Shown here one piece after another: positions 1-64,000 of a stretch of DNA of 64,000 nt (positions are counted from its first letter, which is position 1; every line of letters begins with the position of its first letter). The notes below the pieces were generated by a model. The model saw nothing but the letters and a program-made list of their open reading frames with translations. It searched no databases and had not been told where the DNA came from. The translations under genes were made by a program, and so were the position numbers. Location: NCBI GenBank assembly GCA_951406725.2, contig OX597833.1, forward strand, positions 61,380,001-61,444,000. Reading direction: 5' to 3'. The DNA is from Octopus vulgaris. Its lineage: Eukaryota.

Positions 1-811
1 CAAACTTGGCTACTATGGCAGAACAGCAAGAAGGAAGCCACCTCTTCAACCAGCCAATATTAAAATTGAGAGAAGATTGGGCCAGTGAGATGATGGAGTG
101 GCCGCTAGCATTTTGGGACACTATTATATTCTCTGATGAGTCTGAATTTCCTGTATTTTCTGACAGTGGTGAAGTGTGGGTCTGGAGACTCTGTGATCAA
201 GAATTTGACATGAAAAGGTTGCTGCCAACAATGAAACAAGGCAGCTATTCTGTGATGGTCTGGAGAATAATTTGGAGCAATGGTCGATCAGAGCTGATGG
301 AATGTGAGGGAAAAAAACTCAGATAAATATATGTCCATATTGCAGAAAGAACTCCTAATCTTCTTCAATGGTGAAATGATTAAAGAAGACCCTTTATTTA
401 TGGAAGATGGGGCTCCTTGTTACACGGCTAAAAAGACCCAAGATTAGTTGGGAAAGAATGGCATTAAAAAACTTCCATGACCAAGCCAGTCACTAGATAT
501 GAACCCAATTGACCACATCTAGGGCATAATGGTTAGGACACTTCATAAAATGAACAAGAAAGCATCCTCAAAGCCAGATCTTTTGAGATTACTGCTTGAA
601 ACTTGGCAATAAATTCCCCAAGAGAATATACTTCATCTGATCAGTAGCATGCCTTATAGGATCCTTGCATTGAAAACTGCAAAGGGCGTGTCTAGTAAAT
701 ATTAAATATTCATCTTATAACAATTAATAAATAATTTGAATGTATAATTTCAGATTTAAATAAATTTTGATGTTTATAAGGGTGTCTATTTACTTGTGTT
801 ATGTCTGTGTA
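1..811 (+). mobile_element. Degenerate Tc1-family DNA transposon (3' part, runs off window start)
   Basis: ORF 6..326 has IIFSDES, VWR and SVMVW motifs. Interrupted downstream frames give FMEDGAPCYTAK and PSQSLDMNPIDH (DD34E-type). Ends in a TIR-like ...atgtctgtgTA at ~811. Confidence 0.85.
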
Positions 812-1154
812 CAAGATACTGTAATTATGATTTGTGATAAAATGCAGAAACTCTCAGAGTTAGGAGGGAGGTGTTTCAGGAATTAGGTCAATCTCTAATA
901 TATTCACATGATGGTTGTATTGTTTACTGACCTCAGAAGTATGTAAGTCAAAGTTGACCCTGCTGGAATCTGAACTCAGAATGTACTGAACCATGACTGA
1001 TTATCGTATGACATTTTGTTCACCACTTCAGTGATTCTATAAGTGACAGTTTAGACATAAAGAAATTTGCTGACTTAATCATGTTTATGAATATATTTAC
1101 GGTTTAAAGATATCTAACAGCTAGCATTACCTGCAAAACAACACCAGAAGCAAG

Positions 1155-4100
1155 ATGGCCTTTACAAATATCCCTTTCAGAGGTAAGCAGTAAATCCTTT
1201 ATTATATCTATTTACTGCAATTGTATTGCTGAAAACTGGGTCTTTAGTATCATATCACTGAACTAACACTCAGAGCTGCTTAGTTAAACAAATTGACCCT
1301 AGTACATAGTTTTTTTGTTCATCTCGTTTGTTATGGGGACGTAAACATACCAACACTGGTTATCAAGCAGTGGTGGAGTCAAGCACAGACACAAATATAT
1401 ATATATACAATGAGCTTCTTTCAGTTTCCATCAACCAAATCCACTCACAAGACTTTGGTTGGCCTGAGGCTATAGCAGAAGACACTTGTCCAACATACCA
1501 TGTAGTGGGATTGAACCTGGAACCATGTAGTTGGGAAGCAAATTTCTTACCACGCATCCACACTTGTGCCTATTAGTTCAATTTTCCTTCATAGTCACTC
1601 TTTTATATATTTTTTTATGTTGTCTAACTTTTATTTTTTGTTTGCTATTTGTTGCAATTTTCTTTCAATCAAAATATTTTTGTTATTGTTGTTTTCTACA
1701 ATCGAGGATTTCAGCCGTTCAATTACCCACTGATTCTACTATAAGGTTAGTGGCTGAGTATTCCAGAGACACATCTCCCTTAACATACTTTCCTGTCAGA
1801 ATCAACAAGACACTGTGTAACAAAATTGGGTTCTCTGAATAACAGATACTCGGTTTAGGTTTGAGAGCGGCGGCCAATGACAGTACCACCTGACTTGGCT
1901 GATGCCAGTACTGCCTGACTGTTACCCATGCCGGTGGCATGTAAAAAGCACCATTCGAGAGTGGTCGATGCCATTCCCACTGGACTGGTTCCTGTGCTGG
2001 TGGCATGTAAAATGCACCATATGAACATGGTCGATGTCAGTGCTGTCTGATTGGCCCCATGCTGGTGGCACGTAAAAAGAACCATTCAAGCATAGTTGAT
2101 GCCTGTACCACCTGACTGGTCCTCATGCCAGTGGCACATAAAAAGTACCAACTACATTCTCGGGGTGGTTGGCATTAGGAAGGGTATCCAGCTGTAGAAA
2201 CCATGCCAGATAAGATTGGAGCCTGGTGCAGTCTTCTGGCTTACCAGTTCTCAGTCAAACCGTCCAACCCATGCCAACATAGAAAGCAGATGTTAAACGA
2301 TGATGATGATTGGCAGGCAGTGATCTGGCAGAAACGTTAGCATGCCGGTCAAAATGCTTAGTGGTATTTCGTTTGTCTTTATGTTCTGAGTTCAAATTCT
2401 GCTGAGGTCGACTTTGCTTTTCATCCTTTCGGGGTTCATCATCATCATCATCATCATCGTTTAACGTCCGCTTTCCATGCTAGCATGGGTTGGACGGTTC
2501 AACTGGGGTCTGGGAAGCCTGAAGGCTGCACCAGGCCAGTCATATCTGGTGGTGTTTCTACAGCTGGATGCCCTTCCTAATGCCAACCACTCCGTGAGTG
2601 TAGTGGGCGCTTTTTATGTGCCACCGACACAGGTGCCAGACGAGGATGGCAAACGGCCACACTCGGATGGTGCTTTTTACGTGCTACCGGCATGGAGGCC
2701 AGGCGAGGCTAAATTAAATATCAGTTGTGTACTGGGGTCGATCTAATCGAACGCCCCCCTCCCCCAAAATTTCGGGACTTGTGCCTAGAGTAGAAAAGAA
2801 TACTAATAAATTTTAGGCAGGGAGCTGGCGGAATCATTAGCATGGTGGGTAAAATGCTTAGCGGTATTTTGTCTGTCTTTATGTTCTAAGTTCAAATTCC
2901 ATCATGGTCAACTTTGCCTTTCATCCTTTCAAGCTCAATAAATAAGTACTAGTTGAGTACTGGGGTCAAGTTAATTGACTGGCCCCACCCCAAAAATTTC
3001 GGGCCCTGTGCCTAGAGTAGAAAAGAATTATTGACCTCATGCTAACAAGTCATGCTATAGGCGCAGGAGTGGCTGTGTGGTAAGTAGCTTGCGTACCAAC
3101 CACATGGTTCTGGGTTCAGTCCCACTGCGTGGCATCTTGGGCAAGTGTCTTCTGCTATAGCCTTGGGCCGACCAAAGCCTTGTGAGTGGATTTGGTAGAC
3201 GGAAACTGAAAGAAGCCTGTCGTATATATGTATATATATGTATGTATGTATATGTTTGTGTGTCTGTGTTTGTCCCCATAGCATTGCTTGACAACCGATG
3301 CTGGTGTGTTTACGTCCCCGTCACTTAGCGGTTCGGCAAAAGAGACAGATAGAATAAGTACTGGGCTTACAAAGAATAAGTCCCGGGGTCGATTTGCTCA
3401 ACTAAAGGCGGTGCTCCAGCATGGCCGCAGTCAAATGACTGAAACAAGTAAAAGAGTAAAGAGTAAGTCAGGTGACATTTGTGGTGGTGGGGTGCTGGGG
3501 ATATACATTACGATGTCTGTATGTGTAGCAAGATCCCAGATTTTGGATCAATAATTCATTGTGGATCTAAGAAGTCTGTGTTTTTAGTAGCAGCCCCAGA
3601 GCTGGATTAACCATTAAGCAAAATAAACATGTGCTTTGGGCATCAAAGAAAGTGGGACATCACTGAATTGGTAACTGGTTTACGGCACAAAAGAAATCAC
3701 TTTAAACTTGCTAAACATAATATTCAAAGTATTTTATATGATTGGAAATATAGTTTTGAAGTGTTCATGGTGTCATAATGAGGATCTGATCAAAGACTTA
3801 GCAATTAAAAAATGCAAGTGAAAACTTTTCAAATATATTTAAAGTGGAAATTACCAAAATAAATATTATTTTCCATCTTACTGTTAGTTTTGTTTAATTT
3901 GAAGAACAAAAATTTATTTTTTAGTTTATAATTGTTTATATTTCGAATTGCATATATATGGAGACACCAAAATCTTTTAAGTACTTAGAGCATCTTTGGG
4001 TCTTAATTTGGCTGTGAGTGGTACCATCCTGGAGTTAGAAGTCAGTACTCCATTGTGGGTTTGAGATGTCTGTTTGTTTAACAGCAGTGCCATCTCAGAG

Positions 4101-6453
4101 GTGTGTGTTGTGTACTCCATTGAGGGTCTCTTTCTGCTTAGCATCCCCACAGTCCTGGGTGTGGATGCACTATTTCATTCCAGGTTTATCTGAACATCTG
4201 AACTCACTTGAATATCTGGGCTCATCTGGACATCTGGGCTTACCTGAACATCTGAGCCAACCTGAACATCTGGGCTCACCTAAACATCTGGGCTCATCTG
4301 AACATCTGAGCTCACCTAAACATCTGACTCACCTGAATATCTGGGCTCACCTGAACATCTGGGCTTACCTGAATATCTGGGGTCACCTGAACATCTGGGC
4401 TTATCTGAACATCTGGGCTCACCTAAACATCTGACTCACCTGAATATCTGGCTCACCTGAACATCTGGGCTTACCTGAATACCTGAATGAGCTCACCTGA
4501 ACATCTGAGATCATATGAACACCTGGGCACACCTAAACACCTGGGCTCACCTGAACATCTGAGATCATATGAACACCTGGGCACACCTAAACACCTGGGC
4601 TCACCTGAACATCTGAGATCATATGAACACCTGGGCACACTTAAACACCTGGGCTCACCTGAACATCTGGGCTCACCTGAACATTTGGGCTTCATTTCAT
4701 ATTAATATAGTTGAGGAGTGAGTACAGTTAGGGAGAAGCGAAGGGTGGTACCACCTGCATGTGGCTGGGTTAGAAGGTCATTGATGAATAAGAGGAAGAA
4801 TGTGGAATAAACAAAACTGAATCTTAGGTCACAGGAGATAATTATTTTAATTAAAAGACAAGTTAATGATTACAATGTTTACTTTACTATATAATTATGC
4901 AAATGCAAAGATAAAATAATGACTGCCCTGTTTTTGCGTGAAATATGATTATTTCAATTAAAAGATAAGTCAGTGGTCTGACTACTGACACCAATGACCT
5001 CTTTGAGATAAGACCAATATAGACACTGTGGACTACAGGGCTTGACCAATGAAGTTATGGCAGTTTTTGAGGTTATACAGTGCAGTCTAGTGGTTATGAG
5101 GTTAGACCATTGTCCCCCTGCCTCCTGTTTAGTAGAGTCAGTTCATTGCCTGGTTTAACCCCTCACCAGGTCCTCGGTGGGTGAGTGACTTTAGTAGGGT
5201 CCCCGTATTTTAACTGAGTATAGTCACTTCCCTTCTTTGCACAAACTTCAGAGCCTTTGAGAAAGGGTCCTGGATAATGATGATGCAGTATCAGGCAGTA
5301 TCAGATAGTGGCTCTCATGGCTTCTTAACTGACTGGAAGTGTTATCGTGTACATTGTTTTGTCTTGGTATAAAAGATTGGCCACAGCAAATATTCTGCTC
5401 AGTACCACAGATTTGCTTGTCAGTTGTTTGACCTTAACCAGTTGAGCATATCCCTTGGTGGCTGATGATATGTGCATCTCTGATCATGAGCAGAAGTAGT
5501 TGGGGAGCATCATAGCCATGTGCTGAGAGGGATTCTTTGGAATTTGAATAATTCATCTCTCGAAACATAGGTCTTTCATTCAGCATCCTTAAACAACCCT
5601 TATTCAAGGATCATTTGAGCAGGATGGGCTACTTGACCTGAATAAAATTCTAACAGATATTACTGATAATATATGCACCCAACAATATCTACACCCATTA
5701 ATATATGCACCAAGCAATCTATACATAGAACAATTATACACCCAACAATCTTATTATTTGTTTATGTCCTTAATTAACTTTGTTCCTTTTCCTCTCTCTC
5801 CATTTCTTTCCTCAAGTTCTCCGTTATTCCATGAAATGCAACTACTGCTTCATAAAGCCAGTCAAAAACCGTCAAATTGTCAGCAATAAATGGTTCTCTG
5901 TCCATTACTTAAGCATTTCTACCGTCAGCAAACAGCAGAGTGTCATCAACGTCACAGAACAAGATGTGAAGACAGACAATTTGAATTTCGATGAGCATGT
6001 GGATATTTTCAAAAAGAAATCTTTCACTGAATTGTTAAGGTCTTATCTAATATTTGGTTTGTGCTCCAGTGATTTGTTGGTCTCGAAGAGTGGCTGGGTT
6101 TGTAAATCCTTTTCTTATTAATATAATATATTCTTATTACGCTTGCATAACCCCAGGTCAGCATTGACTGTACAGGTAGACTTATGAACAAAAGCTTTGT
6201 TTGTATCCATGGTAACTATATCTATGTTAGGTGCAGGCATGGCTGTGCGATAGGAAGTTTGCTTCCCAACCACATGGCTTTGGGTTCAATCCAGATGCCA
6301 TTCCTAATGCCAACCCTCACCTGTTTTTAAGTAAGGGAATATTTTCCCATGACCAGATATGTTTTCGTGGAGGACTGGAAATGAAAGACCCCACTTGTAT
6401 GAGGGTGACACTCGTTTACAATTATCACATGATGTCAAGGAAAGGAAATACAA

Positions 6454-6484
<31 letters not shown>

Positions 6485-9400
6485 TGATGGGTTTTCACAC
6501 AGTTTCCTTCTGACAAATCTATGCACGAAGCTGTGGTTAGCCTGGGGCTATAGTAGAAGACACATGCACAAGGTGCTATGCAGTAGGAGTGAACCCAGAT
6601 CCATGTGGTTGGAAAGTAAACTTCACACAACCACATATGCACCTATATATATATATATAGTTTTCATTTGTTTCAATGCCAACCAGTTTACAGAGCAGAT
6701 TGGGTGCTTTCTATGCGGCACCAGCACCAATGCGGTCTGCTATAAATACACATATATACATAAATACATATATCTATACATAAATAAATACATCCATATA
6801 TAGTATGTATGTGTCTATGTATGAATGTATGTACGTATGTATGTATGTATGTATGTATGTATGTATGTATGTATGCATAAATGTATGTATGCATAAATGT
6901 ATGTATGCATGAGTATATCCATTGCTGTTGTATTTTGCCAAAGATTGTAAGCGTCAATGAGAAATATTGAAAAACTGGTGATCTTCACTGCAAAGTCATT
7001 TCTAGCATACAGGGTGGGTAGAAAGTAACTAGACATTAGAAATTGCTTATAGAATTTTTGGCCATGATGAAAACATTTTTTAAACATACAACACTAATGG
7101 GGTTTTTTTATTTTCTTATTGCCTTATTTTCTATTTCTTACTTTCCAGATTGCCAGTCGCTAAGTGAGCTAAGATCGCAGCACATTATGAAAGGTGGAAT
7201 TCCATCGTTTTGGCTCAGAGATGGTGGTGTGCATGGAAAGGTAAGCATGCAACACTATGTCCGGAGGCAATAAAAATTTGCCATGCAAAGCTGATGACTA
7301 CAGGCCCTGTGAACGATGCAAGAAAAAGTGGTGTCCAACCACATACCGATCAATGGAGAATGTGGCAAAAGTGCAGGAAATGTTTAATCACAGCCTACAA
7401 AAATCAACATGTCAAGCAGTTCATAAAAACAGACTAACAAGATACACAATACATATAAAATAAATAAATGCACCCTTTTAAAGCCTAGCCAGTCTCATGG
7501 GCCCGGTTTCCCGGTTTCTATGGCGTATGTGTTCCCCAGCTGGATGGGACACCAGTCCATCGCAGCATTACTCATTTTTGCCAGCTGAGTGGACTGGAGC
7601 AACATGAAAGGAAGTGTTTTGCTCAAGAACACTACGCGTCGCTCGGTCCAGGAATCGAAACCACAATCTTACGATCATGGTGCTGACGCCCCCACACACA
7701 ATACATATGGCGTTGCATAAAGAATTGAATTTTCGTCTGTGGAAGCTCCATTATGTGCAGGAGCTAAAACCTGAAGACTGTGACCACAGAAGTCCAGAAG
7801 TCCAGAACTCCAAGATGTCCAGATCTTACTCCATGTGATTTTTACCTGTGTAGTTACACAAAGAGGTGTACAAGACAAAATTTCACACACCGGAGGACTT
7901 GGAGACATGGATTCAGGAGGTACTCAATATCTCAGATGACATCCTTCAGAAGGTTGTTTGAGGAAACTGGTTGATGTCACCAGTGCTTCTGTTGAAATAT
8001 GAAGATTTACTGTCATTTTCCCATGTAATAAAGAACATGTATCATTTGTTTCAATAAATTTGTAAAAGGAATATGGATTTTATTACCAATTTCTAATGCC
8101 TACTTACGTTTCATCCACCCCGTAGATCTAATAACGTTAAATTTTCCTGATTGCAAAGTAAAATAAATGAATTCAAGTAATTCTAGGTTCTTCTTTGTTT
8201 TGGAGATTCTCCAGAATTTCCTTTGGTGTGGTGTGTTTTAGGTGACCCCTGATGGATGACAAATTCTTGTAATTGAATCTGTTGAAGATGGATGTTTAGC
8301 GGTAAAGTTTAACCTATGGTAACTTATAAAGAATACGGTAACCAATGAGAATATGGTAACTGATAAAGAATTGATGGAAAAACATATTGATTCTATTTTC
8401 AGCTTCTTCGTACGGGAGAAAGAATCTTGGGAGAAAGATTAATGAGTGTAATTCTAAAATCAACTTTATATGGTCAGTTTGTGGCCGGAGAAACTAGACC
8501 TGAGATTGAGAAAACCATAAAAGCTTTGAAAGCTGCAGGAATTGGTTCTTTACTTGGAATGCCAATGGAACAAGATGCTGACGATAATGCTGGGTTTGCT
8601 AATAAATTGATTTCTTCTATCTCCTTCTCTTCTTCCTCCTTCTTCCCTTTTGTTCTTTCTCTTCCTTCTCCTTCACAAGTTCCATTCTTAGTTAAGTTCA
8701 TCTAAGTGAGAGACCTTCCACTGTCCAAAATAACAGACTGTTGGTCAAAAGTATCTTTTATCTTTTACTTGTTTCAGTCATTAGACTGTGGCCATGCTGT
8801 TTATGGAAGACAGCTGGTCTTCCATAAACAACCTTATACCCAGACTTGTGCCTTGGAGGAGAAGTTTCTAAGTGCAATTCCATGGTCATTCATGAGTGCA
8901 GGGTGTCTTTAATCAATTTGTTGCGCATAAACTTTAACAACAAAATCTTATTTGATCCCCTTAGGGCAGTGGTTTTCAACCAGGGTTCTGCGGAACCTTA
9001 GGGTTCTGCCAGTACAGTCCAGGGGTTCCGCAAGAAGTTACAAAACTGCTAAAATCGGCAGTAATTTTTAAATCTCCTGTGCAGATATGTGTGCATAAGA
9101 CTATTAAATTATTGCACAGGGGTCCCTCGAGCCAGTGGAATGTTTCCTTGGGGTTCCGCTCCAGCAAAAAGTTTGAAAAGCACTGCCTTAGGGTCATATA
9201 GACCTCTGTTGCAAGCCACTGATCAAAATCAATCAGTCTCTATGTCTGTACATATGTATGTATGTATTTCATTTCATCAACCCCAGAAGAACAAAAGTCT
9301 TTGTCTTCTGTTGCAATTCCATTCACATCCATTCACAATGAATACATCAATGTATTCCTTATTTCACTAAGTACCATAAGGAGATATCATAATAGAAAAT

Positions 9401-10461
9401 CATTATTTCAATGGTACTTCCATGAATCTGGGGAAGATGAAAGCCAAAATCTTCTCTTATAATTTCATTCTCATTTATAACTTTACCAATATTGACTCCA
9501 ATTAGGGAAAGACATAACTGGTTTGAGAAAAACTTTAAAATAATGATGGATGCCATCGACCTCGTCTATGAATTGGACAAAGAATTTCCTATGACCCATG
9601 CCAAAATGACAGCTTTAATGCCAACAGACATATTGGTAAGTACACTGATGTATGTTGCTGTTATTTAACCCTAGGTTGGTCCTGATAGAGTAGATATTCA
9701 GATTCTTAGATTTTCAGACTTTTTGGTTACTATTACTAGCAAATGGAGTGACTGCATTGAGGATCTCTTAAACAATTGGACATAACTATTTAGCCACAGG
9801 TCTGCCCGAATCAAGCAGACTTTTATAATCAAAGTCACTCCACTTGTGTCTGACCTATATTTTATTCTGTCACAGTGTATCACGGACTACTATATCCAAT
9901 GTGACTGTCCTTCCTATTGTTGTTGTCATTTAGCTCCAAGTTTACCCTAGTCATACAGACCTCTAAACAGAGGTTTTCCATTCATGGTTGTCTCTCTTTG
10001 CTTCCTCAGATATTTTATCTTTTATCATTTCTGGTACAAATACTTTTTCAAACTTCTTCCTAGGTGACCATATCCAATCTATTTCCTAAACCAACAGAAC
10101 ATCCAGACGTTCTGATGCATATAGCCGAATGTATGAAAACTGGGCAAAAAGTAAGTTGACCATCTACTATCATTATTTTTATTATTATTTGTAGTGTGTG
10201 CGAGATTGGAATATAAAGGCACCTACCTTCTCTTCGCTCTGACGGAGAGCCTTCAGTGGTAACGGATCCTCCGACACAGCCCCAACCCGAACGCTAAAGA
10301 TAGCAGCTGCTTCACCCAACCTTAGCAACGTCTTCACCCGTCTTAACCCGTCGACGACCCTCATTCGAAAGTTGAAATCGACGCTCCCTGCGCGCCTCAC
10401 GGCTGCCCCTTCCGGTTGCCCCAACTTCCGGTCAGCTCACCCAGCTGCTGACATCATGCCA

Positions 10462-10511
<50 letters not shown>

Positions 10512-13500
10512 GGATAGATGATGATGATGTTTTGACTCAGGTTCATTCTTATTTCTGGTAGGATTTATGTGAGTAGTGGGTTACGACCTGCAACCTTCAG
10601 CATCCACAAGCTTTCAATAGTCTTTTAGGAGCTTAAAGCCCTCCTAATAACCTTTCCCGTCCCCAAGAGGCAAACTTTGTGAAGAAGCTCAACAAAACAT
10701 TCTATTTCAATCTCCTTCAACCTTTAGTCTCTATCTTCACTCACAGTTCCCAAATGCACCAATTATTACAGGTACAACCTTTATAGTTTTCTTACTTCAA
10801 ATATTTACAATTTCAAATTTTAAGGGATTGTATATATTTTGTTTTTCATCCGCTTACTTTATCAATCCTGGAATGAAATGGCCATGCTGGATCAATTAGT
10901 AAGCAACTTTGCTTTTCCTTGTCTATAATTGTTACGTCTGGTCTATCATTAGCATGCCAGACAAAATGCTTAAGAACATTTCGTCTATCTCTATATTCTG
11001 AGTTCAAATTCTGCTGAAGTTGACTTTGCCTTCCATCTTTTTGGGGTTGATGAAATAAGTAACATTTGAACACTTAGACTGATATAATCGACCCCAGTGA
11101 AACTGCTGGCCTTGTGCCAAAATTTGAAACCATCATTATTATTATCATTAAAGGTGGTGAGCTGGCGGTATCATTAGCATGCTGGGCAAAAGGCTTAGTG
11201 GTATTTTGTCTGTCTTTACATTCTGAGTTCAAATTCCCCATAGGTCGACTTTGCCTTTCATCCTTTGGGTGTTGATAAAATAGGTACCAGTTCTGTACTA
11301 GGGTCAATGTAATTGACTTAACCCTTCTCCCCAAATTTTAGGCTTTATACCTATAGAAGAAAGGATTATTTTTATTATCATTATTCATTTGATATTGGCT
11401 GGATAACGAAAACCTGCCAAGTGATAACCAGTAACACAAGGCAGGCATTATAGTGTATTGTTATTGTTCAACACAATTTCCTGTCTTCTTGGGTTAAAAA
11501 TCGATTTTTTTTTTACTGTTTTTATTGATTTAGTTGAAAATAGATGGACTCAACACTGCACAACTTGAAGAATTGCAGGAAGCTTTGTACAAATTACGAA
11601 GAATTGGAGAGGTAAGCTCTGGTTTTTCACATATTTATATATTTATTATCTATTATGTTGTTGCTGTTTAACCCTTGAACTGATAAAACTGACACTGCTT
11701 TGTATATATAAGTATGGCACTCTGTCAGTTACCACGATGAGGGTTTCAGTTAATTCAATCAGTGGAACAGCCTGCTCATGAAATTAATGCGCAAAGTGGA
11801 GGTACAATGGCCCAGTGGTTAGGGCAGCGGATTTGCGGTCGTAGGATCACTGTTTGGATTCCCAGACCGGGCATTGTGTGTTTATTGAGTGAAAACACTT
11901 AAAGCGCCATGAGGGATCTATATGGAAAAGGGAGTTGACATTTTCAAAAAGAACATTGACTTTCTACTGTCCAAGATCCCAGATGAGTCTCTATCACAGC
12001 AAGAAACTCAAATGGAGGCAGCATGTCAAATTCCTTCATTCATCAAAAGCCAACCACATGAGAATGGCCATTGTAAAGCTGATGGAAATGGTAGTTCTCC
12101 AGCATGGCCATAGCTTTTGGGGTAGAACACATTGAGGATTAAAGGTGTATGTGTGTGTGTGTGTCTGTCTGTTTTTGTCCCCCACCACCTCTTGACAACT
12201 GGTGGTGGTTTGTTTACATTCCTGTAACTTAGCAATTTGGCAAAAAGATACCGATAGAACAAATACGAAGCTTAAAAAAAATAGGTCCCAGATTGATAAA
12301 CCCTTCACGAGGCAGTGCTCCAGCATGTCCACGGTCCAATTACTGAAATAATTAAAAGATATAAGATCTCTATGGTCAAGTCTAGATTTGTTTGTTTCTC
12401 TGTTTTTCTTTTCTTTGCAGTATGCTGTTGAGAAAGATGTGATCTTCATGTTTGATGCTGAACACACCTATGTCAATCCTGGTCTTAATATTCTCACTCT
12501 TGCCATGATGCTCAATTATAATCATTCCAAACCATTGATATTCTACACCTACCAAAGCTATCTCAAGGTATGGATTCCTTCCTTTCTTCATTTGTTTTAT
12601 CTGTTTTCCAAATAAGTATGGGTCAAATGTCATCAAAGCATCTGTTTCACAGTTGGAAGCCCTTCCTGTCACTAACCCTTATCTGTTTTTCAAATACGAG
12701 ATCTCCTGTTTCACACAGCTTCAAAGGCATGATGCAGGTGTAGTGACGCCTGGTTCCAGACACCATTTTGCAATTTTCATCTACGGATGCACAGTGATTA
12801 GTCTTCCGGAAGGCCTGCCGGACACCCCTTATGTGCATATGCAGTCATCAGCTGCAGCTAGGCTTGACCGCTATTCTCTCTCTTCAGCCCCTGGCTGCCG
12901 ACCGAGCTACACGCAACCAGACAAACTCCGTGTGAAATCGATCTACAACTTAGGCAAATCTGCGAAGAATGCCTTCACAATTGTGATTAAACCAACTCTG
13001 CTACTTCCACCCCCCAACCCCTGGCATCCAGGCTACCAATGTCCAGAGAGGAAATGCTTATTTCGGCAAAATAAATTATTATTGCTATTTATTCGAAGAT
13101 TCTTGTTCCTGCTATTTTCCTTTCCACGACTATGTAAAGAATTGTGAGGCACCCATCCAGTGACAACCTCGCTTCCTACACAGGTAAACAATATGTTGAT
13201 AGAAGAGATATTATATTTTTTACTAGCTAAAGAAAAATCGATTATTAAACCTTTGGAACTAATTATGAGATGTCACCATAAAATTAGGAAAACTTTCAAG
13301 AAATATAATGCGACATATTTAGTATAGAATTATCTGATTCCCAGCTGAATCCTATTTTGAGAAAATTTCTAAATGGACATCTGCATCAATATATCATATA
13401 TCCTAGCTTTAAAAGAACTTTACCTGGACCTATGCTAGCTCTGAAATCTAAGTGCCATGAATGCATATGTCCACAAATGAACTATTATATTTACATTTAT

Positions 13501-13792
13501 TTATTTATAATTGAGTAATCGATGAGTTTGAGAAAATGAATGTAAGCATGGAGAATTTTTGGTGGGTTTTTTTGTTTTTTTTGATATTTTTGTATAGGCG
13601 ATTGCTGTGTGGTAAGGAGCTTGATACCGAACCACATGGTTCTGGGTTCAGTTTCACTGTGTGGCACCTTGGGTAAGTGTCTTCTGCTGTAGCTTTAGGC
13701 TGACCAAAGCCTTGTGAGTGGATTTCGTAGATGGAAACTGAAAGAACATTGTATATATATGTATGTGTGTGTGTGTGTGTGTGTGTGCGTGC

Positions 13793-13844
<52 letters not shown>

Positions 13845-16800
13845 TTATGTATGTGTGGCATTGGGTCTTTTTGCCCCACCGGTGTTGGTGTGTTTACATC
13901 TCCGTAACCTAGCAGTTCAGGAAAGGAGAGTGATAGAATAAGTACCAGGTTTTCAAAGAATAAGTCCTGGGGTTGATTTGTTCAACTAAAAGGTGGTGCT
14001 CCAGCATGTCAGCAGTCAAATGACTGAAACAAGTAAAAGAGTAAAGAGTGTGTAAATATGCAAAACTCATCCCTTATGTGTGTGTATGAGTATTTAAATT
14101 TTTCTCCTTCTGTATATATATATACTAGCAGTATCACCCAGCGTTGCTCAGATTTGTAAGGGAAATAACTATATAAGCATTTTTAGAGAGTTACTTCCCT
14201 TATATAAACCGAGCAAAAAATGCATTAAAAATGCGAAAAAATGATGGTAATTTTTTTTATCATTGTAGACTCATCGTAGATGCATGCTAATACCCAGAAG
14301 GGCTCAATAGGAATCACGACTATAAGATACCCGCTTTTGGTTAAACTGCACCGCAAGATGTGGGAGTAGTTAGGAATCTAAATCAGAGGAGACAGACTCT
14401 CACACACACAACTTCAGTTTTATATATAAAGATATATATATATACATGCAGTAATCCCTCAACTATTGCAGGTGTTATGTTCCAAAACCCTTCGCAATAG
14501 GTGAAAATCCAAAGATTTGATAAATAACACTTGTCCCCTAATTTCTTCGCTCTGCCCCTACCCACTAAATTATTCAAAGCCAGAATTATTTTAAATATTT
14601 CTCAATTTCTAGGGATCAACTGATAACTTGGAACAAGATTTAAATTTTGTTCAGAAGCATGGAGTGAAATTAGGAGCCAAGGTTGTGCGAGGGGCATACA
14701 TGGACCTCGAAAGGGCTCGAGCCCTAAAACAGGGCTATGCCGACCCGGTCAATGACACATATAAGGAAACATGTTGGAGATATGAAACTAATGTAGAGAA
14801 GATGTTGAAAAAGATAGCGAAATATCCACAACATTATCGAATGATGATTGCAACACACAACGAGGAAAGTATCAAGAAATTATATAAAAAGTAGGGTTTT
14901 TTTATTTTATACATAGTTGTTGTGATTATAACTGCAGTTGCTGTTGCTGTTGTTATTGTTGTTGTTGCTGTTGCTGTTGTTGTTGCTGTTGCTATTATTA
15001 GGGATGTGCTGTGTTAAAAACACAATAAATGCCATCCAGAAGAGATGTCATCTCAGCGTGTATATATTATGTACAATACACAGATAACAATTTTAAGTTA
15101 CTACCGCCTCAGTTGTATACACCAGCTTTTTATTCAGCTCAGTGGCTATTTGCAACATCAGTGGATGTTTTATTAACTGTTTCCAATATTGGAGATGATG
15201 AATTGTTGCCTGAGAATATTGCTGACTATGAGTACACACCATTGACAAGGCTCCCCAAAAAATGAAATGCATCTGGCATTATCATTGACTGCTGTTGAGG
15301 CAAATTTCCATCTCAGATTGATATTTAATGTGTTATAATACACCTTTTCCATAGATAACTGGCCAATTGACTGTGTGTGTATACATTAAGTATGATACAT
15401 AGATTGCTGTATTAATTTAATTTAATTTTGCCTCAATTTCATATAGCAGATTTATATTGTAGAATATTATATTTACATGTGTAAATCAAAAGTATTATTT
15501 CTTATTTCCATTGATATCTTCCTTTTGTTCCAGAATTGAAGAACATGGTGTTGATAGAAGGAATGGAACTGTATTTTTTGCCCAAACCTTTGGAATGAGT
15601 GACCATATATCATTTACTTTAGGTAAGATTCCATGTAGGGTCTTAAAATAATGGTATTTTAGTTAATATTGCATGTGCATGTGTGTATGCATATATATAA
15701 ATATCATCATCCTTTAACGTCCGGTCAGGTATTTCTCCTGCAGTTGCCTTCCCAGAAATATAGCATCAGTGGTGCTTCTACCTGGCACAAAACCAAACTG
15801 CATCTCATCTAGGCTAAGTCTCTCCCTGATTAGTAGGGCTATGACCATCTCCATAACTTTCATCACCTGATCCAGCAATTTGATACCTTTGTAGTTATTT
15901 CTGTCTAAAGCATCACCTTTACCTTTGTAGCAATTGATTATGGTGCTGCCACACCAGTCATTGGAAATGACTCCTTCATGAACTACCTGATTTATGATAC
16001 GGGTGACTAGACCATCACACACCACCATATGTTTTAAGCATATCAGCAGACATTCCTGATGGGCCAGGAGCTTTCTCTGTCTTCATATCCTTAATTGCTT
16101 TTCTACCAGGGTACTTTCAATTCGGGTATCTGGTGCCTCAATTGGGTCAAACTTTGGCAGATTCTCCTCCTCCCATTCATTCTCCACATTCAGCAGTCTT
16201 TCATAATGGCATCTCCAAGTCAATTTCTTTGCAGAATCATTAAACACAAGTGCACTCTCTTCCATGCGGACATAAATATACATATTAGAAACTTTGTTGC
16301 TACGAGCATTAACAGACTTCAGGGTGCAAGGCAAGAGAGAACAAAGGTTCATTTATGAAACATAACAGCAAAGAAGAACACACATTTACTCTTTGCACAT
16401 GATTAGACTCGGAAAGTTTGTGTGGAACACACTGACCCAATTTGCTGACTTTCCCGATATCATGCAGGTATTGATGAAAGGTTGAATGACCAAATCAGAG
16501 CTTCTCTGCTAGTTCCTCAACAGTTACAATGGGATTTTGTTCCACCAGGGTTTGCAGGATGTCCATGTCAAGCTCTACAGATCTTCCAGGACAAGGCTTG
16601 TCTTCTAGGCTGCAGTTTCTAGCTTGGAATTTCTGGAACCACCATTGACACTGACTTATGCTTATTGTCCAATCCCCATATACTGCATTAATATTCCTTG
16701 CACTTTCCATTGCATTCTTGCCTTTATTGAACTCATAAAACAGAAACTTGGCGTCATTGTTGGATGTGTTGTTACTGACAGTGTTGTTGTTCTGCTTTCA

Positions 16801-16974
16801 GGAGACAGTGATGTCCTTATCTACAAAGCGCTACCGTATGGTCCTGTCAATGAAACATTAGCATACTTGGCACGTCGGTTGCAGGAGAACAAATCCGTTT
16901 TGAAAGGAGCCAGGCGTGAACAGAAACTGGTTGAGCAGTTTTTAAAGGGCCGACTTACCTTCTGGAAAAACTAA
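1155..16974 (+). CDS. PRODH2: Proline/hydroxyproline dehydrogenase, mitochondrial (PRODH2-like), copy A, 493 aa
   Basis: Exons 1155-1182, 5817-6097, 8403-8593, 9506-9635, 10064-10150, 11534-11611, 12421-12567, 14613-14890, 15534-15622, 16802-16974. All introns are GT-AG with matching phases; 1482 nt in total. Motifs YGQFVAGE, AKMTAL, DAEHTYVNPGL, TYQSYLK, KVVRGAY, ATHN, QTFGM, YKALPYG, YLARRLQEN. The basic N-terminus (MAFTNIPFRVLRYSMK) resembles a transit peptide. Confidence 0.92.
1290..1572 (-). mobile_element. tRNA-derived SINE (family A), partial
   Basis: Reverse complement of the element at 3059..3465; paralogous copy at ~23350..23720. Confidence 0.75.
1870..2310. mobile_element. Dispersed repeat (family D) with internal tgccggtggcacgtaaaaagcacc subrepeats and a (GAT)n tail, probably RTE-mobilised
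   Basis: Related copies at ~2437-2710, 19160-19540, 31955-32140, 40170-40795 and 49730-49970. Confidence 0.65.
2316..3028 (+). mobile_element. Two SINE family B copies, one interrupted by a family D insert
   Basis: gagctggcagaa..ttagca..aaatgcttagcggtattt..gagttcaaattc..gtcgactttgcctttcatcctttc. Other copies near 11155, 26300, 29834, 45800(-), 48545(-) and 61620. Confidence 0.75.
3059..3465 (+). mobile_element. Full-length tRNA-derived SINE (family A)
   Basis: Pol III A/B-box-like head (tggctgtgtgg / gggttcagtccc), central microsatellite, and tail ggcggtgctccagcatggccgcagtcaaatgactgaaac with (aagagta)n. Near-identical to 33060..33482. Confidence 0.85.
3597..4016. mobile_element. Possible old hAT-type non-autonomous element
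   Basis: Imperfect termini cagagctggattaa ... ttaatttggctgtg; AT-rich interior; only the right part is kept in copy B. Confidence 0.35.
4185..4690. repeat. 18-bp minisatellite (ctcacctgaacatctggg)n, about 28 units, with a 54-bp higher-order repeat
   Basis: Visible tandem units; accounts for the SPEHLG / RCSGEP repeat ORFs. Confidence 0.9.
5295..5650 (-). mobile_element. Dispersed repeat (family E), partial
   Basis: Reverse complement of the 3' part of 30728..31250 and 61867..62420. Confidence 0.7.
7008..8124 (+). mobile_element. Internally deleted IS630-Tc1-mariner element with a nested SINE (~7475-7690)
   Basis: TIRs TAcagggtgggtagaaagtaactagacattagaaattg / caatttctaatgcctacttacgtttcatccaccccgTA. 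PDLTPCDFYL transposase motif. Copy B has a single-TA empty site at ~27444. Confidence 0.85.
8967..9185. mobile_element. hAT-type MITE
   Basis: TIRs cagtggttttcaac / gtttgaaaagcactg, perfect 8-bp TSD ccttaggg (8959-8966 and 9186-9193); absent from copy B. Confidence 0.9.
10190..10463. mobile_element. GC-rich TG...CA insert in a (TTA)n tract, probable solo LTR
   Basis: Termini tgtagtg...gccaca; absent at the paralogous site (~30480-30560); TSD is ambiguous inside the microsatellite. Confidence 0.5.
11910..12135 (+). mobile_element. LINE 3' end fragment (CR1/L2-group-like)
   Basis: Encodes VDIFKKNIDFLLSKIPDE, followed by tail ggtagttctccagcatggccatagct. A longer paralogous copy lies at 32170..32550. 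Confidence 0.65.
12739..13180 (+). mobile_element. Solo LTR (Ty3/gypsy-like, 442 bp)
   Basis: TGTAG...CTACA inverted termini, 4-bp TSD cagg on both sides, internal AATAAA; absent from copy B. Confidence 0.85.
13596..14048 (+). mobile_element. SINE family A
   Basis: Same head and tail as 3059..3465 with a (TG)n middle. Confidence 0.8.
14125..14432 (-). mobile_element. Non-autonomous Helitron
   Basis: On the - strand it starts TC(tttatatata), ends CTAG preceded by a gagcaacgctggg hairpin, and sits between A and T with no TSD. Confidence 0.7.
15718..16265 (-). mobile_element. RTE-type LINE reverse transcriptase fragment
   Basis: YKGKGDALDRNNYKGIKLL...QFGFVPGRSTTDAIFLGRQLQEKY in ORF 15714..16028; the upstream frame is interrupted. 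Confidence 0.85.
16317..16745 (-). mobile_element. mariner transposase N-terminal (HTH) fragment
   Basis: ARNINAVYG...QWWFQKFQ..SLEDKPCPGRS; same family as 42030..43218. Confidence 0.8.
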
Positions 16975-16989
16975 TCATGCATTTAGAAA

Positions 16990-17123
<134 letters not shown>

Positions 17124-17460
17124 ACACACACACGCAAATATATTTTTTTATCTTTTATCTATTAATTGTTTCAGTTATTAGACTGTGGCCATGCTGGGGC
17201 ACTGCTCCTGAGGAATTTTAGCCGAATGAATCAACACCTGTGCTCATTTATATTTTAAACCTGGTCTTTATTCTATTGGTCACTTTTGCTAAACCTCTAA
17301 GTTAAAGGGACATAAACACACCAACACTTGTTCTCAAGCAGAAATACACACACACACACACATGAACATAAAAAATATGAGTGCTGGGATTGATTCATTC
17401 AACTAAAACTCTTTGACACAGTGCCCCAGCATGGCCACACTCCAATGCTTGAAACTAGTA

Positions 17461-17858
17461 AAAAATAAAATGTATTTGAAGAATGCGAAGGAACCATCAT
17501 TTACAAATCAAAAACACAAGCCAAAATAATCTGAGATTCTAAATCCAAAAGTTTAATGGCATCAAATTTTCAACTGAATTCTTTTTTACAAAAATTTTTT
17601 ACTTTGTATATTTTGTGAATTTATTGACAACGAAAATATAAAGAATGAAAATAAAAGACCAACAGAAAAGTAAACTTTATTGGAAATTTAGTTATGGCCC
17701 TCAGGTTATCAGCTATTTAATCTCATCACTTGATCGATCCAGCTTCGATATTGAGACACACGGGTGAATACACCTGGGGAATTTTCAGGGTGATCTTTGC
17801 TGGTGAATGATGCAACACCACCCTGCATCCAGCTATAGGGGCTCGGACAAACCAGTGG
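17461..17858 (-). pseudogene. Orphan, inactivated copy of the last exon and 3' UTR of the serine protease
   Basis: 17709-17858 matches protease exon 39700-39849 (PLVCPSP..W..FTSKDHPENSPGVFTRVSQYRSWID..MRLNS*). It lacks 18 nt (acctccgctgtcaccctg) covering GDSGG and the AG acceptor. No upstream protease exons are present. Confidence 0.9.
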
Positions 17859-18024
17859 TCAAATACAGAAATGCATAAATATAATTACGGAGATGTACTT
17901 GCATAGCAAGTGACCTGATCTGAGATCGTGTGCTGGAACGAAAACAATTGCAGCGTGGAAGGTGTTTGTAATCCATTTAAGAAACACACAAAACCGTTAG
18001 AGTCACTTCAACATTTAAATTTAA

Positions 18025-18160
18025 TTTACCAAAATATTTTCGTCGCTTTAAGACCGCGACCTGTTCACTGACAAAAATCCGTGCTGCTCAGATGCAGCAC
18101 AGATTTTTGTCAGTGAACAGGTCGCGGTCTTAAAGCGACGAAAATATTTTGACAAACTAA
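18025..18160. ncRNA. ~60-bp-arm inverted repeat carrying two head-to-head minimal hammerhead-like motifs (Penelope-like element end)
   Basis: + strand: stem I TTTGTCA/TGACAAA, core GTGAACA(G), stem II GTCGC/GCGAC, GAAA, palindromic AATATT helix III. A mirror copy lies on the - strand. Confidence 0.55.
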
Positions 18161-18238
18161 ACTTAAATCATAAATATAATATAATGTCTTAAAAGTTGAT
18201 GAACCACCTATTGATCCCCTCCATTTTCTTATTGCTCT

Positions 18239-18301
<63 letters not shown>

Positions 18302-18310
18302 CACACGCAT

Positions 18311-18353
<43 letters not shown>

Positions 18354-18832
18354 TACATGATGGCTTCCCCCTTGTTATCGAGTATGGCCATTGCACGAAG
18401 CTTAACAGTTATTGGTGCTGTGATAGAATGTGACTTTTATTTGCTTTTTAAGTCTACAGCCAGCCATTCAGTTGAGACTCACAACACTATCAACAATTGT
18501 GAACAATGTTGTTATCGTACAATGCCTGTGCAAGAAGATTTTTTTTAAAGTGAGGAAAGGCTGTGCACTGAGTCAATCCCCCACACTAAGCAACAGCAGC
18601 TATAATCCGAAAATAAGAACAAGTCAACATCATCGGTAACCACTGAGCCGCAGGTTTTATGTCAGAGTTATCCCAGTTACCTGAGTTACCTTCTCCTAGA
18701 AGGATGCCCTAACAAAGGCTAGGGGTCCTTCACTCCCAATGGTTTAACCACGCGATCGGGTATTCAGTCTGATTATTTCTATGTCCCCACACATGATACA
18801 GCCTTAAGCCTTAAGAAAAAAAAAAAAGAAAT

Positions 18833-18864
<32 letters not shown>

Positions 18865-19573
18865 TTCACACAGAGACACACACAATCTAACCATGCATAA
18901 ATAAATTCAGTTAGCTTCAGATCACACTTGTAGAAAGACCCCGAATGATGTTGCATAGCAGAATGTTGCTGGTTGCATGTGCAGCTACATATTCCAAGTG
19001 CAGCAGAAATGCATGTCGGCCATTTTAACCAATTATTTTGTATAATTTACCGTTAAAATTAAAAGAAAAATTTGAAAATGTATCAGTCTCTGTATTCATT
19101 ATAATTGTTTTGGATTTTTATCACTATCACCGTCATTATCACCATCATTATCATCATCATCATTTAATGTCCATTGTCCACGCTGGCATGGGTTGAACAA
19201 TTCGACCATGGTTGGTAAGTGGTAAGTTGAGGAGCTGCACCAGACTCCAGTCTGATTTGACATGGTTTCTATGGCAGGATGCCTTTCCTAACGCCAACCA
19301 CTCTGAGAGTGTAATGGATGCTTTTATGTATCACCAACACAAGTGCTAGTTTTGCGACACCAGCATCAACCACAATGCCTCCATGAGGCCCGCTGCTCAA
19401 AATTTGCCTTTTACATGCCACTGGCACAGTGGTACTTATGTGACACTGGCATCGGCCATATTGCCTCTGTAAAGCCCAACACTCGAAAGGCGCTTTTTAC
19501 ATGTCACCAGCATGAGTGCTTGTTACGAGGCACTGGCATATATATATATATATATATGAAATAATAATAATAA

Positions 19574-19614
<41 letters not shown>

Positions 19615-19825
19615 TTAAAGGGTAAAATTAATTAATCAATTAATAATTAATAATTTTACTAAGTAGTTCAGTATGTTAAAAGAACCATTATCGGTAACCT
19701 TATACAATAATTCTACAATTATAAGCATAAATTTAAAATTGAAATATTATATTGAAGACGGGAGTAAGTGAGTAGAAATATGATTTTACATCTTTTTACA
19801 TTTCTTTAACCCAGAAACGCATATA

Positions 19826-19839
19826 TAATAATAATAATA

Positions 19840-19870
<31 letters not shown>

Positions 19871-20920
19871 TTGTGTACAGTGCTCAGGTGCACTACAACT
19901 CATCGAAAGTGTATATATAATCAGGTGTAGTTTCGACGGATTTCGGAAAGCATGAGGGCCTTAAAGGATGCAGTGTCGTGGCAGTCAACAACTGACGCAG
20001 GCAGTTTATTCCATGCTTCAGCAACTCTGAGCGTGAAAAAATGTTTCCGAAAGTCATGGGAGCTGTGTTGTTTTCTGACTTTGTAGGCATGTCCACGTGT
20101 GTTAGACACATGGAGATCAAAAAGGTGTTCAGTGTTGTTATTGGTGAGGTGGTTGACAACTTTGTGGGTGTTTACCAAGTCCATCGCCAGACGCCGGAGC
20201 TTCAGTGAATCCATGCCCAGGGAAACAAGGCGCTCAGAATATGGTAGGTGTCTGATGGAGGGTATGCGTTTGGTTGCACGTCTCTGGACAGATTCCAGGA
20301 GGTCAATGTTCTGAGCAAGATAGGGATTCCAAACTGATGATGCGAATTCCAAGTGTGGTCGTACCATAGCTGTATACAGTTTTAAATAGATGGCTGGAGA
20401 GCGGCTAACAAAAGTCTTGCTGAGTGATGCCAAGACACCCTCGGCCTTCTTGACAATTTTAGAGATATGCTTTGTCCAACGCAAATCACTGCTGACAGTG
20501 ATGCCTAGGTCACGCTCACAAGAGGATTTCTTGATATCAGTGTTGTGGAGGGAGTATGTGGACGCAGGGTTTTTTCTCCCAAAATGCATGGTGGTACACT
20601 TGTCCACAGCCAGTTTCAGTTGCCAGTCTGTGATCCATTGCTGCATTGTGTCCAGGTCTGATTGCAGGAAAGAGCTGTAGACAACAGGATCTGTCCTCTT
20701 GATTTCAAGGTACAGCTTGATGTCGTCTGCATATTTTAATACTGTGGCATTCTTTAAATTTGCATCTATGTCATTAATGTATGCCACAAACAAGAGGGGA
20801 CCAAGGACAGATCCCTGTGGTACACCCGATGACATCTCATATGGTGTAGAATGCTGTCCTAGACCTGTGACTACCTCCTTTCGGTTGAGAATGAAGGACT
20901 TCAACCAGTTAAAAAGGTCA
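19826..20920 (-). mobile_element. 5'-truncated CR1/L2-group LINE with an intact RT C-terminal ORF and (TTA)n tail
   Basis: ORF 19921..20904: SGVPQGSVLGPLLF, YADD, ERDLGI, RPHLEFASSVWNP, FFTLRVAEAWNKLP. Short 3' UTR then an (AAT)n tract. Confidence 0.93.
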
Positions 20921-21279
20921 TGGGTGGATTCGTTATTTTTTTCTCTTTACCTGTGTGAGTTAGACTATTGCTGTCTGGGTGATATCTTATGGTAGTGGAA
21001 TAGTATTTAACTGCTATTTCTAAATTTTGGTATGTGGTGAAGCAATTTTTGCTGAACCCTAATTATAATTATGCTTATAATTATAGAATGTATATATATA
21101 TTAAGATTTCACTAAAGCACAGGAATGCTAATAACCTGGTATGCATATGATTTAGAACACAGTATAAGGTGAGTACAGAACATAATAAGGGTTTAAATAA
21201 ATGACACAGGAACAGGAATTGTGCAATAAACTTCATTGGCTTGCAGCTGTTTCTGCTACAAGACACACTTCATAGTATT

Positions 21280-21755
21280 GCTGATGGCCACTTTAATGTG
21301 GCTGTCCACTATGAGACGACAATACTGCCTTTTAACCCCCAAAGTGGCCATAAGCAAGTCTTTTTGGTTCCATATACTGCTTCTATATCGAACAGAGATT
21401 TTCTAACAGACTACTTTCCTATTTATGAGGTCTGTCATTGTATGACATTGTGCTTTCTATATATTGCAAGCGAGGTTAAACTGGTGTCATGCCTGGCAAA
21501 AAGTACCTACCACTGAGGAGATCCAATACAGATCAAAACCAAGTGCTGTTGTGGTCTTGAAGCTAGGGTGGCAGGAGTTATCTCCCGCTTGCAATAAATA
21601 TCAGGTGCAAGAAGTGCAGAAAATAAACCAGCTGGAGGAGCTGTCTTCCTGGGGTTAAAACGGCAGTGTCATCATTTAGGGGACAGTCACATTAAAGTTA
21701 CTGCAAGTAATGCTTTTTGGCTCGTATACTGCTTCTATCTTGAACAGAGATTTTC
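21280..21755 (+). mobile_element. Degenerate Penelope-like repeat with a decayed hammerhead (21513-21556)
   Basis: CTGAGGA-GATC(caataca)GATC-aAAA-CCA...TGG-TC. The downstream sequence resembles 54910..55092. Confidence 0.4.
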
Positions 21756-22629
21756 TAATGCCTGCACTGCATACATATACATACATGTAGATAGTGCAAT
21801 ACATATAAGCAGATGCAGATTGTACAGATGTAGATATATATACATACATGTAGAACATATACATTCATGTAGAACATATACATACATGTAGAACATATAC
21901 ATACATGTAGTACATATACATTCATGTAGTACATATACCTGTATTTCAAAGGGACAGCCTTGTCACATTCAGTGTCTTGCTGAATCTCCCTGAAAACTAT
22001 GTTAAGGGTAATTGTGGTGTCTTGCACCTTAATTTCACAAGCAGGATGTTCCGTTGATCAGGTTAACTGGAGGACTCTTCATCGTATGTAACAGAGTATC
22101 AATCATGTTACTAAGTAAATTAAGCTAAAATTTGCCAATGAATATGTAATTAATTTATAATTAATTAATTTACATTGACCTGGAAATTCACAAAGTGATT
22201 TGAAGGAGTAAAAAGACAACTTTGAAGACACATTAGCTTAGAGACAGAATTACATTTTCGATGTAGCTAAAAATTTTATTTAAATTTTCAAAAAATTATT
22301 TGCAACAAAGCAAAAATGAAAAAAACAGATTTTACTTGTGCATAATTTAAGACAATATTAATCAACTTAGGTCCATCTCTAATATATTCACATGATGAGA
22401 GCATATATTTTACTGACCCCAGAAGGATGTAAGTCAAAGTTGATCCTGCTGGAATCTGAACTCAGAATCTACTGAACCATGACTGATTATCATATGACAT
22501 TTTGTTCACCACTTTAGTGATTCTACAACTGACAGTTTAGACATAAAGAAATTTCATGTTTATGAATATATTTATGGTTTAAAGATATCTAACAGCTAGC
22601 ATTACCTGCAAAACAACACCAGAAGCAAG

Positions 22630-23486
22630 ATGGCCTTTACAAATATCCCTTTCAGAGGTAAGCAGTAAATCCTTTATTATATTTATTTACTGCTATTGTA
22701 TTGCTGAAAACTGGGTCTTTAGTGTCATATCTCTGTACTAACACTCAGGGCTGCTTAGTAACATTATAGTACCCTGAGAAAATCAATGCACTGGACCCAT
22801 ATTCTTTACTTATTGACAGCAAACCACAGCATACATAGATGCTGTTCAAGAATTTGGACCTGGAGATCTCCATTTCCAGCGACTTCGAGAGTCACCTCCC
22901 AGTGGTGTTGGGCGTCAACGAAGAGCCCTCGACTACAACAAGACGACCAAAGTTTGTTTTTTTTCCAAGGTCTGGGGTCTCCTGCCCCTAAGCCCTAGAC
23001 CATCACCTAATCACCCTTACCTGTCTTGTTGCTTAACAACAACAATATACATAGATTAGAACTGGGCCCCTAAACTTGTGTGGCTCCTAGGGGGATTGCT
23101 CAGTTTGTCCATCCCTTAAGATAATGCTGTTAACACCCAATAATTTTCTTTCAGCCTCCTTTAACTCTAGTCCAACCTCATAAGATAATTCGAGAGATTC
23201 TATCTCTCTTTTGCTTTTCACGTCAGGAACCTGAAGAAGATAATGCAAATGAGATTTATCAAATATCTCAAGCAAACAAACACCTGGAATGTTTATAATT
23301 GTAATTAATGAATCCTTTTTTAATTACTATTTTTTTTTACTTGCTTCAGACATTAGGCTGTAGCCTTGCTGGAGCATCACGAATTGACCCTAGTACATAG
23401 TTTTTTTGTCCATCTCTTTTATTATGGGGATGTAAACATACTAACATTGGTTATCAAGCAATGGTGGGGTCAAGCACAGACACAAA

Positions 23487-23544
<58 letters not shown>

Positions 23545-26014
23545 TAAATATATATACGATGGGCTTCTTTCAGTTTCCATCAACCAAATCCACTCACAAG
23601 ACTTTGGTTGGCCTGAGGCTATAGCAGAAGACACTTGTCCAACATACCATGTAGTGGGATTGAACCTGGAACCATGTAGTTGGGAAGCAAATTTCTTACC
23701 ACGCATCCACACTTGTGCCTATTAGTTCAATTTTCCTTCATAGTCACTCTTTTATATATTTTTTTATGTTGTCTGACTTTTATTTTTTGTTTTCTATTTG
23801 TTGCAATTTTCTTTCAATCAAAAGATTTTTGTTGTTGTTTTCTACAATCGAGGATTTCAGCCGTTCAATTACCTACTGATTGTATTATAAAGTTAGTGGC
23901 TGAGTATTCCAGAGACACATCTCCCTCAACATACTTTCCTGTCAGAATCAACAAGACACTGTGTAACAAAATTGGGTTCTCTGAATTAGGTTTGAGAGAG
24001 GCATAAACATCACACAATCACATTTTCCTCTTCCCAACATATAATTGTAATTTTTTTTTCTAATGTAAGAAATCTATTTTAGAGTTTGTTTTTACTTGAT
24101 TTTAATGTTGTGTTGTTTTTATTTTAAAATTTAAATATCAAAAATTTTCAGTAGCTGTGTCTAAGTATTTAATGATTTAGAAATCCTTTCATTTTTTACG
24201 GCTTGATCTGAAGGAGGGAATAGGGCCCCTGGTCTTTATAGGCCCTGAAAAACCTATGAAAGGAATGTAGTTGATGTTCTTAAATAAATAGAAATTTATG
24301 TCTTTAAGGAGAATAGAGAGGGAATGGTCTGTAGGTTTGGTGATCATAGGGAGGGAGTTTGGATGGGGGGGAAGGGATCAGTGTAAGGCCTGGAGGGAGA
24401 GGATAAATATAGTAAGAGTAATGATAGGAGGAGAAGAAATGGGTTGGGTGGCCTGAGTGGAAGTAGCTTGAGGATTAGAAATCACAAGTAGAGAAGGTAG
24501 AAGAGGGTGAGAAAAGCTATAGTGTGTTAATTATTGACCTCATGGTAACAAGACAGGTGACATTTGCAGTGGTGTTGGGGATGGGGATATACATTAAGAT
24601 GTCTATATGTGTAACAAGATCCCAAATTTTGGAGCAATAATAGGGTTAGGGTTAAGAGTAGCTTTTAAGCTAGTTTTAAATATATTTAAAGTGGAAGTTA
24701 CAAAATAAATATTATTTTCCATCTTACTGTTAGTTTTGTTTAATTTGGAAAATGAAAATTTATTTTTTTGTTTATAATTGTTTGTATTTTGAATTGCATA
24801 TATATGGAGACACCAAAATCTTTTAAGTACTTAGAGCGTCTATGGGTCTTAACTTGGCTGTGAGTAGCACCATCCTGGAGTTAGAAGTCAGTACTCCATT
24901 GTGGGTTTGAGATGTCTGTTTGTGTAACATCAGTACCATCTCAGAGGTGTGTGTTGTACTCTGTTGAGGGTCTCTTTCTGCTTAGCATCCCCACTGTCCC
25001 AGGTGTGGGTGCACTATTTCATTCCAGGATTATCTGAACATCAGAGCTCACCTGAATATCTGGGCTCACCAGAACACCTGGGCTCACCTAAACATTTGGC
25101 TCACTTGAATATCTGGGCTTACCTGAATACCTGGGCTCACCTGAACATCTGAGATCACATGAACACCTGGGCACACCTAAACACCTGGGTACACCTGAAC
25201 ATCTGGACTCACCTGAACATTTGGGCTTCACTTCATAATAATATAGTTGAATAAGGTGAGGAGAGAGTACAGTTAAGGAGAAGCGAAGGGTGGTACCACC
25301 TGCATGTGGCTGGGTTAAAAGGTCATTGATGAATAAGAGGAAGAATGTGCAATGAACAAAACTGAATCTTAGGTCACAGGAGATAATTATTTTAATTAAA
25401 AGACAAGTTAATGATTACAATGTTTACTTTACAATATAATTATGCAAATGCAAAGATAAAATAGTGGCTGCCCTCTTTTTGTGTGAAATATGATTATTTT
25501 AATTAAAAGATAAGTCAGTGGTCTGACTACTGACGCCAATGTCCTCTTTGAGATAAGACCAATATAGACACTGCGGTCTACAGGGCTTGACCAATGACAT
25601 TACAACAGTTTTTGAGGTTATACAGTGCAGTCTAGTGGTTATGAGGTTAGACCATTGTCACCCTGCCTTCTGTTTAGTAGAGTCAGTTCCTGACTGGCAT
25701 GAACTGATTAGATTTTGGGATAGACTGGATACTGGCCAACAATTCTGGATTATTTTTTCTGTTCTTAGTTGGGTTGGACATATTGACCACACAATGTTTT
25801 TTTTGTTTTTTTTACTTGTGACAGTCATTAGAAAGAAAGAGAGGGAGAGAGACAGAGACATTGAATTTTGGCACTTTAGCTCTGGTCACACCATCATCAT
25901 CATTATCATCACCATAGTTAAAGAGTGAAAGTGGACAAAACAGCCATGCTTATGAAGGAGATGGTGTCTCACTTATGTTTTGTGGGAGAAACAGACAAGC
26001 AAACAGAATCTCTC

Positions 26015-26075
<61 letters not shown>

Positions 26076-29000
26076 CCCTATATACACAGCCAATAATACA
26101 TACAACCAACAATAAATACATTCAGCTACATATACACCCAATAATATAGACATCCAACAATATACACACCCAACAATATACACCAAAAATTTATATACAC
26201 TGGAATTTTTACACCCAATAATATATATTTTTAATGATTTAAACACCCAACAATATATACACCCAACAATATATACACCTAATAATATATACACTCAATA
26301 AGGTGGCAAACTGGCAGAAACATTAGCATGCTGGGTGAAATGCTTAGCGGTATTTCGGCAGTCTTTACATTTTGAGTTCAAATTCTGTTGAGGTTGACTT
26401 TGCTTTTCATCCTTTTGGGGTCGATATATTAAGTACCAGTTGTGTACTGAGATCGATCTAATTGATTGTCCCCTCCCCCAAAATTTTGGGCCTTGTGTCT
26501 AGAGTAGGAAAGAATATATACACTCAACAATATATACCCAACAATATTTACATGCAATAATATATACACCAAGCAATCTATACATAGAACAATTATACAC
26601 CCAACAATCATTATTATTTATGTCCTTAATTAACTTTGTTCTTTTTCCTCTCTCTCCGTTTCTTTCCTCAAGTTCTCTGTTATTCCATGAAATGCAACTA
26701 CTGCTTCATAAAGCCAGTCAAAAACCGTCAAATCGTCAGCAATAATTGGTTCTCTGTCCATTACTTAAGCATTTCTACCGTCAATAAACAGCAGAGTGTC
26801 ATCAACGTTACAGAACAAGATGTGAAGACAGACAATTTGAATTTTGATGAGCATGTGGATATTTTCAAAAAGAAATCTTTCAGAGAATTGTTAAGGTCTT
26901 ATCTAATATTTGGTTTGTGCTCCAGTGATTTGTTGGTCTCGAAGAGTGGCTGGGTTTGTAAATCCTTTTCTTATTGATATAATATATTCTTATTACGCTT
27001 GCATAACCCCAGGTTGGCTGCCCTTCCCAATGCCAGCCAGTTTACAGAGTGGACTGGCTAACTTTTCACATGGCATCAGTACTGGTGAGGTCTGCTTTAA
27101 CATGGTTTTTATGGCCAGATGCCCTTCCTAATGCCAAGCAGTTTACAGAGCAGATTGGGTGCTTACCATGTGGTACCAGCACCAACGAAGTCTGCTATAA
27201 ATACGCACACATATATACATAAATCCATCCATCCATACATAGTGCATATATGTCTATGTATGTGAGTATGTATGTATATATGTGTGTATGTATGTATGTA
27301 TGTATGTATGTATGTATGTATGTATGCATAAATGTGTATATGTATGTATGAATATATTCTTTGCTGATGTATTTTGCCAAAGATTGTAAGTGTCAATGAG
27401 AAATGAAAAACTGTTGCTCTTCACAGCAAATCCCTTTCTAATATAGATCTAATAACATTAAATTTTCCTGATTGCAAAATAAAAGAAATGAATTCAAGTA
27501 ATTCTAGGTTCTTCTTTGTTTTGGAGATTCTTCAGAATTTCCTTTGGTGTGGTGTGTTTTAGGTGACTCCTGATGGATGACAAATCCTTGTAAATGAATC
27601 TGTTGAAGATGGTTGTTTAGCGGTAAAGTTTAACCTATGGTAACTTATAAAGAATACGGTAACCGATAAGAAGATGGTAACTGATAAAGAGTTAATGGAA
27701 AAACATATTGATTCTATTTTCAGCTTCTTCATACGGGAGAAAGAATCTTGGGAGAAAGATTAATGAGTGTAATTCTAAAACCAACTTTATATGGTCAGTT
27801 TGTGGCCGGAGAAACTAGACCTGAGATTGAGAAAACCACAACATCTCTGAAAGCTGCAGGAATCGGTTCTTTACTTGGAATGCCAATGGAACAAGATGCA
27901 GATGATAATGCTGGGTTTGCTAATAAATTGATTTCTTCTATCTCCTTCTCTTCTTCCTCCTTCTTCCCTTTTGTTCTTTCTCTTCCTTTTCCTTCACAAG
28001 TTCCATTCTTAGTTGAGTTCATCTAAATGAGAGACCTTCCACTGTCCAAAATAACAGACTGTTGGTCAAAAGTATCTTTTATCTTTTACTTGTTTCAGTC
28101 TGGCCATGCTGGGGCACTGACTTGAAGAATTTTTTAGATAAAAAACTGACCCCCACTACTTATTTTTTATGAAGCCTGGTTCTTATTCTATCAGTCTATT
28201 TTGCTGTGGGCCCTTGTAACTATTCTGTTTTAAAAAATCCTTTTATAATTTTATAATAAAATATTATAAGAAATTGTATTACAAAACTGTTAAAATATTC
28301 CGTGCATTGTGGAAGAATTACCAATTTATTGGGAATGTGAAGGTGCATGGCTCAGTGGTTAGAGTGTTGGGCTCAGAATCATGAGGTAGTGAGTTCAAAT
28401 CCCAGACTGGGTTGTGTGTTGTGTTCTTCAGCAAGACACTTTATTTTCATGTTGCTCCAGTTCATTCAGCTGTAGAAATGAGTTGTGACATCACTGGTGC
28501 CAAACTGTATCGGCCCCTTTGCCTTTCTCTTGGATAACATCAGTGGTGTGGAGAGGGGAGGTTGGTATGCATGGGCAACTGCTGGTCTTCCATAAACAAC
28601 CTTGCCCGGACTTGTGCCTCGGAGGGGAACTTTCTAGGTGTAATTCCATGGTTGTTCATGATTGAACGGGGTCTTTAACCAATTTGTTGCACATAAACTT
28701 TAACAACGAAATTTTATTTGGACCCCTTAATGTCATATATACACCTGTTGCAAGCCACTGATCAAACTCAATCAGTCTCTATGACTGGCATTTCATTTTA
28801 TCAACTCCAGAAGAAGGAAAGTCTTTGTCTTCTGCTGTAATTCCATTTATATCCATTCACATTGAATCAGTCAAGTACCATAAGATATCATAATAGAAAA
28901 TCATTATTTCAATGGTATTGGGTTGTCCGGAAAGTTTGTGCTGATTTTTAAAGGAAAGAAAAAGGTCAATAAATACTTTATTACATTTTTAATCAACCAA

Positions 29001-30488
29001 ATATGAACCATTTTGTTGCACAATGCATCTCCATCTTTCCTTTAACTTGAAAATACCCTCTTCCCAGAATTGAGGTAGTTTCCTGGCAAAGAATTCACCA
29101 AGGTGTCTTTTTACGTCACCCAAGGAATTGAAATTATGACTGTGCTCTAAATGGAGGTGTAGTCAAATCTTATTTTATAGACGCAACCATGTTCTAAAAT
29201 AAGTTGAGAGGTAAGCTGCTATAAATTGGCAGGAACTTTCCAGACAACCAAATATTTTATTGAATTTGGGGAAGATGAAAGATAAAGTTAGCCAAATTCT
29301 TCTCTTATAATTTCATTCACAATTATGATAGTTTACAGGAAAATTAACTCAACCCAAGAATTTTACTGGTATTTTATTTTTTTTTTACCTTTGGGGAAAG
29401 ATAAAAAAAAAGGGGGGGGGCAACATTAATCAAGGTGGGATTTCAACTCAACTTTATATATTTGACTGTAACTTTACCAATATTGACTCCAATTAGGGAG
29501 AGACATAACTGGTATGAGAAAAACTTTAAAATAATGATGGATGCCATCGACCTCGTCTATGAATTGGACAAAGAATTTCCTATGACCCATGCCAAAGTGA
29601 CAGCTTTAATGCCAACAGACATATTGGTAAGTACACTGAGGTATGTTGCTGTTGTTGTTGTTGTTATTTAGCCCTAGGTTGGTCTTGATAGGGTAGATAG
29701 ACTTCAGGAACAAAGCGTCCCAGATGTGGTTACCCAGTCTCCGCACTTCATATGCACACACATTATGTATCTAGGAATATATCATTTAATGTGTCTTAGA
29801 TTTGCAGACTCTTTGGTTACTATTACTAACAGAAGGCGGCGAGCTGGCATGCAAATGTTAGCATGATGGGTGAAATGCTTAGTGGTATTTCATCTGCCGC
29901 TACATTCTGAGATCAAATTCCGACGAGGTCGACTTTGCCTTTCATCCTTTCAGGGTCGATTAAATAAGTACCAGTTTCGCACTGGGATCAATATAATCGA
30001 CTCAATCTGTTTGTCTGTCCTTGTTTGTCCTCTCTGTGTTTAGCCCCTTGTGGGTAGTAAAGAAATAGGTTACTATTACTAACAAATGGAGTGACTGCAT
30101 TGAGGATCTCTTAAACAATTGGACATAAGTATTTAGCCACAGGTCTGCCCTAATCAAGCAGACTTTTATAATCAAAGTCACTCCGCTTGTGCCTGACCTA
30201 TATTTTATTCTGTCACAGTGTATCCCGGACTACTATATCCAATGTGACTGTCCTTCCTATTGCTGTCATTTAGCTCCAGGTTTTCCATTCATGGTTATCT
30301 CCCTTCGCTTCCTCAGATATTTTATCTTTTATCATTTCTGGCACAAACACTTTTTCAAACTTCTTCCTAGGTGACCATATCCAATCTATTTCCTAAACCA
30401 ACAGAACATCCAGAAGTTCTGATGCATATAGCAGAATGTATGAAAACTGGGCAAAAAGTAAGTTGACCATCTACTATCATTATTATCA

Positions 30489-30562
<74 letters not shown>

Positions 30563-31249
30563 GTTTATATATTTGTTGTGCAAGATTTTTTATGTGAAGT
30601 CGTGTGTTGAAACAGATATTGTTATATTTCGGAATGGTCATTTTGCCAGTTTAGCCAATAAAAACACACGCACTAAACTGGCAAAATGACGATTCCGAAA
30701 TATAACAATTATTATCATTATTATTATTGAGTGAAAGAGCAGTGCATGCCATCAAAGTGACACTGGGGTAAAATATATGAAGCCTAGTATACCCGTCTGA
30801 TAAGGGTTCACCAGGCACATGCATCACAACCATATGTGTGCGACATGGTTATCTCATATCAAGATAAACAGCGCATGACCTTGCAGGTGGGGCCCAGTTA
30901 GAATTTTCTTCTGCTCGAGTAGCCCATCCCATTCAAAAGGTCCCTGAATGAGGATTGTTTAAGGATGTTGGATGGTCAGTTATCCAAGCCTCAAAGAATC
31001 CCTCTCAACACATGGCTATGTTGCTCCCCCACTACTTCTGCACGTGATCAGAGATGCACATATCGTCAGCCACTAAGGGACATGCTCAACTGGTTAAGGT
31101 CAAGACAAGAAAATATTCTGTGGTATTGAGAAGAATATTTGCTGTAGCCCATCTTTTATACAAAGACAAAACAATGTACATGATAACACTTCCAATCAGT
31201 TAAGATAAGAAGCTACGAGAGCCACTGCCTGGTATTGCATCAGGGCATA

Positions 31250-31295
<46 letters not shown>

Positions 31296-33231
31296 GATGA
31301 TGATGATGATGGTGTTGTTTTGACTCAGGTTCATTCTTACTCCTGATAGAATTTGTGTGAGTAGCAGGTTACTACCTGCAACCATAAGCATCCACAAGCT
31401 TTCGATAGTCTTTCAGGAGCTTAAAGCCCTCCTAAAAATCTTTCCAGTCCCTAAGAGGCAAACTTTTTGAAGAAGCTCTGCAAGACATTCTATTTCAATC
31501 TCCTTCAACCATTAGTCTCTATCTTCACTCACAGTTCCCAATGCACCAGGAACAACACAGGGCAGGCATTGTAGTTTAATGTTATTGTTCAACACAATTT
31601 CCTGTCTTCTTGGGTTAAAAATCGATTTTTAAAAAATATTTTTATTGATTTAGTTGAAAATAGATGGACTCAACACTGCACAACTTGAAGAATTGCAGGA
31701 AGCTTTGTACAAATTACGGAGAATTGGGGAGGTAAACTCTGGTTTTTTCACATATTTATATATTTATTATCTATTATGTTTTTGCTGTTTAACCCTTGGA
31801 CTGATAAAACTGACACTGCTTTGTATATATACCTTTAGCAGTCTGTCAGTTACCACGACGAGGGTTCCAGTTGATCCAATCAGTGGAACAGCCTGCTTGT
31901 GAAATTAACATGCAAATGGCCGAGCACTCCACAGACATATGTACCCTTAACTTATGTGCCGGTGGCATGTAAAGAGCACCCACTACACTCACGGAGTGGT
32001 TGGTGTTAGGAAGGGCATCCAGCTGTAGAAACACTGCCAGATTGGATTGGAGCCTGGTGCAGCCTCCTGGCTTCCTAGACCCCGGTCAAACCATCCAACC
32101 CATGCTAGCATGAAAAATGGACGTTAAACGAGGATGATGATGATATATGTGTGTGTGTGTGTGTGAAAGATCCTGGTACCAAACTTTTGCATCAAATGAT
32201 ATGCTAACCCCCTAGACACTGCCTTGTGTTAAAAGTCCCAACCACTCTGTCTACAGTAAGGATCAGGTACTGCAATAGCTCAGATTCCAAGGGCCCACAG
32301 CTGTTTAATATCTTGTCAAAAAACCTGGGGAATCTTTATGGAAAAGGGAATTGACATTTTCAAAAATAACACTGACTTCCTACTGTCCAAGATCCCAGAT
32401 GAGTCTCTATCACAGCAAGAAACTCAAATGGGGGCAGCATGTCAAATTCCTTCATTCATCAAAAGCCAACCACTTAAGAATGGCCATTGTAAAGCTGATG
32501 GAAATGGTAGTCCTCCAGCATGGCCATAGCCTTTGGGGTGGAACACATTAAGGAATAAATGTGTGTGTGTGTGTGTGTGTGTCTGTCTGTCTGTGTCTGT
32601 GTTTGTCCCCCACCACCTCTTGACAACTGGTGGTGGTTTGTTTACATTCCTGTACTTAGCAATTTGGCAAAAGGATACCAATATAACAAATACAAGGCTT
32701 TAAAAAATAGGTCCCAGATTGATAAACCCTTCACGAGGCAGTGCTCCAGCATGTCCACGGTCCAATTACTGAAATAATTAAAAGATATAAGATCTCTATG
32801 GTCAAGTCTAGATTTGTTTGTTTCTCTGTTTTTCTTTTCTTTGCAGTATGCTGTTGAGAAAGATGTGATCTTCATGTTTGATGCTGAACACACCTATGTC
32901 AATCCTGGTCTTAATATTCTCACTCTTGCCATGATGCTCAATTATAATCATTCCAAACCATTGATATTCTTCACCTACCAAAGCTATCTCAAGGTATGGA
33001 CTCTTTTGTTCATTCAGTTATTGCTTCCTTCCTTCATATGATTTATCTGTTTTTCCAATAGGCGCAGGAGTGGCTGTGTGGTAAGTAGCTTGCTAACCAA
33101 CCACATGGTTCTGGGTTCAGTCCCACTGCGTGGCATCTTGGGCAAGTGTCTTCTGCTATAGCCCCGGGCCGACCAATGCCTTGTGAGTGGATTTGGTAGA
33201 TAGAAACTGAAAGAAGCCCGTCGTATATATG

Positions 33232-33262
<31 letters not shown>

Positions 33263-34115
33263 TTGTGTGTCTGAGTTTGTTCCCCTAGCATTGCTTGACA
33301 ACCTATGCTGGTGTGTTTACGTCCCTGTCACTTAGCGGTTCGGCAAAAAGAGACCGATAGAATAAGTACTGGGCTTACAAAAAGAATAAGTCCCGGGGTC
33401 GAGTTGCTCGACTAAAGGCGGTGCTCCAGCATGGCCGCAGTCAAATGACTGAAACAAGTAAGAGAGTAAAGAGTAAAGAGTAAGCATGGGTCAAATGACT
33501 ATGGCATCAAAGCATTTGCTTTACAGTTGGATGTTTTGAAAATAATACTTGTCCCCTAATTTCTTGGCTCCGCCCCTTCCCTCTAAATTATTCAAAGCCA
33601 TCATTATTTTAAATATTTCTCAATTTCTAGGGATCAACTGATAACTTGGAACAAGATTTAAATTTTGTTCTGAAACATGGAGTGAAATTAGGAGCGAAGG
33701 TTGTGCGAGGGGCATACATGGACCTTGAAAGGGCTCGAGCCCTAAAACAGGGCTATGCCGACCCGGTCAATAACACATATAAGGAAACCTGTTGGAGATA
33801 TGAAACTAATGTGGAGAAGATGTTGAAAAAGATAGCGAAATATCCACAACATTATCGAATGATGATTGCAACACACAACGAGGAAAGTATCAAGAAATTA
33901 TATAAAAAGTAGGGGTTTTTTTATACATAGCTGTTGTGATTATAACTGCTGTTGTTGCTGTTGTTGTTGTTGCTGTTCCTATTATTGTTGCTGATGTTGG
34001 TCTTATTGTTGTTGTTGGTGGTGGTGTTGTAACTGTTGATTTTGTAGTTTGAATTGTTGTTGTTCTTGCAAGCTGTTGTTCTGAATGTTACTGTTGTTGT
34101 TGTTGTTGTTGCTGC

Positions 34116-34173
<58 letters not shown>

Positions 34174-36637
34174 TGTCTGTTTGTTTGTTTGTTGAGTGAA
34201 GCAGTCTTCGTCCTCTTGGGAGAAGTCCGAAACGTGGTCCTTTGCTATTCGTAAGACCCGCAGAAGAGAAAGCAGGTCAACCCCTGACACCGAGCGCATC
34301 GACGGATGGATGAATGCGCATCCAGGCTCAGCGATTGCATAGGAAGTCGGGGACAAGAAACAGGAAGAAAGAGTGAGAGAAAGTTGGGGGAAAAAGAGTA
34401 CAACAGGGGTCGCCACCACCCCCTGCCAGAGCCTCATGGAGCTTTAGGTGCTTTTGCTCAATAAACACTCACAACGCCCGGTCTGGGGATCGAAACCACA
34501 ATCCTCCGACCGCAAGTCCGCTGCCCTAACCATTGGGCCATTGCGCCTCCTGTTTGCTGTTGTGGCGGTAGTAGTGGCAGTGGTATTTCTTGCTATTACT
34601 GCTGCTCTTGTTGTTGTTTTCTGCAGTTCCCACATCTGGAACCGTGCTGCTGCTGAATTCACAGACACCCAAGACCAACAGTGGATTACAATTCCCATAT
34701 CTGGAACTTTCCTGTTGTTACTCACAGACATTCTAAACCCAATCCAAAGAAAGACCACCTGACTCACAGACATGAAGTCACTCCCCAACATCCTCTGACC
34801 CTTTTCCCTAAAGACATACTGTGTCTCCTCTTTCTGTTCCTTCTACCGTTACTACAGTGGTCCCTGTTCCATGGAACTAGTTGAGCTTACATCATCTTCA
34901 TTCAAGCATTCCTGAGTTCCATCCCTCCCTTCTTTCATCCCATATTAACTCCCACACTCAGTCCCTTTCTTCAACCCTCTGGGATTCCTTCCCTAGCCAT
35001 TTGCTTGGCATCCTAACGATTCTGTCATCTCACCACCTTATGATGAAGAAAAACATTAACCACATTGGTCTCTGTGGTCTCAGAGGACCTCTAATGGGTC
35101 ATGAATATGGCATGTTCCCTAAGATCAAGCCAATAAAAGAACTGTCGTGATCAGTCCTGACCTGACAGAGCTATGACCAAAATCATTCAAGTTGTCTGAC
35201 CACCCTGGTTTTTATTCAGACACAGATTGTCGAAGACTTCCATAGCCAAAATATCCTTCATTTTCTTAAGATGGTGAAACAATCAAATGCCTTCCAATAG
35301 TGACCATTTCATCTTTTTCTATCTCAAAGACTTCACTCTCTAACATGTCCTTCATCACTCAAAATCATAGGTTGTGGCTTGAGTCTGAAGACAGTGTGCC
35401 ATCTTTATCCCTCTCTATTTCCCACCAGTCTTAGAATCCCAGAAAGGGTTATAAGCACTGTTTTTTTCTTCCATTTACAATTTCAAGAAACGCTTGTTGT
35501 AAATTCACCATTTCCAAAAATCCATACCAATGTCATATTTTCAACGTTATCTGACCAAAACCATATTTATGTTACCCATACTCCAAGAGTTGGCAGCTGC
35601 GCATGAGGATTATAATTTAGTATATAAATTAATATAATCTAATTCGGTTAAAGTATTCAGGTTAATCTAATTAGGTTAAACAACCACATGACTAATAGAC
35701 TTGATTCCTTGTCTAGTTTAATACCCTTCCTATTATTTTGAAATTTTGGCAGTGGGGGCTTGTTGATTACATTGACCCAATGTATATATATTCCTGCATG
35801 CCAAGAGAGATATTCTTCATTTAATTACCTCAGGTAATTTCAAACAAATTTTTTATGTCTGGTAATGTGCAATCAATCAAAATATATACTGAAGCCATCT
35901 ATATATCACCCTTAATATATGTATACACTATTGTTAGGCTAGTTACTGCAGTATATACCTTGAGGTAACATCTCTAAGGGATGTGCTGTGTTAAAAACAC
36001 AATAAATGCCATCCAGAAGAGATGTCATCTCAGCGTGTATATATTATGCACAATACACAGATAACAATTTTAAGTTAATACTGCCACAATTGTATACACC
36101 AGATTTTTATTCAGCTCGGTGGCTATTTGCAACATCAGTGGATGTTTTATTAACTGTTTCCAATATTGGAGGTGATGAATTGTTGCCTGAGAATATTGCT
36201 GACTATGAGTACACACCATTGACAAAGCCCCCAAAAAGATGAAATTCATCTGGCATTATCATTGGATGCTGTTGAGGCAAATTTTCATCTAAGTCTGATA
36301 TTTAATGTGTCTTAATACACCTTGCCCATAAATAACTGGCCAATTGACTGTGTGTGTATACATTAAGTATGATACATAGATTGCTGTATTAATTTAATTT
36401 AATTTTGCCTCAATTTCATATAGCAGAATTATATTGTAGAATATTATATCATTTCAATTGATATTTTCCTCTTGTTCCAGAGTAGAAGAACATGGTGTTG
36501 ATAGAAGGAATGGAACTGTATTTTTTGCCCAAATCTTTGGAATGGGTGACCATATATCATTTACTTTAGGTAAGAATCCTTGTAGGATCTTAAAATAAAG
36601 GTATTTTAGTTAATATTGCATGTGCATGTGTGTATGC

Positions 36638-36670
<33 letters not shown>

Positions 36671-38067
36671 TGTATGTGTGTGTGTATGTATGTATGTGTG
36701 TGTGTGTATATATATATATATATACATGCATATATATTTGTGTATATATATAGATATATACATGTGTGTGTGTGCATGTGTGTGTGCATGCGTACATGTA
36801 TGTATATATGTATCTGAAAATATGTATTTTTTGCTGTGTGTGTATGTATGCATGTGTGTAGACATATACACTTATATATATGGTTTTTAAATGTAACTGC
36901 TTATAAAAATTTTTTAATGTGGTTTGCAGTTTCCAGATATTCTGTTTGCCCACACTCCATTTACGTATTCATATATATATATATATCTTGAATGTTAGCT
37001 AAAATAACATTTAAAAAAAAAATTATTGCCTTATCTTTTTGTTTTTTCTTTTCATCATTTTTCCTCCTCTTTGTTTATTTACACTTTATATCTTTATATA
37101 TTTATATATATTTGTATTTTTTCCCTCATGTAAATTCTATAGGTGGCTTTTATTATTCCCTGGTTGACCTTTTACTCATTTGTTAGTGAGTAAGAATAAT
37201 TTATCTAAATTAGCTATCTAGGATTTTTATCCTATCGGTTATCTCGTACTATCACCATGATGTCTTAATGTAAAGGAATCTTATCACTAATCCTCTCCAC
37301 TTCCCCTTCCTATCTATCTAGCATCCTTCTATTTCCACTTAATGACATCTACCATATAAACACATGTCGTATCTACCATATAAACAGGGTAACCTACCCA
37401 CTAACTGTTACTTTCATTGGTCATTTGATATTGATTTTATCTTTGTTTAGTTTTCTTTTGTTTTTTTTTTTAAACTCACCCATTCCTGTTGTGGCTATTT
37501 TGATTATTCATGTGTTCATCACCATGTGACAATGTAAACAACTTAGAGATAACAGAACCTGAAGATTAGCTAAGTTGGTTCTATATATGTTACAGTGTAT
37601 GTAACAAGCATTTCTTTAGCTATGAAACAATCGTAGTCTGTGCTTCGCCTGTTCCATTCCTTATATTCTCAGATTCTTATTATACATTTTTAGCAATGCT
37701 AGTTGCTAAACTTTGAGCTGTACGGTGACTATCAGCTTCTCAAATTTTTTTTATTATTTCAATATGAGATGAAGTGTGTCACAATGTTTTAACACACAAG
37801 CACACACACACATATACACATACTTATATATACATACATATTGGTGTCATTGTAGGATGTGTTGTTACTGACAGTGTTTTTGTTCCACTTCCAGGAGACA
37901 GTGATGTCCTTATCTACAAAGCGCTACCGTATGGTCCTGTTAATGAAACATTAGCATACTTGGTACGTCGGTTGCAGGAGAACAAAGCCATTTTGAAAGG
38001 AGCCAGGCGTGAGCAGAAACTGGTTGAGCAGTCTTTAAAGGGTCGACTTACCTTCTGGAAAAACTAA
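22630..38067 (+). CDS. PRODH2: Proline/hydroxyproline dehydrogenase, mitochondrial (PRODH2-like), copy B, 493 aa
   Basis: Exons 22630-22657, 26673-26953, 27724-27914, 29497-29626, 30371-30457, 31654-31731, 32847-32993, 33631-33908, 36481-36569, 37895-38067. Same sizes and phases as copy A, GT-AG introns, no stops. Motifs AKVTAL, DAEHTYVNPGL, VVRGAY, ATHN, YKALPYG, RRLQEN. Confidence 0.92.
22843..23045 (+). mobile_element. Short retroposon (family F) with (AAC)n tail
   Basis: Matches 38910..39121(-) and ~52671..52830. Confidence 0.65.
25030..25226. repeat. 18-bp minisatellite, about 11 units (paralog of 4185..4690)
   Basis: Same unit at the same intron position. Confidence 0.88.
28916..29254 (-). 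mobile_element. Internally deleted mariner (MITE-like)
   Basis: TIRs TAttgggttgtccggaaagt / actttccagacaaccaaaTA. The - strand encodes the transposase C-terminus EFFARKLPQFWEEGIFKLKERWRCIVQQNGSYLVD*. Copy A has a single-TA empty site at ~9415. Confidence 0.9.
30618..30709. repeat. 37-bp-arm inverted repeat (hairpin)
   Basis: attgttatatttcggaatggtcattttgccagtttag / ctaaactggcaaaatgacgattccgaaatataacaat; one mismatch. Confidence 0.85.
30728..31250 (+). mobile_element. Dispersed repeat family E flanked by (TTA)n
   Basis: Highly similar to 61867..62420; partial - strand copies at ~5295 and ~44240. Confidence 0.75.
32170..32550 (+). mobile_element. LINE 3' end fragment (CR1/L2-group-like)
   Basis: Translates RIRYCNSSDSKGPQLFNILSKNL..IDIFKNNTDFLLSKIPDE, then the ccagcatggccatagc tail. 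Confidence 0.7.
33060..33482 (+). mobile_element. Full-length SINE family A (young)
   Basis: Near-identical to 3059..3465; absent at the paralogous position in copy A (~12612). Confidence 0.85.
34195..34550 (-). mobile_element. tRNA-derived SINE (family C)
   Basis: Head ggaggcgcaatggcccaatggttagggcagcggact..ggtttcgat; copies near 11798, 38740(-), 46050 and 52290. Confidence 0.8.
37550..37645 (+). ncRNA. Degenerate hammerhead-like motif in an AT-rich intron insert
   Basis: CTGAAGA, stem TAGCTAA/TTAGCTA with an internal TGTTACA/TGTAACA hairpin, then GAAAC...GTC. Stem I is poorly paired. Confidence 0.35.
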
Positions 38068-38909
38068 TCATGCATTTATAAACCACACACACACACATAT
38101 GCAAATATATTTTTTTATCTTTTATCTTTTATTTTTTACTTGTTTCAGTTATTAGACTGTGGCCATGCTGGGGCACTGATCCTGGAGAATTTTAGTCGAC
38201 TGAATCGAACCCAGAACTTATTTTAAGCCTGGTATTTATTCTATTGGTCTCTTTTGCCAAACCACTAAGCTAAGGGGACATAAACACACCAACACCGGTT
38301 TTCAAACAGTTGTTGGAGAGAAACACAGAAACACATGTATGTGTATGTGTATATATATATATATATATGTAAGTATGTATATATCGTCATCATCATTATA
38401 AATATATATATACATACATACATACATTCATACATACATACATACATACATACATACATACATACATACATACACACACACACATATATATATAGACACA
38501 TGAAAAGTTTCTTTTAGTTTCTTTCTACCAAATCCCTTCAAAAGGTTTTGGTCATCCTGAGGGTATAGTGGAAAACACTTGCCCAAGTTGCCACACAGTG
38601 GGATTGAACCCAGAACCATGTATACATTAATATTGATGTTTGTTTGTTTTTATGTTGAGTTATAATAAAAATAATTTTACACAAACTGAAGGATTGTTCA
38701 ATATATTTTGTAGAGTTGTTGTTGTTCGTTCCTTCTAGAGCCCTGCCTGGCTCATAAGGACTGGTTTCCTGGTTTCATTAGCGTATAGGTTCCCCACCTG
38801 GATGGGACACCGGTCCGTTGCAGGTGAGCTGCAAGATGCAGGAGGAAAGAGTGAGAGAAAGTTGTGGCGAGTCAGCAGAAGTTTGCCATTACCTTCTGCC
38901 AGAGCTGCT

Positions 38910-39121
38910 GTTGTTGTTGTTGTTAAGCAACAAGACGGATAAAGGTGATTAGGTGATGGTCTAGGGCTTAGGGGCGGGAGACCCCAGACCTTGGAAAAAA
39001 AACAAAAAACTTTGGTCGTCTTGTTGTAGTTGAGGGCTCTTCGTTGACACCCGACACCACTGGGAGGTGGCCCTCGAAGTTGCTGGAAATGGAGATCTCC
39101 AGGTCCAAAGTCTTGGACGGC
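38910..39121 (-). mobile_element. Family F retroposon nested in a SINE, 12-bp TSD
   Basis: gccagagctgct at 38898-38909 and 39122-39133; (AAC)n tail. Confidence 0.8.
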
Positions 39122-39620
39122 GCCAGAGCTGCTTGGAGCGCTAGGTGTTTTGCTCATAAACACACACAATGTTCGGTCCGAGATTCGAACCCACGATCCG
39201 TTGACTGCGAGTCCACTGCTCTAACCACTAGGCCATGTCCCTCCACTATTTTGTAGTGTACATATGGACTATTCTTGTACAAGAAGAGAGCCGACAGTGA
39301 CTTTGAAGTTTCAGTCTGCTAGCCAAGTGACAGTAATGGTGGTGGTGGTGGTGATGGTGGTGGTGGTGGAGGAGGAGGAAGAGGAGGAGGTAACGGCAAC
39401 AACAGCGGTGATGGTAGTGGTGGTAGCAATGGCAGCAACAGTAGCGGCAGTAAAAAATAAAATGTATTTGAAGAATGCGAAGGAACCATCATTACAAATC
39501 AAAAACACAAGCCAAAATAATCTGAGATTCTAAATCCAAAAGTTTAATGGCATCAAATTTTCAACTGAATTCTTTTTTACAAAAATTTTTTACTTTGTAT
39601 ATTTTGTGAATTTATTGACA

Positions 39621-39672
39621 ACGAAAATATAAAGAATGAAAATAAAAGACCAACAGAAAAGTAAACTTTATT
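39621..39672 (-). terminator. Candidate polyadenylation signals (two AATAAA) of the protease gene
   Basis: tttatt at 39621-39626 and 39667-39672, just downstream of the TGA at 39700. Confidence 0.5.
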
Positions 39673-39699
39673 GGAAATTTAGTTATGGCCCTCAGGTTA

Positions 39700-56931
<17,232 letters not shown>

Positions 56932-57189
56932 TTTCTTTTCTTTCTCTGGGGGGGTCGGGTTTTTTTTTTTTTTCCTTCTCCCTTTTTTTTGTCAACTGAA
57001 AATAAAAAAAATTATAAAAGGGAAATATATGATTTAATTACTTTCTTCAAATAGAACGACTGATGAGGTGAGGTGGGGGGTGGGGGTGGGGGTGGAGTGG
57101 AGTGTGGTGTGGTGGTGGGGGGAGGGGTGAAAGGAAAGGGGAAGAAAAAGGGGGCAGTGCAATTAGCCAATCGGAGGCAAGTTGCAATG

Positions 57190-57221
<32 letters not shown>

Positions 57222-57251
57222 CACCACTACCACTTCTACAACACTTACCAT

Positions 57252-57286
<35 letters not shown>

Positions 57287-57309
57287 CTACCACTACCACC
57301 ACCACCACC

Positions 57310-57363
<54 letters not shown>

Positions 57364-58262
57364 GCTGCTGCTACTGTCTATACCATCACCACTACCACCG
57401 TCACCACAATCTCCATTACCACCACATCACCACCAGCACCACCAGTACCACACCACTATCGCCATTATCACCATGATCTCCATTACCACCGCAATCACCA
57501 CCACCTCCACCATCACCACCACCACCACCACCACTATCGTACTCACCACCACCACCACTAGTGCCATTGCCACCATCATCACCATCATCACCACAATCTC
57601 CATTACCACCACCACCACCACCACCATCACCAACACCACCACCATCATCACCGCCGCCACCATCACCACTCTCAACATGATCTAGAAATGGCAACCAAAT
57701 CTCCCTCAAATTCCACCACACTGCCTTTGAGAATAAGTTAAAGGATCAATAACATTGGATAACGTAGTCCTAGATGTGCTATGCCTGTCTGTCTGCCTGT
57801 CTGTCTGCTTGCCTGTCCTGTCTGTCTGTCTGTCAGTTTGCCTAGGAAAAAATAAAATGAAATGCAATAAAATAAAGGAACAAAAGAACGGACTGGGATT
57901 GTCATGGCCGGATTGTCTTCGATCATTACATATCCGTTGGGTCAGAACTGACCACGGGTTAAATGGCAACAGCAACCGGTACTACTACCACCACTGCTGC
58001 CACCACCACAGCCGCCGCCACCACCACTACCAATACAACCACCACCACCACCACCAGCACAACTACGACCACCACCACCAACACAAACACCACCACCACC
58101 ACTACTACCACCACCACCACCACCACCACAACTACCACCACCACAAATACCACCACCACTACTACTACCACACCACCACCACTACTACTACCACCACCAC
58201 CACCACCACCACCACTACTACTACTACTACTAGCACCACCACCACCATCACTACTACTACTA
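57190..58262. repeat. Two (ACC)n/(ACT)n trinucleotide tracts
   Basis: At ~57190-57670 and ~57980-58262. Confidence 0.9.
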
Positions 58263-58986
58263 TAGAGTAATTTGCTTCTTTATTGGTGTCTGGAAGATTT
58301 GGCTGTTATTGTCCCCATCTGTCATTTTAATGAGTCTGTCTGTCCTTCTGTCCTTCTGTCCTTCTTTCCTTATGTCCTTCTGTCTGTCTGTCTGTCACTT
58401 TCTCTCTCTCTCTTTCACTCTCTCTCTTTCTCTCTCTCTCTCACTCTCTCTCTCTCTCTCTCTCTCCCTCGTCCTTGTTTGTTGTTTCAAGATTTCAAAC
58501 ACCCCTGGAGGGAGTTTTTTTTATCAGTTAATTGCCCAGATAATCATCTCGCTTGTTTGAAGTCATCCTCCTCTCCTATACATCATGCATGTAACACCGC
58601 ACCGTATGCATGTCTGTATTATTTATCTTCTACTTGTGTCAACCATTAGACTGTGGCCATGCTGGGGCACTGCCTTCAAAGGTCCAGTTGATCAAATTTG
58701 CCCCAGTGCCTTCCGTTTTCTCAATCTGGCACTTGTTTTATCAAGCTCGTTTGTTGGACCGCTAAGTTACGGGAATGTAAACAAACCAACAATAGTTGTC
58801 AAGTAGCGGTGGGAGACAATCACAAACGCAAAGACACAAATATATAGATATATAAAGATACATACATATATAAATATACAGTAGGCTTCTTTCAGTTTCT
58901 ACCTGCCAAGGCTACTCATATGGCCTGAGGCTAAAGTCGAAGATACTTACTCAGGGTGCCATGCAGTAAAACCAGAACTATGGGGC

Positions 58987-59043
<57 letters not shown>

Positions 59044-59046
59044 TTG

Positions 59047-59244
<198 letters not shown>

Positions 59245-60784
59245 CATCCATCTATCTATCTAGCTAGCTAGCTAGCTAGCTGTCTGTCTGTCTATCTATT
59301 TATCTATCTGACTGTCTGTCTCTATCTATCTGTTTGTCTGTCTGTCTGTCTGTCTATCTGTCTATCCATCTATGTGTGTGTGTGTGTATAAATATATATA
59401 TATATATAAAAACTGTCTGTCTGTCTGTCTATCTAGCTATCAATCAATCTGTCTATCAACACGCACACACACACACACACACATACACACACACACACAG
59501 GATTTATGTACAAGCTACTATAAGTTTCATACCATGGTTGGGCAAGCTTGTATTGCATGCCTTGTATTTTCAGGCAATCACTGAATCTGAAGGATTAACC
59601 TGAAACTACATGGCAGGCTATAGAAGCTTGTCAGATCATTGTATTTTCAGAGGCATGAAACTAATATTGGCTTGCATTTAAATCCTATTCATGTTAACTA
59701 ATATTTTCTCTCTCAGTGGATGGACTACATTTTTAGTAGATCCAGCCAATAGTGGGGTCTACTAGAACATGTGATGCCCAACCTTGTTTAAAGGGTACCA
59801 AGGCAGGTTGGATTAAAACAAAGAAAAGGGAGTTGGAATTTTATTTTAATAATGATGATAGTTTCAAATTTAAACACTGTAGGAATAACTTTGATGGGAA
59901 GAGAAGTTAGTTGATACCATGGACCCTGGTATTAAATGGGTCCTTATTTGATTGACCCCAAAATAATGAAAAACAAATTCAACTTTAGTGGGCTCCAAAA
60001 TCAGACCATAAGGGGTTGAAAGAAATGCCTCAAAGCATTTTGGCCCCAAAGCCCTAATGAATCTGTCAGCTCACTACCATCAATAAGAACCCTTTCTCCT
60101 ATAGACACAATGCCTGAAATTTGGTGAGATGGGGCTAGTCAATTACATTGGCCCCAGTGCATAATGGTACTTATTTCATTGACCCCGAAAGGATGAAAGA
60201 CAAAAGTCAGGACCTTTTTTTTTTTGTAGGGCCTCCCCCACCTATAGCTCTTGGAGTATTGCCCTAGAAAGCTGCACTGTTTACAAGCAGGTTCACCTAA
60301 GGAGCTACTGAGGGGTTACTTACAAGAATCAAAGTTCGTGATTGGCATGGCTGGGTAGGTGCAGGCATGGTTGAGGGATCAAAAATCCCACTTTGCAATC
60401 AGATTGTTTGGGGTTCAATCCCACTGCATGGCACTTTGAGCAAGTGTCTTCTACTATCACCCAGAGCCAACCAGAACCTTGTGAGTGGATTTGCTAGATG
60501 GGAACTGTATGCAAGCTCATCATGTGTGTGTGTCTTAGTGTTAGCCCAACCCACCACTAGACACCCAATATTGGTTTGTTTATGTCCCCATAACTTAATG
60601 GTTTAGCATAAAAACCTGTAGAGTAAGTATCGGGCTTCAAAGAATAAAAAACACAACAGGGGTTGATCTATTCAACTAAAACCCTTCAAGGCAGTGCCCC
60701 AACATAACTCAAGAATAAGGTCTTTTTCTTCTTCTTCTCTTTCCTATCCCTTCCACTTTCATAATCCCTAACAACCATTAATAG

Positions 60785-61165
60785 GCATCCGTCAATCTCG
60801 AGGGGCCATGGATCTGTGGCCGAAGAAATCATGTCAGCTGCTGATAGTGGTGCAGCATCTGTTGTTGCTGTAGATACCCACATAGGAGTGGCAGTCCCGC
60901 ATACAGCAACGACATTTGAAGGAGCCCTCTGCTAGCGCTACTGGGTTTTCCTTCCATCAAGTGCACTTTTCTTTGGTGGCCAGTTCTTGTTTTGCTTCTG
61001 CTCACTTCATCCCCTTTTGCAGTATTTGTCTCCAACGGGGGCAATCATTTGCACCCTCCTCCCATCTCGAGACGTCCAGATCAAGCGACTTCGCATCCCC
61101 CTTACAGACATCCTTGAAACGAAGATGAGGTCGTCCTCGTGCTCTTGTGCCACAGACGACAACGT
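60785..61165 (-). mobile_element. RTE-type LINE 3' end (decayed)
   Basis: - strand GTRARGRPHLRFKDVCK..WEEGANDCPRWRQ..FKCRCCMRDCHSYVGIYS, with in-frame stops. Confidence 0.75.
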
Positions 61166-61619
61166 TTAAATCACAGGAAACTTTTGTTTGGAAACTTACT
61201 AAGTTTTGCTAATCGCCTGTAAATACATAGATAAATATACAAATAAACAAACACATGTATAAACACACACATGCAACACACACACACACACACACACACG
61301 CATAGTATATTTAATCTGATAATCTGTATATCATTGCTAAAAACAATCCAAAACAACAAAAATAATGGGCTGTGGTTTTTCTGGTGACAGCTTCCTCCTC
61401 CTTTACCTGTTCTGCCTCCTCCCCTTCCACCTCCTCCTCTTCCACCTCCTCCTCCTCTTGCTTCCTTCCTTAACAACTAATTCCCAATAATCCCCAATCG
61501 AGTTTCTATTTGGATTATCCAGCCTAATAATTAAAAGCTGTATAGTCTGTAATTAATGAGAAATATGCTTGTTATTATCATCATTATTAATATTATTATC
61601 ATTATTATTATCATTATTA

Positions 61620-61830
61620 GGGTAGCAAGCTGGCAGAATCGTTAGCACGCTGGACGAAATGCTTAGCAGTATTTCGTCTGTCTTTACGTTCTGAGTTCAT
61701 ATTCCGCCAAGGTCGACTTTGCCTTTCATCCTTTCGGGGTCGATAAAATAAGTACCAGTTGAACACTGGGGTCAATGTAATTGACTCATCCCTCCCACAA
61801 AATTGCTGCCCTTGTGGCAAAATTCGAAAC

Positions 61831-61867
<37 letters not shown>

Positions 61868-62420
61868 GAGTGAGAGAGCAGTGCATGCCATCAAAGTGAC
61901 ACTGGGGTAAAATATACGAAGCCCAGTTTACCCATCATGACTACCCGTCTGATAAGGGTACACTAGGCACATGCATCACAACTATATGTGCGTGACATGG
62001 TGATCTCACATCAAGATAAACAGCGCATGACCTTGCAAGTGGGGCCCAGTAAGAATTTTCTTCCGGTCGAGTAGCCCATGCCGCTCAAAAGGTCCCTGAA
62101 TAAGGATTGCTTAAGGATGTTAAACGAACCACCCATGTTTCCAAAGGTGAATTATCCAAACCTTTAAGAATCCCTCTCAACACACGGCTATGATGCTTCC
62201 TCACTACTTCTGCTCGTGGTAAGAAATGCACATATCATCAGCCTCTAAGGGACATGCTCATCTGGTTACGGTCAAACAACTGACAAGCCAATCTGTGGTA
62301 TTGAGCAGAATATTTGCTGTAGCCCATCTTTTATACCAAGACAAAACAATGTACATGATAACACTTCGAATCAGTTAAGATCAGAAGCCATGAGAGCCAC
62401 TGCCTGGTACTGCATCGGGT
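61620..62420 (+). mobile_element. SINE family B followed by a family E repeat
   Basis: B at 61620-61830, then (TTA)n, then E at 61867-62420. Confidence 0.75.
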
Positions 62421-62421
62421 C

Positions 62422-62541
<120 letters not shown>

Positions 62542-62621
62542 CATTATTATTATTATTATTATTATTATTGGCAATTAAGATCAGGAGCCATGAGAGCCTC
62601 TGCCTGGTACTGCATCAGGTC

Positions 62622-62660
<39 letters not shown>

Positions 62661-63022
62661 CATCATCATCATCATCATCATCATCCTCATTATTATTATT
62701 ATTATTATTATTATTGTTATTATTGGCAATTAGTCTAATTGTAGTTTGGAACGGAGTTACGTACATGCACACGAATGTGCATGTATGCACATGTACACAT
62801 ACAAACGCAGACCCATACACTCTGCTGCACAACCTGTACCATGCATAAACGTAGGCACAAGGGTGCGTACAGAAATGTATACATACAGCCATCTATGCTT
62901 ATACGTAAACACACTTATACGTAGATGTGTCTACATATGTGTGCGTGAGTGTTTATGTATATGGCTGTATGTGTGTATGCATGTGTGTTTATGTGTATTC
63001 TGTGTGTGTGTGTGTGTGTGTG

Positions 63023-63084
<62 letters not shown>

Positions 63085-63217
63085 AAAAATTTATTACCAG
63101 TGCTTATAATTAAATGTAATATTGAGACATCAAAAAGTATTCAGGCCATTCTTCAGATTATTCAGATACGCACAACAAAAGAATAACCGGCTACATTTAT
63201 ATGTATATGTGTGTGTG

Positions 63218-63303
<86 letters not shown>

Positions 63304-63809
63304 TATATATATATATACACACACATATATATATACATATATATACTAATATAAGGGTTTAGCAACGTTAGTATTACACAAGTATATATGTGTGTATATA
63401 TATATAATGTATATATATATTTCACCCTTTATGTATTTATCTATTTATGTATACATGTATGTATGCATATTTGTATATGAATGCATAATAAGCTCTTTTG
63501 TAAATCATTAATTTGGTATATATATCTATATATACTCCTCCCCTCCACATCTGTTTATGCATATATGTATGTATGTATACATGTTTGTATATGAATGCAT
63601 AATTTCTTTTGTAAATCATTAATTTGGTTAATTCTTCTCCTCCTCCACACCCAACTCCTCTTCCTCTCTCTCCTCCTCCCCCTCATAACTTTTATCATCA
63701 TCATGATCATCATCATTATTAATATTATTATTGTCATCATCGTCAGTATTATATTTTGCGCTTTAATCTGCTTGATGGTTTTATTGAAATCAGCATAGGA
63801 CAGAGTGAC

Positions 63810-63859
<50 letters not shown>

Positions 63860-64000
63860 GCACATACATATGGCCAGGCCTGTTGCTAAATGTGAGTACA
63901 TGTCATTGAAAAGGCCCCAAAAAAACCAAAACACATTTGGCATTCTTGCTGGCCACTGCTGGGGCATTTTTACCTCTCCCTCTGATTTTATTGTTTTTTT

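What the first reader, a model, noticed from the sequence alone, without database searches (positions are those of the whole stretch)
18025..18160. Head-to-head minimal hammerhead ribozymes with a swapped G3-C8 catalytic core
Seen: a near-perfect ~60-bp-arm palindrome. Each arm folds with type I hammerhead topology: stem I TTTGTCA/TGACAAA (the mirror arm has TGGTAAA, still paired through G-U), core G-U-G-A-A-C-A plus one extra G, stem II GUCGC/GCGAC, GAAA, a self-complementary AAUAUU helix III and a UUU cleavage triplet. Established: the canonical core is CUGANGA, C3 and G8 pair in the active fold, and Penelope-like elements carry minimal hammerheads with palindromic helix III that act as dimers. 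Inference: this is a natural compensatory G3-C8 variant that a CUGANGA pattern search would miss. It is absent from the paralogous site in unit B, so it is probably a recent insertion.
Basis: partly seen in the sequence, partly recalled or inferred. Interest (0 to 1): 0.8.

Follow-up and report, generated by a model that had tools for sequence, protein, structure and literature searches.

The report
Swapped-core hammerhead in octopus Penelope retrotransposon
This palindrome is two back-to-back end pieces of a jumping gene with thousands of copies in a genome that is likely an octopus's; each piece carries a small hammerhead-shaped RNA motif with two paired core letters swapped (G3-C8 instead of C3-G8), which would be a new natural variant of a self-cutting RNA if it cuts, and cutting has not been tested.

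Summary
The palindrome and the hammerhead anatomy are real. The sequence is the 3' end (pseudo-LTR) of a Penelope-like retrotransposon: a 205-bp arm and an 82-bp inverted arm between 12-bp target duplications. Long copies carry an RT plus GIY-YIG ORF.

The core pattern matches 7,079 times in the genome; 95 of the first 100 are G3-C8, and none is C3-G8. Related families carry the homologous motif with C3-G8 or U3-A8, and the protein tree nests G3-C8 inside them. So G3-C8 is a derived, compensated core.

I found it in print only as an engineered, partly active mutant; two key papers were not available. Earlier scan notes saw G3-C8 on other DNA (a phage, protist elements).

The head-to-head layout is a known Penelope insertion by-product. 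The two motifs lie on opposite strands, and a read-through RNA is predicted to fold as one hairpin. Copies were mostly made from uncut RNA that was likely capped, and sometimes from two different templates. Activity is untested.

The parts
17884..18088 (-). Long arm: pseudo-LTR 3' end plus 'tail' of a Penelope-like element, about 205 nt, ending at the family's common long 3' end
   Evidence: Matches the ends of ORF-bearing copies at about 90%; 3' ends cluster here
18025..18075 (-). Minimal type I hammerhead motif, G3 at 18068 and C8 at 18063, predicted cut after 18032; stem I weakened (TGGTAAA)
   Evidence: Sequence; descriptor hit; fold
17884..17976 (-). First 31 codons of the element's ORF (inferred start), homologous by eye to the ORF starts of family 2 and metagenome locus L135
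   Evidence: same layout as in PMC11167929 and PMC3846280
18087..18168 (+). Short inverted arm of the same element, ending earlier than the usual short end
18106..18156 (+). Minimal type I hammerhead motif with G3 (18113)-C8 (18118), extra G 18120, palindromic helix III 18143-48, predicted cut after U17 (18149)
   Evidence: Sequence
18090..18090 (+). Inferred 5' end (transcription start) of the element's RNA, the A of AGATGC
   Evidence: 5' ends of copies pile up here, often with a non-templated G in front; inference
17874..17885 (+). Left target-site duplication (12 bp; its last 2 bases are shared with the element end)
18169..18180 (+). Right target-site duplication (12 bp)
17709..17832 (-). 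Host context: likely last exon of a trypsin-like gene; the element lies about 50 nt upstream of its inferred splice acceptor
   Evidence: Pfam Trypsin E=2e-4, 21.7 bits against a cut-off of 20.6; acceptor read from the sequence

Best explanation
The feature is a head-to-head pair of 5'-truncated pseudo-LTR ends of a high-copy Penelope-like retrotransposon, each carrying the element's minimal hammerhead motif with a fixed G3-C8 core, which likely still folds and cuts weakly as an RNA dimer or with help from the element's protein.

Shown: the element's identity, the target duplication, the family-wide G3-C8 state, and C3-G8 or U3-A8 at the same place in relatives.

Inferred mechanism: transcription starts about 16 nt before stem I, so the motif lies at the RNA's 5' end, in front of the ORF. 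The RT primes at two sites about 10 and 31 codons into the ORF, one on each strand of a staggered cut in AT-rich DNA. It copies uncut RNA back to the cap, and the two cDNAs are joined head to head. That gives the palindrome, and in some insertions the two arms come from different RNA molecules.

Catalysis rests on established chemistry: position 8 acts through its 2'-OH and needs a 3:8 Watson-Crick pair, so the swap keeps the fold at reduced rate. In this genomic copy the palindrome is predicted to lock the motif in a hairpin, so this locus itself is likely silent.
For: Element: GIY-YIG at E=1.8e-5 in a 1025-aa open frame with RT motifs and a Cx3CxxC linker, with the motif about 1 kb past the ORF end. 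235 homologues at E<=1e-30.

Core state: 7,079 pattern hits, 95 of the first 100 G3-C8. 110 of 117 aligned arms are G3-C8. 0 of 19 doubly changed hits are C3-G8. No variant of 3% or more at core positions in contigs of 4 of 4 runs under four organism labels.

Relatives: family 2 (54% aa identity) has C3-G8 at the same place. 1,042 hits to a G8-fixed pattern, about 81 of the first 100 C3-G8. L135 is C3-G8 and L136 U3-A8. On alignment A2 the 3:8 pair holds in 10 of 10 rows with letters (CG 5, GC 4, UA 1), and 12 of 15 pairs change on both sides; 0 of 500 shuffles reach this, and slid controls give 2-3 pairs.

Tree: family 1 (100/100) is sister to family 2 (100/100), with C3-G8 and U3-A8 rows outside.

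Constraint: 0 of 42 core and stem sites are polymorphic against 13 of 181 elsewhere, p=0.06.

Insertion mechanism: 44 of 57 divergent pairs have one long and one short end, 0 long/long; 4 of 57 have arms of different subfamily. 93 of 100 consecutive copies end within 68 nt upstream of the anchor, 48 of them at 58-68 nt. G precedes AGATG in 17 of 24 non-templated, non-C junctions, p=1.5e-6.

Literature: the engineered C3G/G8C double mutant partly restores cleavage in a Penelope hammerhead (PMC11167929).
Against: No cleavage data.

Only 3 of 100 sampled copies begin within 3 nt of the predicted cut site, one of them ambiguous, so cut RNA is not a common template.

About 200 copies have the unpaired G3.G8 state (283 hits, 72 of the first 100 G8). 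They do not form a clade (20 changes for 21 tips, same as shuffled), and their excess over A8 is unexplained.

The youngest, very active family 2 has C in place of A9, so these elements multiply with altered cores.

The extra base is G where the published consensus has H (PMC4209133 supplement); G there was harmful in one viroid hammerhead (recalled, not checked).

The AAUAUU duplex is only -0.2 kcal/mol, and the best two-strand fold swaps stems rather than pairing helix III.

The covariation set is small: four G3-C8 rows are one event, and L135 was misaligned in A2. The constraint test is not significant.
Confidence: 0.66

Rival explanations
1. Same origin, but the motif no longer cuts. The fold and the 3:8 pair are kept for another job (binding the RT, pairing two RNAs through helix III, or shaping the 5' leader), or are left over.
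For: Copies come from uncut RNA. Cleavage was not needed for insertion in vitro, and no RNA-seq reads ended at the cut site, in PMC11167929. Altered cores occur in active relatives: C9 in family 2 and L136, odd cores by eye in L139 and L140. G3.G8 copies exist.
Against: The 3:8 pair forms only in the catalytically active fold (established knowledge), yet it stays Watson-Crick through two independent swaps. Core and stems show no common polymorphism between subfamilies about 84% identical in the ORF.
Confidence: 0.29
2. The head-to-head pair is itself a selected functional unit, either a two-ribozyme device or a small-RNA hairpin in the host intron.
For: A very stable hairpin (z -22), and a place in a likely intron of a trypsin-like gene. 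Sub-threshold Rfam miRNA matches.
Against: The motifs are on opposite strands, so one RNA holds only one sense copy, paired to its antisense. The layout is the routine insertion product: 8 tight opposite-strand pairs among the first 100 hits, and described in PMC3846280 and PMC8557442. All Rfam matches are below their gathering scores. The site is absent from unit B.
Confidence: 0.03
3. A foldback or MITE-type DNA transposon whose inverted repeats resemble a hammerhead by chance.
For: Short palindromic elements in thousands of copies; six copies share one junction.
Against: The arms are unequal and vary in length. The same sequence ends RT/GIY-YIG elements. The six copies share their flanks, so they are one duplicated locus. 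0 chance hits in 30 resampled windows.
Confidence: 0.01

Closest known systems
Minimal type I hammerheads of Penelope-like elements (Cervera and de la Pena 2014, PMC4209133)
   Same: Place in the pseudo-LTR, extra base between 9 and 10.1, G10.1-C11.1 pair, palindromic helix III, opposite-strand pairs, thousands of solo copies, and a known natural core swap (U3-A8).
   Different: G3-C8 core; the extra base is G rather than H; stem I is 7 bp, longer than the 4-5 bp described.
PAc Poseidon element of Anolis (Frangieh et al. 2024, PMC11167929)
   Same: Hammerhead at the ORF start, two RT start sites inside the ORF that give the tail, AT-rich targets, uncut RNA as template, and an engineered C3G/G8C mutant with partial activity.
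   Different: There G3-C8 is a laboratory mutant; here it is the natural family state. This element has the Zn-finger-like linker of the Neptune/Nematis type.
Natural core variants of hammerheads (Perreault et al. 2011, PMC3088659)
   Same: Natural covariation at the 3:8 pair.
   Different: The passages read report U3-A8 only, as rare cases; here G3-C8 is fixed in about 7,000 copies.
Head-to-head inverted pseudo-LTRs of EN+ Penelope elements (Arkhipova et al. 2013, PMC3846280; Craig et al. 2021, PMC8557442)
   Same: Inverted 5'-truncated copy, tail on one end only, short target duplication, (TA)n bias.
   Different: The 2013 paper suggests self-priming on an antisense template. Here the extra G at a sharp 5' wall and arms of different subfamily point to capped sense RNA and, at least sometimes, two templates.

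Membership tests
EN+ Penelope-like element | [quoted passage not shown] | tested here: met
   1025-aa frame in L086; GIY-YIG E=1.8e-5 above the cut-off. RT motifs (YVDD, DKSG) are seen in alignment A1; Pfam itself reported no RT domain.
EN+ Penelope-like element | Pseudo-LTRs in direct or inverted arrangement, with a tail on one end only | tested here: met
   44 of 57 divergent pairs are long+short, 0 long+long; tandem and inverted copies in L086 and L100. The tail here is about 60 nt, longer than the 30-40 nt described.
EN+ Penelope-like element | Short target duplication, AT-rich or microsatellite targets | tested here: met
   12-bp duplication at the window copy; many ends run into (TA)n.
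Neptune/Nematis clade | CX2-5CxxC linker between RT and EN | tested here: met
   CQSNCAVC in L086; definition from PMC8557442.
Neptune/Nematis clade | Placement among named reference elements in an RT tree | not testable with these tools
   No named reference PLE proteins were on hand; the tree holds unnamed relatives only.
Hammerhead ribozyme (type I, minimal) | U4 G5 A6, A9, G12 A13 A14, A15.1-U16.1, H17 | tested here: met
   All present in both arms (sequence).
Hammerhead ribozyme (type I, minimal) | Literal C3 and G8 of the consensus | tested here: not met
   G3 and C8; no Rfam hammerhead match.
Hammerhead ribozyme (type I, minimal) | Watson-Crick pair between 3 and 8 | tested here: met
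   G-C here, C-G and U-A in relatives; 10 of 10 rows paired.
Hammerhead ribozyme (type I, minimal) | Stems I and II supported by covariation | tested here: met
   Changes on both sides in 4 of 5 stem II pairs and 5 of 7 stem I pairs; small set with one misaligned row.
Hammerhead ribozyme (type I, minimal) | Helix III formed by dimerisation through a palindrome | tested here: inconclusive
   A palindrome is present here and in L135 and L136, but only partial in family 2; the computed duplex is -0.2 kcal/mol.
Hammerhead ribozyme (type I, minimal) | Self-cleavage after position 17 | not testable with these tools
   Needs a bench assay; the genomic proxy showed no peak of 5' ends at the cut site.

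The most novel reading that the evidence does not exclude
An active natural G3-C8 hammerhead, fixed in about 7,000 copies and completing the natural series C-G, U-A, G-C within one Penelope clade. It sits at the capped 5' end of the element's RNA, and two such uncut RNAs, possibly held together by the palindromic helix III, template the two arms of Penelope's inverted insertions.
Probability: 0.3. Interest if true: 0.75.

Novelty: new variant of a known kind. Interest (0 to 1): 0.55.

Why it matters
Hammerhead surveys use CUGANGA (or UUGANAA), so whole high-copy families with G3-C8 are invisible to them, and elements reported to lack a hammerhead may hold swapped cores. The family gives a natural test of the 3:8 pair, with sister families as controls in the same genome. 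Its thousands of short insertions also record how Penelope elements insert: where the RNA starts, that it is mostly uncut when copied, and that inverted arms can come from two templates. These points bear on an open question of Penelope biology and can be tested with an existing in vitro system.

Tried and rejected
- Rfam scan of 16000-20000: no hammerhead family; 13 matches, all below gathering score, mostly hairpin miRNA models.
- A tandem-looking locus on C6 (L061) was a local duplication without an ORF.
- G3.G8 as an ancestral intermediate lineage: rejected, the copies are scattered over subfamilies.
- A C3-G8 sister within family 1: none among 19 doubly changed hits.
- A peak of 5' ends at the cut site: not found, 3 of 100 at most.
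- Expression: no RNA holder listed; only contigs were laid, which cannot show RNA ends.
- Metagenome relatives: the descriptor found a motif in 2 of 11 loci; L134, L139 and L140 were read by eye; the other six showed none, some lacking the region.
- Literature for a natural G3-C8: searches found only engineered cases (PMC11167929, PMC8495972, PMC3884650). Lunse et al. 2017, Przybilski and Hammann 2007 and Martick and Scott 2006 were not held. One of the two supplementary files of PMC4209133 was not searched. Figure 5 and the supplements of PMC3088659 were not seen. Any of these could hold a natural G3-C8 case.
- The 5' wall read as a 3' splice site: a branch-like CTAAC and a pyrimidine tract precede CAG, but no common exon sequence stands before the junctions, only a single G. 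A capped start is preferred; the splice reading is not excluded.
- No earlier scan note matched this sequence.

Full report
Observation. The sequence at 18025-18160 is as described. The two arms match over 157 bp at 92%, and each reads outward from the centre as a minimal type I hammerhead: 7-bp stem I, core GUGAACA, one extra G, 5-bp stem II closed by G10.1-C11.1, GAA, the palindrome AAUAUU (A15.1 to U16.1) and U17. A strict descriptor finds only these two sites in the window and none in 30 resampled windows. Rfam has no hammerhead match.

What it belongs to. The window's genome has 2.8 Gb in 227 contigs. The best database hit of the element's protein is an Octopus vulgaris protein that is nearly identical to a sister family in this genome, so the host is likely an octopus. 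The stretch gave 1,466 candidates, of which 40 were scored. The shared sequence runs about 205 nt from the centre and stops at one of two 3' ends, often at (TA)n. Copies that reach further upstream lead to an ORF. [quoted passage not shown] The last 93 nt of the long arm are the inferred first 31 codons of the ORF; they resemble the ORF starts of family 2 and L135 by eye. This is the pseudo-LTR and tail of an EN+ Penelope-like element of the Neptune/Nematis type (PMC8557442, passages read). In the window the insertion spans 17884-18168 between 12-bp duplications, about 50 nt upstream of the inferred acceptor of a trypsin-like exon on the minus strand. Unit B lacks the element and also about 700 bp beyond it.

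The core. With positions 3, 7 and 8 left free, the core pattern has 7,079 matches, 0 for the reversed control, and 95 of the first 100 are G3-C8. A downstream anchor has 8,358 matches. Of 117 distinct aligned arms, 110 are G3-C8 (these loci came from targeted searches). Nineteen matches differ at both positions, none as C3-G8. Contigs of four runs under four organism labels show no variant of 3% or more in the core, while loop II varies. Subfamilies about 84% identical in the ORF share the core. Common polymorphisms avoid core and stems (0 of 42 against 13 of 181), but only at p=0.06.

Relatives. Family 2 (54% identity over 814 aa) has the motif at the same place with C3-G8 and a compensated stem II; its youngest form has C9. 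A pattern fixing G8 gives 1,042 matches from several families, about 81 of the first 100 C3-G8. Of 11 metagenome relatives, L135 has C3-G8 and L136 U3-A8 by descriptor, and L134 C3-G8 by eye. On an 11-row alignment the 3:8 pair is kept in all 10 rows with letters, and 12 of 15 pairs change on both sides, above all 500 shuffles and all slid controls. The four G3-C8 rows are one event, and L135 was misaligned there (correct). The protein tree (13 rows) puts family 1 beside family 2 at 100/100, with L135, L134 and L136 outside. G3-C8 is therefore derived from a C3-G8 ancestor by a compensated swap. Family 1 has U17 in 116 of 117 arms, whereas many C3-G8 relatives have C17. That fits the remark in PMC3884650 (passage read) that a G3-C8 variant does worse with C17; the link is my inference.

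Against activity. About 200 copies are G3.G8, more than G3.A8. They are scattered over the tree, and arms of one insertion often differ at this base, so they are not an ancestral stage; the excess is unexplained. The extra base is G, against H in the published consensus. The helix III duplex is weak.

How the palindrome arises. Head-to-head inverted pseudo-LTRs are the usual form in these elements (PMC3846280, PMC8557442; passages read). Among 57 divergent pairs, 44 join a long and a short end, 2 are short/short, none long/long, and 11 have another end; 4 have arms of different loop II subfamily. Identical arms would be expected from fold-back of one cDNA, so two templates are likely in those cases; gene conversion is the alternative. 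In 100 consecutive copies on contig C1, 93 begin within 68 nt upstream of the anchor and 48 in an 11-nt zone ending at AGATGC (six copies are one duplicated locus, and ends near 47-51 are blurred by subfamily differences). At that wall a G replaces the templated C in 17 of 24 non-C junctions, and in 11 of 13 judged by eye to be free of an inverted arm (pooled loci). I read this as the copied cap of an RNA starting about 16 nt before stem I. At most 3 of the 100 begin at the predicted cut, so the template is mostly uncut, as in the PAc element (PMC11167929; results and discussion read). In the window the two motifs are on opposite strands and a read-through RNA folds as one hairpin of -103 kcal/mol, so they cannot act as a dimer in cis.

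Comparison and novelty. It works like the minimal hammerheads of Penelope-like elements (PMC4209133; abstract, results and discussion read, one supplement searched). It meets every sequence feature except literal C3 and G8, and cleavage is untested. Natural U3-A8 is known (PMC3088659, passages; PMC4209133). G3-C8 appears in the papers I could search only as an engineered, partly active mutant (searches; PMC8495972 passage). Three relevant papers were not held. Earlier notes of this scan report G3-C8 in a phage and G3-C8 with an inserted base in other Penelope-type elements; I did not test them. Also consulted: PMC6765202, PMC6155905, PMC7229834, PMC10085705 and PMC2377424 (passages), and bioRxiv 10.64898/2026.07.22.740005 (first part).

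Verdict. New variant of a known kind. Penelope origin about 0.98; derived, compensated G3-C8 about 0.9; measurable self-cleavage about 0.6-0.7. Interest 0.55.

Noticed in passing
L088:7385-7432 (G000:C15): The youngest form of sister family 2 (copies 98-99% identical in protein) has C in place of A9 in an otherwise canonical core; older forms have A9. L136 also has C9, with U3-A8.
   Followed up: partly
L008, L011, L014, L025: The two arms of single inverted insertions belong to different subfamilies, which suggests two RNA templates per insertion.
   Followed up: partly
window 18090 and family-wide: Sharp 5' wall at AGATGC with an added G, likely a copied cap; the upstream sequence also looks like a branch point plus 3' splice site.
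   Followed up: partly
L180-L209: C8 changes to G about 2.6 times as often as to A among the first 100 listed hits, across subfamilies; unexplained.
   Followed up: partly
L134:4966-5016, L139 about 290-330, L140 about 2350-2400: Further odd hammerhead-like motifs behind or before related ORFs, read by eye: U15.1-A16.1 in L134, a U-rich core with U3-A8 in L139, A in place of G5 in L140.
   Followed up: no
window 1-20500 and about 20500-41000: Tandem duplication of about 20.5 kb holding proline dehydrogenase exons on the plus strand (14517-14795 region, Pfam E=1.7e-19) and a trypsin-like last exon on the minus strand.
   Followed up: partly
L254, L258, L293, L295, L296, L298 (C1, 4-26 Mb): Six dispersed copies of one palindromic insertion share their flanks, so they were spread inside a larger duplicated or mobile unit.
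   Followed up: no
L088:2942-6880: The family 2 ORF (1312 aa) has a long asparagine-rich insert in its N-terminal half, like the inserts described for rotifer Penelope elements.
   Followed up: no
L134:1-2800: A metagenome relative has a long Ala/Thr/Asn/Ser repeat region with an embedded domain that looks protease-like by eye, upstream of its RT.
   Followed up: no
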